Assembly (NCBI GenBank): GCA_002722155.1
Contig: PBKS01000001.1
Coordinates: forward strand, 91,644-155,643
Source: Chloroflexota bacterium
GTDB taxonomy: Bacteria; Chloroflexota; Dehalococcoidia; Lucifugimonadales; UBA826
Direction: 5' to 3'
DNA length: 64,000 nucleotides
In this document: piece after piece, positions 1-64,000 of the stretch
How positions within the stretch are numbered: the stretch's first letter is position 1
How the letters are laid out: each line of letters begins with the position of its first letter
Program-made: the position numbers and the translations under genes
Notes under the pieces: model-generated
Told to the model about the DNA's origin: nothing
Databases searched by the model: none
What the model saw: the letters and a program-made list of their open reading frames with translations, nothing else

Positions 1-131
1 AGACTGGGAGGTATTTCTCTCTCTTCAGTAATTGTCCGCGAGGCATCCAGAATCTTAGGAACAAATTCCTTAGCAATATCAAAAAAGGTGCCATTTTTGC
101 TTGTTTGTGAACTACTATTTATATCAACCAT
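1..131 (-). CDS. 5' part of a gene running off the window; probably an acyl-CoA-dehydrogenase-fold flavin-dependent monooxygenase
   Basis: Manual translation from ATG at 131 (GAGGA RBS upstream): MVDINSSSQTSKNGTFFDIAKEFVPKILDASRTITEEREIPPS. Resembles the N-terminal helix of HsaA-like/ACAD-fold proteins; only 43 codons are visible. Confidence 0.45.
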   Translation of the reverse strand, partial: MVDINSSSQTSKNGTFFDIAKEFVPKILDASRTITEEREIPPS

Positions 132-308
132 AATTCCTCAAACCCAAGCCTACGGGCCGGTATATACTAATTTAACCCCGTCAATAATAAGCAATTTAGC
201 TACGAATACACCAATGCTTGTTTCCGGTGTAGTAAGTTAGAAGGATATTTAACTATACTTGTCTACTAAAAATCTACTGAGCAAACATTCTAGTTTCACC
301 GAGGTAAA

Positions 309-1394
309 TTGATGCTAAATCTGGAGTCACTACTACTGAGACTTTCAAATGCCCCAGGACCTCCAGGGTTCGAAAATGCCGTACGCCAAATAGTGAAGAA
401 CGAATTAGATTCATATGTCGATTCATTAGAAACAGATGGAATGGGTTCGCTAATTGCATTAAAAAATGGCCCTCCTGATTCTCCTAAAATAATGCTTTCA
501 GCACATATGGATGAAGTCGGATTACTGGTGAGATATATAACTTCAGATGGTTTTATAAAATTTCAAAACCTAGGAGGATGGCTCGATCAAGCTTTAATCG
601 GACAAAGATGGCAAATAATGACATCGAAAGGGATTGTCCTAGGAATAACAGGAATCAAAACCCCTCATATTATGTCCGTTGAGGAAAGAGGCAAAGTTCT
701 TAAGGGTGAGAGTCTCTTTTTGGATGTCGGAGCGAAGAACAAAACCGATGCTGAAGAACGCCTCGGTATAAGGCCGGGGGATCCAATAGCTCCAAGTAGT
801 GAAGCCACAATATTAAATAAAAGTGAATTTATTTTAGGCAAGGCATGGGACGACAGGGCCGGGCTAGCAGTTCTGATAGCAGTTATGGAGTCAATCAAAG
901 ACACCAATTTACCCTTCCATGTTTATGCTGTTGCAACCGTACAGGAAGAAGTCGGTCTGAGAGGAGCCCATACAAGTAGTTATGCTGTAAACCCGGATAT
1001 AGGTTTAAATTTGGAATCTGGTGTGGCGGGAGACTACCCTGGTATCTCTCAGTATGAGGCTCAAGAGAAACTCAATGGCGGGCCAGCAATATTTTTACAT
1101 GATTCATCGATGCTTCCTAATTTAAAACTTCGTGATTTCGTAACGGAGACTGCCGATAAGGCGGGGATATCCCTACAGTTCAATGTCCTGAGCGGGTACG
1201 GCCAAGATGGAGCAGAAATGCAAAAAGCTTTTGAAGGAACTCCTGCAATAAATTTAACCGTCCCGACAAGGTACCTACACAGCCACAATTCCATCATAAG
1301 TTTGGAAGATGTCAAATTAGCAGTAAAGCTTGTCGAAAAGTGTATATCAACACTTGACCTCAAACTGATCGAAAGTTTGAAAAACTTCGATTAG
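309..1394 (+). CDS. M42 family metallopeptidase (TET-like aminopeptidase)
   Basis: Motifs SAHMDEVG, GKAWDDRAG, VQEEVGLRGA, RYLHS. Confidence 0.92.
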   Translation: MMLNLESLLLRLSNAPGPPGFENAVRQIVKNELDSYVDSLETDGMGSLIALKNGPPDSPKIMLSAHMDEVGLLVRYITSDGFIKFQNLGGWLDQALIGQRWQIMTSKGIVLGITGIKTPHIMSVEERGKVLKGESLFLDVGAKNKTDAEERLGIRPGDPIAPSSEATILNKSEFILGKAWDDRAGLAVLIAVMESIKDTNLPFHVYAVATVQEEVGLRGAHTSSYAVNPDIGLNLESGVAGDYPGISQYEAQEKLNGGPAIFLHDSSMLPNLKLRDFVTETADKAGISLQFNVLSGYGQDGAEMQKAFEGTPAINLTVPTRYLHSHNSIISLEDVKLAVKLVEKCISTLDLKLIESLKNFD

Positions 1395-1415
1395 CGTATG
1401 TGCAGGTAGTTTTCT

Positions 1416-1853
1416 ATGAATCTTCGATCCTTGCTTATAGTCACATTCAGCAGATTTCACACTCTGGTACTTCGGCTTACTAGAGGGAAATTGATGAAAA
1501 GATTATTGGGATTAGACATGTTGTTACTTACTACGGTTGGCAGAAAAACAGGCCAAAAACGATATACCCCTTTACTGTTCAAAAAAATAGAAGGCAGCTT
1601 CCATTGTGCTGGCTCCTTTGGAGGAAGTGATAAACCTCCTCATTGGTATAGCAACATACTATCCGATCCCTCAGTGGAAATCCTGGCAGAAGGCAGAACT
1701 TTTCAGGCTCAAGCACACATACTTGAAGGAAATGCAAAAGCAGATGCCTGGAATTCTTTGATAGATTTATATCCCAATTTTCAAAAATACCAGAACAGAA
1801 CTGACCGAGTTATACCTGTAGTTAAATTTGAAGGTAAATCAAATTGCGATTGA
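1416..1853 (+). CDS. Deazaflavin (F420)-dependent oxidoreductase, Ddn/DUF385 family
   Basis: LLLTTVGRKTG...TPL, SFGG..PHWYSN, YQNRTDRVIPVV. Confidence 0.9.
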   Translation: MNLRSLLIVTFSRFHTLVLRLTRGKLMKRLLGLDMLLLTTVGRKTGQKRYTPLLFKKIEGSFHCAGSFGGSDKPPHWYSNILSDPSVEILAEGRTFQAQAHILEGNAKADAWNSLIDLYPNFQKYQNRTDRVIPVVKFEGKSNCD

Positions 1854-1930
1854 CTCCTACTATTTGTCCAACTAACATTTAGATATCAGATTAAAAGTAA
1901 GTTTTAATATGAAGCGTAATCATTATCAAT

Positions 1931-2004
1931 GCGCTTGTAGCTCAGTTGGATAGAGCGCAGCCCTGCGAAGGCTGAGGTCGTGGGTTCAAGTCCCGCCAAG
2001 CGCG
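1931..2004 (+). tRNA. tRNA-Arg, anticodon GCG (no encoded CCA)
   Basis: Acceptor GCGCTTG/CAAGCGC, D arm GCTC/GAGC with A20, anticodon arm CAGCC-CTGCGAA-GGCTG, T loop TTCAAGT, discriminator G. Confidence 0.95.
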
Positions 2005-2015
2005 CGCTACATTGA

Positions 2016-2092
2016 GGGCGATTAGCTCAGTTGGTTAGAGCACCTGCTTTACACGCAGGGAGTCGGGGGTTCGAGTCCCTCATCGCCCACCA
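2016..2092 (+). tRNA. tRNA-Val, anticodon TAC (CCA encoded)
   Basis: Acceptor GGGCGAT/ATCGCCC, anticodon arm CCTGC-TTTACAC-GCAGG, TTCGAGT, ends ACCA. Confidence 0.96.
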
Positions 2093-2206
2093 TTTCTCAA
2101 AAACACCGCTGCCTACAACAGTTACCCTTTGCGATTATTTCATGGTTTGCTGTTATCGCTATTCCTAATATGCGATCATATTTGGTAAATCTTCGCATAA
2201 TTTAAA

Positions 2207-3202
2207 ATGACAAGATGGGGGGGGAAATTGGAAAGCGAATATACTCACGCAACAACAACAGCCAAACTCATAACAGAGAATATCAGTAAAGTTATAGTTG
2301 GAAAACAAAATTCCGTTGAACTGGCAACGATAGCACTCATGAGTGGTGGCCATATTTTGGTTGAAGACGTACCTGGAGTTGGGAAAACCTTATTAGCTAA
2401 AAGTCTAGCTATATCCAGTGGGTGCAGTTTCAAAAGGATTCAATTCACTCCTGATTTATTACCCACTGATGTCAGTGGTGTATCAATATACAATCAAAAA
2501 AGCGGTGACTTTGAATTTCGCGAAGGACCTATAGTTTCTCAAATCGTATTGGCTGATGAAATAAATAGAGCCACTCCTAAAACCCAATCTGCGATGCTGG
2601 AAGCAATGGAGGAGAACCAAGTAACAATGGAGGGTATAACTAGAGAACTTCCGAAACCTTTTATGGTTGTTGCTACACAAAACCCCATTGAATACGAAGG
2701 CACCTTTCCTCTACCTGAGGCCCAACTCGATAGATTTTTGCTGAAAGTCAACCTTGGGTATCCGGATCAAAGTGAGGAAATTTTAATTTTGGACAGCCAA
2801 TCGCTTGGTCACCCAATTGACAAAATCGATCCCGTCGTAACACCTCAAATGGTCACTACTATGCAAGATACAGTCAAAAGGGTTTACGTGGACAATCTCA
2901 TAAAAGAATATATCGTAAAAGTAGTCGGTCAGACCAGAAATATGGTCGAATTGAATTTAGGTAGTTCTCCTAGGGGGTCCATAGCGTTACAGCGAGCGAG
3001 CCAAGCCTTGGCTCTAATGAGAAATAGAGATTACGTACTACCGGACGATGTTAAACAGTTAGCTACCTCAATTTTATCCCATAGGATCATACCCTCACCT
3101 TCCGCACGAATGAACGGAATGAGACCCTATCAAATGATTGAAGATTTAGTTAAATCTACCCCGATTCCAGGTGAAAATTCACAAAATTGGCTCAGGAGAT
3201 AA
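2207..3202 (+). CDS. moxR: MoxR family AAA+ ATPase (start may be TTG 2228)
   Basis: EDVPGVGKT, RIQFTPDLLPTD, LADEINRA, ATQNPIEYEGTFPLPEAQLDRF. Confidence 0.95.
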   Translation: MTRWGGKLESEYTHATTTAKLITENISKVIVGKQNSVELATIALMSGGHILVEDVPGVGKTLLAKSLAISSGCSFKRIQFTPDLLPTDVSGVSIYNQKSGDFEFREGPIVSQIVLADEINRATPKTQSAMLEAMEENQVTMEGITRELPKPFMVVATQNPIEYEGTFPLPEAQLDRFLLKVNLGYPDQSEEILILDSQSLGHPIDKIDPVVTPQMVTTMQDTVKRVYVDNLIKEYIVKVVGQTRNMVELNLGSSPRGSIALQRASQALALMRNRDYVLPDDVKQLATSILSHRIIPSPSARMNGMRPYQMIEDLVKSTPIPGENSQNWLRR

Positions 3203-4463
3203 GTCAATTACAAAAATTAAACTGCTCCCAACCTCAAGATTCTATTTGATAATTTTGCTGCTAATTATCACAACTATCACGGCCTTAGCTACTGGACTCG
3301 GAATTTTTTTTAGACTCGGATATCTAATCTCCTTGATTTGTTTAGTATCGTTATTTACCACCTTTATAAATATAAGAAAAATTGAAGTCACTATAGATCG
3401 TCGAAACCATGTTCTCAGTGTAGGAGAAGTAATAGATAAAAGAATAAGGATTAGAAATCTTAGTTTAATACCTAAAACTTTATTGGTTACTACAGATTTA
3501 ACCACTATCCCAAAATACACAAGTTCTTACGCTTTAGGATTGACAACTAAAGGATATAGGTCATGGAGATCAATGGACAAGGCCCTCCAAAGAGGTGTGT
3601 TCCAGATGGGTCCAGCTGAAATCTCTACAACTGACCTTCTCGGTCTATATAGAGCTAGAAGTTTACATGGGACTACAAAAAAAATAATGATATACCCAAA
3701 AATAAGTGATTTGGGAAATTTCCAGACTGGTAGCAGTAACCTTCCTAGCGAAGGAATGGTCAGAAAAAAATCAAATATCCTGTCTCCTCACGCCTCAAGT
3801 GTAAGAGAATACACCTATGGCGATAGTTTGAGCCGTATACATTGGAAAACTACAGCTCGTTCCGGGCGCCTTATGTCCAAAGAATTTGATGTTGGTACCT
3901 CAAATGAGATCATGATACTCAATGATTTAGACAAATCTATCCAATTCGGACATTTTGATGAAAGTACAACAGAGCTTTCAATCACATTGGTTGCATCCCT
4001 GATTAAAAAATATAGTGATTCCAATATACCGGTGGGATTCTTAAGTCATGGCATGGAACGCTACTATCAGGCTCCAAATATAGGATACTCTCATCTTGAC
4101 AGAAGTATGCAAATTTTGGCTTCAGCTCAAGCTGGCAACAATAAAAAGCTGCATCATGTGTTATCGGATGAAAGGAATATATGGGTCTCTCATTCATCTA
4201 TGATTCTTATAACATCATCAACAGAAATTGAATGGGTCGGAGCTTTATCGGAACTGTTGAACCTGACAGCAGACATAACTGTTATTTTAATCGATCCCTT
4301 TTCTTTCGGTGGTGAATCGGATCAAGCATCAGTCATCTCAACCCTGGGCACAGTGGGAATATCTCCCTACCTTATTGGAAAAGGAGATTCGTTCCAGAGT
4401 GCATTTTCTCAACCTTTCCTAAACCGAGTAAATGGAAACCTTAGTGAAGTGAAATCCGCGTGA
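3171..4463 (+). CDS. DUF58 domain membrane-anchored protein
   Basis: N-terminal TM pair, VREYTYGDSLSRIHWKTTAR; follows moxR. Confidence 0.9.
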   Translation: MKIHKIGSGDKSITKIKLLPTSRFYLIILLLIITTITALATGLGIFFRLGYLISLICLVSLFTTFINIRKIEVTIDRRNHVLSVGEVIDKRIRIRNLSLIPKTLLVTTDLTTIPKYTSSYALGLTTKGYRSWRSMDKALQRGVFQMGPAEISTTDLLGLYRARSLHGTTKKIMIYPKISDLGNFQTGSSNLPSEGMVRKKSNILSPHASSVREYTYGDSLSRIHWKTTARSGRLMSKEFDVGTSNEIMILNDLDKSIQFGHFDESTTELSITLVASLIKKYSDSNIPVGFLSHGMERYYQAPNIGYSHLDRSMQILASAQAGNNKKLHHVLSDERNIWVSHSSMILITSSTEIEWVGALSELLNLTADITVILIDPFSFGGESDQASVISTLGTVGISPYLIGKGDSFQSAFSQPFLNRVNGNLSEVKSA

Positions 4464-7000
4464 ACAAAAATACGTGGGCTCCCAAAGTGCTTAGACTAAC
4501 AATAAAACCTTTGTCCCAAAAAGCTCATCCACTAAATAATCTCAAAGAACTACTACCTGAGCAGGGGATCACACTATATTTAATCCTTCTACTTTCATTC
4601 ATATGCACGATTCATATTGTAAAAACGGGTAATTGGATACCGACTCCAGGAATTTACACCGGAATAATAATTTCCAGTGCAATCCCTGCTTTTCTTAATC
4701 GAACAAAGATGCATTCTGTATTGATGCATATTATTTCCCTCGGATTAGGAACCCTGTTTGTGATTTACCAAACGCTTACTCTTATCGAAAATGTCACTCT
4801 ATCGGAAAAATTTATTGAATTGAAACTGCGTCTGGAATATTGGTATGAAATAGCAACTAACGATGGTATAAGTACTGACCTTATTCCTTACACAATGATG
4901 CTGCTCAGCCTTTCTTGGGTAATGGGACATTTCTGTTCTTGGTTTGTTTTTAGATATAACAACGCTTGGATTTCGATCCTATTCAACGGGGTATCGATAT
5001 TAACCTGCCTAAGTTTTCTACCTGAACAATACAACTCAAGGTTTTACATTTTTGCCTTCACTGCAATGATCTTAGTGACACATATCACAACGGTAAAACA
5101 AAGAAGTGATTGGATTCTGAACGGGACTTCTTTTAGTAAATCTGACGGATGGCTTACTCTTAACTCAGCTGTTTGGTATAGCGTAGCAATATTGGTTCTC
5201 TCCACCGCAATTCCATTAAAACTTTATGTCTCACGACCGGTGGCGGATGCATGGAAATCAGCCCGAACACCGGTAGCTCAGATTGAAGAGGAATTTACGC
5301 GGCTTCTTGGAAGCGTCCCATCTAGGACACAACAAAATGGTCGGTTTTTCGGTAAATTCCTGCCTTTCATAGGATCCATTTCTTTTAGAGAAGAAGGAAT
5401 ATTAACTACTAAATCTGATTATCCCAATTATTGGGTTTCGCGGACATATGACACTTACACTCATGAGGGTTGGATATCAGGTGACACCGCCACCATCAAT
5501 GTCCAAAAAAATTCTAACTTCAATAACTCCAAAGGTATAAAATCAACGAAATCAATTAATCAGGTCCTGGAAATGTCATTCCCATCAAAGCAATTCTTCT
5601 CTGGTGGCAATGTCTTTAATGTCAGTGAGGCGATAGAACTAGAATCACTAAAACCCAAACATTTTAAATTGGTAATAGGAGATGCTAAGTCTGACAGTTC
5701 TTTACCTTTGGACTTACAAAAATTTGAAGCAGTAATAGAAAAAACATATACCGAATCTGATTTTGATATAGAAAGTAACAGTTATGAAGATTTATTAATA
5801 CAAAACCTCCCAGAGGAATACGAATATATACATACTTCAGAAGCTGAAGATAACATCAAAACCCTCAATCTAGTTCGGAGCAACCCTCCAAATTGGGATA
5901 TTGTAAATTGGAATCTATCTAGGCAAATTCCCGCAAACAAAAAGCTGTCGATGGTCTCTACCATTTCGGTATCAACCCCAAAAGATCTTAGAGATGCCGG
6001 CAAAAATTACCACGGCTTTATTACAGATCACTACTTGGGACTTCCCGAAGATATACCTACCAGAATAGCCGACCTCGCCAAAATGATTACATTTGGAAAA
6101 ACAAATTCATACGACAAAGCCACAGCAATTGAAAAGTACCTTAGGAGCGGTTTCTATCAATACTCTCAAAATATTTCAACTCCTCCAGTCGGTGTGGATG
6201 GAGTCGACTATTTTTTGTTCACCAGTAAAACAGGATACAGTGATTATTTTGCTTCGGCGATGACAGTTATGCTTCGCAGTATAGAAATACCATCAAGACT
6301 TGCAACGGGCTACTCTCCTGGATCGTTCAATTATGAAAAGGATCTTTCAACAATTAAAGATTCAGACAGTCATGGCTGGGTTCAAGTATATTTCCCCGGT
6401 TATGGTTGGATTGATTTTGAGCCAACTCCCAATTGGGAAATACCTTCGAGAAATCTAAGGAGAAAAACCCCTTCATCCTTTATAAGGTCTGAAAGTGTTT
6501 ACAAGGATGGCGATTACCCAAAGCGCCCTGACGATCTCTACGACGATTTAGGACCCGGAGGTGAAAGTGTTAAAGACAATGCTACAAGCACAAATATATT
6601 AACTCAACAAACTATTATGATACCTGCCTCTCTGATTTTCTCATCAGCATTCCTATCACTGTTGTTAACAGTTTTCTGGAAATACGGCCTATTTGGACTA
6701 TCTCAAACCGAGATAATAGTAACCAAAATGTACCGGTTCTCTAGATTAGCGGGTATATCGAAGAATAATTATCAAACCATAGAGGAATATGCTCTATTAT
6801 TATCTGCCCGATACCCAGTAATAAAGACGGATATATATAAAATCACCAATGCCCATATGATGGAAAAATATTCTGGCCGCTCTTATTCCCTCGTTGATTT
6901 GGACCCATCGTGGACCATAGTCCGATCACACATAATGAAAGATTTTATTAAGCGCATTTTCCAATGGACTCAGAAAAATGACAGCATCAAATCTAATTAA
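4460..7000 (+). CDS. Transglutaminase-like (TgpA/DUF3488-type) membrane protein, catalytic Cys replaced by Ser
   Basis: Multi-TM N-terminus; core GYSDYFASAMTVMLR...SHGWVQVYFPGYGWIDFEPT; 4-nt overlap with the DUF58 gene. Confidence 0.88.
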   Translation: MNKNTWAPKVLRLTIKPLSQKAHPLNNLKELLPEQGITLYLILLLSFICTIHIVKTGNWIPTPGIYTGIIISSAIPAFLNRTKMHSVLMHIISLGLGTLFVIYQTLTLIENVTLSEKFIELKLRLEYWYEIATNDGISTDLIPYTMMLLSLSWVMGHFCSWFVFRYNNAWISILFNGVSILTCLSFLPEQYNSRFYIFAFTAMILVTHITTVKQRSDWILNGTSFSKSDGWLTLNSAVWYSVAILVLSTAIPLKLYVSRPVADAWKSARTPVAQIEEEFTRLLGSVPSRTQQNGRFFGKFLPFIGSISFREEGILTTKSDYPNYWVSRTYDTYTHEGWISGDTATINVQKNSNFNNSKGIKSTKSINQVLEMSFPSKQFFSGGNVFNVSEAIELESLKPKHFKLVIGDAKSDSSLPLDLQKFEAVIEKTYTESDFDIESNSYEDLLIQNLPEEYEYIHTSEAEDNIKTLNLVRSNPPNWDIVNWNLSRQIPANKKLSMVSTISVSTPKDLRDAGKNYHGFITDHYLGLPEDIPTRIADLAKMITFGKTNSYDKATAIEKYLRSGFYQYSQNISTPPVGVDGVDYFLFTSKTGYSDYFASAMTVMLRSIEIPSRLATGYSPGSFNYEKDLSTIKDSDSHGWVQVYFPGYGWIDFEPTPNWEIPSRNLRRKTPSSFIRSESVYKDGDYPKRPDDLYDDLGPGGESVKDNATSTNILTQQTIMIPASLIFSSAFLSLLLTVFWKYGLFGLSQTEIIVTKMYRFSRLAGISKNNYQTIEEYALLLSARYPVIKTDIYKITNAHMMEKYSGRSYSLVDLDPSWTIVRSHIMKDFIKRIFQWTQKNDSIKSN

Positions 7001-7508
7001 TACAAAGTTTCAATCGGTATTCGGCTGGATAGGCTTAGAAAAAAGTAGCAAAGGTATAACACGCTGTTCTCTTCCTCAAATGAATGAAGATATCTGCAGA
7101 AAAGAAATCCTAGGATGGAACTCTAACCATACTGTAAAAACAGACTTGTTTTCAGAAGAAATCAAACATATAAATGATTATCTAGAAGGAAAAAACTACT
7201 CTCTTCCTGTAATTACCTTAGATATATCAAAAGCGTCCGAGTTCTATAAAAATGTTTGGAAGATCTGCCGGTCAATACCAATCGGCAATACCAGGTCGTA
7301 CAAATGGGTTGCGACGCAGAGTGGAAGTCCCAAGGCCTCTAGAGCTGTGGGGCAAGCCATGGCCAACAACAAAATCACTCTCATAATACCGTGTCATAGA
7401 GTCGTAGGGGCAGATGGAAATTTAACTGGATTCGGAAAAGGTAAAACCCGATTAGATCTTAAGATGGACCTACTTAAACTAGAATCGAACTATCTTCTAA
7501 AACATTAG
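6978..7508 (+). CDS. ogt: Methylated-DNA--protein-cysteine S-methyltransferase
   Basis: RAVGQA, IPCHRVV active site. Confidence 0.93.
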   Translation: MTASNLINTKFQSVFGWIGLEKSSKGITRCSLPQMNEDICRKEILGWNSNHTVKTDLFSEEIKHINDYLEGKNYSLPVITLDISKASEFYKNVWKICRSIPIGNTRSYKWVATQSGSPKASRAVGQAMANNKITLIIPCHRVVGADGNLTGFGKGKTRLDLKMDLLKLESNYLLKH

Positions 7509-10500
7509 ACTCTGTATTGAAACCTTGCCGGAAGAACCTATAACCTCTGATAATTTCGATTCTAGTTCAGGTGTTGCATCTATTTTTACTGGCGGCCATT
7601 CCATTAACACAATCGAAGAATCTGTCTCAATTTCAATCCCAACCTCGTCGTTCCCTGAAGAAGCTAGAAGGAGTCTTTTCAAATCATCAAGAAGCATTTG
7701 ATCAGTTCCAACATCGTTAGATTCTCTGATCGACATGATAAGTTTTTTCCGACTAACAGAAGATTTAGTTGTATCTTGATGATTTCCATTTTGGATTTCA
7801 GTTGTTTTTGATTCTTTATCCATATTATTCAAAGGTAATCCTGAACCGTTATCAGATGTTTCACGAATTTGAGGTTCCCCTTCCTCAAAAATGCTATCCA
7901 AATTAATTTCATTTGCATCAGTCACGCTTATTGTCACTTCTCCATCTCGTTCCCTTAATTTGCCTTTCATCTTAATTATCCGCCCTGGATTCCATAAATC
8001 AGATGTACGATTCAAAACATCCTCCCATACTACAGCTTCTAGGCTCCCATCCAAGACCTCTACGTTTATTAGCTTAAACGGACGATTATCTCTAGTAAAC
8101 CTGTCAACCACTGTAGATATTTGACCGGCCAGGACCACTGACTTTGAACCGTTAACACCTTGCAACTGCGTAAGCATGACGGAAACATCCTTTCCAAATC
8201 CACTAAGCAATTTACCAAGGTTACTAGCACCCGATATACTCATCCCCATCAATTCCACCTCCCAAAGCCTCTTCTGGTGATCCGAGGTCGACGAAAATGG
8301 TATTTCTATAGACGACAGTGAAGTATCTACTGAGTCACCTAGCATCTCAAACATAGTAGATTGATTTGAGTTCCTTATATTGGCTTCATCCTGAGCCAAA
8401 GAGTTTATCCGATCACTCACTCCTAAAATCCCTGTCCGATCACCGAAATTATCAAAAGCGCCTGACATAACTAAGCATTCAATAGCTTTTCTATTCAATG
8501 AACTAATGTCACCGTCGCGGCATAATTGCTCAACACTAAGAAAAGGGCCGTTTTCTTCGCGGGACTCCAAAAATGGTTTCAAAGCTTCAGAACCTATATT
8601 TTTTATAGCGGCTAAGCCAAATCTTATCGCTTTCTTGGAGTCCACATCATCTTCAATTGTAAATTTGGAATAACTTTTGTTTATATCGGGGGCCAATACT
8701 TCAATCCCCATACGGCGGCAGTCGGCTACAGCGGCGATCAAGCGATCTTTTTTGTCCATATATGAATTCATAAAAGATGCCATATATTCAGCTGGGTAGT
8801 TGGCCTTCATATAGGCGGTCCAATATGAGACCATCCCATAGCTAACACTATGTGCCTTATTGAAAGCATACCCGGCAAAAGGTTCTATTAGATCGAATAC
8901 TTGAACGGCTAGTGTTTCCGGGTGCCCCTTGTCCAATGAACCAGTTATAAATTTTGTCTTTTCTTCCGCCATTATTTCTGGATCTTTCTTTCCCATCGCC
9001 TTTCTTACAATATCAGCCTCCCCTAAAGAATAACCCGCAAATTCCCTTGCTATATGCAATACCTGATCCTGATAGACAATCACACCATATGTCTCTTCCA
9101 GTATCTCTTCCATAGCGGGATGTATATATGTGACCTCTCTCCTGCCATGTTTTCCATCAATAAAAGTACCTATGTGATCCATTGGTCCAGGCCTAAACAA
9201 AGCGATCATTGCAGCGACATCGCCAAGAGTTGAAGGTTTAAGCTCTTTTATATGTCTAGTCATTCCAGCGCTTTCTAGCTGGAATACTCCAACAGTCTCA
9301 CCTCGAGACAACATATCGAAGGTAACCTGATCATCTAAAGGTATGGATTGAAGAGTTAAAGCCTCATCGTAATTGATCTCTATAAGCTTGAGGCATTCAT
9401 CCAAAACGGTCAGATTGACGAGACCAAGAAAATCCATCTTAAGTAACCCCAAAGCGGCCACAGGTTCCATAGAATACTGGGTCATCACCGCTCCATCATC
9501 ATCACCACGAGAAGTAAATTCTAACGGCACCACATCGTTCAAAGGCTCCTTTGAAATGACCACACCAGCGGCATGGAGGCTTTTATGTCTTGTGACCCCT
9601 TCAAGTTGCTTTGCAGTATCCATTAGTTTTTGAACATCAGGACTAGTTTGGTATACATTGTTCAGATCTTGGCTTTCATGCATCGAGGATTCAAGGTCTA
9701 TATTAAGCCTTTCCGGAATCATCTTTGCTACTCGATCTACACTTTCAAGAGACATGCCCAAAGCTCTCCCTGCGTCCCTAACAGATTGGCGAGCCCCAAA
9801 GGTACCAAAGGTAATAATGTGAGCCACATGCTCTCTACCGTAGCGTGCAGAACAATAATTAATCACCTCTTGGCGTCTGTCATCTTGAAAATCCATGTCA
9901 ATATCTGGCATTTCTTTACGTTCAATATTCAAAAATCTTTCAAATACCAACTTAAATGGCATTGGATCTACATCGGTTACACCCAAACAGTAGAGAACAA
10001 GACTTGCAGCTGCACTCCCCCTTACTGTGAAAAATATGTCATTTTCCCTAACAAATCTAGCAATATCCCAAACCACCAAAAAATAATCAGGGAAACTCGT
10101 TTGCTCTATTACTTTTAACTCATATTCCAACCTAGATTTATACTCTTCACTCTTATTGCGAACTTTTTCCTCATATCCTTTCCAGCAGATCTCAGCCAGA
10201 TATTGATCGGAGGTCATTCCTTCCGGAACTGGGAATTCTGGTAGCCTTGCCTGTGAGAAATCTAATTCTAACTCACACAGCTCCGCTACCATTTCAGTAT
10301 TTTTGACCGCTTCAGGAGAATCCGGGAAAAGGGCCATCATTTCATCATGTGTCTTGAGATGATAAGAATCTTCTTCAAATCTCATTCTTCGTTCATCGTG
10401 TATATTTGTGTTAGTTTGTATACACAATAAAACCTCATGATCAATGGCATTTTGCTGATCCACATAATGTGAATCATTACTAGCAACCAAAGGAATTTTT

Positions 10501-11075
10501 GTTTCCTTATTTAGCTGTAACAAACCTTGATTTATCTCAGGCAGTTCTGGGACGCCGCCATGCTGCATTAATTCTAAATAATAGGTTCCAAAAACCTCTT
10601 TATACCAACCTGCTACTTTTTTCGCCTCACTATACCTACCTTGCGCAATCAACCAGGGCACTTCGCCACTCGGGCAACCTGACATTACCGCCAATCCAGA
10701 AGAGTGTAACTCAAGCAAATCTCTATCAACTCTAGGACGTCGATAATAACCTTCTAGATGAGAGGATGTCACTAATTTAACAAGATTTTTGTATCCAATT
10801 GCGTCCTTAGCAAGAACTGTAAGGTGATGAATCTTATCCGCTGGATTACGATCATAACGGCTGCCTGTGGCCACATACATTTCACAGCCAATGATTGGTT
10901 TTACACCTTTATTTTTGGCCTTCCTGTAAAAATCAACCGCCCCATAGAGGCCACCGTGATCTGTTATGGCCAAACTATGCATTCCAAGATTAGCGGCCTT
11001 ATCCAGCAATGGATCTAACCTTGCTAGACCGTCTAGCATGCTGTACTCAGTATGCACATGTAAATGAGTGAACAA
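7497..11075 (-). CDS. dnaE: DNA polymerase III alpha subunit
   Basis: PHP HLHVHTEYS, RGSAA, PDIDMDF, GLLKMDFLGL, YAFNKAH, OB fold; no intein-sized insertion. Confidence 0.98.
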   Translation of the reverse strand: MFTHLHVHTEYSMLDGLARLDPLLDKAANLGMHSLAITDHGGLYGAVDFYRKAKNKGVKPIIGCEMYVATGSRYDRNPADKIHHLTVLAKDAIGYKNLVKLVTSSHLEGYYRRPRVDRDLLELHSSGLAVMSGCPSGEVPWLIAQGRYSEAKKVAGWYKEVFGTYYLELMQHGGVPELPEINQGLLQLNKETKIPLVASNDSHYVDQQNAIDHEVLLCIQTNTNIHDERRMRFEEDSYHLKTHDEMMALFPDSPEAVKNTEMVAELCELELDFSQARLPEFPVPEGMTSDQYLAEICWKGYEEKVRNKSEEYKSRLEYELKVIEQTSFPDYFLVVWDIARFVRENDIFFTVRGSAAASLVLYCLGVTDVDPMPFKLVFERFLNIERKEMPDIDMDFQDDRRQEVINYCSARYGREHVAHIITFGTFGARQSVRDAGRALGMSLESVDRVAKMIPERLNIDLESSMHESQDLNNVYQTSPDVQKLMDTAKQLEGVTRHKSLHAAGVVISKEPLNDVVPLEFTSRGDDDGAVMTQYSMEPVAALGLLKMDFLGLVNLTVLDECLKLIEINYDEALTLQSIPLDDQVTFDMLSRGETVGVFQLESAGMTRHIKELKPSTLGDVAAMIALFRPGPMDHIGTFIDGKHGRREVTYIHPAMEEILEETYGVIVYQDQVLHIAREFAGYSLGEADIVRKAMGKKDPEIMAEEKTKFITGSLDKGHPETLAVQVFDLIEPFAGYAFNKAHSVSYGMVSYWTAYMKANYPAEYMASFMNSYMDKKDRLIAAVADCRRMGIEVLAPDINKSYSKFTIEDDVDSKKAIRFGLAAIKNIGSEALKPFLESREENGPFLSVEQLCRDGDISSLNRKAIECLVMSGAFDNFGDRTGILGVSDRINSLAQDEANIRNSNQSTMFEMLGDSVDTSLSSIEIPFSSTSDHQKRLWEVELMGMSISGASNLGKLLSGFGKDVSVMLTQLQGVNGSKSVVLAGQISTVVDRFTRDNRPFKLINVEVLDGSLEAVVWEDVLNRTSDLWNPGRIIKMKGKLRERDGEVTISVTDANEINLDSIFEEGEPQIRETSDNGSGLPLNNMDKESKTTEIQNGNHQDTTKSSVSRKKLIMSIRESNDVGTDQMLLDDLKRLLLASSGNDEVGIEIETDSSIVLMEWPPVKIDATPELESKLSEVIGSSGKVSIQSLMF

Positions 11076-11208
11076 ACAAAGCCCCTTGCGATTTTCTTAG
11101 GCAATACGGTCAAGACATTAAATCTAAAATGAACCGTGTACAGTTTGATTATAGTGCCACATGTATCTCAGTGCGCAAGGTATGCAATCAATTTTAATGG
11201 GTAATTCT

Positions 11209-11243
11209 AAAAAAAAGGCCCCCAGACTAAACTGGAGGCCTTT
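11209..11243 (-). terminator. Rho-independent terminator of groES-groEL
   Basis: Minus strand GGCCTCCAG-loop-CTGGGGGCC followed by a T8 run, about 20 nt after the groEL stop. Confidence 0.85.
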
Positions 11244-11264
11244 AAATTACTAGAAACTTTTCTC

Positions 11265-12875
11265 TTAGTAATCCATCGGAGGCATGGCCGGTGCTGGCGG
11301 CGCTGCTTCCGGAATGTCGCTTATCAAGGATTCGGTAGTCAGAACCATGGCTGCCACGCTAGAAGCATTCTCTATAGCAGCTCTTGTTACTTTTGCTGGA
11401 TCCATAATACCTTGCTCTAGCAGGTTTCCATAAACTCCAGTCTCGGCATCGTATCCGTAGTCTCCGTCACCTTTCAAAGTTTCAGCTAATATAACTTCAC
11501 CTGAAACACCGGTATTTTCGGAAATTAGCATAAGAGGTTTTACAAGCGCCTCTTTCAAAATGTTGACGCCTGTCTGCTCGTCGCCTTTCAAATCTACACC
11601 GTCCAGAGCTTCTCTAGCTCTAATCAAGGCTAATCCGCCGCCAGGAACAATACCTTCTTCAACAGCAGCTCGTGTTGCTGAGAGCGCATCTTCTACTCTG
11701 TTCTTCTTTTCTTTGAGTTCTACTTCTGTGGCTGCTCCCACTTTGATTATGGCAACACCACCAGACAATTTTGCAAGTCTTTCCTGAAGTTTTTCTCTAT
11801 CAAAATCAGAAGTTGTCTCCTCAATCTGGGCCCTTATCTGATTTATTCTTCCCTGGATTTGGCTTTCGTCCCCATGACCTTCTACAAAGGTGGTTTCCTC
11901 TTTGCTGGCCACCACTCGGCGAGCTCGGCCAAGGTCTTCAACAGTTACCGAATCAAGCTTTCTTCCAACTTCCTCACTTATTACTACACCGCCGGTCAAT
12001 ATTGCCATATCTTCCAACATAGCTTTTCTTCGATCACCAAAACCTGGTGCCTTCACGGCGAGTACATTTAATGTCCCTCTCAACTTATTTACTACTAGAG
12101 TTGCTAGGGCTTCTCCTTCGATATCTTCGGCAATAATTATTACGTTCTTACCGATTTGCAGTACTTTCTCAAGTGCTGGAAGAAGATCCGATACCGCGGA
12201 AACTTTCTTATCCGTAATCAATATGTATGGGTCTTCAATTGATGACTCCATCCTGTCTTGATCACTAATGAAATATGGTGAAATGTAGCCTCGGTCAATC
12301 TGCATCCCCTCTACGAATTCTTGTTCGTAATCAAGTCCTTTTGACTCCTCAACGGTAATCACTCCGTCTTTACCAACTTTTTCCATCACGTCAGCAATTA
12401 GGTTACCCATATCATCATCATGAGCGGATAAAGAAGCTACTTGCCCAATCTGGACTCGTCCTTCTACTGATGTTGACATACCCTGCACCGCAGAGCGCAA
12501 AGTTTCAACACCTTTGTCGATCCCTCTTTTAATAGCCATCGGATTAGCGCCAGCGGCTATATTCTTGAAACCTTCGTGGATTATTGCTTGCGCCAATACC
12601 GTTGCTGTGGTTGTACCGTCTCCCGCAACATCATTGGTTTTGCTGGCCGCCTCTTTTAAAAGTTGGGCTCCCATGTTTTCAAAGGCATCTTCTAGTTCGA
12701 TTTCTTTTGCTATAGTCACACCATCGCTGCATACCTGTGGTGGCCCGAACTTCTTGTCCAGAACAACATTTCTGCCCCTAGGACCTAAGGTGACACCAAC
12801 GGTATCCGCCATGGTATCGATACCACGCTTCATAGCAGCTCTGGCTTCTTCACTGAAAGTGAGCTGTTTAGCCAT
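11265..12875 (-). CDS. groEL: Chaperonin GroEL
   Basis: [42 protein letters not shown]. Confidence 0.99.
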
Positions 12876-12941
12876 TACTTCCTCCTACTTTTTTCAATCA
12901 TGGATGTTAATTTCTAATGTGATTGTTATTTTTTGTGATTG

Positions 12942-13235
12942 TTATTTTTTAAATAAAATGTCGTCTTCTCTGAGCACCAAATATTCTATGTCGCCCTCTT
13001 TGTACTCTGTACCAGCATACTTAGAATAAACAACGGAATCACCAACTTCTAATTCCATCGGTACTCTGGAGCCTTCGTCAGTCAGCCTACCAGGTCCCAC
13101 CGCAACAATTGTGCCTTCCTGTGGCTTTTCTTTAGCTGTATCGGGTATGTAAATACCACCAGAACTCATTTGTTCCTCACCTTCCAAGGGCTCCACAACT
13201 ACTCGGTTACCCAGCGGTTTGAAAGAAGTAGTCAT
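12942..13235 (-). CDS. groES: Co-chaperonin GroES
   Basis: KPLGNRVVV, GGIYIPDTAKEKPQEG, SKYAGTE. Confidence 0.98.
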   Translation of the reverse strand: MTTSFKPLGNRVVVEPLEGEEQMSSGGIYIPDTAKEKPQEGTIVAVGPGRLTDEGSRVPMELEVGDSVVYSKYAGTEYKEGDIEYLVLREDDILFKK

Positions 13236-13335
13236 GAAAATAAACCTCCTACTCTACTTAATAAAACCTATTTTGTTTGAACGCAGTATCTTTTCTCGCT
13301 TAAACACACTATCCCACGAAAAAAAAGCGCAGTTA

Positions 13336-13365
13336 ATGGTAAATCAGCTACAAAATCATTGTCAA
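13336..13365 (-). promoter_or_regulatory. Putative sigma70 promoter of groES-groEL
   Basis: TTGACA-N18-TACCAT on the minus strand; no CIRCE element seen. Confidence 0.5.
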
Positions 13366-13417
13366 TATAAGGGTGGTTAAAGTGGAAAGTTTAATAGGTG
13401 ATTTTAGAAGGTAAATT

Positions 13418-13897
13418 CTATTTTTCGAAAGTCATCCACTTACCAGTGTAAAACAAAAGCGGGGAGCCTTCCGAGAGCACTATTTCTTCAACTTTCCCTA
13501 TAAATACTGTGTGGTCTCCTTCAATATGGGCACTTACAACTTGACAATCCATCGAAGCAAGAGAGTTTTCCAAAAAGGGGATTCCCGAAGGTCTTATATC
13601 AAACGCGGCTGGAGTTTTCTGATCTCCTGAGTTATCTGACTTTGCGTAATATTCACCTATTGGTTTTTGTTCCGCTCTCAATATATTGATGGCAAACCTA
13701 CCAGACGTTTTTAAGATAGGATAAGTTTTAGCTGAATGCCCCACACAAACCATAGACAACATAGGCTCCAAGGAAACAGAAGCAATGCCATTGGCCGTCA
13801 TGCCGTGTACCGTGCCGTCTTCTTCTACTGTGGTGATTAAAGATACCCCAGTAGCAAAACTACCCCAAGCTTTCCTAAAAAGATCAGAACTAGTCAA
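13418..13897 (-). CDS. Flavin reductase, HpaC/NtaB family
   Basis: FATGVSLIT, GMTAN, SVSLEP, GDHTVFIG. Confidence 0.92.
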   Translation of the reverse strand: MTSSDLFRKAWGSFATGVSLITTVEEDGTVHGMTANGIASVSLEPMLSMVCVGHSAKTYPILKTSGRFAINILRAEQKPIGEYYAKSDNSGDQKTPAAFDIRPSGIPFLENSLASMDCQVVSAHIEGDHTVFIGKVEEIVLSEGSPLLFYTGKWMTFEK

Positions 13898-14016
13898 TGA
13901 GAACCTCCAGAATAACGGAAATTATGCACTTAATATCTCTCGACAATATAGCAAATTATATAGAACCAAACCCTAATTTCCTATGCCAATATCCACGAGT
14001 CTTACGAGGCTCTTAA

Positions 14017-14046
14017 TTGACACCAATTCTTCTAGACAAATAGAAT
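14017..14046 (+). promoter_or_regulatory. Putative sigma70 promoter of the Lrp-domain/ACAD cluster
   Basis: TTGACA-N18-TAGAAT about 65 nt upstream of 14111. Confidence 0.55.
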
Positions 14047-14110
14047 TCACTTATGACAACTTACGCAACCTCTTGGTGTTATATTTACCTAAGAAATAGG
14101 TTCTGGTGAA

Positions 14111-14356
14111 ATGGTGACTACAGCATATATTCTAATAGAAACAGCCGCGGGTAAGGCAAGTGAAGTCTCCGACGCATTGAATGCCCTTCCGGAGGTAGTC
14201 ACTGTGGATGCAGTGATTGGACCTTATGACATAATTGCCGTCACAAACACAGAAGGACAAAATACAGTTGGTGATTTAGTAATATCAAAGGTACATGTAA
14301 TTGCCGGAATAGTCAGAACGGTTACCTGTCTAGCTGTTAATCCAAGTACAGAATAA
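14111..14356 (+). CDS. Stand-alone Lrp/AsnC ligand-binding (RAM) domain protein, no HTH
   Basis: AYILIE, VIGPYDIIA, GIVRTVT; 81 aa. Confidence 0.88.
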   Translation: MVTTAYILIETAAGKASEVSDALNALPEVVTVDAVIGPYDIIAVTNTEGQNTVGDLVISKVHVIAGIVRTVTCLAVNPSTE

Positions 14357-14404
14357 TAAAACATTAATTCTCCGAGTAAACAATGACGACTTAAGGATCT
14401 AAAT

Positions 14405-15577
14405 ATGGATTTCAAATTTTCAGAGGAAGAGATTGCTTTCAGGAATGAGCTATCGGAATGGTTGAAAACGGAATTAGCTGAGCGCCCCAGCAACGAAAAT
14501 AATGATCCAGACCAAGACTGGGCTTTCGGTCTGCAAATGCGCAAAAAGCTCGCTGATAAAGGTTGGCTTACAATGGCCTGGCCTGAGGAATACGGTGGGC
14601 AGGGTGTATCGCATATGATGCAAGTTGTATTTGCAGAAGAAATGTCATACCACAGGGCTCCTGGAAGGGATGTATTTGGCACCCGAATGATGGCACCGAC
14701 TCTCATGATCCATGGAACAGAGGAGCAAAAGCAGCAATTTCTCCCACCAGTCTCAAAAGGAGAGGTCCAGTGGTGTCAAGGATATTCAGAGCCAGAATCT
14801 GGTTCTGACTTGGCCTCTCTCCAAACTCGGGCTGTGGAGGACGGTGACGATTTCATCATAAACGGAACAAAAATATGGACATCCAGCGCCCATAGAGCCG
14901 ATCATATTATGGTCCTCACCCGTACAGATCCAGATGCCCCCAAGCATAGGGGTATAAGCTTTCTTCTGTGTGATATGAACACCCCAGGTTTGACTGTAAA
15001 CCCAATCATCAATATGGCAGGAGATCACAGCTTCAATATGGTTACCTTCGATAACGTTAGGGTACCCAAAAAAAATTTGGTAGGAGAACAAAACCGAGGC
15101 TGGTACGTCGGCGCTACCTTGCTTGACTTCGAAAGGTCTGGAGTTGATTACTCGGCGGGTGGCCGGAGAATTCTTGAAGAACTACTCGACTATGGTAAAA
15201 GCAACGAACAAAATGGCACTACGATATCCGACAACCCTATCATGCGAAACAGATTGGCAAATCTAGCCATAGAAGTTGAAGTTAGCCGATTAATTTCATA
15301 TAACATTGCGTGGATGCAAGGTGAGGGTCTTGTACCAAATAAAGAGTCCTCAATGGGGAAAGTTTTTGGGACAGAACTCCAACAACATTTAACTGAAACT
15401 GGGATGCAAATGTTGGGCCTGCACGGTCAACTGGAACCAGGTTCCAAATACGCCCCCCTTGAAGGCAGAATTGAACACCTGCATTTAGCCAACATCTCAG
15501 AAACAATAGCTGCCGGCACTTCTGAAATACAACGCAACATAATAGCCACTCGAGGGCTTGGGCTACCTCGAGGATAA
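14405..15577 (+). CDS. Acyl-CoA dehydrogenase, catalytic subunit type (FadE26/FadE29-like)
   Basis: WPEEYGG, WCQGYSEPESGSDLASL, LDFERSG, AGTSEIQRNIIA.RGLGLPR. Confidence 0.92.
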   Translation: MDFKFSEEEIAFRNELSEWLKTELAERPSNENNDPDQDWAFGLQMRKKLADKGWLTMAWPEEYGGQGVSHMMQVVFAEEMSYHRAPGRDVFGTRMMAPTLMIHGTEEQKQQFLPPVSKGEVQWCQGYSEPESGSDLASLQTRAVEDGDDFIINGTKIWTSSAHRADHIMVLTRTDPDAPKHRGISFLLCDMNTPGLTVNPIINMAGDHSFNMVTFDNVRVPKKNLVGEQNRGWYVGATLLDFERSGVDYSAGGRRILEELLDYGKSNEQNGTTISDNPIMRNRLANLAIEVEVSRLISYNIAWMQGEGLVPNKESSMGKVFGTELQQHLTETGMQMLGLHGQLEPGSKYAPLEGRIEHLHLANISETIAAGTSEIQRNIIATRGLGLPRG

Positions 15578-15621
15578 TGAAAGTAGTAGAATCAACTACC
15601 TCAATTTGAAGGAGAAATAAC

Positions 15622-16797
15622 GTGGATTTTAAATTCGAAACAGTGGACGAAAATTTTCGCTCAGAAATCAAGGATTTTGTCGATGCAGAACTACCTTGGA
15701 ATTGGAGAGAGGAAGACCTAGACCCAGAAGACGCGAAAGATTCTATATTGGTCCGAGAATTTAAAAGGAAGCTCGGAGATCAGGGTTGGCTAACCATGGC
15801 TTGGCCCAAGGAATATGGCGGACAAGCTGCAAGCCACATGAGACAGGTCGTTTTCAATGAAGAAATGGCCTACCGTGGAATATCCGCCGGTGATGCCGGC
15901 ATTAGGATGGTGGGACCCATCCTAATGCTCTACGGCACGGATGAACAAAAAGAACAGTTTTTGCCGAAAATTGCCAGCGCTGAAATCAACTGGTCTCAAG
16001 GGTACTCTGAACCTGATTCTGGTTCTGATCTGGCCTCGCTCCAAACCAGGGCAGTGGAAGATGGTGATGACTTTGTGGTCAGCGGTTCAAAAATATGGAA
16101 TTCTGCCCATGCTGATTCTGATTGGATGTTTATGTTAGTTCGAACTGAGCCTGACGCACCGAAGCACAGAGGAATAAGCTTTGTTCTTACTGAACTAGAA
16201 GGCCAAGAAGGAGTTACCATTGAAAAGATACCCATGATGTGGGACGCATATAGGGGTTTGGTCACCTTTGACAATGTCAGAGTTCCCAAGAAAAACTTAG
16301 TAGGGGAACAGAATAGAGGATGGTACGTCGGTGCCGCTCTTCTCGATTTCGAAAGATCCGGGGTTGATAGGCCGGCGAGGGCCAAGAGAGTACTGGAAGA
16401 TCTTGTTGCTTTCTGCAAAGAAAATAAAAGAAATGGGAGACTTCTTTCAGAAGATCCCATCATAAGGAATGAACTCGCTGATCTAGCTGTCCAGATAGAG
16501 ACCACCCGATTGATGTGTTACAACGTTGCCTGGATGCAAAGTCAAGACCTAATCCCCAACAAAGAAGCGTCAATAACGAAGGTCTATGGAACAGAAATGA
16601 TAAACAGGTTGTATGGATTAGGTGTGAAAATCATGGGTATGTATGGACAGTTAGACCCAGACTCCAAATGGGCCCCACTGAGGGGTCGCATCGAAAATGC
16701 CTGGCTCCGTTCATTCGGTGGCATGGTGGCCGCCGGCACCTCAGAAATACAAAGAAACGTAATAGCCCAAAGAGGATTGGAATTACCGAGAGGTTAG
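15622..16797 (+). CDS. Acyl-CoA dehydrogenase, second catalytic-type paralog
   Basis: QGYSEPDSGSDLASL, LDFERSG, AGTSEIQRNVIA; highly similar to the preceding gene. Confidence 0.92.
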   Translation: MDFKFETVDENFRSEIKDFVDAELPWNWREEDLDPEDAKDSILVREFKRKLGDQGWLTMAWPKEYGGQAASHMRQVVFNEEMAYRGISAGDAGIRMVGPILMLYGTDEQKEQFLPKIASAEINWSQGYSEPDSGSDLASLQTRAVEDGDDFVVSGSKIWNSAHADSDWMFMLVRTEPDAPKHRGISFVLTELEGQEGVTIEKIPMMWDAYRGLVTFDNVRVPKKNLVGEQNRGWYVGAALLDFERSGVDRPARAKRVLEDLVAFCKENKRNGRLLSEDPIIRNELADLAVQIETTRLMCYNVAWMQSQDLIPNKEASITKVYGTEMINRLYGLGVKIMGMYGQLDPDSKWAPLRGRIENAWLRSFGGMVAAGTSEIQRNVIAQRGLELPRG

Positions 16798-16843
16798 TAA
16801 CTCCAACATTTAGATAACAGTTTAACTTCACAGGAGACAAGGA

Positions 16844-17968
16844 ATGGATTTAGGATTAAATGAAGCGCAACAAATGCTCAAAACCACCGCACAGGATTTT
16901 CTTGCAGCAGAATGCCCAGATACCTACGTAAGAGAAATGGAAGGAGATGAAAGAGGGTACACCCCAGAATTGTGGGCCAAAATAGCTGAACAAGGGTGGC
17001 TGGGTCTTATAATCCCCGAACAATACGGAGGGGTTGAACTAGAATTTCAGGATCTAGTGGTCCTCTTAGAGGAGATGGGTAGATATATGCTACCAGGGCC
17101 TTTCTTCTCAACAGTGGTTCTAGGTGGCATGTCGATAATGGACGCTGGTAATGAAGAACAAAAGCAAGAATTTCTCCCAAGAATTGCTGAAGGGCAAATC
17201 ATTATGACACTAGCTCTAACCGAACCCAGTGCTAGGTGGGACGCGGCTGGCGTGGAACTAACAGCAACTCAAGATGGCGATTCATATACCTTGAGTGGAA
17301 CAAAACTATTCGTTCCCAATGCCCACGTCTCTGATTATATGGTTGTGGCTGCCAAAACAGGAACTGGCGATGAAGACATAAGTTTATTCATTGTTCCTAC
17401 CCAATCTGATGGCATCACTCAGACACTTTTAAAGACTATCGCTTCAGACCGGCAATCAGAAGTTGCATTCGACAATGTTAAAGTACCGGCATCCGCCCTA
17501 TTAGGAAGCGAGAACAATGGCTGGAATACAATTAATAAAGTAATGCAGTGGGGAGCCATTGGAAAATGCGCTGAAATGTCCGGCGGAGGACAGCAAGTAT
17601 TAGATATGACTGTAGACTATGCGAAGCAAAGGACACAGTTTGGACGACCCATTGGAAGCTTTCAAGCAATTCAACATCATTGCGCTAACATGGCGACCGA
17701 CGTTGAAGGTTCCAAATTTATAACCTACCAAGCAGCTTGGCGCCTATCTGAGGGGCTTCCTGCAGAGAGAGAAGTTGCAATGGCGAAAGCCTGGGTAAGT
17801 GATGCATACCGCAGGGTCTGCGCACTAGGTCACCAGTCACATGGAGCCATTGGGTTTACAAAAGAACACAACATGCAATTATATTCCAGAAGAGCAAAGG
17901 CATCAGAAATAATGTTTGGTGACACAGATTTTCATCTGGCAAGTGTAGCGGACATTTTAGGTTTATAA
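16844..17968 (+). CDS. Acyl-CoA dehydrogenase, partner subunit type (FadE27/FadE28-like)
   Basis: EEMGR, ALTEP, RTQFGRPIGSFQAIQH, HGAIGFTKEH. Confidence 0.9.
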   Translation: MDLGLNEAQQMLKTTAQDFLAAECPDTYVREMEGDERGYTPELWAKIAEQGWLGLIIPEQYGGVELEFQDLVVLLEEMGRYMLPGPFFSTVVLGGMSIMDAGNEEQKQEFLPRIAEGQIIMTLALTEPSARWDAAGVELTATQDGDSYTLSGTKLFVPNAHVSDYMVVAAKTGTGDEDISLFIVPTQSDGITQTLLKTIASDRQSEVAFDNVKVPASALLGSENNGWNTINKVMQWGAIGKCAEMSGGGQQVLDMTVDYAKQRTQFGRPIGSFQAIQHHCANMATDVEGSKFITYQAAWRLSEGLPAEREVAMAKAWVSDAYRRVCALGHQSHGAIGFTKEHNMQLYSRRAKASEIMFGDTDFHLASVADILGL

Positions 17969-17980
17969 GTTTTAATTAGG

Positions 17981-18024
17981 TTGTCGCGCCCCCTTAAGTG
18001 CAGAGAGCGCGACAATCATGTTTT
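17981..18024 (+). terminator. Putative terminator hairpin after the ACAD cluster
   Basis: TTGTCGCGC...GCGCGACAA inverted repeat followed by TCATGTTTT. Confidence 0.6.
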
Positions 18025-18212
18025 CTAGTACCAAAACACATGCATTTTTAATTAGTATATTTTCATAAAGATATACTTGATCTATAACCAGTTGAGAATC
18101 CCGAAACTGTACCGATACATGGAATAGACCTATCTGTTATAACAGCCAACCGTGATTCCTAAATATTGCCTATTTCGGATGAGGAAAAGAATAGTAACCT
18201 AAACTGAATTAC

Positions 18213-19478
18213 CTACCTATTTTTTCTTGGCTGTTTTATACACAAAAAAAGAATTACGCCTGGCATCGTCATGAGGGAGATTATACGAAATCCTATAGAA
18301 TAGCTGTAATGATCAGCGATATACCCTACAAGCACCGGTCCCACTACCATACCAATCATAGCGATTCCTTGAGAGGTTCCCATTATCAGTGGGAATGATT
18401 TCCTACCAAAATAATCTCCCCTCATCGAGGTTATAACAGGACTTCTAACTCCCCATGAAAAACCTTGGATCACCGCATAAAGGATGATCAACGGATAATT
18501 GTAAGCAACCGCCAAAATCCAAAGGCCGATGCAGTGTCCCAGTATAGTTCCCGAAGCGATAATGTTCTTTGAAAATCGGTCAGCTAAAGCGCCTCCAGAT
18601 AATTGACCAAACATATTCACCGCTGTCAACAACATCACTATTTTTGCGGCCGAATCTCTAGAGAATCCTAGCGAATCCTCTAAATAAGGCACCTGATATA
18701 GTCCTGTAACAGACACAACCAACAAAGCTTGAGCATGGCCGATAGAAATAAACCAAAAAGCTTGGGTTTTCAAAGCATCAGTCAGACTAAAGCCGTAATC
18801 CGATAAATCTTCTTTCCTATCTTCTTCAGTAACCCGTGTTGGTAAGTTTTTTTTCGATACCTTCCGAGCACTCTCCAAAGTCCTACCATCGGGCAAATAT
18901 CCATACGGTTCAGGGTTAAGTCTCACAAGGACAGAAATTGCACTACCCACAATAATAATAAAAATACCTGAAGCGATAGAAACTTCTCTCCAGGTAAAAT
19001 TATTTAAACCATAAGCAAGTATAGGGGGAAATATAATTCCACCTAATCCTAAGCCCAACATAGCAATTCCAATTGCCTTGGCTCGATTCACTTGAAACCA
19101 ATTGTTTAGGCTAGCCATAACAGCAATAAATGCCGGAGGCTCAGCGCCAGTTGCAGTAATAATGAAAGCCAGGTAAAAAGTAAATACTGAAACAGACTTC
19201 CCAATTAAAACAAATCCGATTCCAAATATTAGGAATGAAAAGAACACAACTCCCTTGGCGCCAAATCGCTGGATTAAATAGCCGATAAGTGGTCCAACAA
19301 GAGCACTCTCAATTCTCGAAATCGAATAAGCTCCGGATAACACAGTCCTATTCCAAGCAAAATGGTTCCTAATGGGTTCAAAGAAAAAACCAAATCCATT
19401 AAAAAACAAACCGCTAGAAATAGCCATGGAAACGCATCCGGCAAATACTATCCCCCAGCCATAAAAAACTCTTCTCAT
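18213..19478 (-). CDS. MFS transporter (start ATG 19478 or 19490)
   Basis: About 12 hydrophobic segments, FYGWGIV N-terminus, GALADRFS, GDYFGRK. Confidence 0.9.
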   Translation of the reverse strand: MRRVFYGWGIVFAGCVSMAISSGLFFNGFGFFFEPIRNHFAWNRTVLSGAYSISRIESALVGPLIGYLIQRFGAKGVVFFSFLIFGIGFVLIGKSVSVFTFYLAFIITATGAEPPAFIAVMASLNNWFQVNRAKAIGIAMLGLGLGGIIFPPILAYGLNNFTWREVSIASGIFIIIVGSAISVLVRLNPEPYGYLPDGRTLESARKVSKKNLPTRVTEEDRKEDLSDYGFSLTDALKTQAFWFISIGHAQALLVVSVTGLYQVPYLEDSLGFSRDSAAKIVMLLTAVNMFGQLSGGALADRFSKNIIASGTILGHCIGLWILAVAYNYPLIILYAVIQGFSWGVRSPVITSMRGDYFGRKSFPLIMGTSQGIAMIGMVVGPVLVGYIADHYSYSIGFRIISLMTMPGVILFLCIKQPRKNR

Positions 19479-19757
19479 CAACCTTCTCATATATACAAAT
19501 TTATTAGCACTTGCCGAACACTCTAGTAAGAAAATCAAACAAACGTGATTATCTTACTAAAATCAAGAGTTGACTGCATATTGTGTATGAATTACTCACA
19601 AAGACAGAGATTTCCAAGCAAGTTGCATTTTAATAGGAACATATAGATATATTTCATTAAGGAGATATTTGTTGTAGCATTGAGACACTACTCTGCCTGC
19701 GGACTTGTGCCGCTTCCTGGAACCGTGGCTCTATATCATTCATCGGTAGAGCTTTGT

Positions 19758-20114
19758 ATGAAAAAAATAAGTCGCAACACTCAGTTGAAAGAAAGGATCG
19801 ACCGGTACCTAGACAAATCCCTTCAGGAGGCGCCTAGTGAAACAAATAATAATCACCTGACCGTTGTAAACTGCTTATCATATTATTGCCCGTTCTCCAG
19901 AAAATGCGCTAACAAAACCGAGAGACCTTCCAAAATTCCCATAAGAAAATGCCTGAGATTTACGCCAAAGGATGATACGGCTGTCTTTCCGCTATCGGAG
20001 TTTGCTCTAGATCTTTTATCTGTCCAAGAACAAAAAGGAGAACCAATCTCCAAACAGACTAAACTACTACTTGATAAGTACAGACCAAATGGGCCACTAA
20101 AACAGAGGATATAA
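19758..20114 (+). CDS. Hypothetical Cys-containing protein (start ATG 19758 or TTG 19680)
   Basis: ORF fills the gap before the SDR gene; C-x4-C-x5-C-x14-C; no family recognised. Confidence 0.5.
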   Translation: MKKISRNTQLKERIDRYLDKSLQEAPSETNNNHLTVVNCLSYYCPFSRKCANKTERPSKIPIRKCLRFTPKDDTAVFPLSEFALDLLSVQEQKGEPISKQTKLLLDKYRPNGPLKQRI

Positions 20115-20146
20115 TCCTTATTTAAATATCATTATCAGGAGATAGT

Positions 20147-20914
20147 ATGTCTAATACATTATTTGACCTAAAAGGAAAAACAGCTTTGATAACTGGTGGT
20201 AATGGTGGCATTGGACTTGGGATAGCAGAAGGATTTGCGGAGTCTGGGGCAAATTTGGCCATTGCAGCTAGAAATACTGAGAAAACACAAGAGGTGGTAA
20301 CAAAATTTAATGGTAAGAATACTCCTACCATTGGCATAGAGGTCGATGTGTCAGACCTCGCGTCTGTAGAAAATATGGTCGCAGATACACTCAAGGCTTA
20401 TGGAAGCATCGATATACTGGTTAACAATGCCGGTATAGGTATTCGAAATTTACCTCAGGAATACGATATAGAAGATTGGAACAAGGTAATAGATATAAAT
20501 CTGACTGGGGCTTTTCTGAGTTCAAAGGCTGTCTATCCAAGTATGAAAAAACAGGGAGCAGGAAAAATCATTAATATAGGTTCCATGACCTCAATATTTG
20601 GGTTAGATTGGGCGGTCGCATACGCGTCAAGTAAAGGTGGGATTGTACAACTCACCAAAACTTTGGCAGTATCTTGGGCCAAGGACGGTATACAGGCCAA
20701 CACTATATTACCCGGCTGGATCCACACGGACCTTACCCAGGGTATTAAAGATAATTATAAAAATAGATACGATCATATACTTTCCAGAATTCCTGAGAAT
20801 CGATGGGGGGAGCCAGCTGACCTTTCAGGTACTGCCATTTTTCTCGCAAGCGACGCTTCTAACTATGTGACAGGTGTTTCTATCCCCGTCGACGGTGGAT
20901 ATACTTCCTTCTAA
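20147..20914 (+). CDS. Short-chain dehydrogenase/reductase (KduD/gluconate-5-dehydrogenase-like)
   Basis: TGGNGGIG, NNAG, YASSKGG, VDGG; AGGAG RBS. Confidence 0.93.
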   Translation: MSNTLFDLKGKTALITGGNGGIGLGIAEGFAESGANLAIAARNTEKTQEVVTKFNGKNTPTIGIEVDVSDLASVENMVADTLKAYGSIDILVNNAGIGIRNLPQEYDIEDWNKVIDINLTGAFLSSKAVYPSMKKQGAGKIINIGSMTSIFGLDWAVAYASSKGGIVQLTKTLAVSWAKDGIQANTILPGWIHTDLTQGIKDNYKNRYDHILSRIPENRWGEPADLSGTAIFLASDASNYVTGVSIPVDGGYTSF

Positions 20915-20916
20915 GT

Positions 20917-21173
20917 TTGTACCCCATATTAGAAGCAATTAAATTTATTATCGAAAATCAAATTGACTGGGTGGCTTTCAACAGACCTGAATAACATAAG
21001 GCCATCACCTATGGCGTTTGGTTGAAATTAACAGAAATTGTTAACAAAACAAAAAAGATTCATCAATCCGGACAGCCGTATTCTCCCGAAAGGGAGAAAA
21101 GGCATTCTCAGCAGGAGCTGATATTAAAAATTTCGAAACATATCGGAAGGATTCCTAAAGCATTAAAATCTAC
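20917..21173 (+). pseudogene. Truncated enoyl-CoA hydratase/isomerase (crotonase) remnant
   Basis: Frame from 20941 reads KFIIENQIDWVAFNRPE*HKAITYGVWLKL (TAA 20992). After a frameshift in the A-run near 21051 it reads DSSIRTAVFSRKGEKAFSAGADIKNF, then TAA 21156. Confidence 0.8.
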
Positions 21174-23291
21174 TCAAACGCTATCTTGTAGGAATTCCAA
21201 AATACGCCGCTCCATGTATACTCTATCCTCAATTCGACGTGGCATATGTCTTTCCTCTGGAAAAACTAGCAGGTCATAATGCTTACCAGCCCCATTAAGC
21301 GAATTTATTAGGCGTGCCGTATGCCTAAAATGGACATTCTCATCCACAAGGCCGTGAACCAGCAAAAGTTTCCCTTCAATTTCAGGCACATAGGACATAA
21401 CACTACTTTCTTTGTAGCCATTTAAATTCTCATCGGGCATCCCCATATATCTTTCCGTGTAATGAGTATCATAGCCATCCCAACTAGTAACTGGAGCCCC
21501 TGCGACTGCAGCCTTGAACAAATCCGGCCGCTTGGCTAAACACATTAAAGACATATACCCCCCATAGCTCCACCCATATACTCCTATTCTCTCTTCATCA
21601 ACAATCCCCTTCTCGATTAGGTAATTGAGTGCAAACGACTGATCTTCAACTTCAACTTTTCCCATTAAATTTTTGATTGGTGATTCAAATTTTGACCCTC
21701 TTCTAGAACTGCCTCTGTTATCAACTACCACTACCAAATATCCATTTTCCCTTAAATACTGGGCCCTTAGTGAGGCCGTCATCATCCATGAATTAGTAAC
21801 CAACTGAACATGTGGTCCCCCATATACACTAAGCACTGTGGGATATGGGGCTTTAAATTTATTCGGGTTTGGATAATATAAGGCACCTGAAAGTTCAGTG
21901 CCGTCTTTTAAAGTTAATTCAAAAAATTCCGGCGGTTCTAATTTATATCTATCGATTCGTTCGTCGGCAGGTTCATGTATTACCATTTCCACACCATAGT
22001 CGTCTTCTAATGACCGCAAAACAACTGTCGGAGGAGATGACAAAGAATTATAAACATTGACGAACAATTTAGACTTAACACTGATGGATACGTTATGGAT
22101 ACCACTTTCAGAGGTGACCTTCTCTAAACCTTCTCCTTTCATAGACATTTTATAGAGATGTCTTTCTCTGTAGCTGTCTTTAGTTCCTGTAAAAAAGATA
22201 GTCTCATTTACTTCATCTACGGATTCAATTGAGTCAACCTGCCATTCCCCTTCAGTTAACCTCAATAGGTCCCCTTCTCTAAAAAGATAAATATGATTGA
22301 AGCCTGTCTTTTCGCTGGCCCATAGGAATCCACCTGATGACAGGGGCTTCAACATATTATGTAGATTGATCCAGGTCTCTGAATCTTCCTGCAACACTGT
22401 TGTAAGGGTCATATCTTCTATTGAAAATCTACGGATTTTGAGATGCTGTTGGTCACGTGATTCGGTTTGGATTGCCAATGAATTATCGGGAAACCAATCC
22501 AATCTGGCTATGTATTCATCTTCAGTTGATTCCACCCAAATACAATCTTTTGAATCTACTTCTACAATCCCAACTCTAACACTAGGATTATCTTGTCCTG
22601 CAAAAGGGTATCGGTGAGATTCGCTCGCGTTAGATCCCACTGAATCAGAACCAACATGATTTATGAAAAACTCTGGAATATGTTTCTCAGTTACTTCCGT
22701 GAATGCCACATAATAACTGTCTGGAGACCACCAGTACCCAGTGCTCCTACCCATTTCTTCTTGAGCTATATAATCTGCCAAACCTCTTGTGGAATCACAT
22801 TCCCCTTCAGTCAATTTAAAAGAGGCTCTAGATTTAACTTCTATCAAATGAATGTCACCGTTCCTGACAAAGGAAACAAACTCTCCATTGGGTGAAGCTT
22901 TAACATCTAAACACGGATGATCTGAAGCAGGCATTAATAGCTCTGGAGCAGAAAAGGGATCATCCAGCCAATATATATTCCCTTGATATGGTATTAATAT
23001 ATTGGAATCCTTGGCCCAAAAATATTGGGAAATCCCGCCAGACATTTGACGCAATCTTTGCTTACGCAGCTGTTCTTCCAAAGTTTCTTTAGAAGACGAA
23101 TCGCCTAGGTTATCCGCAATCACAAATTCAGACCTATTAACTAAATCTAACCCATATAAAGCTTTATAACCTGATGTATCCGCTGACTTTAGATACGCCA
23201 GGTACTTTCCATCAGGGCTAAAGGAAAACCCGCTAGGGACATCAAGCCCTGGCAATGGAAATTTAGAAATTTCTTCAATAGGTATAGGCAT
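21174..23291 (-). CDS. S9B dipeptidyl peptidase IV family protein
   Basis: IAQEEM, YGGP, GWSYGG nucleophile, DENVH, ERH. Confidence 0.95.
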   Translation of the reverse strand: MPIPIEEISKFPLPGLDVPSGFSFSPDGKYLAYLKSADTSGYKALYGLDLVNRSEFVIADNLGDSSSKETLEEQLRKQRLRQMSGGISQYFWAKDSNILIPYQGNIYWLDDPFSAPELLMPASDHPCLDVKASPNGEFVSFVRNGDIHLIEVKSRASFKLTEGECDSTRGLADYIAQEEMGRSTGYWWSPDSYYVAFTEVTEKHIPEFFINHVGSDSVGSNASESHRYPFAGQDNPSVRVGIVEVDSKDCIWVESTEDEYIARLDWFPDNSLAIQTESRDQQHLKIRRFSIEDMTLTTVLQEDSETWINLHNMLKPLSSGGFLWASEKTGFNHIYLFREGDLLRLTEGEWQVDSIESVDEVNETIFFTGTKDSYRERHLYKMSMKGEGLEKVTSESGIHNVSISVKSKLFVNVYNSLSSPPTVVLRSLEDDYGVEMVIHEPADERIDRYKLEPPEFFELTLKDGTELSGALYYPNPNKFKAPYPTVLSVYGGPHVQLVTNSWMMTASLRAQYLRENGYLVVVVDNRGSSRRGSKFESPIKNLMGKVEVEDQSFALNYLIEKGIVDEERIGVYGWSYGGYMSLMCLAKRPDLFKAAVAGAPVTSWDGYDTHYTERYMGMPDENLNGYKESSVMSYVPEIEGKLLLVHGLVDENVHFRHTARLINSLNGAGKHYDLLVFPEERHMPRRIEDRVYMERRILEFLQDSV

Positions 23292-24628
23292 TAGCGTATT
23301 CGCTGAACTACCTTTCTTGCAGATTTGACCAAGCGGTTAACATGATTTTCATCAGAAAACACATTCAAGGCTCCTGCCGCTCCCGACTGCAACAAAACTC
23401 CCTCATTTAACATACCAACGAAAAAAGCACGTTTCATATCTGAATCAGCATTAACCACATCTCTGTAATTGCTTATGCTGTCCTCAGTGAAATGTATACC
23501 AAAAAGCGATCCAACCCCGGTCACCTGTGCATCCACTCCCAACTCATCAAATACAGCTCTAAGTTGATTTCTCAGTTTATCTCCTAAGTTGTTCATAGCA
23601 TAATAAACATCAGGCGTCAGAAAGTTCATGACCACTTCGCCTGCTCTCATCGTTACTGGATTGGCATTAAAAGTACCGGCATGCGCTATTTCGGCACCAC
23701 CATTCGTAGGATCAAATAAGTCCATTATGTCTCTGCGACCTCCAAAGGCTCCCACAGGCATACCGCCACCTATTATTTTGCCTAAAGCAGTCATATCGGG
23801 AACAACACCAAATAATTCCTGTGCCCCACCAGGCGCAACTCTGAAACTTTGAACTTCATCATAAATCAATACAATTCCTAGCTTCGCCGTAATTCCTCTG
23901 ACAAATTCCAAGTATTCTAAATTCGCCGGAGTGTATCCGAATGATGAGACTATCGGTTCCATAATCACACATGCAATTGTTTCTGAATTTTCTTCCACCA
24001 TCCTTTTTGTCTCTTCAATATCGTTATATGGTACGACTATCACATCCTTCAAAACGGAATCGGGTTGCTTAGAATACTCTGGTATGGCAGTGGTTTTATT
24101 GGGGGCTAAACTATTTTTACTCGGATATACACTAACTGCTACATATTCGTGTGATCCATGGTAGCCGCCTTCAATTTTTACGATTTTGTCTCTACCCGTA
24201 AATTGACGCGCAGCCCTGATAGCCATCAAGGTAGCTTCTGTACCAGAATTAGTGAAGCGTATGGTATCAACTGATGGTATACGATCCGTTAGTATTTTAG
24301 CCAAGTTTATCTGTGAATCGGTTGGTCCGCTAAATGCTACCCCTTTGTCTGCTTGATCCTTGATTACATCTGCCACATCAGCGTTTGCATGACCTAATAT
24401 TAGGCTCGTTGCATTAATCATAAAATCTAGATACTCATTGCCATCAACGTCGATAATATAATGACCATGCCCGCTTTCGATAAAATGAGGATAGGGCTCA
24501 AAATAAGCGGTCCCTCTTGAACTACCTCCAGGTAAAACCTTTTCTGCCTCTTTTTGCCTTTGGTAGGACCCCTGAGTCCTTGCCACATATTTGTCTATTT
24601 CTTTTTGGGCGATGGAAGACATGTTCAT
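23291..24628 (-). CDS. Class III PLP aminotransferase, GSA-aminomutase-like paralog
   Basis: FTNSGTEAT, GGYHG, DEVQS, LGKIIGGG, HAGTFNANP; lacks the HemL NSPVRAF motif and AGSG loop. Confidence 0.88.
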   Translation of the reverse strand: MNMSSIAQKEIDKYVARTQGSYQRQKEAEKVLPGGSSRGTAYFEPYPHFIESGHGHYIIDVDGNEYLDFMINATSLILGHANADVADVIKDQADKGVAFSGPTDSQINLAKILTDRIPSVDTIRFTNSGTEATLMAIRAARQFTGRDKIVKIEGGYHGSHEYVAVSVYPSKNSLAPNKTTAIPEYSKQPDSVLKDVIVVPYNDIEETKRMVEENSETIACVIMEPIVSSFGYTPANLEYLEFVRGITAKLGIVLIYDEVQSFRVAPGGAQELFGVVPDMTALGKIIGGGMPVGAFGGRRDIMDLFDPTNGGAEIAHAGTFNANPVTMRAGEVVMNFLTPDVYYAMNNLGDKLRNQLRAVFDELGVDAQVTGVGSLFGIHFTEDSISNYRDVVNADSDMKRAFFVGMLNEGVLLQSGAAGALNVFSDENHVNRLVKSARKVVQRIR

Positions 24629-24706
24629 ACCCTCAATAGTTAAATTCGTTTCACCAAGTAGATTTATATTGGTAGAAATAAAATGGTTTTGGAGGCCCCA
24701 GGAAAT

Positions 24707-25546
24707 CTATTTCTTCTTCAAAGTCGTCAAAATTTCATTGAGACTCCCAGATCGAAACCCGTTCATATCCATTGTTACGTATGAGTATCCAATTGATTTG
24801 AAATATTCTGTAATTTCGGTTCTGGTGGGATCGTCCAATAGTGACAAAAAATCTTTAGGTTCAATTTCTATACGGGCTACTGTGTCGTGATGCCTTACAC
24901 GCAGTTGTTTGAACCCTTTAGACCTCAGAAAATGTTCCGCCTTTGCAATCCTGGTGAGAGCTTCTACGGTCACCATAGTGCCATACGGTATGCGGGATGA
25001 CAAACAAGCCTGTGCAGGCTTATCCCAGGTTGGCAATCCCATTTCTTTAGATAAATCCCTTATATCTTGTTTCGTAAGATCCGCCTCCACTAAGGGACTT
25101 CTGACGCCATACTGCTTTGCAGCCTCAAGACCGGGTCTATAATCTCCCAGATCATCCACATTAGTCCCATTTGTAATTACTGCGTAGCCTCGTTGATCTG
25201 CAAATTTGATTAGATGAGAATACAACTCATCTTTACAAAAAAAACATCTATCCGGATTGTTTGCTTGATAGTCCTCTCTCTCCGTTTCTTTTGTTTCAAT
25301 AATTTCATAATGAATTTGCTGATCTGTAGCAAGAGCTATGGCATCTTCTAGTTCAGATGGAGCAAGGCTGGGTGAATTGGCAGTTACCGATAAAGCTTTA
25401 TCGCCTAAAACTTCATGAGCTATCGCTGCTAAAAAAGCACTGTCCACGCCGCCTGAATAAGCAACAATCACACTTCCCATATCATTTATGATATTTACAA
25501 GTTGCTGCCTTTTCTCCTCAACAGATTTTTCAGTTATCTGTACCAT
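24707..25546 (-). CDS. larE: LarE ATP-dependent sulfur insertase (NPN cofactor biosynthesis); start ATG 25546 or GTG 25558
   Basis: PP-loop AYSGGVDS, RCFFCK, DDLGDYRPG, WDKPAQACLSSRIPYG, RVRHH, GFRSGSLN. Confidence 0.93.
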   Translation of the reverse strand: MVQITEKSVEEKRQQLVNIINDMGSVIVAYSGGVDSAFLAAIAHEVLGDKALSVTANSPSLAPSELEDAIALATDQQIHYEIIETKETEREDYQANNPDRCFFCKDELYSHLIKFADQRGYAVITNGTNVDDLGDYRPGLEAAKQYGVRSPLVEADLTKQDIRDLSKEMGLPTWDKPAQACLSSRIPYGTMVTVEALTRIAKAEHFLRSKGFKQLRVRHHDTVARIEIEPKDFLSLLDDPTRTEITEYFKSIGYSYVTMDMNGFRSGSLNEILTTLKKK

Positions 25547-25570
25547 ACCAATCCTCACTTTACCTTAATG

Positions 25571-26446
25571 CTACTCAGCCATCATTGCTTCCACAATTGA
25601 CTTCATCTCACCTGAATAAAAATCATAAGACCTATTCTGATACTTTAGTATCTTCTGGGACTCAGTCGTATCGTACCAATCATTCCAACCTGGTTCTTCT
25701 CGGTATACTGCCATACCAACAGGAGCTCCCATAAAATTGAAGAAATCTTCAACATAATCTTTTCCGGTTAATCGCCAAGTTGAACCGCCAGCAATGTTAA
25801 ATATATTGCCTACCGCCTCAGGATTCTCCACCGAAGATTTTATAGCATCAGCCACATCATCTCTGTGGACCATTTCTACTCTTTGTGCAGAGGTAAAGGG
25901 CCACGGTTCAGGAGGTTCCAAAAAAGCCGGAACTGCAATACTTGCTATCCGTAGTATCACAAAATTTACGCCAGAACCGATGAGAATCTTTTCTCCTGCA
26001 ATTTTACTATCCGCGTATATGTCTATAGCATTTTGTGGTTGATTAATACTAATTGGGTCAGACTCGTTGGAGGTGTCCCCATATGTACTGATTGAAGAGG
26101 TAAAAACCAATGGGGCTTTCGAGGCCTGAGTGGTGAGAGCGTCAACTATATTTCTAGTGCCCTCCACATTTACTGCAAATGTTTTATCTCTATCACGTTC
26201 ACTGGCCGGGGGTAAAAGTGCCGCCAAATGGAGAATTCCTCCTACATTGTGGACAGCCTCACTTACCGATTCACTGTCAGTGATATCTCCCTTCACTACT
26301 TCCACATTTGGTTCCCCTTCCAACCCTGTGAAATCCATGAATGGCAGATCAAATATACGCACAGGTCTTCCCTCCGCCAGAAACATAGCAGCCAATTGTC
26401 TACCCACACTCCCTGCTCCGCCTGTTATCAATACTGGATTACTCAA
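25571..26446 (-). CDS. NAD-dependent epimerase/dehydratase (extended SDR)
   Basis: TGGAGSVG, HLAA, YADSK; 4-nt overlap with the upstream gene. Confidence 0.9.
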   Translation of the reverse strand: MSNPVLITGGAGSVGRQLAAMFLAEGRPVRIFDLPFMDFTGLEGEPNVEVVKGDITDSESVSEAVHNVGGILHLAALLPPASERDRDKTFAVNVEGTRNIVDALTTQASKAPLVFTSSISTYGDTSNESDPISINQPQNAIDIYADSKIAGEKILIGSGVNFVILRIASIAVPAFLEPPEPWPFTSAQRVEMVHRDDVADAIKSSVENPEAVGNIFNIAGGSTWRLTGKDYVEDFFNFMGAPVGMAVYREEPGWNDWYDTTESQKILKYQNRSYDFYSGEMKSIVEAMMAE

Positions 26447-26766
26447 GTTAAGGTCGTTCCTTTCATACCGGCTTTTTCGATCAAATTTTGAGAGCTCGCT
26501 ATTAAAGTTTCCACAGCGGCCTTCATCCCATCCCAGTCATTAGCATTTTTTAGTTCCAGGGCTAATGCGGCATCTCTCATAGCTGTGCGCGTAACTGGAA
26601 CACTTGGCATTGTTTTAAAGAAAAATGTCTCACTCACCTCTTCAAATTTCTCTACTATCTCTACAACCGAATTTTCCCAATCTTGATTTTGCGTACCAAG
26701 GCCATCTGCGATAGATTTACAAGTAGATATTGTCTCATCGAGCATTTCTTGTCCTGATTGCGGCAT
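26443..26766 (-). CDS. Hypothetical all-helical protein, 107 aa
   Basis: GGAGG RBS, translational coupling to the epimerase, amphipathic helical pattern. Confidence 0.75.
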   Translation of the reverse strand: MPQSGQEMLDETISTCKSIADGLGTQNQDWENSVVEIVEKFEEVSETFFFKTMPSVPVTRTAMRDAALALELKNANDWDGMKAAVETLIASSQNLIEKAGMKGTTLT

Positions 26767-26805
26767 TTACAGAATTCCTCCCAATTATGATTTTGGCTAA
26801 AAATT

Positions 26806-26836
26806 AAAGGGCGGCCACTAAGTGGTCGCCCTTTTT
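26806..26836. terminator. GC hairpin (terminator or mRNA stabiliser) after the DUF362 gene
   Basis: AAAGGGCGGCCAC-TAA-GTGGTCGCCCTTT with T-rich tails on both strands. Confidence 0.7.
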
Positions 26837-26866
26837 GTGTCCAATTCCTAAAGGCAGCGAACTACC

Positions 26867-28279
26867 CTAATCGGCGCCATCAGCATGAACTGACTCACCT
26901 ACTTCCGTTATTTCTGGCGAATCTTCATAGTGATGTTTCACCTTATCTAGATCAACAACATCCAACCTGTTGAAGCCTTTACCATCATACTTGTCGTATG
27001 GAAAGGGTTGGAATTTCTCGAATCTTTCTCCGAACCTTTGCCTGCTTGGCCTGGTATCGTAAGGGAACCTGAAACGTTCTGGGCTATCAGGCTCACATTC
27101 AATTAATTCATATTCTCTACTACCAAGACCTATTTCATGACCCGTATTAATACTAGTAACTTCACTTTGACCATGGAATGTTGCAGCCGCCGCCTCAAAT
27201 TTTTTATCTCCTGCATGATGTGCTTCCATCATTTCAGCAGCAGACCCTTTTATACCCTCGGCTTCCCTAGCCTTGTCAACACAGGCCATATCTATGGCTA
27301 CTGGATCCTTACTGGCGAAAACTCCGAGATGGGGAACTATAGGCACATCCGCGTGATTTGCGCAATCACAGCGAGGCGAAACGTCCAACGCCATGTTAAT
27401 ATACCCCACCTTGTCTCTACCCACTGCTTTCTCCACACCTAAGCAGGCGTCAGCAATAGCTGCATCAACAGCATCAAACTGAACAGGAGGAATATCCATC
27501 AATCCCCGCGGTCCCATTACGCCGAAACAGCCTAAGCAATTTGCGCACTTATCCCCATCCCATTCAAGCTCATCTTTTTCGTTTATGTGGTAAAGGTTAA
27601 AGGGACAGCAATCTTCCAATATTTCCCAATCTGGAGTGTTCGCCTTGCCTTTGAAGTTTTCCGGATGGAAAACACCGGCTGCTCCTAACCCGTAGGTTGG
27701 ATGACCTCCCATGTGAACATTGAATTTGCCTCGTTTGGATTGTGCTCCAATACCCAAATTCTTTAGTGCTCCACCAATCACACCCATGCTGTGACCTTTG
27801 AAGTGAGTTAACGCGATAAGCGCGTCTGCTGCTGCAATTGCTTGGGCAACATAAGCCTCTTTGAGAATGTATCCCTCTGGAATATCAACTACAAAATCGC
27901 TAGTACCAATAAATCCATCGGCACATATGAACGGGCAGCCTAAAGTTGCAGAGCTATATCCGTTCCTTTCTGCTGTGAGCAATATATCTATTTCAGAAGT
28001 CCTCGAACCCCATGGAGAGTATGAGGATGTCGTTGTGTCACAGACAAACGGGCGACCTCCTAACTCTTTTATTCTATCAGCCAATTGACGAGCATAAAGA
28101 GGCCTCAAGTATGCAGAGTTATTCCATTCTCCGCAGTGTACTTTTATGGCAACAATATCATTCGGCTTTACAATCTCATCTAAACCTGCGGCATCAAAAA
28201 CGGTGATCATTTTCGCCGCCAATGCCGTTTCCGTAGACTCTGAATGGGCATCCATGTAATAAACTGTTGAGTCAGACAT
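26867..28279 (-). CDS. DUF362 domain iron-sulfur protein with LarA-like motif (ORF-track start GTG 28291)
   Basis: VAIKVHCGE, HFKGH...GGALKNLG, CP + CxxCxxC, CDC, ASKDPVAID; GGAGG RBS before ATG 28279. Confidence 0.9.
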   Translation of the reverse strand: MSDSTVYYMDAHSESTETALAAKMITVFDAAGLDEIVKPNDIVAIKVHCGEWNNSAYLRPLYARQLADRIKELGGRPFVCDTTTSSYSPWGSRTSEIDILLTAERNGYSSATLGCPFICADGFIGTSDFVVDIPEGYILKEAYVAQAIAAADALIALTHFKGHSMGVIGGALKNLGIGAQSKRGKFNVHMGGHPTYGLGAAGVFHPENFKGKANTPDWEILEDCCPFNLYHINEKDELEWDGDKCANCLGCFGVMGPRGLMDIPPVQFDAVDAAIADACLGVEKAVGRDKVGYINMALDVSPRCDCANHADVPIVPHLGVFASKDPVAIDMACVDKAREAEGIKGSAAEMMEAHHAGDKKFEAAAATFHGQSEVTSINTGHEIGLGSREYELIECEPDSPERFRFPYDTRPSRQRFGERFEKFQPFPYDKYDGKGFNRLDVVDLDKVKHHYEDSPEITEVGESVHADGAD

Positions 28280-28343
28280 ATTTCCCTCCACTCCTTAATT
28301 TGAGCAAATAGGTACAATTTCCATAGCTAATCATGTGCTGCTG

Positions 28344-28372
28344 AGGTTAGCATTGCTTCCTATCTATGTCAA
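28344..28372 (-). promoter_or_regulatory. Putative sigma70 promoter of the DUF362 cluster
   Basis: TTGACA-N17-TAACCT with an extended -10 TG. Confidence 0.6.
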
Positions 28373-28545
28373 TAATTTAACAAACTTTCCAATCGATACT
28401 AAAATACGATATATAAAGGGGATAAAGCTGACATAAATTTTATCCATACCTTGGAGCGAAATAATACATGCGGATAATTCTGCTGCACCGATACTCCTGA
28501 AATTTGTATCATGACATTACAACAATAGAAGTTAAAGGAAACAAA

Positions 28546-29382
28546 TTGAAAGTCACAGACAGAATAACCAAAATAGTCGTAGGTGGAAATGAGCCAGACC
28601 CCTTCAAATACGGCGGGGTATATCCCCCAAATGTTTTTCTAGTAAATGGGAAAAACAAGTCAGTCTATATAGACACAGCGCATGGCAAACCAGAAGAAAT
28701 CCAAAAGCATCTTTCAATTTGGGAATCACAAGGGGAACCGGAAATAGCCGGAATAATATTGACCCACAGACACAGTGACCACATTGGTGGGGCCCAAGAA
28801 CTGAGTAAGCGAATGGAAGCGCCAGTAATATCTACTTCAGTAGAAAAAATTGCTATCGAAAAAGAATCTTCTGCTAAAGTCAGCATAACTCCTACCGACG
28901 GAGAAAAATTAGATTTAGGAGAAACCACATTGGAATTTGTTCATACCCCTGGGCACACAATGGGCAGCCTGTGTATTTATCTAGAAGAAGACAAAGTCCT
29001 TTTCACCGGAGATAATATTTTAGGTTTGGGAACTACAGTTATTTCTCCTGATGAGGGGAATATGACCTCATACATCAAATCATTACAAAAAATGTTGGAT
29101 TATGACATCGAGAAAATATGCCCTGGCCACGGACCGGAAATAGAAACTCCTATAGAAAAGATACATGAGTTAATTGAGCATAGACATCAGCGCGAAGCAC
29201 AAATGTTAGAGTTGATTACCTCTGGAAAGGATTCTATGGACGATATTTTCAATACTATATATAAAGATATACATCCAGGTCTTCATAATACAGCGAGAAG
29301 GCAGATACAAGCTCATATAAATAAACTGATAGAGGAGAAAAGAATTGAACAAACCGGTAACATTTACGGAATAGTTCAGTAA
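28546..29382 (+). CDS. MBL-fold metallo-hydrolase with C-terminal winged helix (LACTB2-like); start TTG 28546 or 28504
   Basis: THRHSDHIGG, TPGHT, FTGD, PGHG. Confidence 0.9.
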   Translation: MKVTDRITKIVVGGNEPDPFKYGGVYPPNVFLVNGKNKSVYIDTAHGKPEEIQKHLSIWESQGEPEIAGIILTHRHSDHIGGAQELSKRMEAPVISTSVEKIAIEKESSAKVSITPTDGEKLDLGETTLEFVHTPGHTMGSLCIYLEEDKVLFTGDNILGLGTTVISPDEGNMTSYIKSLQKMLDYDIEKICPGHGPEIETPIEKIHELIEHRHQREAQMLELITSGKDSMDDIFNTIYKDIHPGLHNTARRQIQAHINKLIEEKRIEQTGNIYGIVQ

Positions 29383-29396
29383 ATCGGAGACTCTCA

Positions 29397-30710
29397 ATGA
29401 ATTTCTCAAATATCGACGTTTTTCCTATGGGCACAACAGTCAACTCACAAGGAGTTCTTGAAATAGGGGGTTGTGACGTAGTTTCATTATCTGAAACCTA
29501 TGGAACTCCATTGTACGTTTATGATGAGAACACCATAAGGACTATGGCACGTACTTTTGTGGGTGAATTTACATCCCGGTATGCAAATACTTCTGTCGCT
29601 TACGCATCTAAAGCCTTTCTTAATTTAGCTATGGCTAAAATAGCCTCTGAGGAAAAACTTTCACTTGACGTTGTTTCGGGTGGAGAAGTAGCAGTAGCAC
29701 ATGCTGCAGGATTTCCCTGCAATAAAATGTATTTCCATGGAAATAACAAAACCCCACAAGAACTTTCTGAAGCCATCGATTTGGGGGTTGGAACTATAGT
29801 TGTAGATGGCTTCCAAGAACTCGACCTACTGAATTCAATAGCCAAATCTAAGAACACCACTCAAGGAATTATGTTAAGGCTGTCTCCTTCTGTTGATGCT
29901 CATACACATGCTCATACCACAACAGGAATATTGGACGTAAAGTTTGGATTCTCCATAGAAACTGGGGAAAGCACTCTTGCCATTAGGCAGGCCATCGATT
30001 CCAGTAATCTTGACCTCCAAGGAATACACTTTCATCTCGGGTCCCCAATTTTTGAATTGGAGCCTTACTCAACAGCAATAGACACGGTGCTCGATTATTT
30101 GAAGCCATTTTTTAGTCAAGGTTTAAAATTAAGAAAATTCAGTCCAGGTGGTGGATTTGCAATTGGATACCTTCAACAGCAGCTACCCCCATCAATAGCT
30201 GGTTATGCTGACGTAATCACCTCCATGTTAAAAAACAAATGTGAGGATTTAGGAATTGAATACCCTGAATTGATCATTGAACCAGGAAGATCCATAGTAG
30301 GAAGAGCGGGAGTCGCAATCTATACAGTAGGTGTGACCAAAAACATCCCGAACGTCCGAACTTACGTATCTCTGGACGGGGGTATGGGAGACAACATAAG
30401 GCCAGCTTTGTACGACGCGCAATATGAAGCTGTGGCCGCAAATAGAATGTCTGGAGGAGATCTCACTACTGTTACACTAGCCGGTAAATACTGTGAGACA
30501 GGCGACATCTTAGTGAAAGACATAGCACTCCCCAGTTTAGATTCGGGAGACATAGTGGCCATACCAGCATCTGGTGCCTATTGCATCGCGATGTCCAGCA
30601 ATTACAACATGAATCCACGTCCCGAAATTGTAATGGTCTCTCAAGGAACAGCTCGAGTGATTAGAAAAAGAGAAACTTATAAAGATTTAATGGCTCTAGA
30701 TCTACCGTAG
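29397..30710 (+). CDS. lysA: Diaminopimelate decarboxylase
   Basis: YGTPLYVYD, YASKAF, HLGS, EPGRS, KYCETGD, GAY..MSSNYN. Confidence 0.96.
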   Translation: MNFSNIDVFPMGTTVNSQGVLEIGGCDVVSLSETYGTPLYVYDENTIRTMARTFVGEFTSRYANTSVAYASKAFLNLAMAKIASEEKLSLDVVSGGEVAVAHAAGFPCNKMYFHGNNKTPQELSEAIDLGVGTIVVDGFQELDLLNSIAKSKNTTQGIMLRLSPSVDAHTHAHTTTGILDVKFGFSIETGESTLAIRQAIDSSNLDLQGIHFHLGSPIFELEPYSTAIDTVLDYLKPFFSQGLKLRKFSPGGGFAIGYLQQQLPPSIAGYADVITSMLKNKCEDLGIEYPELIIEPGRSIVGRAGVAIYTVGVTKNIPNVRTYVSLDGGMGDNIRPALYDAQYEAVAANRMSGGDLTTVTLAGKYCETGDILVKDIALPSLDSGDIVAIPASGAYCIAMSSNYNMNPRPEIVMVSQGTARVIRKRETYKDLMALDLP

Positions 30711-30719
30711 TCAGTTAAC

Positions 30720-31496
30720 GTGGACCAAAACATAGTAAAACCCTCAATAAAGCCTGTTTTTGTCTACGGTATAGCTTCCATAAATATATTTATTTGGATA
30801 ATTATGGAAATCTATGGAGGGAGTACCAACCCATCCAATCTGCGCAGATTCGGGGCGATTGATTCTTATTTAATTTGGTCGGGGGAATATTGGAGACTCG
30901 CCACATCAATTTTCCTTCATATCGGGGCTACTCACCTCGCAATAAATTCCATAAGCCTTGTAATTATGGGGGGCCTAGCAGAACGTTTGTATGGACACCG
31001 CAATTTCATTTTTATTTTTCTTATTACTGGGCTTCTAGGTAGTTCCGTCAGCTATTTGAATATCGGAAACGGAATTGTGGGTGCTGGAGCTAGTGGTGCA
31101 ATATTTGGATGCCTAGGAAGCCTAGTCTCTTATTTTTATGTTCGAAGGAACAGTCTCGGGAAGTCAGGAAAACAAACCCTAAACGGATTGATAATTTTAG
31201 CCCTCGCTAACCTTGCTTTCGGATTTGTTATACCCGCCGTCGATAATTGGGCACACATTGGAGGACTTATTTCAGGCTTGGCCTCGGGATATTTTTTGAT
31301 TTCCTATACTAACGGGCAGCACAGATTTATAACTAATTCTGGAACTATACAGTCAATCTCCGTGCTTATTGTCGGTCTCTCAATACTTACTGCTTTGCTA
31401 GCCATAGGCCATGTAAATTACGACCCGGAAAATATTTTCCCGTTTTCTAAGCAAACAATTTTGAAGGACTTTCTATCAAGCGTTGCAATCTTCTAA
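30720..31496 (+). CDS. Rhomboid intramembrane serine protease
   Basis: EYWRL, HLAIN, GASGA, AHIGG. Confidence 0.92.
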   Translation: MDQNIVKPSIKPVFVYGIASINIFIWIIMEIYGGSTNPSNLRRFGAIDSYLIWSGEYWRLATSIFLHIGATHLAINSISLVIMGGLAERLYGHRNFIFIFLITGLLGSSVSYLNIGNGIVGAGASGAIFGCLGSLVSYFYVRRNSLGKSGKQTLNGLIILALANLAFGFVIPAVDNWAHIGGLISGLASGYFLISYTNGQHRFITNSGTIQSISVLIVGLSILTALLAIGHVNYDPENIFPFSKQTILKDFLSSVAIF

Positions 31497-32613
31497 AGAA
31501 GCTTGCCGCCATAGCACCGTCCACTACTTGATGATCACCAGTCAGACTTAATGTCATCATTTCCCTTACAACTACTTCCCCATCTCGCACAACAGGTTTT
31601 TGCAGTGAACGTCCAACGCCCAGTAATCCGACCTGTGCTTGATTCAAAATTGGTGTAAAGCCGTCTACTGACCCTAATATTGATATAGTGAAAGTTCCGC
31701 CCATAAAATCATCTGGACCAAGCTCGCCTCTCTTTGCTGCTTCTGAAAGGTTTTTAATTTCTCCTGATATTTCCGAAATAGTTTTTGAATTGGTGTCTCT
31801 AATAACTGGCACTACCAGTCCGTCGTCTAATGCAACAGCAAAAGCCATGTTAACTCTGTCGAATTTTAAAATTGAGTCCCCAACCAACACACTGTTAAGA
31901 ACTGGAATCCTTACTAAAGCCTCGCTTGTAGCTTTAATCAAAACTTCAGCCATACCCAAACCTTTTGCGCGCCTTAAGTTTTGGGATTCAGTCACGTCAA
32001 CTTCAAGAAAATAGGATAACTGCGCAGTGTTAGCCAAACTATTTTTCATATTACCTGCAATACTTTTCCTGATTCCCTGCAACGGGATTTCAGATATCGG
32101 CCTGGGTAATCCCGGGGGTAATTGAGGTTTTGATTTTGCAGAACTATCCTCTAGGTCCCTTACATCCGCTTCAACCACTCTTCCTCTTGGGCCTGTAGGG
32201 ACCGCGTCTTTAATATCAAGTCCTAATTTGATTGCAAGCTTCCGAGCTCCAGGAGTAGAGGGTACCGTATCCATTACTGATACTGTTTTCGGTGATTTTC
32301 TTTGCTTCATCCTTTCAGATATGCTCTCAGCGGGTGAGGAATTATCTGATTTCTCTTGTAGCTCCGGAGGAGCTTCACCATCTTCAAGTAAATATCCCAT
32401 CACATCATCAACTAATACTGTAGTCCCATGATCGACGACCGGATGAAAAATTCCTGAATTAGTAGCTTCTAAATCATAATTTACCTTCTCGGTCTCTATT
32501 TCGGCTATAACTTCACCTTGAGCTACATTATCTCCGGCTGTTTTAGTAAATTTTGTAACGATGCCTTCGGTCATGAAATCACCTAACCTAGGCATAACTA
32601 TAGGAATTGCCAT
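31447..32613 (-). CDS. Dihydrolipoamide acyltransferase E2 (acetoin/2-oxoacid dehydrogenase)
   Basis: Lipoyl domain ETEKV, E3-binding GPRGRV, catalytic DHQVVDG. Confidence 0.9.
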   Translation of the reverse strand: MAIPIVMPRLGDFMTEGIVTKFTKTAGDNVAQGEVIAEIETEKVNYDLEATNSGIFHPVVDHGTTVLVDDVMGYLLEDGEAPPELQEKSDNSSPAESISERMKQRKSPKTVSVMDTVPSTPGARKLAIKLGLDIKDAVPTGPRGRVVEADVRDLEDSSAKSKPQLPPGLPRPISEIPLQGIRKSIAGNMKNSLANTAQLSYFLEVDVTESQNLRRAKGLGMAEVLIKATSEALVRIPVLNSVLVGDSILKFDRVNMAFAVALDDGLVVPVIRDTNSKTISEISGEIKNLSEAAKRGELGPDDFMGGTFTISILGSVDGFTPILNQAQVGLLGVGRSLQKPVVRDGEVVVREMMTLSLTGDHQVVDGAMAASFFRRLQRLIESPSKLFA

Positions 32614-32628
32614 ATCTGTATCGATCTC

Positions 32629-33657
32629 CTATTCCAAAACTTCTAGAGCCGCCGACACAACCTTTTCTTTGTTAGGCACATAGAGGGCCTCTAGAGGTCT
32701 ACTATATGGAACTTGGGCATGTGGTGCCGTCACCCTTTTCGGTGGGGCATCTAGATAGTCGAATGCTTCCTCTGCTACCAGGGCAGATATATCGCTCGCG
32801 ACACTACACCTAGGATAATCTTCATCGACTATAACGATCTTCCTAGTCTTTTGAACGGAGGAAAGTATTGCGTCATCATCCATGGGGGATAACGATAATA
32901 GATCTAACACTTCAACCGAGTAACCTTGATCTTCTAATAAAGCTGCTGCCTCCATACAAACCCGAGTCGTGTAACCGATGCCCAAGAGAGTTATATCTTC
33001 TCCCCGAGTTTTAAAATCTGACTTCCCTATATCAATGACGTAGGGATCTTCCGGCACATGGTCTTCGAATCTCAATCCCATGAGTTGACGATTATTAAAT
33101 ACAATAACTGGGTCGTCATCTCTTATCGCTGCCGTCATTAGTCCTTTGGCATTGTACGGATTTGAAGGCACTACACATTTCAATCCCGGGAAATGAGTGA
33201 ATATCGAATAGAGGGTCTCGGAATGCTGTGCAGCTGAATTCGTACCCGCCCCAATACCTGTCATTATGGTCAAAGGCACCTTTACTTTGCCGCCAAACAT
33301 ATAATGCATTTTTGCTGCATTGTTAGTGATCTGATCGGCGCAAACACCGTAAAAACTCACGTACATTAAATCAACCACAGGCCGTAGTCCGGAGGCAGCG
33401 GCTCCAACGCCTGCACCTACAAACCCTGCTTCTGATATCGGAGTGTCTCTTACTCTTAAACGCCCAAAATCATTAACCAACCCTTTAGTTAACCTCATCG
33501 GTCCACCCCAAGCATCTTGAAAATCTTCCCTTTCCCCTCCCCCAGCTATATCTTCTCCCATTACAATAACATCTGGATCTCTGGTCATTTCTTGCCTTAA
33601 GGCCTCATTGACCGCCTGTATGAAACTTATTTGCCTTGTAGATTGAGTCTGTGTCAT
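32629..33657 (-). CDS. E1 beta subunit, AcoB-like 2-oxoacid/acetoin dehydrogenase
   Basis: MGEDI, DTPISE, AAQHS, AFDYLDAP; AGGAGG RBS before ATG 33657. Confidence 0.93.
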   Translation of the reverse strand: MTQTQSTRQISFIQAVNEALRQEMTRDPDVIVMGEDIAGGGEREDFQDAWGGPMRLTKGLVNDFGRLRVRDTPISEAGFVGAGVGAAASGLRPVVDLMYVSFYGVCADQITNNAAKMHYMFGGKVKVPLTIMTGIGAGTNSAAQHSETLYSIFTHFPGLKCVVPSNPYNAKGLMTAAIRDDDPVIVFNNRQLMGLRFEDHVPEDPYVIDIGKSDFKTRGEDITLLGIGYTTRVCMEAAALLEDQGYSVEVLDLLSLSPMDDDAILSSVQKTRKIVIVDEDYPRCSVASDISALVAEEAFDYLDAPPKRVTAPHAQVPYSRPLEALYVPNKEKVVSAALEVLE

Positions 33658-33806
33658 ATCAGTATCCTCCTGTAAAGAATATCCGCCCACTTTTCCAATG
33701 TCCGGTCGATCAGATTCGGGAAATTCGCTGGATTATACCAGTAAGCCATTCTAGTTTGTCGAAAATAAACAAAGCCATAAAATTTTCAAAACACCCATAT
33801 TAATAA

Positions 33807-33836
33807 TTGACACTTATTTATCGCCGTTGATACGAT
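33807..33836 (+). promoter_or_regulatory. Putative promoter of tRNA-Ala
   Basis: TTGACA-N18-TACGAT with TG extension, 20 nt upstream of the tRNA. Confidence 0.6.
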
Positions 33837-33856
33837 TTCGATGCGTAGATTGAGGA

Positions 33857-33932
33857 GGGGATATAGCTCAAAAGGGAGAGCGCGGCGTTCGCAATGCCGA
33901 GGTTGGGGGTTCGATTCCCCCTATCTCCACCA
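33857..33932 (+). tRNA. tRNA-Ala, anticodon CGC (CCA encoded)
   Basis: Acceptor GGGGATA/TATCTCC with G3:U70, anticodon arm CGGCG-TTCGCAA-TGCCG, TTCGATT, ACCA. Confidence 0.95.
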
Positions 33933-34002
33933 GGAACTTTATTTTGATCACCTAAATCGGCATATCATACCGCAGCCATACACTTCTTTGGTGGGAGTTA
34001 TT

Positions 34003-35262
34003 TTGTACAACATACCTCATTTCGCTGCTCTACGGCACAAAGATTACGCATATACATGGGGAGCCAGTGGCATGGCGGGGGCTAGCTCATGGACCTTTCT
34101 GATCGCGAGCCAATGGTTTGTTTTGGATCTATCTGATCAAAGTTCATTAGTTGGCTGGTTCACATTTGCTTCTATGATTCCCTTTCTGGTTGCTTCTCCA
34201 ATTGGGGGACTTTTAGCTGACAGGGTAGAAAGAAAAAAACTCACAATAAGCACTCAAATACTTGGAATAGCGACCATAGGGTGCGCTGCGATTCTTTCAC
34301 TGGCTGCAGTGCTGGAATTATGGCATCTCTGCATTCTGGCGTTTATAGCCGGCAGCTGCAGAACAACTCAGGAAGCTTCAATAGTTTCTTTAATAACCAA
34401 TTTAGTCCCACGAGATGATTTACTTAACGCAATCACACTTAACTCTGCTACCAGGCATGGCTCCAGGGTAATAGGGATGTCAATATTAATATTTTCCGGA
34501 GTATCTCAATCCATTAATTTTGGAACTTCCGAATTCTTGCTAGGAAGCATGTTATTTGGAATAGCTTCAGCCATTCTTATGTTAAAAGTTAAACAAACCT
34601 CCACTGGAGAAACTGTTGGCACCACCAACCCTTTTAGGGGAATATGGGAGGGAATGAATTACATTTACGCCCACAGAGTGGTTGCAATTTTTATCATATT
34701 AGTAGCTTTTCATTGTGCCCTTGCTATGTCGTTTGACTCCATACTTCCTGGCTTTACTAAAGAAAGGCTATCATCCATCAATGAAACGATCCTGGCCCTG
34801 TTAGTAGTGTCTTTTGGAATCGGTTCTGCTGGTGGCACATTCTTATTAGCAGGAGTTAGAAATGAAAAAAGAAAGGGATTACTATTGCTTTCAATGGGAA
34901 TATCTAGTGGGATTTCCCCTTTGATACTTGGCTTTTCTTTTAATGTCTCTACGGCATTCTTTGCCACCCTTTTAATGGGTGCGACAGAGTCTATATTTAT
35001 GGCATTGACAGCAACCTATGTTCAACTTGTCACTCCAGATAGGTTAAGAGGACGCGTAACAAGCCTCTACATATTACATGCTGGTGGGATTATGGCCTTT
35101 GCTAATTTAGGTTACGGATATTTGGCTGACCTTTATAACGCCTCTAATGTTCTTATTGTCACAGGTGCTATATTTTTTATTTTCTTTGCAGGTATTAGCT
35201 TTAGTGATCCAATTTTGAAATCAGTGTACAAGGGAACAAACGTTCCCGAACTCACTGATTAA
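34003..35262 (+). CDS. MFS transporter (DHA3/MFS_3-like); probable start TTG 34003, not 33841
   Basis: GGLLADRVERK, PDRLRGRV; GGGAG RBS. The ORF-track extension overlaps tRNA-Ala. Confidence 0.88.
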   Translation: MYNIPHFAALRHKDYAYTWGASGMAGASSWTFLIASQWFVLDLSDQSSLVGWFTFASMIPFLVASPIGGLLADRVERKKLTISTQILGIATIGCAAILSLAAVLELWHLCILAFIAGSCRTTQEASIVSLITNLVPRDDLLNAITLNSATRHGSRVIGMSILIFSGVSQSINFGTSEFLLGSMLFGIASAILMLKVKQTSTGETVGTTNPFRGIWEGMNYIYAHRVVAIFIILVAFHCALAMSFDSILPGFTKERLSSINETILALLVVSFGIGSAGGTFLLAGVRNEKRKGLLLLSMGISSGISPLILGFSFNVSTAFFATLLMGATESIFMALTATYVQLVTPDRLRGRVTSLYILHAGGIMAFANLGYGYLADLYNASNVLIVTGAIFFIFFAGISFSDPILKSVYKGTNVPELTD

Positions 35263-35440
35263 TCTAAAAATCTAATCTCTTCTATAGCGTGGGCCATATA
35301 AACAGCAATGCCCCAGATAGATTTATAAACCCATAAAATCTGCTCTAGTCACTTGCAATGTTTATCCTTTATCCTGATACATGAGGCTAACAACGAGACA
35401 AAATATACGATCTAAAAAAGCTCTGACATCAGGTTTCAAT

Positions 35441-36331
35441 ATGAGTATTAACAAAGCCGTAATTCCAGTGGCAGGTTTAGGTACCAGGTTCCTCCCAACG
35501 ACATTAGCTGTTCCCAAGGTGATGATTCCAATATATGACCGACCTTCCCTCCATTATTGTATTGAGGAAGCTATCGACTCTGGAATCACCAAAATTATAT
35601 TGATAATCTCTGAAATTCAGGAGGATATCATTAAGAATTATTTCAGCCTCAATGATTCGATTTCAGATGCTTTAAAAAATAAGGGCCACGAAAAATCACT
35701 GGCTGAAATCGAAAAGATACTAAATAGGGCCTCAGTAGAATTTGTTATTCAAAAACAACCCCTAGGATTGGGTGATGCTGTGCTAATGGCAAAAAAATCA
35801 ATAGGAGAAACTTCCTTTGCGGTTTTATTACCTGATGACCTGATAATAGGAAATACCCCAACTTTAAAGCACATGCTGCATATTCATTCCCACACCAACG
35901 ATTTAGTTGTAGCAATCAAGCAGGTTGATAGTAGGGATATCCCAAATCTTGGTATTGTCTCGACAGCTAATTCTCAAGGAGAAATTCATGAAATAATTGG
36001 TATGGTGGAAAAACCTTCTGTGGAGGAGGCTCCGTCAGATTTGGCAATCATTGGGCGATACGTATTACCTATCGAAATTTTTGATGCCCTAGAACGTTCC
36101 CATAAAGGTGCCTTGGGAGAAATACAACTTACTGACGCGATTGCATCTTTAATACCCTATAGGGGTTGCAAAGGTTATTTGTTCCAAAATGCTCACTTTG
36201 ACGTGGGAACCCCGCTAGGCTTATTGCAGGCTTCCTTACATCAAGCCGTAAATCGACATGGTATTGATGTGGATTTTGGAGATTGGTTAAATTTTTCATT
36301 TCCAGAAAACCACCAAAGATTACCGAAATAA
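35441..36331 (+). CDS. galU: UTP--glucose-1-phosphate uridylyltransferase
   Basis: KAVIPVAGLGTRFLP, QPLGLG, VEKP, GEIQLTDA. Confidence 0.92.
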   Translation: MSINKAVIPVAGLGTRFLPTTLAVPKVMIPIYDRPSLHYCIEEAIDSGITKIILIISEIQEDIIKNYFSLNDSISDALKNKGHEKSLAEIEKILNRASVEFVIQKQPLGLGDAVLMAKKSIGETSFAVLLPDDLIIGNTPTLKHMLHIHSHTNDLVVAIKQVDSRDIPNLGIVSTANSQGEIHEIIGMVEKPSVEEAPSDLAIIGRYVLPIEIFDALERSHKGALGEIQLTDAIASLIPYRGCKGYLFQNAHFDVGTPLGLLQASLHQAVNRHGIDVDFGDWLNFSFPENHQRLPK

Positions 36332-37213
36332 CACCAGAACAACCGTCACTAAGGATAACCAAGTCACAACGCATCCAACGAGAAAAAAATCTCGAGAGAT
36401 AATCTCTTCTGGTTTCTCTCCAAGACCTCTACTATTCACCAGGAACTGATACCGAATCATACCAAACAAAACAAGGGGAATAGTAAAAACCATGGAATTG
36501 TTTGTTGGTAAATTTTCAGCACTCACCGCGTAAACACTATAGGCCATGGCAGTACCAATTAGGAACAAGTACATCGTAGGTTTTAGAAAGGCGGTCCTGT
36601 ATTTGGAAAGGGATCCCCTTGTTACCAACGGCCGGTCTTCTTCTTTGAGTAACTCAGCATATCTTTTTGAAAGCGCGATGAACATTGCCCCAAGAGCCAT
36701 ACAAACATATAACCAAACAGAAACAGGAACATCTATGGCAACTGCCCCTGATAAAACCCTCAATACAAACCCTGAAGAAATAGCTAGCACGTCCAAAACA
36801 ACGAAGGCTCGAAAGAAAAAAGAATACATAAACATTAGAAAGAAATAAATCAATAGATACCAAACGGTGTCACTCACTGTAAAGTAGCAAATAACTAATG
36901 ACACGGCCGCTAAAAAAAAGGAACTCGTTAATGCGACTTTCGTAGAAATCATCCCAGCCGCTATAGGACGCTTTTTCTTCTCCATATGATATATATCTTC
37001 TTTTTTGTCCAAAACGTCATTACATAAATAAACGGCCGAACTTGCCAAGACAAAAACCAAAAATATGACGCCCGATCTGAACAATGGACCAAGAATGGTT
37101 GGAAAATCATCTATTAACCATGCTTCATTGGTAGAAAATAACAATGGTAAAAACACCATTAGATTTTTTATCCATTGATACGGTCGGGTAGATTTTAAAA
37201 TATTTAATAGCAT
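36320..37213 (-). CDS. UbiA family prenyltransferase (decaprenyl-phosphate phosphoribosyltransferase-like)
   Basis: RPYQWIKN, YLCNDVLD...KKKRPIAAG, KRYAE. Confidence 0.88.
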   Translation of the reverse strand: MLLNILKSTRPYQWIKNLMVFLPLLFSTNEAWLIDDFPTILGPLFRSGVIFLVFVLASSAVYLCNDVLDKKEDIYHMEKKKRPIAAGMISTKVALTSSFFLAAVSLVICYFTVSDTVWYLLIYFFLMFMYSFFFRAFVVLDVLAISSGFVLRVLSGAVAIDVPVSVWLYVCMALGAMFIALSKRYAELLKEEDRPLVTRGSLSKYRTAFLKPTMYLFLIGTAMAYSVYAVSAENLPTNNSMVFTIPLVLFGMIRYQFLVNSRGLGEKPEEIISRDFFLVGCVVTWLSLVTVVLVLFR

Positions 37214-37305
37214 AATTATATATACGATTCGAATCCTGTCCGTAGCAAGAATTTGTTATAAATGCCCTAGTATAGGATAAAGAGTAGAAAAAAAGGTGTC
37301 ATTGA

Positions 37306-38157
37306 ATGCAACCCATCGCGAATTATAAATGTGTTACCGGAGAAGGACCATTGTGGCATCCCGATGAAGGTCTTTTATATTGGATTGATATTCCACTAGG
37401 TTGTCTATACAGATATGATCCAAATGATGGCTCAAAACAAAAAGTCCTTCAGGCGGGAGAAATAGGTGGTTTCACCATACAAGAGGATGGGAGCCTATTG
37501 CTCTTTATGGATAAAGGATCTATCAAAGTTTTAAAAAATGGTGGATTGACAACCATCGTAGAAAAAATTGAAGGAGAAGAAAATTCCAGGTTTAATGACG
37601 TTATCGCTAACCCGGATGGAAGTGTATTTTGCGGAACCATGCCTAGCGATAATAAAAATGGTTCTCTGTATAAATTAGATGTAGACAGAAAAATTTCTTT
37701 AGTAATTGAAAATGCAGGAATTAGCAACGGATTGGGATTTTCAACTGATCTTGAGCACATATATCACACGAATTCAACAAAAAGAACCATCACTAAATTT
37801 GAATTCGACGCTGATAAGTCTTTATTGGGAAAAGGTGAGGTTATAGTATCTACACCTGATGACAGTGGTGTTCCGGACGGTCTGACTGTCGATTCAGAGG
37901 ATTGCATATGGTCCGCTCGTTGGGACGGCTGGTCCCTATATAAATATGACAGTTTTGGAAATGAGTTAGACAGGATCAAATTTGAAGTAAAAAAAGTATC
38001 ATGCCCTACATTTGGTGGTACCGAATATAAGGATCTGTACGTGACCAGTGCAGGCGGAAATGATCCCGATACTAATGGTCTTATGGCAGGGGCTACCTTC
38101 AAACTAAACCTAGAAACCAAAGGTAAACCTGAGTTCAGATCGAAAATACAAGTATAG
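37306..38157 (+). CDS. SMP-30/gluconolactonase family protein
   Basis: GEGPLW, RFND, SNGLGFS, PDGLTVD. Confidence 0.93.
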   Translation: MQPIANYKCVTGEGPLWHPDEGLLYWIDIPLGCLYRYDPNDGSKQKVLQAGEIGGFTIQEDGSLLLFMDKGSIKVLKNGGLTTIVEKIEGEENSRFNDVIANPDGSVFCGTMPSDNKNGSLYKLDVDRKISLVIENAGISNGLGFSTDLEHIYHTNSTKRTITKFEFDADKSLLGKGEVIVSTPDDSGVPDGLTVDSEDCIWSARWDGWSLYKYDSFGNELDRIKFEVKKVSCPTFGGTEYKDLYVTSAGGNDPDTNGLMAGATFKLNLETKGKPEFRSKIQV

Positions 38158-38252
38158 GAGTCCCCTTAATGATAGAATGCCATAACCGCCGACGGATGTA
38201 GAAGGCGACGTTTTATGAGATCCTAAAATTCAGCAAGAAGAGGTTGAAAAAA

Positions 38253-39008
38253 ATGTCAGGGCATTCCAAATGGTCAACCATAAAACATAAGAAGGCTATA
38301 ACAGATTCCAGAAGAGGAAAGCTTTTCACAAAATTATCCAAGGAAATTATTGTGGCAGCAAAACAGGGCGGTGGAGATTTAGACATGAATTTCCGGCTCC
38401 GTATGGCGGTACAAATAGCTAAAGACAACAACATGCCAGCGGACAATATTGATCGGGCCGTAAAAAAAGGTACTGGCGAATCAAGCGAAGGTGCCTCAAT
38501 GGCTGAGATAGTTTACGAAGGATATGGGCCAGGCGGAATCGGGATTATGGTTGAAACCCTCACAGACAACAAAAATCGTACAGTTTCAGACATCAGATCG
38601 ACCCTTTCCAAAGCTGGAGGCAATATGGCAGAAAGTGGAGCGGTAGCATGGCAATTTGAACAAAAAGGGGTAATAGTTGTAGATATAGAGTCAAATGACG
38701 CTGAAGATTTAGCGTTAGTAGCGATTGATGCAGGGGCTGATGACTTTGAAACATACGATGGAACCCTACATGTATATTCTCAACCGAACAGCCTAGAAAA
38801 CATTAGATCTACCTTGAGTGATAGTGAGGCCAAAGTGGCCTCAACCGAACTATCTATGATTCCCAGCAACACAATAATGCTAGACAGTAAAAAGGCTATT
38901 CAAACCCTTCGTCTCCTTGATTCACTGGAGGAATTGGATGATGTGCAAAAAGTTTACTCAAATGCTGATTTCCCGGAAGAGGCATTGGACAATTTCAAAG
39001 CAACTTAA
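38253..39008 (+). CDS. yebC: YebC/PmpR family protein
   Basis: MSGHSKWSTIKHKK, YEGYGPGG, TDNKNRT, DDVQKVYSN. Confidence 0.96.
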   Translation: MSGHSKWSTIKHKKAITDSRRGKLFTKLSKEIIVAAKQGGGDLDMNFRLRMAVQIAKDNNMPADNIDRAVKKGTGESSEGASMAEIVYEGYGPGGIGIMVETLTDNKNRTVSDIRSTLSKAGGNMAESGAVAWQFEQKGVIVVDIESNDAEDLALVAIDAGADDFETYDGTLHVYSQPNSLENIRSTLSDSEAKVASTELSMIPSNTIMLDSKKAIQTLRLLDSLEELDDVQKVYSNADFPEEALDNFKAT

Positions 39009-39022
39009 TTAGTAGGATTTAA

Positions 39023-39523
39023 ATGCGAGTTCTGGGTGTTGACCCTGGAACCATTAAAATGGGCCTAGGTGTCGTAGATTCAATTTCAGGAGATTTGATG
39101 ACACCGTACCATTGTCTGATAACTCCAAAACGAAAAGATAGAATAGAAGACCGTTTGGCGTACTTGTTTGAGGCTACTTCAAAAGTGGTAAAGGAAAACT
39201 CCCCTGACGCCATAGCTGTAGAAGAACCATTTGTTTCGAAGAATCCCAAAACTGCCATTGCCATCGGTCAAGCTCAGTCAGTTGTTTTCATAGCTGGGGC
39301 CCAGAATAACATTCCGGTTTTTCGATATGCTCCACAGGAAGTAAAAAAATCCGTGACAAGTTATGGTGGTAGCTCAAAGGAACAAGTCGGTGAAATGGTT
39401 AGTTTATTACTGGGTAGTACAGAAATATCCAAGTCTGATGATGTAACAGATGCATTAGCCGTTGCTATATGCCACATCAATTCTCATATGCTAGATGATT
39501 TAATAGGAAAATCCCCATGGTAA
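39023..39523 (+). CDS. ruvC: Holliday junction resolvase
   Basis: LGVDPG, AVEEPF, VKKSVT.YG..SKEQV, DALAVAICH. Confidence 0.95.
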   Translation: MRVLGVDPGTIKMGLGVVDSISGDLMTPYHCLITPKRKDRIEDRLAYLFEATSKVVKENSPDAIAVEEPFVSKNPKTAIAIGQAQSVVFIAGAQNNIPVFRYAPQEVKKSVTSYGGSSKEQVGEMVSLLLGSTEISKSDDVTDALAVAICHINSHMLDDLIGKSPW

Positions 39524-40101
39524 ACACATTGATATCCGCTATCAAAGGCCAACTAGTAAACAAGGGGCCGGACTACGTAGACGTAGAAATAACAGGAATT
39601 ACACTGCGACTAAGTACTCCGACGACCACAATAGAAAGCATATGTGATCTAGGGGGTGAAATAAGGCTATTAACCTCTCTCCAAATGAGACAGGATTCTA
39701 TAACTTTATATGGGTTTGTATCAGAAAATGATAGAAATGCGTTCGACACACTAATTACTATAAGCGGAGTAGGACCTAGGCTTGCATTAGCTATTCTTTC
39801 AACCTTCACTGCTGTTTCCTTGGCCGCAGCCGTAACAGCAGAGGATGTTAACGCATTTAAAATGGTACCAGGTGTTGGTAACAGAACTGCTAATAGGATT
39901 CTACTAGAACTCAAAGGCAAAATGGAGCAATCTTGGTCTATTCCTAGTGATTCTACAGATTCTAATGATGTGTTTGATTCTCTTACGGCTTTAGGATACT
40001 CCATACAGGAGGCAAGAGAAGCGATCTCCTCAATCGATTCAAAAGACTTAAGTGTTGAAGAGCAAATCCGGATGGCCTTGGAGAATATCGCTAACAGATG
40101 A
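39517..40101 (+). CDS. ruvA: Holliday junction DNA-binding protein
   Basis: LYGF, SGVGPRLAL, VPGVG.RTA.RI.LELKGK, LTALGY. Confidence 0.95.
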   Translation: MVNTLISAIKGQLVNKGPDYVDVEITGITLRLSTPTTTIESICDLGGEIRLLTSLQMRQDSITLYGFVSENDRNAFDTLITISGVGPRLALAILSTFTAVSLAAAVTAEDVNAFKMVPGVGNRTANRILLELKGKMEQSWSIPSDSTDSNDVFDSLTALGYSIQEAREAISSIDSKDLSVEEQIRMALENIANR

Positions 40102-40862
40102 ACACAGACTACGACTCCTGGGCTGACATCTACGACGACGTATATTCTTTTGTAGATAACGATATAGATTTTTATCGAAACAAATCAGACCAACTAGGTG
40201 GAAATATATTAGAAATAGGATGTGGCACAGGACGAGTAACTATACCCCTTTTAGCAAATGGATATGACGTAACCGGGGTGGATTCTTCCACAAAAATGCT
40301 AGCAAAATTCCAGTCGAAAATCAGAAAAACGGGATATAACGCACCCCTAAAAATTACTAATCAAGATGTTCGGAACCTCAGCCTCAATGAAAAGTTCAAC
40401 CTTGTGATTTTTCCCTATAGAGGTTTTCAATCACTCCTATCAGTGGAAGACCAAATCGCCGCATTAACTTCTATCAAAGCTCACCTTACTCGAAACAGCA
40501 TATTGATCATTGACATATTTGTACCCAATAATGAACTGTTTGACCAAAAGCCCGATATTTTTTACCATCTTAAAGATTCTGAATACGGTCCTGGTAAAAA
40601 TATCAGGTCGTTGCATCACCGAACAGAATTTGACCTACATAACCAATTACTACATACTCAAATTTCAATATCTGAAATTCAATGTAATCAATTGATCTCC
40701 AAAAGGTATGCCAACTTCACTTTAAGATACCTGTACACGGATGAAGCCCGCCACTTATTTGAATATTGTGGATATGACATAGAGGAAATAGCAGGTGATT
40801 ACGATGGTAGTCCTTACAACCGTGACTCAAATGAAACGATTTGGTCTCTTGTTTTAAGGTAA
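40098..40862 (+). CDS. Class I SAM-dependent methyltransferase
   Basis: [14 protein letters not shown]; 4-nt overlap with ruvA. Confidence 0.9.
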
Positions 40863-40873
40863 ACGGTAGATTC

Positions 40874-42874
40874 ATGCCTGAGTTCAAAATATCAGCTGAT
40901 TTTAGAGCAACCGGAGACCAGCCAGGCGCAATTACTAAACTTTCGGAAGGTATATCGAAAGGATTGCCCAAACAAACCTTACTTGGTGTCACTGGAAGTG
41001 GTAAAACATTTACAATGGCATGCGTAGTAGAACAAGTTCAAAAACCTACCCTGATAATTGCCCACAATAAAACATTGGCCGCCCAATTGGCCACTGAATT
41101 CAAAGAGTTTTTTCCCGAAAACGCAGTTGAATATTTTGTCAGCTATTATGACTACTACCAACCTGAAGCCTATGTGCCTCGGACCGACACATACATAGAA
41201 AAAGATGCAGACGTTAATGAAGAACTAGATAAATTGAGACATTCTGCAACCCGCTCCCTGCTAACGAGAAAAGATGTACTAATAGTAGCTTCAGTCTCAT
41301 GTATATTTGGCCTAGGAGCACCGGAGGAATATCAAGGATTCGTGGCCACGATAAAAAAAGGTGAAACCAACAAGCAGCGGGATTTGATAAGAAAATTGGT
41401 TGACATGCAGTACGAGAGAAATGACTATGACTTAGCTCGAGGCCGTTTCCGAGTTAGAGGCGACACCTTAGAAATATTACCCGCATATGAACAACTGGGT
41501 GTTAGAATCGAATTTTGGGGTGATGAGGTTGAAAAAATAACTCACTTAGACCCCTTGACGGGGGAAATATTAAGCGACCAGGAATATATTGAAATATATC
41601 CGGCCAAGCATTTCGTGACATCAAAAGAAAAGTTGCATATGGCAATTAAAGATATCGGAGAGGAACTTCAGATACAGTTAAAATCCCTCAAATCCGCCGG
41701 CAAACTTTTGGAGGCTCAAAGGCTGGAATCACGCACCAAATATGACCTTGAGATGCTTGAAATGGCGGGTTATTGCGCGGGAGTAGAGAACTATTCCAGA
41801 CACTTATCACAGCGTGGTGCAGGAAGCACTCCTTACACACTTTTAGATTATTTCCCCAATGACTTTATTCTTTTTGTGGATGAATCTCACATGACTCTTC
41901 CACAAGTCAGAGCCATGTATGGGGGTGACCAATCTAGGAAAAGGACTCTAGTTGAATACGGATTTCGATTGCCGTCTGCTCTCGATAATAGGCCTCTCAA
42001 TTTCAGTGAATTCGAAGAAAAAGTAAACCAAGTTGTATTCGTATCAGCTACCCCTGGTCCTTATGAAACCGAAACCAGTTACACCACGGCGGAGCAAGTT
42101 ATAAGACCCACAGGGTTACTCGACCCAACCATCGAGGTCAAACCAGTGACTGGACAAATTGATGATCTATTAGAACAGGTTAATTCTCGAGTGAAGAAAG
42201 GGGAACGATGCCTCGTAACTACTTTAACCAAAAGAATGGCAGAGGAACTATCTGATTACCTAAAGGAATCAGGAATAAGGACACATTACCTACATTCTGA
42301 AATAGACACTCTGGAAAGAAGTGAAATACTGAGAGATCTAAGAATGGGAGTATATGATGTTCTAGTTGGTATAAATCTACTCAGGGAAGGTTTAGATCTG
42401 CCGGAGGTAAGCCTAGTAGCTATTCTCGACGCCGATAAAGAGGGATATTTGAGATCCAAAACATCTCTTATTCAAACGGTCGGCAGAGCTGCCAGGCATA
42501 TAGATGGAAAAGTGATTATGTATGCCGACAGAATCACTGCTTCTATGAAAAATGCCATTGAAGAAACAGAACGTAGGAGGCTCATACAACAATCCTATAA
42601 CGACGAACACGGAATCACACCTCAAGGCATACGCAAGACTATAAGAGACATTACCGAGAGGGTAAAATTGGTAGTGGAACCTTCAAAAGAAGAGCTACTT
42701 AATGGCTTGGATCTTCCCAAAGAAGATTTAATTAGGTTAATAAAAGACTTGGAAATCCAAATGAAGTCTGCATCAAAAGATCTAGAGTTTGAAAAAGCAG
42801 CGATTGTTAGGGATCAAATTTTGGATTTAAAAAAAATAGTCGCTGATGAATCAATTCAAACAAATCTTTATTGA
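40874..42874 (+). CDS. uvrB: Excinuclease ABC subunit B
   Basis: [37 protein letters not shown]-terminal UVR domain. Confidence 0.98.
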
Positions 42875-42900
42875 CACTATAAGAACTAGAAATATAAAAT
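42871..42900 (+). promoter_or_regulatory. Putative promoter of the DUF59-mrp pair
   Basis: TTGACA-N18-TAAAAT overlapping the uvrB stop. Confidence 0.5.
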
Positions 42901-42951
42901 TTATTCTTGACCATATACGTCAATAAATACCAGTCCACATAAGGAAAGAGA

Positions 42952-43266
42952 ATGCCCGACTCTGAAACAGTCACTAAAGATGATGTACTTGAGGCTCTCC
43001 GAGATGTCTACGACCCAGAAATACCCGTAAATATCGTAGATCTAGGTCTTGTATACGGAGTTGAAGTAGCCGACGGTGACGTAGATGTTAGCATGACCTT
43101 GACCTTTGCTGGATGTGGCATGGGTCCTTACATAGCTCAACAGGCGGAATGGAGATTGGCAGAAGTAGAAGGTGTCGAAGATATCAATGTTGACTTGGTA
43201 TTCGACCCACCTTGGACGCCAGACATGATAACTGAAGAAGGGAAGCGCTTACTAGGTTTAGACTAA
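42952..43266 (+). CDS. Fe-S/metal-sulfur cluster maturation protein (DUF59/SufT-like)
   Basis: [29 protein letters not shown]. Confidence 0.92.
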
Positions 43267-43277
43267 AAAAAATTGTT

Positions 43278-44132
43278 TTGGCGCAAGATGCCAAGTCAGT
43301 AATACCCAAAATTCCGGAGAATTCCATGGCGCAACAAAATCCAGCTCAAGCACGCGCTCGAATTGAGGCAATGAAGCGTCAATTTGACCAGAAACGCCAA
43401 ATCGAGGAATCCTTATCTGGCATTAGAAAAAAAATAGGCGTTTACAGTGGGAAAGGCGGGGTCGGGAAAACTACGGTTGCCATAAATTTGGCTGCTACTC
43501 TTGCCAACGATGGAGCTACAGTGGGCATATTGGACGTAGACATAGATTGCCCAAACGTTGTTAGAGCCATGAAAATTTCAGAACACCCTACCGTAGGCAA
43601 CGAACAAAAAATGATTCCGCCTGAGAGATTCGGAGTAAAGGTCATGTCAATGGCCTTTTTCCAGGAAAATGAAGATGAAGCAATAATATGGCGCGGCCCT
43701 ATGATTCATAATGCCATAAATCAAATGCTGCAGAGCACCGAATGGGGAGAACTTGATTACCTGGTTGTTGACATGCCGCCCGGGACATCCGATGCTCCGT
43801 TGACTGTAATGCAAGTACTCACCATGGATGGATTTGTCGTGGTAACTACACCTCAGGAACTAGCTAAAATAGATGCTAAACGCTCCATTAACATGATCCG
43901 AAAACTTCAAGTTAATGTTTTAGGAGTGGTGGAAAACATGTCAGGAGAAATTTTCGGGCAAGGTGCTGGCCAAGAGATATCAAAGGAATTAGATCTTAAG
44001 TATCTTGGAGAAATAAATTTAAGGTCTGATTACCAGGACACTTCTAGGCCTGCTTCCCTTTTAAATAACGAAATCTTAGAAGAATACAGGGCGGTAACGA
44101 AAAATACGCTCAATGAGCTCAATGCCGAGTAG
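43278..44132 (+). CDS. Mrp/NBP35 (ApbC) family P-loop ATPase lacking the C-terminal CxxC
   Basis: SGKGGVGKT, IWRGPM, DMPPGTSD, VTTPQ, VENMS. Confidence 0.9.
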   Translation: MAQDAKSVIPKIPENSMAQQNPAQARARIEAMKRQFDQKRQIEESLSGIRKKIGVYSGKGGVGKTTVAINLAATLANDGATVGILDVDIDCPNVVRAMKISEHPTVGNEQKMIPPERFGVKVMSMAFFQENEDEAIIWRGPMIHNAINQMLQSTEWGELDYLVVDMPPGTSDAPLTVMQVLTMDGFVVVTTPQELAKIDAKRSINMIRKLQVNVLGVVENMSGEIFGQGAGQEISKELDLKYLGEINLRSDYQDTSRPASLLNNEILEEYRAVTKNTLNELNAE

Positions 44133-44139
44133 CAATATA

Positions 44140-45729
44140 CTACCTGCTCATATTCTCGACTTCATTTATTAGATTTCTAAGACCTCTCTCGATGTTAAAT
44201 CCCAAATCTACCCGGCATACCGGCCTACCCAAGGTTACCAATGATTCCATATCTCCATTCGCTTGAGCTGCTAAAAGGGTTGACATAGTATAAGTTTCCC
44301 CATCAACAGGTATTTCATCATGGTAGGTAGACAACAGCTGAAGGTAGGCTCCGGACTGAGGACCACCTTTATGCATCTGGCCCGTAGAATGTAAATAGGA
44401 TGGACCGGAAGCGAGGGTAACGTGAACTCCCGTTAATTGCCGAATGGATAGCCCCAGATGAAACAGTAATTCTTGCTCTTTATCTTCCATATGGACAAAT
44501 GGCAATATAGCTACATATCCATCATTTTTTATATGCCTAATCCACTCAGATAAAGATAATGTGGAAGAGGTAGGAGGTAAACGACCTTTCACAGTGAAAT
44601 ACTCAATAATTTCATTCGTATTATCTTTCGATTTCTGCACTTGAGGCTGATTAAACGGATTAATGTCTAAAAGCTTTGCAAGTAGCACCACAGTCAGTTT
44701 CCATCTATAAAATTCTCCACCTAAAGAAGTAGGATCATCAATTTTTAATTTAAATACTGGAATGGAACGATTCTCAAAAGACTGCTCAAGTTTAACTAAT
44801 GAGGGATCTAAACCAGTCGAGTCCTCATATAATACACAACATATATCCTCTGAATTACCTATCAATCCGGCATCACCTATAATAGGAATAATACCAATAC
44901 CTGATTTTCCTAAACTCTCGGATAGCAGTTGCTCAAGCCATACCGAGAAACCTCTTAATGAGGCAGGCAGATATACATACAATTTATCTATCCCTGACAC
45001 AAGGTTTACGCCCAGATAATCCACTAGGGGAACTACAGGATTTTGCTCTCCTGAATTACGAGAGTCAGATACCATTCTAGTCGCAGAGACCATAACAGAC
45101 GAGACGTCTGAATTGTTAAGCAGAGCTGGAAATAATCCAAACGAAGATAATTCAGAAAACCTACCCCCGATATCGATCTTGCTAGTGATAACATTGCGAA
45201 AATTATATTTAAAAGCTAATTCTTCTAAAAATGTGCCATGGTCGGTAATAGCAATAGCATTTACAGTTCCATTAGATAGTCTTAGTGAAGGTCCTAATTG
45301 TCTCAAAAAATACCGGGCCAAAATTACCGTTTCTAAGGTTGTTCCTGATTTAGAACATATAAGTAGAAGAATCTTTTGGTTTCTCACTTCCTCAACTATT
45401 TTTTGGAGAGTTAACGGAATTATCGAGTCAACAAAAATGAATTTTGGAGAATCTTCTCCTAAAGAAACTATGGCCTTAGCACCTGCACTACTACCTCCAA
45501 GGCCAATTAGCAGGACGTATTGAAATTTTTCCGAACGTATTTTCTCTGCTAAATCAAAATACTGTATGGCCTCAGTTTCAGTCCAATCGCAACCTAACGA
45601 CCAACCCAACCCTTCCAAAGTATGATCTCTATCGAAATATACAGATTCATCCACATCAGCCCAGAATCCAGAAAGAGCATCATTTATCAAGGCTTCATTC
45701 CAATTCAGAAAAATATGTTTAGAATGCAT
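44140..45729 (-). CDS. pgi: Glucose-6-phosphate isomerase (type usually fused to transaldolase)
   Basis: GLGGSS, SKSGTTLET, IGGRFS, EQLLSESLGK, NPFNQPQV..SK, HSTGQMHKGG. Confidence 0.85.
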   Translation of the reverse strand: MHSKHIFLNWNEALINDALSGFWADVDESVYFDRDHTLEGLGWSLGCDWTETEAIQYFDLAEKIRSEKFQYVLLIGLGGSSAGAKAIVSLGEDSPKFIFVDSIIPLTLQKIVEEVRNQKILLLICSKSGTTLETVILARYFLRQLGPSLRLSNGTVNAIAITDHGTFLEELAFKYNFRNVITSKIDIGGRFSELSSFGLFPALLNNSDVSSVMVSATRMVSDSRNSGEQNPVVPLVDYLGVNLVSGIDKLYVYLPASLRGFSVWLEQLLSESLGKSGIGIIPIIGDAGLIGNSEDICCVLYEDSTGLDPSLVKLEQSFENRSIPVFKLKIDDPTSLGGEFYRWKLTVVLLAKLLDINPFNQPQVQKSKDNTNEIIEYFTVKGRLPPTSSTLSLSEWIRHIKNDGYVAILPFVHMEDKEQELLFHLGLSIRQLTGVHVTLASGPSYLHSTGQMHKGGPQSGAYLQLLSTYHDEIPVDGETYTMSTLLAAQANGDMESLVTLGRPVCRVDLGFNIERGLRNLINEVENMSR

Positions 45730-45742
45730 AGTCCAAAAATAG

Positions 45743-46852
45743 TCAGCTTACCGAAAGAGTAGCTTTTTTCTTTGATATATTCCCTATAAGTAGATCAAAC
45801 GAATCAGAAAATGCCTTAACTCCATCTGCGAGTAACATATCTGCAATTCCTGCCATATCTATACCAATTGCAGCTAAGTGATCAATATGATTGTACGAGT
45901 CATTTAAGTTTGCAGTAATAGTATTTTTTGCTATGCCGTGATCAATAAATGCATCCAATGTCACATCAGGCATGGTATTTACTGTATTCGGACCAATCAA
46001 ATTTTCTACATAGAGAACATCTCGCATTTCCGGATTCTTCATACTGGTGCTAGCCCATAAAGGTCTCTGCATATTGGCACCTGCCTTCTCAAGTCGAAGG
46101 AATCGATCTGAAGTAAATATCTTCTCAAATTCTTTATAGGCGATCTTGGCGTTGGCGATACCGGCCTGCCCCATTAGGACTTCGGAATCAAGTCCTTTTT
46201 CTAAAATGATTTTATCTACTGCCGTGTCTACTCTGCTTACAAAAAAAGAAGCCACAGAAGATACCTTCGACAAATCCATATCTTTTTCATATAGATCATC
46301 AAGCCCACTTAAATAAGATTCTCTTACTAAAGAATACATATCTCTGGAGAATATCAATGTGACATTGACACTCACACCACTTGAAATCAATTCACGAATT
46401 GCCGGTATCCCTGCTTTAGTCGCCGGAACCTTTATCATCAGGTTAGGGCGGTCAACCTCTTCATGAAGTCTTTTGGCTTCAGCTATCGTTCCATCCGTAT
46501 CATAAGCAAGATGAGGATTTACCTCTAACGACACATAACCATTCTTACCGCTAGTATTTTTGTAAATATCCATCAAAAGGTCTGCAGCATTTTGTATATC
46601 TGCAATCGCCAGCTTCTCAAAAAGCTCAATATCAGAGAATTTTTCCTCACCCATCCTCTGAATATCCGAGTCGTACACACTAGATGTAGAAATCGCTTTT
46701 TCAAATATACTAGGGTTTGATGTTAATCCAACAACTCCTGAATTTAATATTTCTACCAATCCACCAGATACAAGTAATTCTCTGCTTATATTGTCATACC
46801 ACACTGATTGACCAAGTTTATCAAGATCCCGTAAATTCGCGGATTCCGACAT
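45743..46852 (-). CDS. tal: Transaldolase
   Basis: GQSVWYD, GLTSNPSIF, MIKVPAT, VASFFVSR, RPLWASTS. Confidence 0.96.
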   Translation of the reverse strand: MSESANLRDLDKLGQSVWYDNISRELLVSGGLVEILNSGVVGLTSNPSIFEKAISTSSVYDSDIQRMGEEKFSDIELFEKLAIADIQNAADLLMDIYKNTSGKNGYVSLEVNPHLAYDTDGTIAEAKRLHEEVDRPNLMIKVPATKAGIPAIRELISSGVSVNVTLIFSRDMYSLVRESYLSGLDDLYEKDMDLSKVSSVASFFVSRVDTAVDKIILEKGLDSEVLMGQAGIANAKIAYKEFEKIFTSDRFLRLEKAGANMQRPLWASTSMKNPEMRDVLYVENLIGPNTVNTMPDVTLDAFIDHGIAKNTITANLNDSYNHIDHLAAIGIDMAGIADMLLADGVKAFSDSFDLLIGNISKKKATLSVS

Positions 46853-47046
46853 GTATTTCCTCCATTAAGGCAAATGGGATTGATTTATTCTTTCCGACAT
46901 TTATTATCGCTATAACCTATGAAAGCATCATAACATCCACACCTTTTACTACTAAGAATTGTAGCCTCTTAAAGCTGGACAATCCTGCGAGACATTTAAG
47001 AATCGCCGGTTGAAATGTGAATTTCAGGCGTTATGTTTAACGGACC

Positions 47047-50000
47047 TCACATAGTTAACCGTCTGTACAAAACAAGTAGACGCTCTGGCAAATCATTTAT
47101 ATCATCTAAAATTTCATATCCCATGTCGGAACACATCGTTTTTAGATAATCATGTCCATTTTTATCAACGGTCAAACAAAACGAGTTTATACCTTGTCTT
47201 TTCGCTTCATCTAATGCCATTTTAGTATCATGAACGGCATACTCTTTTTCCACTCCTTCTCTACTGTAGCCGCGATCCTGCGGCCGTCCATCACTTATCA
47301 GGAACAATATCTTCGTCCTGGCATCTGTATTCTCTAGTTTGTATACTGCATGCCTTATGGCCGGCCCCATTCTTGTAGCATGTAACGGTGCAATTCTATC
47401 AATCCTCCGTTTTACTCTATCGGAGAAGGTTTCTTGTAGGTCTTTCACCGTATAGAACTCCACATTTTCCCTTCCGTACCCGGAAAAACCGTATATCCCA
47501 TAGGTGTCGCCTATAGCCTCCAAAGCATTAATAAGGAGAACCATCGATTCTTTTTCCATATCAATGATACGTTTATATGATCTTCTCATTTGTTCCCCTC
47601 GCCGTGTCCTCAACCAAACCATATATTCCACCGGGTCATCTGGAGCATCCCAATCGTCCTGTTTGCCTTTTCCTTCATCTATTGCCTCAGCCGTGGACGC
47701 ACTGGTGTCCAAAAGAAAGGCAACTGCTACGTCACGTTGAACCTTATTGCGCCGCCAATAAAATTTTTCGTCCGGGCTAGAACCTGTCTTTATATCCACC
47801 ATATTCTCAATTACGTCATCAATATCAATGTCTTCCCCGTCTATCAACTTCCTTTCTTTCCTGAACATCTCAGGTACCATCATCTCAAATTGTCTTCGTA
47901 TCCGAGTGACTAGGGTGCCATATTCGTTTAGAGTAGCTCCGAAATAGGTGGGGTCCCCTTCCTGCATAGTTTTTTGCCTCACGATGCACCAGCGGGGCTT
48001 GTAGTCTTCTGCCCTAAAATCCCATTCGTCATATACAAATGTTTCTGGTTCAGCTGGCTCGAGTTCTCCTCCATCCTCATCGACGTGGACGAAGGGACCT
48101 TGCGCATCATCAGGGGATTGAGGCATATTAGCCCCAGCCTCTTTCATAATATTATCTGCAAACATCCCACTAGATTCCTGAATCTCTCCTTCGGTAGCCT
48201 GTAGGTCCAATTCCGCACTGTTCTCAAGAAGTTCCTGCAATTGTTCTTGTGTAAGTGGCTCTCCCTGTGTTTGACCCATTTCATCTTGTTGTTGCATCCT
48301 CAATTCAGTCATTAACTGAGCCAGTTCAGGCTTGAAATCCCCTCGATATTCAACTTCTTGAATTGACTCATATTCCTCTTCCCCTTCTGGGCGCAGTTCC
48401 ATTTCCATGCCCATCCCTATCTGTTGGAGAAGATTCTCCATATCCTCGGGATCAACGTAATCTTCATCATCCTCATCATCAAAATCCATATCATTCCAAT
48501 CATCAGGAGGAATTTCCTCATTCGGTATTGCAGCGATAACCGCATAAATCCTTAAGGTCGCCTCTGCCGTATCTTCAACCGACGCACTGACATCCAGGAC
48601 TCTCCGAGCGATCTGTGCTACTTGTGCAGCTTCTTTATTATATTTGGAGGGGGCTATTACACCTTCGTATTGCTGCAGGCTGAGTCTGACCATGAATTCC
48701 ACCATAGCCTCACGAGCCGGGAGTTCTTTTATATCTGGCCTGTTTTCGTGAGAATCACTTTGAACCTGTACATAAGAAGATTTGATCCCTGGGTACTCGT
48801 TTTTCACTCTCGCATCCAATCGTCCATCTTCTACTACAGTAAAAATATCTAGGGCCAATTTGCGGTCTTCGAACAAATCAAAAAACCTTTGCATATCAGT
48901 GAGCCAAGCCCTCTCTAATCCTGCCTGTCCTTCAAGCAATTCATTGCCAGGGTCGGTTGGGACACCCGGATCACTTTCTGTGGAAAGGTTATCTTGAGCC
49001 TCCTCCAAAGCCTCTATTCTTCTCTTTTCAAGATCAAGTCTGAGGTTATCAAATAGTTGTGACTCTCTTTCAAATTCAAATATAAAACTACCGAATTCCA
49101 AATGAGCTACTTGGTGAGTAGACACCACTTTGAACCAAGCATAGTTTTCTTCTTTAGTGGCATACCTATCCACCACCGTAGGTACAAACACGGTAGATCC
49201 TTCCGTAGTAGGAGATTCATTTGAAACCCAACCTATATTCTTCTCTACGAGAGCGTCAGTAGGAGATAATTTTATCTCGGCGCCAGCAAGAGCCCTACAG
49301 TACATTTCCATTACAGGTTTAATACGATCAAATTCTATACCTGAAGACAAGGTCTCCATTACTGCTTCAGAGTGAGAAGATTCTATTTTAAAAAAAGCAA
49401 GTCCCCCATCCCTGTTTTGAGACAATGTATTAACCCCTTCCTGATACCAACGTCCCAGTTGAAGTATTGTCAGCTTTTCCAACACGATTGGGGCAGATTT
49501 TATGAATTCCGGCATCGCTAGAGGTTCTTCATGCAATAGAGTTTCCGCAAACCCCAAAACAATGTGATGATGATCTTCCTCCAAAAGGGATAGGGATTCC
49601 GATATATCTAACATAGTCCCCGGTATATTTGTGCCTCCGCTATTTACCAAACTTTCCGCTAAATTCAGAAATCGCATCCTCTCTTCTGGATGGATTTTGG
49701 GAAGTGCCTTTGCTCCAGCCTCAAAAAAACTTTTGACTTCTCGCCAACCTGTTTCCACCAATGTCGTTGCCAAAGACAAAAAAGCATCTTTGTTATCACC
49801 AACCAATGGGAAAATCTGCTGGCCTAATGTAAGACATTCAGATGAAAGATCATAGGACCTGTGAGAAAGAGCGTCTAAGAAATTAGCGAATTTTTCCAGT
49901 TGCTGAAATGAAAGAGTATCCAGAAGAGTAGGAGTTTCAGCGAAAAACCTACATGCCAATGTGCTAGATTTCCAGGTTCCTTTGTATAAGCCGTCTCCAA

Positions 50001-50373
50001 GGCCCGCCCAACTTTCTATATGCCGTGATCTCAATTTGCTCATCGTCGAAGGACTAGCTTCAAAATATGCAGCTGCAAGAGTAGGAGACTCCCCGCAAAG
50101 GGAAGTTCCACACTCCATCCAACGAACAAAATAACTGTATGGCATCGAAGAAATCACGCTAGGACTTACCTGAAAGAAATGGGCTGCAGCCTCCCATGAA
50201 CGTACAGTTTGTCCTGCTATATCAATTCCTCTCCTCAGCCAATCTAATATTTGTTCTTCAGAAAGAGCATTCGGCATTTCGGAAATGGCCCTGTTGAAAT
50301 TATCCAGAACGGGTCCCGGAAATTTTTGCAATTCAACAACAAATTCTTTTAAATGTTCCGATTGATCAGTCAC
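47047..50373 (-). CDS. Large NorD/CbbO-like vWA protein with N-terminal helical repeats
   Basis: YDEWD, MIDAS DTSAS / TRMG / SDG, C-terminal LPERL..LYRRLT; acidic linker. Confidence 0.88.
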   Translation of the reverse strand: MTDQSEHLKEFVVELQKFPGPVLDNFNRAISEMPNALSEEQILDWLRRGIDIAGQTVRSWEAAAHFFQVSPSVISSMPYSYFVRWMECGTSLCGESPTLAAAYFEASPSTMSKLRSRHIESWAGLGDGLYKGTWKSSTLACRFFAETPTLLDTLSFQQLEKFANFLDALSHRSYDLSSECLTLGQQIFPLVGDNKDAFLSLATTLVETGWREVKSFFEAGAKALPKIHPEERMRFLNLAESLVNSGGTNIPGTMLDISESLSLLEEDHHHIVLGFAETLLHEEPLAMPEFIKSAPIVLEKLTILQLGRWYQEGVNTLSQNRDGGLAFFKIESSHSEAVMETLSSGIEFDRIKPVMEMYCRALAGAEIKLSPTDALVEKNIGWVSNESPTTEGSTVFVPTVVDRYATKEENYAWFKVVSTHQVAHLEFGSFIFEFERESQLFDNLRLDLEKRRIEALEEAQDNLSTESDPGVPTDPGNELLEGQAGLERAWLTDMQRFFDLFEDRKLALDIFTVVEDGRLDARVKNEYPGIKSSYVQVQSDSHENRPDIKELPAREAMVEFMVRLSLQQYEGVIAPSKYNKEAAQVAQIARRVLDVSASVEDTAEATLRIYAVIAAIPNEEIPPDDWNDMDFDDEDDEDYVDPEDMENLLQQIGMGMEMELRPEGEEEYESIQEVEYRGDFKPELAQLMTELRMQQQDEMGQTQGEPLTQEQLQELLENSAELDLQATEGEIQESSGMFADNIMKEAGANMPQSPDDAQGPFVHVDEDGGELEPAEPETFVYDEWDFRAEDYKPRWCIVRQKTMQEGDPTYFGATLNEYGTLVTRIRRQFEMMVPEMFRKERKLIDGEDIDIDDVIENMVDIKTGSSPDEKFYWRRNKVQRDVAVAFLLDTSASTAEAIDEGKGKQDDWDAPDDPVEYMVWLRTRRGEQMRRSYKRIIDMEKESMVLLINALEAIGDTYGIYGFSGYGRENVEFYTVKDLQETFSDRVKRRIDRIAPLHATRMGPAIRHAVYKLENTDARTKILFLISDGRPQDRGYSREGVEKEYAVHDTKMALDEAKRQGINSFCLTVDKNGHDYLKTMCSDMGYEILDDINDLPERLLVLYRRLTM

Positions 50374-50966
50374 TGAGGCTCCTTCAATTTTGGCTGATTG
50401 ACATGAACGGCAAAATTTTCGAGAATTCTAGCTGTAGCACCAAACACCACATTACCGCAGTATTGATATGCGGGCTGCATAACCACACGATCGTTTATTA
50501 ATTTGGCCTCATACCTAGCACAATCTTCCCTAAACAACGCTGAAAGTGGAAACTCTATAACGTCTTCGACCTCGTCGTTTTGTACATCGTATTGATACGG
50601 GTAGGAAATCAAACCAACAGTCGGAGTGATGAGATAACCTGTTGTTGTTTCAGTTTTATTTAAGACGCCTAAAATCGATATGTTCTGTCCTGCTATACCC
50701 ATTTCTTCTCTGGTTTCCCTCAAGGCAGTTTCAGTCAAATCCTTGTCTTTATTGTCCTTCCTTCCTCCAGGAAAGCAAATCTCCCCTTTGTGGTGTTCTA
50801 CTTTTCGGGTCCTCCTATTCAAAATCAACCAGTATTCGCCATCCTTTTCAAAAAGTATCACCATCACACCAGCCTCTACGTGGTCTATTGCGTGGTCTAT
50901 TGCGGAATCTTCAGGTTCTCCTGCTTTACCCAAATTCTCTTGGAGATGAGCCGGTGAAATTATCAC
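50370..50966 (-). CDS. Nudix hydrolase, CoA pyrophosphatase type
   Basis: NuCoA-like LNRRTRKVEHHKGEICFPGG, Nudix box ALRETREEMG, FGATARIL. Confidence 0.88.
   Translation of the reverse strand: MIISPAHLQENLGKAGEPEDSAIDHAIDHVEAGVMVILFEKDGEYWLILNRRTRKVEHHKGEICFPGGRKDNKDKDLTETALRETREEMGIAGQNISILGVLNKTETTTGYLITPTVGLISYPYQYDVQNDEVEDVIEFPLSALFREDCARYEAKLINDRVVMQPAYQYCGNVVFGATARILENFAVHVNQPKLKEPQ
50879..50904. repeat. Perfect 12-bp tandem duplication inside the Nudix gene
   Basis: CGTGGTCTATTG x2, encoding AIDH-AIDH. Confidence 0.85.
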
Positions 50967-50974
50967 AAGTAATA

Positions 50975-51853
50975 TTATTCAAATATTGAGGAAATGATTT
51001 CTGTAATACTTTGCTGCAAAGATTCATCATCTGTAATCGCCCAATTAACTGATACCTGACATGCTCTTCGAGGTGTAATGCCTTCTGAGATCAGCTTACC
51101 TGCATATATTAAAAGTCTGGTACTAGCCCCCTCACCTAATCCATGCTCTTTTAAGTTCCTTACTTTTTCACCTAGTTTTGCCAGTTGATAAGCTACATCC
51201 TCATCGACCCCAGCCTCATGCGCAACTATTTGTGTCTCCAATTCGATTGGTGGGTAGTCAAACTCTATAGAGACAAATCTTTGCCTAGTACTATGTTTCA
51301 AATCTTTCAAAGCACTTTGATACCCTGGGTTGTAGGAAAGAACCAGTAAAAATCCCTCAGCAGCTTCCAGGAGCTCTCCCCGCTTTTCAATCGGCAGTAT
51401 CCTACGATGATCAGTCAAAGGATGTATTAAAACCGTAGTGTCCTTTCTAGCCTCCACAACTTCATCCAAATAACATATCCCTCCGGCTTTCACTGCTCTT
51501 GTCAAGGGACCATCAAGCCACACAGTCTGATCTCCCTCAAGCAGGTACCTTCCAACTAGGTCGCTTCCGGTGAGATCTTCGTGACAGGCGATCGTGACCA
51601 ATGGCAAGTTGACGCCTGAATCGTCTGAATCGCTCTTTTTAACTTTAGTTAATTCAATTCCCAACTTATAAGACATGTATTCAACAAACCTGGTCTTACC
51701 ACACCCGGTAGGTCCTTTAAATATCAAAGGCAGCCTACTTTTATACGCAGCTTCGAATAATTCCACCTCATCAGCAATCGGCACGTAGTATGGCTCTTCC
51801 TGCAATTGGTATTCTTCAATAATGAAACTTTTATAGAGAGATTGAGTTGTCAT
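50975..51853 (-). CDS. CbbQ/NirQ/NorQ family AAA+ ATPase
   Basis: [58 protein letters not shown]. Confidence 0.95.
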
Positions 51854-51870
51854 ATTCAGCTATCCTACTC

Positions 51871-52470
51871 CTAATTATTAACTACTCTGGTATTCCAAAT
51901 TTTTTCTACATTATCTGTTAATTCATCTATAGTCTTATCGTTGGATATTACAACATCAGAATGATCAATCCTTTCTTCTGTCGACATCTGAGAATCTATC
52001 CTAATGATTGCATCCTCTCGACTTAAAGAATTACGATCCTTTAACCTTTCAATCACGGTTTCCTTGTCTGATGTAACAACCCATACTTCATCAAATAAAT
52101 CCACCCAATTCGCTTCAATAAGAACTGCTGCTTCCACCACTACTACATCAGTGCCATTGGATGAATATTCTTCCAACTGAGCTTGAATCATATTTCGAAT
52201 CAATGGGTGCATAATAGCATTCAGTTTCGCCATGTTTTGAGAACTAGAAAAAACTATTGGGCCAAGTTTTTTTCTGTCGACGGTACCATCATCTCCCACG
52301 ATTTGATCTCCGAATGAATCAACCACCATATCAAACCCAACAGTACCAGGTAAATAAGCCTCATGGCCAAGCAAATCGGCATTCACAACCGTCGCCCCAA
52401 GATCATTTAATATATTAGAGACCAAGGACTTGCCAGTCCCTATGCCTCCCGTAAGACCAATACTGAGCAT
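51871..52470 (-). CDS. coaE: Dephospho-CoA kinase
   Basis: IGLTGGIGTGKS, DRKKLG, HPLIR, RIDSQM. Confidence 0.95.
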   Translation of the reverse strand: MLSIGLTGGIGTGKSLVSNILNDLGATVVNADLLGHEAYLPGTVGFDMVVDSFGDQIVGDDGTVDRKKLGPIVFSSSQNMAKLNAIMHPLIRNMIQAQLEEYSSNGTDVVVVEAAVLIEANWVDLFDEVWVVTSDKETVIERLKDRNSLSREDAIIRIDSQMSTEERIDHSDVVISNDKTIDELTDNVEKIWNTRVVNN

Positions 52471-52501
52471 ATTACCTCGTCTAGGAAAAAGTCATTCAGT
52501 C

Positions 52502-52531
52502 ATTCTACAGGAGGTTAATTTTGAGGGTCAA
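52502..52531 (-). promoter_or_regulatory. Putative promoter of the coaE-cbbQ-nudix-vWA operon
   Basis: TTGACC-N18-TAGAAT with TG extension, about 30 nt upstream of coaE. Confidence 0.55.
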
Positions 52532-52626
52532 TTAAAAGTCCGCTGCAGGACGATAATTTGAAGCCTAAGGAAAATTTACCTACCATATATAATAAAGGCC
52601 TAAGCAGTCATAAGAGCTTATTAAAT

Positions 52627-53997
52627 ATGCAAGAAAAACTCAGACAAATACCAAGCGTCAGTTCGATGCTTATGAACACGAGAATCTCAAATTTGGTAGA
52701 CGAATTCTCATCCGAAGTGATAACTAAAATTGTGCAAAATACTCTCAGTGAAATAAGATCGACGACGAATTGCACATCTGAAATCCCAACCATATCGGAA
52801 ATAGCCGATCAAATATCGGATCACGTCCATACAAACTGGTCCAATTGGCCCCGAAACGTTATAAATGCCACAGGGGTAGTAATTCATACTAATCTAGGAC
52901 GTGCCCCCTTAAGCCTAGAAAGTATGAAAGCAGCGACGGATTCCTCTAAATCTTATAGCGATTTGGAATTAGAACTAATTTCAGGGAAGCGAGGATCTCG
53001 GCAGGTCCGGGTTTCCAAATTATTATCTGCTTTGACAGGGGCAGAAGCAGGCCTAGTAGTGAATAATAATGCTGCAGCTTTAATGCTTGGTCTTTCAGCC
53101 TTGGCATTAGAAAAGGAAGTAATCGTTTCAAGATCAGAAGCGGTGGAAATAGGCGGCGGATTCCGAATCCCAGATGTCCTAAAACAAAGTGGCGCAACTC
53201 TGGTAGAGGTAGGAACAACAAACAGAACATACGTGGAGGATTACGAAAGGGAAATAACTGAGGAAACCGGAGCAATTCTCTCAATCCACGCTAGTAACTT
53301 TAAAATAATTGGCTTCACTTCTACGACATCGATATCAGATCTTTCAAATCTAGGGGCAAGACGGGGTATTCCTGTGCTGCACGATGTCGGAAGTGGATCT
53401 TTGCTTGACACAACTAAGTATGGACTGGCAGCAGAGCCTCAGCCTCAGGCAAGTATAGCTGCCGGTGCAGATTTATGCTTTTTCTCAGGAGATAAATTAT
53501 TGGGCGGGCCACAGGCTGGAATAGTTATCGGGCGAAAAAAATATATTGAGAAACTTTCAAGACATCCATTAGCCAGAGCCTTCAGAATAGACAAAATGAA
53601 TTTGGCGGCGTTGACCGCAACCCTAATTCACTATCTCAAAGAAGAGACGGAGGCCAAAATTCCGGTCTGGCAAATGATATCTGCGACATCAGATGATATT
53701 CGGAAACGGGCAAGCAACATACTCAACAAGATATCCAGTAATGATCTTTATTCAATAGAAGTAATTCAGACGGAATCCACAATTGGTGGTGGCAGTTTAC
53801 CCGGCGAAACTATGGAATCGGTCGGAATTAAAATAGCTGGAAATAATCCTGAAAAATTAGCAGCGAATATCAGAAACGGAAACAGGCCCATAGTTTCCAG
53901 GATAGAAGACGATGCAGTTATATTTGATCTACGTACTGTATTACCGAATGATGATGACATACTAGCGACAGTCATTTCGGAAAACACGAAAGAATAA
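52627..53997 (+). CDS. selA: L-seryl-tRNA(Sec) selenium transferase
   Basis: LRQIPSV, INATGVVIHTNLGRAPL, VNNNAAA, EIGGGFRIPD, SGDKLLGGPQAG, IGGGSLP, DLRTV. Confidence 0.93.
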   Translation: MQEKLRQIPSVSSMLMNTRISNLVDEFSSEVITKIVQNTLSEIRSTTNCTSEIPTISEIADQISDHVHTNWSNWPRNVINATGVVIHTNLGRAPLSLESMKAATDSSKSYSDLELELISGKRGSRQVRVSKLLSALTGAEAGLVVNNNAAALMLGLSALALEKEVIVSRSEAVEIGGGFRIPDVLKQSGATLVEVGTTNRTYVEDYEREITEETGAILSIHASNFKIIGFTSTTSISDLSNLGARRGIPVLHDVGSGSLLDTTKYGLAAEPQPQASIAAGADLCFFSGDKLLGGPQAGIVIGRKKYIEKLSRHPLARAFRIDKMNLAALTATLIHYLKEETEAKIPVWQMISATSDDIRKRASNILNKISSNDLYSIEVIQTESTIGGGSLPGETMESVGIKIAGNNPEKLAANIRNGNRPIVSRIEDDAVIFDLRTVLPNDDDILATVISENTKE

Positions 53998-54306
53998 ATG
54001 CCCTACCAAAACCCTCACGACTCTACTCTTTTCAAAAAAATGTCTATTCCAAATGAGATACACCTTCGTAGAGATAAAGTGGTACCTGCCATTCAAAGAT
54101 TAAAAACCTACATCTCCGACGCCAAGAATGCAGGTATGAAAGAGATCAGAATTATCCATGGGCGAGCAGGAAGTGGTGACATGAGAAGAGCAGTTCATGA
54201 TCTTCTCTCTACCCATACCCACATAGAAAAGTTCTACTCTGCCCCACCCGCAGAAGGAGGCCCAGGGGCAACAATAGCCGTCCTCACTATATCTCCTCAC
54301 GCATAA
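53998..54306 (+). CDS. Stand-alone Smr (MutS2 C-terminal-like) domain protein
   Basis: EIHLR, IRIIHG, GGPGAT; ATG directly follows the selA stop. Confidence 0.85.
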   Translation: MPYQNPHDSTLFKKMSIPNEIHLRRDKVVPAIQRLKTYISDAKNAGMKEIRIIHGRAGSGDMRRAVHDLLSTHTHIEKFYSAPPAEGGPGATIAVLTISPHA

Positions 54307-54606
54307 TCAGTTTTTGCATTTGTGACTGCCCCCCCCACGTGGCTACCCAAAAGGGGACTAAATATGTCAAAGGAACCTTCAAATTGATCCTTTATAAAAA
54401 TTTCCATCCAATATGAAATGCCTTTGGTTCAATAAGATCAAAACTGTCCCTACAACAGTCGATGCAAAAAAAGATCGTTTTCACATTGGAGAATACCTCA
54501 AAAGACACCACAAGTGACGGTCGTCGGATTGTCTTTTGTTATTCACCATGTCAGAGGACTCTTTTACGATCTTTTGACATCTTCCACAAATAATATGCTT
54601 ACCCAT
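54300..54606 (-). pseudogene. Disrupted NrtS-like small membrane protein with an N-terminal CxxC...HxxC motif
   Basis: GGAG RBS and ATG 54606: MGKHIICGRCQK...HLWCLLRYSPM* (TGA 54483) KRSFFASTVVGTVLILLNQ..., frameshift near 54381 into KVPLTYLVPFWVATWG, then a G8 tract. Confidence 0.7.
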
Positions 54607-54694
54607 ATGAGTCTCCAATCATTAAACCACATATTCTTGTACACTATTGCACTACCCTCATAAACCATTTTTACACATCCATCAAGGCTAAAAA

Positions 54695-56023
54695 ATGAAC
54701 ATGTTTGATTTTGAGGCAAGCAAACATCTTTCCCTAGGTGCTCCTTTGGCAGCTAGGATGCGCCCTACCAGTTTGGATGGAATAGTGGGTCAAACCCATT
54801 TAACCGGCAAAGACAGTCCACTCCGAAAGAGTATTGACGCGGGGAGAATCCCGTCGTTTATTTTGTGGGGACCTCCAGGAACCGGCAAAACTACAATTGC
54901 AAATCTTATAACTTCAACATCAAACTTCCACCTAGAAACAATCAGTGCAGTGACATCCGGAGTCTCTGAATTAAGAACAATCATTTCTGAGTCAAAATCA
55001 CGTCTGGGTATGTCAGGACAAAGAACCGCTCTTTTTATTGACGAAATTCATAGATTTAATAAAGCTCAACAAGATGCAATATTGCCTTATGTTGAGAATG
55101 GGACGGTCACTTTTATAGGAGCGACAACCGAAAATCCTTCATTTGAAATAATTTCTCCCCTTTTATCTCGCTGTCGGGTTTTTACATTGAATGGATTAGA
55201 GATAAAAGATATTGTGCAAATATTGGCCATATCTCTAGACGATTCCGAAAAAGGTTTAGGGAAAAAGAACCTTAAAATAGAAGATGGCATCTTGGAAAAC
55301 ATTGCATCACTGTCTGGCGGCGATGCGCGATGGGCCCTGAACACCTTGGAGTTGGCAGCAGATTCTGCTTATGTGCAAGATAACGATTTATTAATAAATA
55401 AACCGTTGCTGAATGAGGTAGTGGCAACAAAATTATTACCACATGATAAATCCGGAGACAAACACTATGACACAATCTCGGCCTTCATAAAATCTGTACG
55501 ATCTTCTGACCCTGATGCAGCTGTTTATTGGTTAGCGAGACTTCTGTTGGCAGGAGAAGACATTATGTTCATAGCAAGAAGACTTGTTATATTAGCCAGC
55601 GAAGACATAGGACTGGCCGATCCACGAGCATTGTCAATGGCAGTTTCTGCTCAACAAGCTACTCATTTTGTAGGCATGCCTGAAGCTCGTATAATTTTGT
55701 CTGAAGCGACTATCTATTTAGCCTCTGCTCCCAAAAGTAATTCAGCCTATACAGCTATAAATGCAGCCATGTCAGAAATAAAATCTTCCGGTGAAAAAGC
55801 CGTGCCACTTCATCTTCGTAATCCTGTCACCGGACTAATGTCACAAGAAAAATACGGAGAAGGTTATCAATATGCCCACGATTACCAAGGACATTTTGTA
55901 AAAACAAAAAATCTCCCGCAAAATCTTAGCACTGAAAACTTCTATTCCCCTGGAACTTTAGGTTACGAAAAATATATAGCAGAAAGACTAAACAAATGGT
56001 GGCACGAAAACACAACCGAATAG
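54695..56023 (+). CDS. rarA: Replication-associated recombination protein A
   Basis: PLAARMRP, WGPPGTGKTT, IDEIHRFNKAQQD, SAFIKSVR.SD.DA, ASEDIG, PKSNS. Confidence 0.97.
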   Translation: MNMFDFEASKHLSLGAPLAARMRPTSLDGIVGQTHLTGKDSPLRKSIDAGRIPSFILWGPPGTGKTTIANLITSTSNFHLETISAVTSGVSELRTIISESKSRLGMSGQRTALFIDEIHRFNKAQQDAILPYVENGTVTFIGATTENPSFEIISPLLSRCRVFTLNGLEIKDIVQILAISLDDSEKGLGKKNLKIEDGILENIASLSGGDARWALNTLELAADSAYVQDNDLLINKPLLNEVVATKLLPHDKSGDKHYDTISAFIKSVRSSDPDAAVYWLARLLLAGEDIMFIARRLVILASEDIGLADPRALSMAVSAQQATHFVGMPEARIILSEATIYLASAPKSNSAYTAINAAMSEIKSSGEKAVPLHLRNPVTGLMSQEKYGEGYQYAHDYQGHFVKTKNLPQNLSTENFYSPGTLGYEKYIAERLNKWWHENTTE

Positions 56024-57232
56024 TCAGTCAACAATCTTTTTGTCCGTATTTACTCCTATCAATATCATATTTTTTGCTATTCTGATGGTATTTGATATAA
56101 CCACCACTCCGCCAGCCGCAACGGCGACCGGGGCACCTAGTATGGCAGCAATAGCTCCTGCGTGGAATCCTGCGGACCCACTAAATCCCCAGCATAAAGA
56201 CTGGAAACTTAACACTCTTCCACGCATCTCATCTGGAACCGAAATCTGTAACAAGGTTGACAACCCACTTTCATAAATTACTCCAGATCCATATGCCAAA
56301 CCCAACAAAACCATTGATAGAAGCACCATATCTGAAAATGCAAATGCAATTAAGCCAACGCCAAATCCGAACAATCCATAAACAACTAATTTACCCTTAT
56401 TTTCCACATCAGGCATCAAGGTCATAATTACACTTGAAATTGCGGCGCCTAAAGCTCCCATTGCCATGAGGACTCCTAGTCCCCGTGCATCCAATCCAAG
56501 TTCGTCTCTGGCAATTACCGGCAGCATTGATTCAACTGCCCATCCAAATATTTCTGTAACCAGAATTGCGAATATCAAAGATCGAATTATCCTATTATCA
56601 GCAACATATTTAGCACCATAAACTAAATCTTCTAAATGGGAAGACGTGGATACTTCCGGAGACTTTATATCCCTGAGATTCAAGAAAATGAAATTTGATA
56701 GAAATAGAGAAATGAGTATAAAGACAAATCCCAAATAGATTTCTTTATCAATAAGCCAGCCGCCTGCTAATGGCGCTAAAACTCCCATGACCGTCATAGA
56801 AAAGATATTAGCCGCGGTTCCCCTGAGCAGATTCTTGGAACCCACAAAATCTAAAGTCATAGCCAATTTACAGGGAAGTCTTACAGCGTGAAAAGCGCCT
56901 CCGCAGAAGCCATAAACCAACACATGCCATACCTCAAGAACGTCGTAAAAGGCCGCTATTCCCAAAAGGGCAACAACGAGTATTTGAATATATTGAGTGA
57001 TTACCAATAATATCTTTCTGTTGTATCGATCTACGAGAACTCCGGCTAAGGGGCTGAACAATGTCATCCCAACCCCAGAAACCCCAGCGGTAGCACCAAC
57101 CCAGAATGCAGAATCAGTCTCCATTAAAACAACCCAGCCTTGGATCATAGGGCTTACCATCATCGAAGCATCGTCAAACAACAACCCCGCAAAAAAACGG
57201 CGGTAGGAATGGTTTTTGAACAGGGACAGCAT
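56024..57232 (-). CDS. MFS transporter (MFS_3-like)
   Basis: GVLVDRYNRK, VPDEMRGRV, about 12 TM segments. Confidence 0.88.
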   Translation of the reverse strand: MLSLFKNHSYRRFFAGLLFDDASMMVSPMIQGWVVLMETDSAFWVGATAGVSGVGMTLFSPLAGVLVDRYNRKILLVITQYIQILVVALLGIAAFYDVLEVWHVLVYGFCGGAFHAVRLPCKLAMTLDFVGSKNLLRGTAANIFSMTVMGVLAPLAGGWLIDKEIYLGFVFILISLFLSNFIFLNLRDIKSPEVSTSSHLEDLVYGAKYVADNRIIRSLIFAILVTEIFGWAVESMLPVIARDELGLDARGLGVLMAMGALGAAISSVIMTLMPDVENKGKLVVYGLFGFGVGLIAFAFSDMVLLSMVLLGLAYGSGVIYESGLSTLLQISVPDEMRGRVLSFQSLCWGFSGSAGFHAGAIAAILGAPVAVAAGGVVVISNTIRIAKNMILIGVNTDKKIVD

Positions 57233-57305
57233 ATTTAAACCTGCTCAATAACCCTAAGAACTTAAAAATATAAACATGAAGTTAGTCTGTATAAAATCTA
57301 TAGAA

Positions 57306-58337
57306 TTATGATGCAACAGCATTCGCCATAACTTCTAGAACGTAGTCTATATCTTTCGAATCTACTCCATAATGGGTTACAAATCTCCATCTAGCATAAG
57401 GGGAGGCCCCTTTTATTCCTTCCGCCTCCAATTTTTTCATCAACTCATTTTTATTAGGATGGTCCACTTCGAAGAAAACCAAATTGGTATCTACGGTATC
57501 GGGATCAATCAAGATCCCATCTATTTTAGATAGCCCTTCTGCTAATTTCTTTGCGTTGGCGTGATCCTCTGCCAGCCTATCAACCATTTGATCAAGAGCC
57601 ACAATACCCGCTGCTGCTAAAAATCCAGCTTGCCTCATTCCCCCGCCCACCATTTTCCGCCATCTCCTCGCTTCATTGATGAATTCATTGGTACCAGCCA
57701 CAACAGAACCAACTGGGCAACTGAGCCCCTTTGAAAGGCAAAAACTTACGGTGTCTGCTTCTTTCAGCATTTCATCAACCGGAGTTTCTAATTTAACGGC
57801 TGCATTGAATATTCTTGCCCCATCCACATGAAGCGGCAATTCATTTGCGTGGGCCACATCAGCTATTAACTTGGTATCTTGGGGAGTGAGTACTCTACCC
57901 CCACAGTTATTTTGAGTGTTTTCGATGGCAACCACAGCTGTGTGGGGATTGTGATTATTCGTCGAATCTCGTATGGCTTCTTCAACTTCATAAGGATCAA
58001 GCATACCTCTGGTATCATTCCTAACCGTGTGGTAGGAAACTCCCCCTAAAGCTGCTGCTCCGCCTGCCTCTGAACGAAAAATATGGGATTTGTCGCCAAG
58101 AATAATTTCGTCACCTCTTCCACAATGTGATAGGACTGAGATTAGGTTACCCATAGTCCCACTCGCAACAAACACAGCAGCTTCCTTACCTACCTTCGCT
58201 GCCGCAATTTCTTCCAATTTGTTGACTGAGGGATCATCACTAAACACATCATCACCAATTTGGGCTTTGGCTATAGCTTCTCTCATTTCTGGGGATGGGT
58301 GGGTAACGGTATCGCTTCTAAGATCGACTGCAGTCAT
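57306..58337 (-). CDS. ltaE: Low-specificity L-threonine aldolase
   Basis: DLRSDTVT, SGTMGN, HVDGARIFNA, CLSKGL, GGGMRQAG. Confidence 0.95.
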   Translation of the reverse strand: MTAVDLRSDTVTHPSPEMREAIAKAQIGDDVFSDDPSVNKLEEIAAAKVGKEAAVFVASGTMGNLISVLSHCGRGDEIILGDKSHIFRSEAGGAAALGGVSYHTVRNDTRGMLDPYEVEEAIRDSTNNHNPHTAVVAIENTQNNCGGRVLTPQDTKLIADVAHANELPLHVDGARIFNAAVKLETPVDEMLKEADTVSFCLSKGLSCPVGSVVAGTNEFINEARRWRKMVGGGMRQAGFLAAAGIVALDQMVDRLAEDHANAKKLAEGLSKIDGILIDPDTVDTNLVFFEVDHPNKNELMKKLEAEGIKGASPYARWRFVTHYGVDSKDIDYVLEVMANAVAS

Positions 58338-58473
58338 ATTTTCCGCCGAGTTTATTGAATTTGTTTTTTTGATTTCGCACATTGATTCTAGCAACGCCCT
58401 CTAGCAATTACTATACTTAGGGTTATTTTAGACACTGACTACAAATCCCCAATTGATATATCAAGGTGCACCC

Positions 58474-59118
58474 ATGAGTGAAATAACTAAAGACTTAACA
58501 ACCTTGTCAACTGAAAATTCCGAGTTGGAATCCTTGCTTGAAATTCCGACAAAGCCAGTAAAACCTCCATGCGTGATCCTGTGCCATCCACATCCCAAAT
58601 ATGGGGGAAATATGTTTGACACTTTGATTAATCACATCTCAAGCTACTTGCTTGACAGCGGTATTGCAACATTGAGGTTCAACCAGAGAGGAGTCGGAAT
58701 GAGCAGTGGTGAAACAGGAGACGGACCAGAAGAATTGAAGGACACACAATCAGTCGTAAATATGACGACTATCAACCCCAAAATAGACGGTAGTCGACTG
58801 GGAATAATTGGATATTCATTTGGGGCTTGGATGGCATTGGAATCATCGTTAAGATCCAACTCAATTAAATCACTTATTTCTATAGCATGCCCACAAAATA
58901 AATTTGCTCAATACGGCACGGTTCAAATAACTCAACCCAAACTCTTAATATTGGGCGATCGAGACCACGATTTTACTATTGGTCAATTTAGATTTCTGTC
59001 CAATAGGATGTCGGAACCCAAAAGAACAGAAGTTATAACTGGAGCAGACCATTTTTTCAGAAACCATACTGAACTAGTGGCAAAGTTATCAGGTGAATTT
59101 ATTAAGGAAACTTTATAG
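58474..59118 (+). CDS. Alpha/beta hydrolase
   Basis: CHPHPKYGG, GYSFG, GDRD, GADHFF. Confidence 0.9.
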   Translation: MSEITKDLTTLSTENSELESLLEIPTKPVKPPCVILCHPHPKYGGNMFDTLINHISSYLLDSGIATLRFNQRGVGMSSGETGDGPEELKDTQSVVNMTTINPKIDGSRLGIIGYSFGAWMALESSLRSNSIKSLISIACPQNKFAQYGTVQITQPKLLILGDRDHDFTIGQFRFLSNRMSEPKRTEVITGADHFFRNHTELVAKLSGEFIKETL

Positions 59119-59202
59119 GCTAATATATGGTTCTAAAAATTTTAATAACAGGTTTCTTCCGACAATAACCTAGATTTCAAATAATTTAATTGGAGAAATA
59201 CT

Positions 59203-60621
59203 TTGGTAGAAAATCAAACATTCAGAAAAGAACGAGACTCTATGGGGGAATTTGAAGTCCCATCTCATGCCTATTATGGCGCCAATACTATGAGAGCAGT
59301 TCTAAATTTCCCCATAAGTGATCTTCGCTTTTCTAGATCTTTTATTGAAGCAATTGCACTAGTAAAACTAGCCGCTGCCCAAACAAATATTGAGCTAGGC
59401 CTACTGGATCCAGATTTAGGAAAAGCAGTCATCCAATCAGCAACAGAAGTATCAGCAGGAAAATTTGACGACCAGTTCGTGGTAGATATATTTCAAACCG
59501 GGTCTGGTACCTCCACAAACATGAACGCTAACGAGGTAATTTCAAATAGGGCCATCGAAATTTTGGGAGGAGACCTGGGTTCACGAGTACCCGTACATCC
59601 CAATGACCATGTGAATACAGGACAATCTTCCAACGATGTAATACCCACAGCAATACATGTAGCTGCTGCAAAGGCGATAACAGATGAGTTAATTCCATCA
59701 TTGAAAAAATTATCTTCCTCCTTAAACACCAAATCCAAGGAGTTTATGCCATTTATCAAAACTGGAAGAACTCATCTCCAGGATGCAACCCCTGTTAGAC
59801 TTGGCCAAGAGTTTCTAGGACATGCAGGTCAAATAGAAAGAGGTATTATCCGAGCAGAACAGGCGGTTCAAGAGCTTGCAGAAGTCGCCTTAGGCGGCAC
59901 GGCAGTAGGAACAGGAGTAAACACTCATCCTGAATTTGCCAAGAGAGTCTGTAGAAAATTATCCGAATCTATAGGAATAACAATTAAGGAAACTTCAAAT
60001 CATTTTCAAGCTCAAAGTACTCTGGACAATATAGTGGACGCCAGTGGTTCATTAAAAACGATCGCTGTCAGTTTAATGAAGATCGCCAATGATGTGCGAT
60101 GGATGGGATCTGGTCCCAGAGGTGGGTTTGGCGAAATTGAGTTACCGGAAGTCCAACCTGGTAGTTCAATAATGCCAGGTAAAGTTAATCCTGTGATACC
60201 AGAATCAGTATGCCAAGTGGCTGCACAAGTAATAGGAAATGATGTCACTGTTGCTGTTGCCGGGCAATCTGGCAATTTTGAAATCAACGTCATGATGCCA
60301 GTAGCGGCCTACAATCTTCTTCAATCGATAGACTTATTAGCTACAGCCTCATCAAACCTAGCTGATCAATGCATTGATGGACTTAAACCAACATCGAGAG
60401 GCCCAGAAATGGTAGAAAAAGGCCTAGCAATTGTAACAACTTTGGTTCCACATATTGGCTACGATAAATCAGCTGCACTAGCACATAAGGCCCAAGAAAC
60501 TGGTCAAACAATTATGGAAGTAGCCCTAGAAGAAACCAATTTATCTGAACAAGAATTAACGAAAATACTCGATCCGGAATCGATGACTGAACCGGGGGTT
60601 TCTGGAGTATCTATAGGCTAA
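59203..60621 (+). CDS. fumC: Class II fumarate hydratase
   Basis: FQTGSGTSTNMNANE, GRTHLQDATP, GSSIMPGKVNP. Confidence 0.95.
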   Translation: MVENQTFRKERDSMGEFEVPSHAYYGANTMRAVLNFPISDLRFSRSFIEAIALVKLAAAQTNIELGLLDPDLGKAVIQSATEVSAGKFDDQFVVDIFQTGSGTSTNMNANEVISNRAIEILGGDLGSRVPVHPNDHVNTGQSSNDVIPTAIHVAAAKAITDELIPSLKKLSSSLNTKSKEFMPFIKTGRTHLQDATPVRLGQEFLGHAGQIERGIIRAEQAVQELAEVALGGTAVGTGVNTHPEFAKRVCRKLSESIGITIKETSNHFQAQSTLDNIVDASGSLKTIAVSLMKIANDVRWMGSGPRGGFGEIELPEVQPGSSIMPGKVNPVIPESVCQVAAQVIGNDVTVAVAGQSGNFEINVMMPVAAYNLLQSIDLLATASSNLADQCIDGLKPTSRGPEMVEKGLAIVTTLVPHIGYDKSAALAHKAQETGQTIMEVALEETNLSEQELTKILDPESMTEPGVSGVSIG

Positions 60622-60624
60622 ATC

Positions 60625-61833
60625 TTAAATAAACTTTTTAGCAACAATAAGTTGTTCAGGTTTCGATAGAGGTCCAGACTCGATCATATAGGATAGAGTT
60701 TTTGATAACTCATCTCCAACCCTAGGGCCTTCGGGCACTCCAAGGCCTATCAAGTCTTGTCCGTCAATTAGTAGGTCAATCTTGTTTAACTCTTGAAGAA
60801 ATAAATCAAGATTGCTTTTAATTTTTCTTGAGACATATGTACCAGCTACCAGAATGGCTATTTCGGAGATTTGTTTCAGCTGGTCATGAAGCTCGCTGCG
60901 AGAAACTTTTTCCTCTAGTAATTCTATCTTCCCTAAATCAGACCCAAACTTCATAAATTCATTACCTAAATTCAGCCTCTCAATTGCATTGTGTCTCTCC
61001 AATGAGCTAATTAAGGATACAAAGGCATAGAAGTCCCTGTTATGAGGGTCTATTTGCAAAGACTGTAAGAGATCTCGTCTCTTAGTTAAATCTGCCCCAT
61101 TAGGGAATGATTCGTGAGCGTATGACATAACCTCATATTGATCTAAAGATCTCAAAATAGCGCCTGAATTTTCTTCTGAAAAAATCTTTCGTATTTCATT
61201 GGTTAACCGAACCCCGCTTAGTAGTGATATTAACCTCAACCCCTCTATCATGTATTTTTTTGTTCTCTTTTCTATATCAAACCCTAGTCTTCCAGAATAG
61301 CGTAATACTCGAAAAATACGCGTTGGGTCATCCTGAAAAGATTTAGAATAAAGAACTCTAATTTGCTTTGATTCCAAATCGGCCAATCCATTATCAAAAT
61401 CGATTAATTCACACCAATCTTGAGAATTAATCCCTGCAGCAAAAGCATTTATGGAAAAATCCCTCCTGGCCAAATCATCTTCAAAAGAAGCATGCTCCAC
61501 TACTGGTAACTCACCAGGAGATGGATATACCTCTTTCCTAGCCATGGCAAGGTCTATTGTTTGATCTGACAGAATTATTTTACATGTGCCAAACTGGGAT
61601 ACTGAGTGCACTTCGACCTTATATTTAGGATCAAATTTAGATGTGATATCTTGAGGGTCCGCTTCCAAAACAACATCAATGTCGGTAATCGATTTACCTA
61701 GAAGTATGTCCCTTACTGTACCGCCGACAAGAAAAGCCCTTATTCCTAACCTATCGAATTGCTCACCCAGTATGGTTATAGCTCTATATTGTGAAGAGGT
61801 GATGGTTTTCTTTAGAAGATTTTCTATATTCAT
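60625..61833 (-). CDS. Class II tRNA nucleotidyltransferase (probably A-adding type)
   Basis: VGGTVRD, DID, ARKEVYPSPGELP, RRDFSINA, DDPTR. Confidence 0.88.
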   Translation of the reverse strand: MNIENLLKKTITSSQYRAITILGEQFDRLGIRAFLVGGTVRDILLGKSITDIDVVLEADPQDITSKFDPKYKVEVHSVSQFGTCKIILSDQTIDLAMARKEVYPSPGELPVVEHASFEDDLARRDFSINAFAAGINSQDWCELIDFDNGLADLESKQIRVLYSKSFQDDPTRIFRVLRYSGRLGFDIEKRTKKYMIEGLRLISLLSGVRLTNEIRKIFSEENSGAILRSLDQYEVMSYAHESFPNGADLTKRRDLLQSLQIDPHNRDFYAFVSLISSLERHNAIERLNLGNEFMKFGSDLGKIELLEEKVSRSELHDQLKQISEIAILVAGTYVSRKIKSNLDLFLQELNKIDLLIDGQDLIGLGVPEGPRVGDELSKTLSYMIESGPLSKPEQLIVAKKFI

Positions 61834-61964
61834 GAATCGTTGAGCGCCATTTATGCTTCTTTACAGCACCTTTACAGTTCGTATACCTTGGAATTATACA
61901 GAGATGATTAGTATCGCATTAACTAACATTTTAAAAACCTACATTCTTTACAGGATTATTTTAT

Positions 61965-62465
61965 ATGGATGAACTCAGCCACATTAATTACTGTCAAACA
62001 TGTGGCACAGGCTTGGTGAGGAAGTTTGATCGAAATAATGAAAGGCCTTACTGCAAAATATGTGGGACATTCACCTATATTGACCCAAAGGTTGCCGTGG
62101 TTGCACTTCTTACTCACCAAACCTCTTTATTGCTTATAAAAAGGGATATAGAACCACATTTTGGGAAATGGAGCCTACCGTCCGGATATGTAGACCGTGG
62201 GGAATCAGTTGAAAATGCTTTAATTAGGGAAGTATTTGAAGAAACAACGATACGTGCCGTCCCAACCCATTACCTTGGCGTTTTTTCTGGAAAGGGACCT
62301 GTAGTGGTTCATGTATACGTAGTCACACATAAATCAGGTAAAGCCACGGCCGGAGATGAGGTCAGTGAAGTTAAATGGTGTAAATTCGATGAAATACCCA
62401 ACCTACCATTCCCCTACGATGCAGAAATTATCTCCGAGTTCAGAAATTACCTAAGCACCATCTGA
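61965..62465 (+). CDS. Nudix hydrolase with N-terminal Zn ribbon
   Basis: CQTCG...CKICG, WSLPSG..DRGE...ALIREVFEET. Confidence 0.9.
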   Translation: MDELSHINYCQTCGTGLVRKFDRNNERPYCKICGTFTYIDPKVAVVALLTHQTSLLLIKRDIEPHFGKWSLPSGYVDRGESVENALIREVFEETTIRAVPTHYLGVFSGKGPVVVHVYVVTHKSGKATAGDEVSEVKWCKFDEIPNLPFPYDAEIISEFRNYLSTI

Positions 62466-62828
62466 GTCATCATCCTCAGCATGGCCTTCATCCCATACCC
62501 TTTTAAATATTCCATACCTGGGACCATCTTTATCACCCAAGGGAGTTATATTTACTAATTCCCAGCCTTTATCACCCATACGCTTAAGTAGTCCTGTGGT
62601 ATAGCGCAATCCACCCTCTTTTGTGTCTGTTTTCAATCTCACAACATCGTATTCCCACGTTGGTATGCCAGGTGGCAGATCAAAATCCTCCACATACTCC
62701 AGTTGTTGGAGTTCCTCCTCTGTAATATCCGCCCAAGAATCTTCTGGCAATTCAGCCTGACATTCATCACACGAGCTGGCAGGCCCCATGGAGTATCCGC
62801 CACATTCAGGGCAAAAATAAATTCTCAT
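62451..62828 (-). CDS. Zn-ribbon plus DUF4177-like protein
   Basis: CPEC...CDEC; WEYDVV...MGDKGWELV. Confidence 0.75.
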   Translation of the reverse strand: MRIYFCPECGGYSMGPASSCDECQAELPEDSWADITEEELQQLEYVEDFDLPPGIPTWEYDVVRLKTDTKEGGLRYTTGLLKRMGDKGWELVNITPLGDKDGPRYGIFKRVWDEGHAEDDDSDGA

Positions 62829-62963
62829 ACTTAATTCTTTATATATTTCTTTTTCACTAATTCAATATTGGCTGTAAGTCCGATCATCCAACTTCTAATG
62901 ATTATATGACTACAGCAAGAAAAATAGATACCATGGATTAAAACCATATAAACAAAGTAGATC

Positions 62964-63398
62964 TTATTCGGATGATAAGTTTCCCCAAGAGGTGTAATCG
63001 TATACCTTCACCTTGATAACCGTGGGATCATCCGGAAGATAATTCTGTTCCCTATACTGTATATACCTTTTTTTCAGCAGTCTGACGGCGTCCAAGTTTT
63101 CGCAACGATTTTGAACAATACTTGCCTTACCTTTAAGCATTAGATACCCTAACTCGTTCCAATCTTGAGAATATCTATCAAATAGAACGACAACGTCATC
63201 ATTATGGTTAATGTTGTTAATTCTGGTAAGAGTTTTTTTTGAACTTGCCTTGGGTTTTGAATCGATTGGTGTATAAATCGTGTCATTCTCAGAAAGAGCG
63301 AAACAAATGGGGATCGAGTGAGGCAACCCTGTCGGAGTAACAGTAGAAAGTCTTGCCAAATCACATGACAAAATAAATTCTTCTACTTTTTTTAACAT
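62964..63398 (-). CDS. PPOX-class, probably F420-dependent enzyme (Rv0121-like)
   Basis: ARLSTV..G.PH.IPICF, IDSKPK, R..NI, DRYSQDW..L. Confidence 0.85.
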   Translation of the reverse strand: MLKKVEEFILSCDLARLSTVTPTGLPHSIPICFALSENDTIYTPIDSKPKASSKKTLTRINNINHNDDVVVLFDRYSQDWNELGYLMLKGKASIVQNRCENLDAVRLLKKRYIQYREQNYLPDDPTVIKVKVYDYTSWGNLSSE

Positions 63399-63449
63399 TC
63401 AACACCAGAACCAATCGGAGGCAATCGCTACCTGATAATTCCTAGATTT

Positions 63450-64000
63450 CTATAAATCCTCAATGGATTGGAAGTTCATATTGTATAGGGGTGCGTACAA
63501 ACCATCTTTGTCCATCAACTCTTGATGTTTACCTACTTCCACTACTTCCCCTTCTTGAAGTACAACGATTTTATCCGCTCCCCTGATGGTGGATAGCCTA
63601 TGAGCTATGACGATCGCAGTCCGCCCTAGAAGCAATTTCCTCAATGCAGTCTGTATAACCAATTCTGTATGGCTATCAATACTGGCAGTAGCTTCATCTA
63701 ATATAAGTATCTTTGGATCATCGACGATGGCCCTAGCAAAACTGAGCAGTTGCCGCTGACCCAAGCTGATATTAGCTCCCCTTTCGGACAGATAGGTATC
63801 GTACCCGTCTTCAAGTTGCATGATAAATTCATGGGCTCCTACGACTTTAGCGGAAGAAATAGCGTTTTCATCGGTAACATCAACGTGGTTGTATTTAATG
63901 TTTTCCATCACAGTGCCCGAAAACAAGTATGGTTCCTGTAGAACCATACTCATCTGGCCAACGACAGAGGTTCTTTTTACATCCCTAATGTCGATACCAT
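63450..64000 (-). CDS. ABC transporter ATP-binding protein, C-terminal part (continues beyond the window)
   Basis: Frame open to the edge (GIDIRDV...), Q-loop VLQEP, ISLGQRQ, ILDEATASID, IAHRLST. Confidence 0.93.
   Translation of the reverse strand, partial: GIDIRDVKRTSVVGQMSMVLQEPYLFSGTVMENIKYNHVDVTDENAISSAKVVGAHEFIMQLEDGYDTYLSERGANISLGQRQLLSFARAIVDDPKILILDEATASIDSHTELVIQTALRKLLLGRTAIVIAHRLSTIRGADKIVVLQEGEVVEVGKHQELMDKDGLYAPLYNMNFQSIEDL

Follow-up and report, generated by a model that had tools for sequence, protein, structure and literature searches.

The DUF362 protein encoded in the analysed window, a DNA stretch of 64,000 nucleotides, is likely a new kind of nickel-pincer (NPN) redox enzyme, a candidate recognised by its predicted fold, three aligned cofactor-site residues, an iron-sulfur motif and a larE gene three genes away (Table 1). 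We assign a probability of roughly 0.55 to the reading that this protein tethers NPN and acts as an Fe-S-coupled dehydrogenase/reductase, and consider predicted NPN binding of any kind to be quite probable. If true, the coupling of NPN to Fe-S clusters would broaden the chemistry of the cofactor, which would then include net electron transfer besides the redox-neutral shuffling of hydride.

Table 1. Features of the DUF362-larE locus, in window coordinates.
Feature	Position	Strand	Basis and remarks
DUF362 gene, 474 aa	26867..28291	(-)	predicted LarA-like N-terminal (cofactor-binding) domain; inserted ferredoxin-like segment; clade-specific C-terminal tail
His167	27791..27793	(-)	aligned to LarA catalytic His174; profile alignment; 131/137 homologues
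Lys177	27761..27763	(-)	aligned to LarA Lys184 (thioamide tether); profile alignment; 136/137 homologues
His193	27713..27715	(-)	aligned to LarA His200 (Ni ligand); profile alignment; 136/137 homologues
C229-P and C249-x2-C252-x2-C255	27527..27607	(-)	one complete predicted [4Fe-4S] ligand set; homologue alignment
C308-D309-C310	27362..27370	(-)	conserved subfamily motif; 136, 134 and 136 of 137 homologues
orf107	26443..26766	(-)	no Pfam family; always behind the DUF362 gene of this clade
SDR, NAD-dependent epimerase/dehydratase type	25571..26446	(-)	Pfam; 4-base overlap with orf107
larE, NPN sulfur insertase	24707..25558	(-)	TIGR00268, 344 bits against a cut-off of 150; 12 bases behind SDR

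The protein matches PF04015 (DUF362) with an E-value of 1.3e-42 and 146.6 bits against a curated cut-off of 24. Its length is counted from a GTG; an ATG at codon 5 (28279), preceded by GGAGGG, may be the true start as judged from the sequence, which would shift the residue numbers by 4. COG2768 is, we presume, the label of the 'uncharacterized Fe-S center protein' subtype of DUF362 / PF04015, for which we estimate about 20,000 stretches. The clade studied here shares the conserved motifs of that wider subtype and differs from it in having one cluster motif, the C-terminal tail and orf107. DUF362 is common, and the control genomes of S. elongatus, T. maritima and M. acetivorans carry it too. 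A PDB sequence search with the protein returned 0 matches, and the best 60 matches of the profile search were ferredoxin-type segments. No solved DUF362 / PF04015 member was among these sequence and profile matches, no characterised member appeared in the literature searched, and none of the listed titles of DUF362 literature, COG/Pfam/InterPro identifiers included, concerned function.

Superposition of a predicted structure on LarA had been proposed in the initial annotation, and the fold of the model (pLDDT 95) resembles that of LarA. All 10 Foldseek matches at E≤0.001 were LarA-family structures, and VIA-align returned 12 LarA-family entries with Z 14.4-18.1 and an rmsd of 3.1-3.9 Å over 214-232 residues, mostly LarA 33-269, whereas the next fold reached only Z 5.7. 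The DUF362 protein is thus predicted to have the fold of LarA's NPN-binding N-terminal domain. With members of the LarA superfamily (DUF2088, Lar_N PF09861; PDB 5HUQ, 6C1W, 9EIA, 6D6Z) it has in common this predicted fold, the His-x9-Lys-x15-His arrangement, a link to lar genes and the Pfam clan CL0471, in which DUF362 and LarA are both placed (PMC11770544). It differs from LarA in its low identity (10-16%), the absence of a Lar_N match at E≤0.01 in the Pfam search, its inserted Fe-S segment and its C-D-C motif. The C-terminal substrate-recognition domain of LarA was not found, by Pfam match or among the about 220 aligned residues. The initial annotation had allowed for an earlier report connecting DUF362 with NPN; the kinship of DUF362 and LarA is known from the shared clan, but the literature searched held no DUF362-NPN claim and mentioned DUF362 beside nickel-pincer only as an outgroup. 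Searches for the nickel pincer with larBCE lacking larA, and for SAR202 together with lactate racemase, likewise found nothing. A 2025 paper by Desguin on ornithine cyclodeaminase reportedly mined larE neighbourhoods.

Pairwise hhalign (E 7.9e-5, probability 61%) placed H167, K177 and H193 on H174, K184 and H200 of L. plantarum LarA in a gap-free block, with LarA numbering (H108/H174/K184/H200) counted on the 6C1W chain. The whole triad is kept in 130 of 137 homologues, which span 28-90% identity. The initial annotation had equated the same residues with the LarA triad, which the gap-free alignment and this conservation support, and the first codon bases that it gave (27793, 27763 and 27715) agree with ours. 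The GG that it saw before the Lys as in LarA is present, although shifted by one position (GG-A-L-K in the DUF362 protein, GG-x-K in LarA). We rejected the motif spacing as proof by itself because 10 of the 813 open frames of at least 300 aa in the source genome share the bare H-x9-K-x15-H spacing; adding the GG before the Lys leaves two frames, the DUF362 protein and the genome's own LarA.

The inserted ferredoxin-like segment covers about residues 194-268. A ferredoxin-type cluster had been annotated here, and one complete predicted ligand set is indeed present, but only one of two motifs is kept: the second cluster's four Cys are lost, and F213, L225 and M259 occupy family Cys columns. One CxxCxxC...CP set is therefore found in place of the 2[4Fe-4S] ferredoxin pattern, whereas 82 of the 137 homologues carry two CxxCxxC motifs. 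Family-wide, DUF362 proteins are wired for redox either by internal ferredoxin motifs or by a Tat signal combined with a membrane polyferredoxin encoded beside the gene (26 loci). In the profile alignment, the column of LarA H108 is occupied by S96 and contains no conserved His; any His within residues 84-99 is found in only 35 of 137 homologues, and D72 and R75 of LarA have no confident equivalent in the alignment. The missing H108 equivalent and the Fe-S motif support, at the sequence level, the redox rather than racemase role suggested earlier.

Alternatively, the protein may bind NPN for redox-neutral chemistry as an epimerase, racemase or dismutase, the cluster being structural, sensing or substrate-binding. 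In the literature searched, the characterised covalent NPN enzymes are all redox-neutral (PMC13524815, PMC11851776), some LarA homologues have a single catalytic His (PMC12611868), the operon contains an epimerase-type SDR, and one cluster was lost in this clade. We nevertheless regard such chemistry as distinctly unlikely, given the lack of a conserved His at the H108 position, the retention of one full ligand set next to the clean loss of the other, and the pairing of Tat forms devoid of cluster motifs with a membrane polyferredoxin. The single-histidine LarA homologues (PDB 9Q3K, 9Q3J; PMC12611868) resemble the DUF362 prediction in carrying NPN on Lys, in having one catalytic His and in a proposed function beyond plain racemisation; they keep H108, lose the H174 equivalent and have no Fe-S motif, whereas the DUF362 protein shows the opposite. 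NphT (AKR fold, PDB 9YEB; PMC13524815) is, as predicted for DUF362, a non-LarA NPN client with a Lys tether and a His ligand, but has a TIM-barrel fold, no Fe-S and an overall redox-neutral reaction. The corresponding AKR domain PF00248 was absent from the DUF362 protein in the Pfam search, its predicted fold being LarA-like.

If the protein is an Fe-S-coupled dehydrogenase/reductase, Lys177 would tether NPN, His193 would bind nickel and His167 would serve as base. Following LarA and NphT chemistry, a hydride would pass to pincer C4 from a C-H of the substrate, be it an alcohol, a hydroxyacid or a hemiacetal. Instead of the hydride being returned, the reduced pincer could be re-oxidised in one-electron steps via Ni and the cluster, for which we found no precedent in the NPN literature searched. 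Electrons would travel over the single predicted [4Fe-4S] cluster between NPN and an outside acceptor or donor, resulting in net oxidation, or in reduction when run backwards. NphT, which was recognised through lar gene context, moves hydride between molecules, and the net hydride transfer by NPN established for it supports this reading (PMC13524815).

larE lies on the same strand, three genes downstream of DUF362, as noted in the initial annotation, and the order DUF362-orf107-SDR-larE is kept in 19 of 20 relatives. orf107 has no Pfam or NCBIfam family, with Atlas matches of only 0.78; it is possibly a small partner subunit of the DUF362 protein, to which complex prediction lends weak support. 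The SDR may work on the metabolite that the DUF362 protein converts. A scan for promoters and terminators was uninformative, with 12 promoter-like sites where 13.8 were expected and no terminators. As stated before, the window lacks larA; the genome's sole LarA match, a canonical larA, sits on contig C6. Of the three genes proposed for a genome-wide check, larB and larA were thus found, whereas larC was not found in the source genome (86% complete). Among 18 family relatives, 17 have larC; in the source genome it probably falls in a contig gap and is expected just beyond the end of contig C6. The genome also encodes an NphT-like AKR reductase elsewhere. An orphan larE in need of a DUF362 client, as the initial annotation implied, was therefore rejected for this genome, in which LarA and the NphT-like AKR are likely other clients of larE.

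The vicinity of larE also raises the question of an accessory role in NPN metabolism, as a carrier or in loading, repair or salvage, in place of a metabolic enzyme. The gene is co-directional with larE here and adjoins larB or larE at two further loci (L095, L096), genes for S components, phosphoribosyltransferases and TonB receptors stand next to DUF362 genes, and the substrate-recognising domain of LarA is missing. This role is nonetheless quite improbable: larBCE alone are enough for active LarA in E. coli (PMC11796402), 103 of the 209 larC genomes in a phylum sample around genome G054 have no DUF362, and up to 10 DUF362 paralogues per genome fit diverse enzymes better.

The co-occurrence of DUF362 with lar genes, suggested as a check in the initial annotation, held in part, with larC enriched in two clade samples and many carriers devoid of larC or larE; shared kinship inflates all of these counts. 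larC was found in 41 of 50 diverse genomes with DUF362, of which 20 lack larA, and in 106 of 113 carriers versus 103 of 188 others in the G054 phylum sample. In an order sample of Bacteroidales (around genome G062), DUF362 was present in 22 of 24 larC genomes versus 54 of 127 others, and in 13 of the 15 larC genomes without LarA; for at least 12 of these 24 larC genes, a DUF362 gene is no more than 2.5 kb away. LarA, unlike DUF362, tracks larC in 9 of 10 cases in this sample. Against our preferred reading, larC is missing from 54 of the 76 Bacteroidales carriers, and these 54 have no larE either, so that a constant requirement of DUF362 for larBCE in the genome was rejected.

These carriers fit a protein of LarA ancestry whose His/Lys/His site holds another cofactor or metal independently of larBCE, with larE a neighbour by history. 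The triad is intact at all 14 lar-less Bacteroidales loci of this subtype that were read, larB or larE lies within up to 10 kb at only 3 of 80 diverse loci of the subtype, and the invariant residues K50, H52, H163, K189 and C308/C310 of the homologue alignment could build a different site. We consider this unlikely in view of the strong larC enrichment, of loci at which larC-larE-larB stand back to back with DUF362 genes, and of an ECF S-component-like gene that often fills the lar-gene slot beside DUF362 in lar-less genomes.

Such a gene occurs in 27 of the 54 lar-less Bacteroidales carriers, thus accounting for at most half of them, and in 0 of the 24 larC genomes, which suggests that the lar-less carriers salvage the cofactor. 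The membrane family s1 had no informative Pfam or PDB sequence match, and no work joining nickel-pincer with ECF S components was found in the literature searched. Cofactor import, if true, would be a new type of vitamin salvage in microbes. larBCE without larA is reported for about 15% of surveyed genomes, most cyanobacteria included, with the client an open question (PMC11796402). A tentative and rather doubtful extension is that DUF362 proteins, as a widespread family of NPN enzymes turning hydride into single electrons via Fe-S, are the main missing client of orphan larBCE. Under this view NPN, or the base that it contains, would serve as a common 'vitamin' that lar-less Bacteroidales take up by means of dedicated ECF S components, in many cases alongside a phosphoribosyltransferase or a TonB receptor. 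In one lar-less genome the S-component-like gene follows that of an AKR which matches NphT best among solved structures and retains its His and Lys; this too argues against another cofactor.

The initial annotation gave a DUF362 protein the residues H167, K177 and H193 (window positions 27793, 27763 and 27715), and these coordinates proved correct; the reading frame lies on the minus strand and encodes 474 aa. The protein matches PF04015 (E 1.3e-42), and its closest homologues carry SAR202-like Chloroflexota labels. On the same strand the gene is followed by orf107, an epimerase-type SDR gene and larE (344 bits to TIGR00268; cut-off 150); the successive intervals are 100, -4 and 12 bases. Of the 813 long frames in the window's own genome (G000), 10 show the bare triad spacing; when GG is added, only the DUF362 protein and the genome's own LarA are left. 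All three residues are present in 130 of 137 homologues.

Locations of the features discussed (G000, the window's own genome; C, contig; L, locus)
Feature	Location	Remarks
Class III aminotransferase, DPP-IV-like peptidase	window 21174-24628	downstream of larE; partly syntenic in relatives
larE	window 24707-25558 (-)
SDR	window 25571-26446 (-)
orf107	window 26443-26766 (-)	in other Dehalococcoidia and in Entotheonella, DUF362 is followed by distant homologues (26-30% identity)
DUF362 protein	window 26867-28291 (-)
Metallo-beta-lactamase-fold protein, lysA-like decarboxylase, rhomboid	window 28504-31496	divergent, upstream; partly syntenic in relatives
Second DUF362 protein	G000:C5:47887-48498 (L002)	376 aa; without CxxCxxC; has H-x9-K-x11-H
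NphT-like AKR	G000:C9:95267-96031 (L299)	matches 9YEB at E 2.7e-83, with His and Lys conserved
s1	L262-L277	~170 aa, membrane; 17 genomes
s2	L280-L298	~170 aa, membrane; 17 genomes
Tat-signal AKR of genome G132	L275:505-1998	best solved match NphT (9YEB, E 9e-59); His144 and Lys200 kept

An AlphaFold2 model built from 137 sequences (pLDDT 95) was compared with solved structures. LarA-family structures made up all 10 Foldseek matches at E≤0.001, and VIA-align retrieved 12 LarA-family entries (Z 14.4-18.1, rmsd 3.1-3.9 Å, 214-232 residues), mostly covering LarA residues 33-269, with the next-best fold at Z 5.7. According to PMC11851776, residues 33-269 form the NPN-binding domain. In a profile-profile comparison with 20 LarA sequences, H167/K177/H193 fall on the LarA triad within a block that has no gaps (E 7.9e-5; probability 61%), in line, at the sequence level, with the equivalence to H174/K184/H200 suggested initially; L. 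plantarum LarA numbers, including H108, were counted on the 6C1W chain. The DUF362 homologues have no conserved His at the H108 position, which aligns to S96, and LarA D72/R75 have no confident counterpart. The DUF362 protein is not a member of the LarA family; it is likely to resemble LarA in its predicted cofactor binding, and its chemistry probably differs.

A ferredoxin-like insert starts directly past H193, and two CxxCxxC motifs are found in 82 of the 137 homologues. The ferredoxin-type cluster noted initially stands in part: in the clade of the window protein, C229-P and C249/C252/C255 are predicted to form one full ligand set, but the other set is lost. Across the family, the Fe-S wiring is either internal or takes the form of Tat export of the protein next to a polyferredoxin in the membrane (26 loci). 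LarA-type racemisation is disfavoured because the second base and the substrate domain are lost, and a redox role is favoured because the family pairs a LarA-like domain with Fe-S wires. Redox-neutral chemistry on NPN is an unlikely alternative. We favour, with a probability of 0.55, an NPN-tethering oxidoreductase, in which the pincer would take up a hydride from the substrate, His167 serving as the base, and electrons would then leave through the cluster. The one-electron discharge of NPN that we infer here has no precedent in the literature searched.

PMC11770544 places DUF362 and DUF2088 in one clan, CL0471, and in the part consulted DUF362 serves only as an outgroup. NphT is described in PMC13524815, where neither 'DUF' nor PF04015 appears in the main text or in 8 of 12 supplement files, the main supplement PDF and large tables excepted. 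The Haloferax client is left open in the consulted part of PMC8305020. The literature searched contains no claim linking DUF362 to NPN, although Desguin 2025 could already list DUF362; the protein is a real, directly testable candidate, unpublished as far as searched.

Structure prediction weakly suggests a complex between the DUF362 protein and orf107. The pair scored 0.50 vs 0.00 for the best control, the runs agreed in at least 60% of contacts, and partner pLDDT was at least 87. The mark for a complex was reached by 116 of 157 solved pairs vs 2 of 215 mismatched pairs, and 18 of these solved pairs and both mismatches lie, like the 0.50 obtained here, at 0.60 or under.

Among the genes proposed initially for a genome-wide search, larB and larA were present, but larC had no match in G000, which is 86% complete. 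G000 encodes larB, larE, a canonical larA (on C6), an NphT-like AKR and a second DUF362 protein. Relatives of the same family carry larC in 17 of 18 cases; in 8 relatives it lies on one contig about 6 kb downstream of larA, a place that in G000 falls just beyond the end of C6. The DUF362 protein is found in 20 of 30 relatives (18/18 within the family), and in 19 of these 20 carriers, from three families, larE comes directly after the SDR gene, the 20th being cut by a contig end. Since all 15 relatives tested have a Lar_N match, and G000 itself has larA and the NphT-like AKR, an orphan larE was ruled out.

Beyond the relatives, the subtype was sampled as the best 80 of 597 loci, with 2 of the collection's 64 parts covered. 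All 80 keep the triad, and larB or larE turns up in the flanks (up to 10 kb) of just 3. The first 50 genomes of these loci, the left-out 30 being more often gut-derived by title, carried larC in 41 cases, LarA in 23 and larC without LarA in 20; larE occurs in 3 of the 9 larC-negative genomes. Two further samples were counted over all PF04015 subtypes at E≤1e-8, with centre genomes included and kin not independent. Among 301 genomes of the phylum of G054 (labelled Thermoleophilia; we take the phylum to be Actinomycetota), larC is present in 106 of 113 DUF362 carriers vs 103 of 188 non-carriers, the latter 103 including eight unpublished genomes. Among 151 genomes of the order of G062 (labelled Rikenellaceae, hence Bacteroidales), DUF362 occurs in 22 of 24 larC genomes, the two genes lying no more than 2.5 kb apart in at least 12, and in 13 of 15 larC genomes without LarA; LarA itself co-occurs with larC in 9 of 10. 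That the protein is an accessory to NPN is the least probable alternative.

The DUF362/larBCE co-occurrence test proposed initially shows an enrichment of larC. The main counter-evidence comes from the G062 order, where 54 of 76 DUF362 carriers lack larC and all 54 lack larE; larB was absent from all five genomes searched, four of them carriers. The triad is kept at 14 of 14 window-subtype loci of larC-less carriers. Use of another cofactor is the foremost alternative to the NPN-tethering oxidoreductase, though itself improbable.

In the same order, two small membrane families, s1 and s2, were found in place of larC-larE-larB beside Tat-type DUF362 genes. By fold, s1 resembles ECF S components, which take the top 9 VIA rows (Z 9.7-11.3); the rmsd of 3.5-4.9 is middling, s1 being helical, and the Foldseek match is weak (best E 0.43). 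Atlas names s2 an S component (0.98). Together they occur in 34 genomes of the sample: 0 of 24 with larC, 27 of 54 with DUF362 and without larC, and 7 of 73 with neither. This make-or-import pattern is consistent with NPN, or one of its precursors, being salvaged via putative S components, with 27 of the 54 carriers not covered. Among the matches listed, 12 s1 and 6 s2 genes adjoin a DUF362 gene. In G132, where no larB, larC or larE was found, an s1 gene lies directly behind an NphT-like AKR. A Pfam scan of part of the s2 loci found s2 with a small phosphoribosyltransferase (L280-L283, L285, L296), with DUF1893 and an Fe-S-bearing AKR (L284, L286, L287, L289, L295) or with a TonB-dependent receptor (L288, L291-L293). 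At L253-L255, the last two without a larE match, larC-(larE)-larB and then a WbqC-family gene stand back to back with the genes for a Tat-type DUF362 protein and a membrane polyferredoxin.
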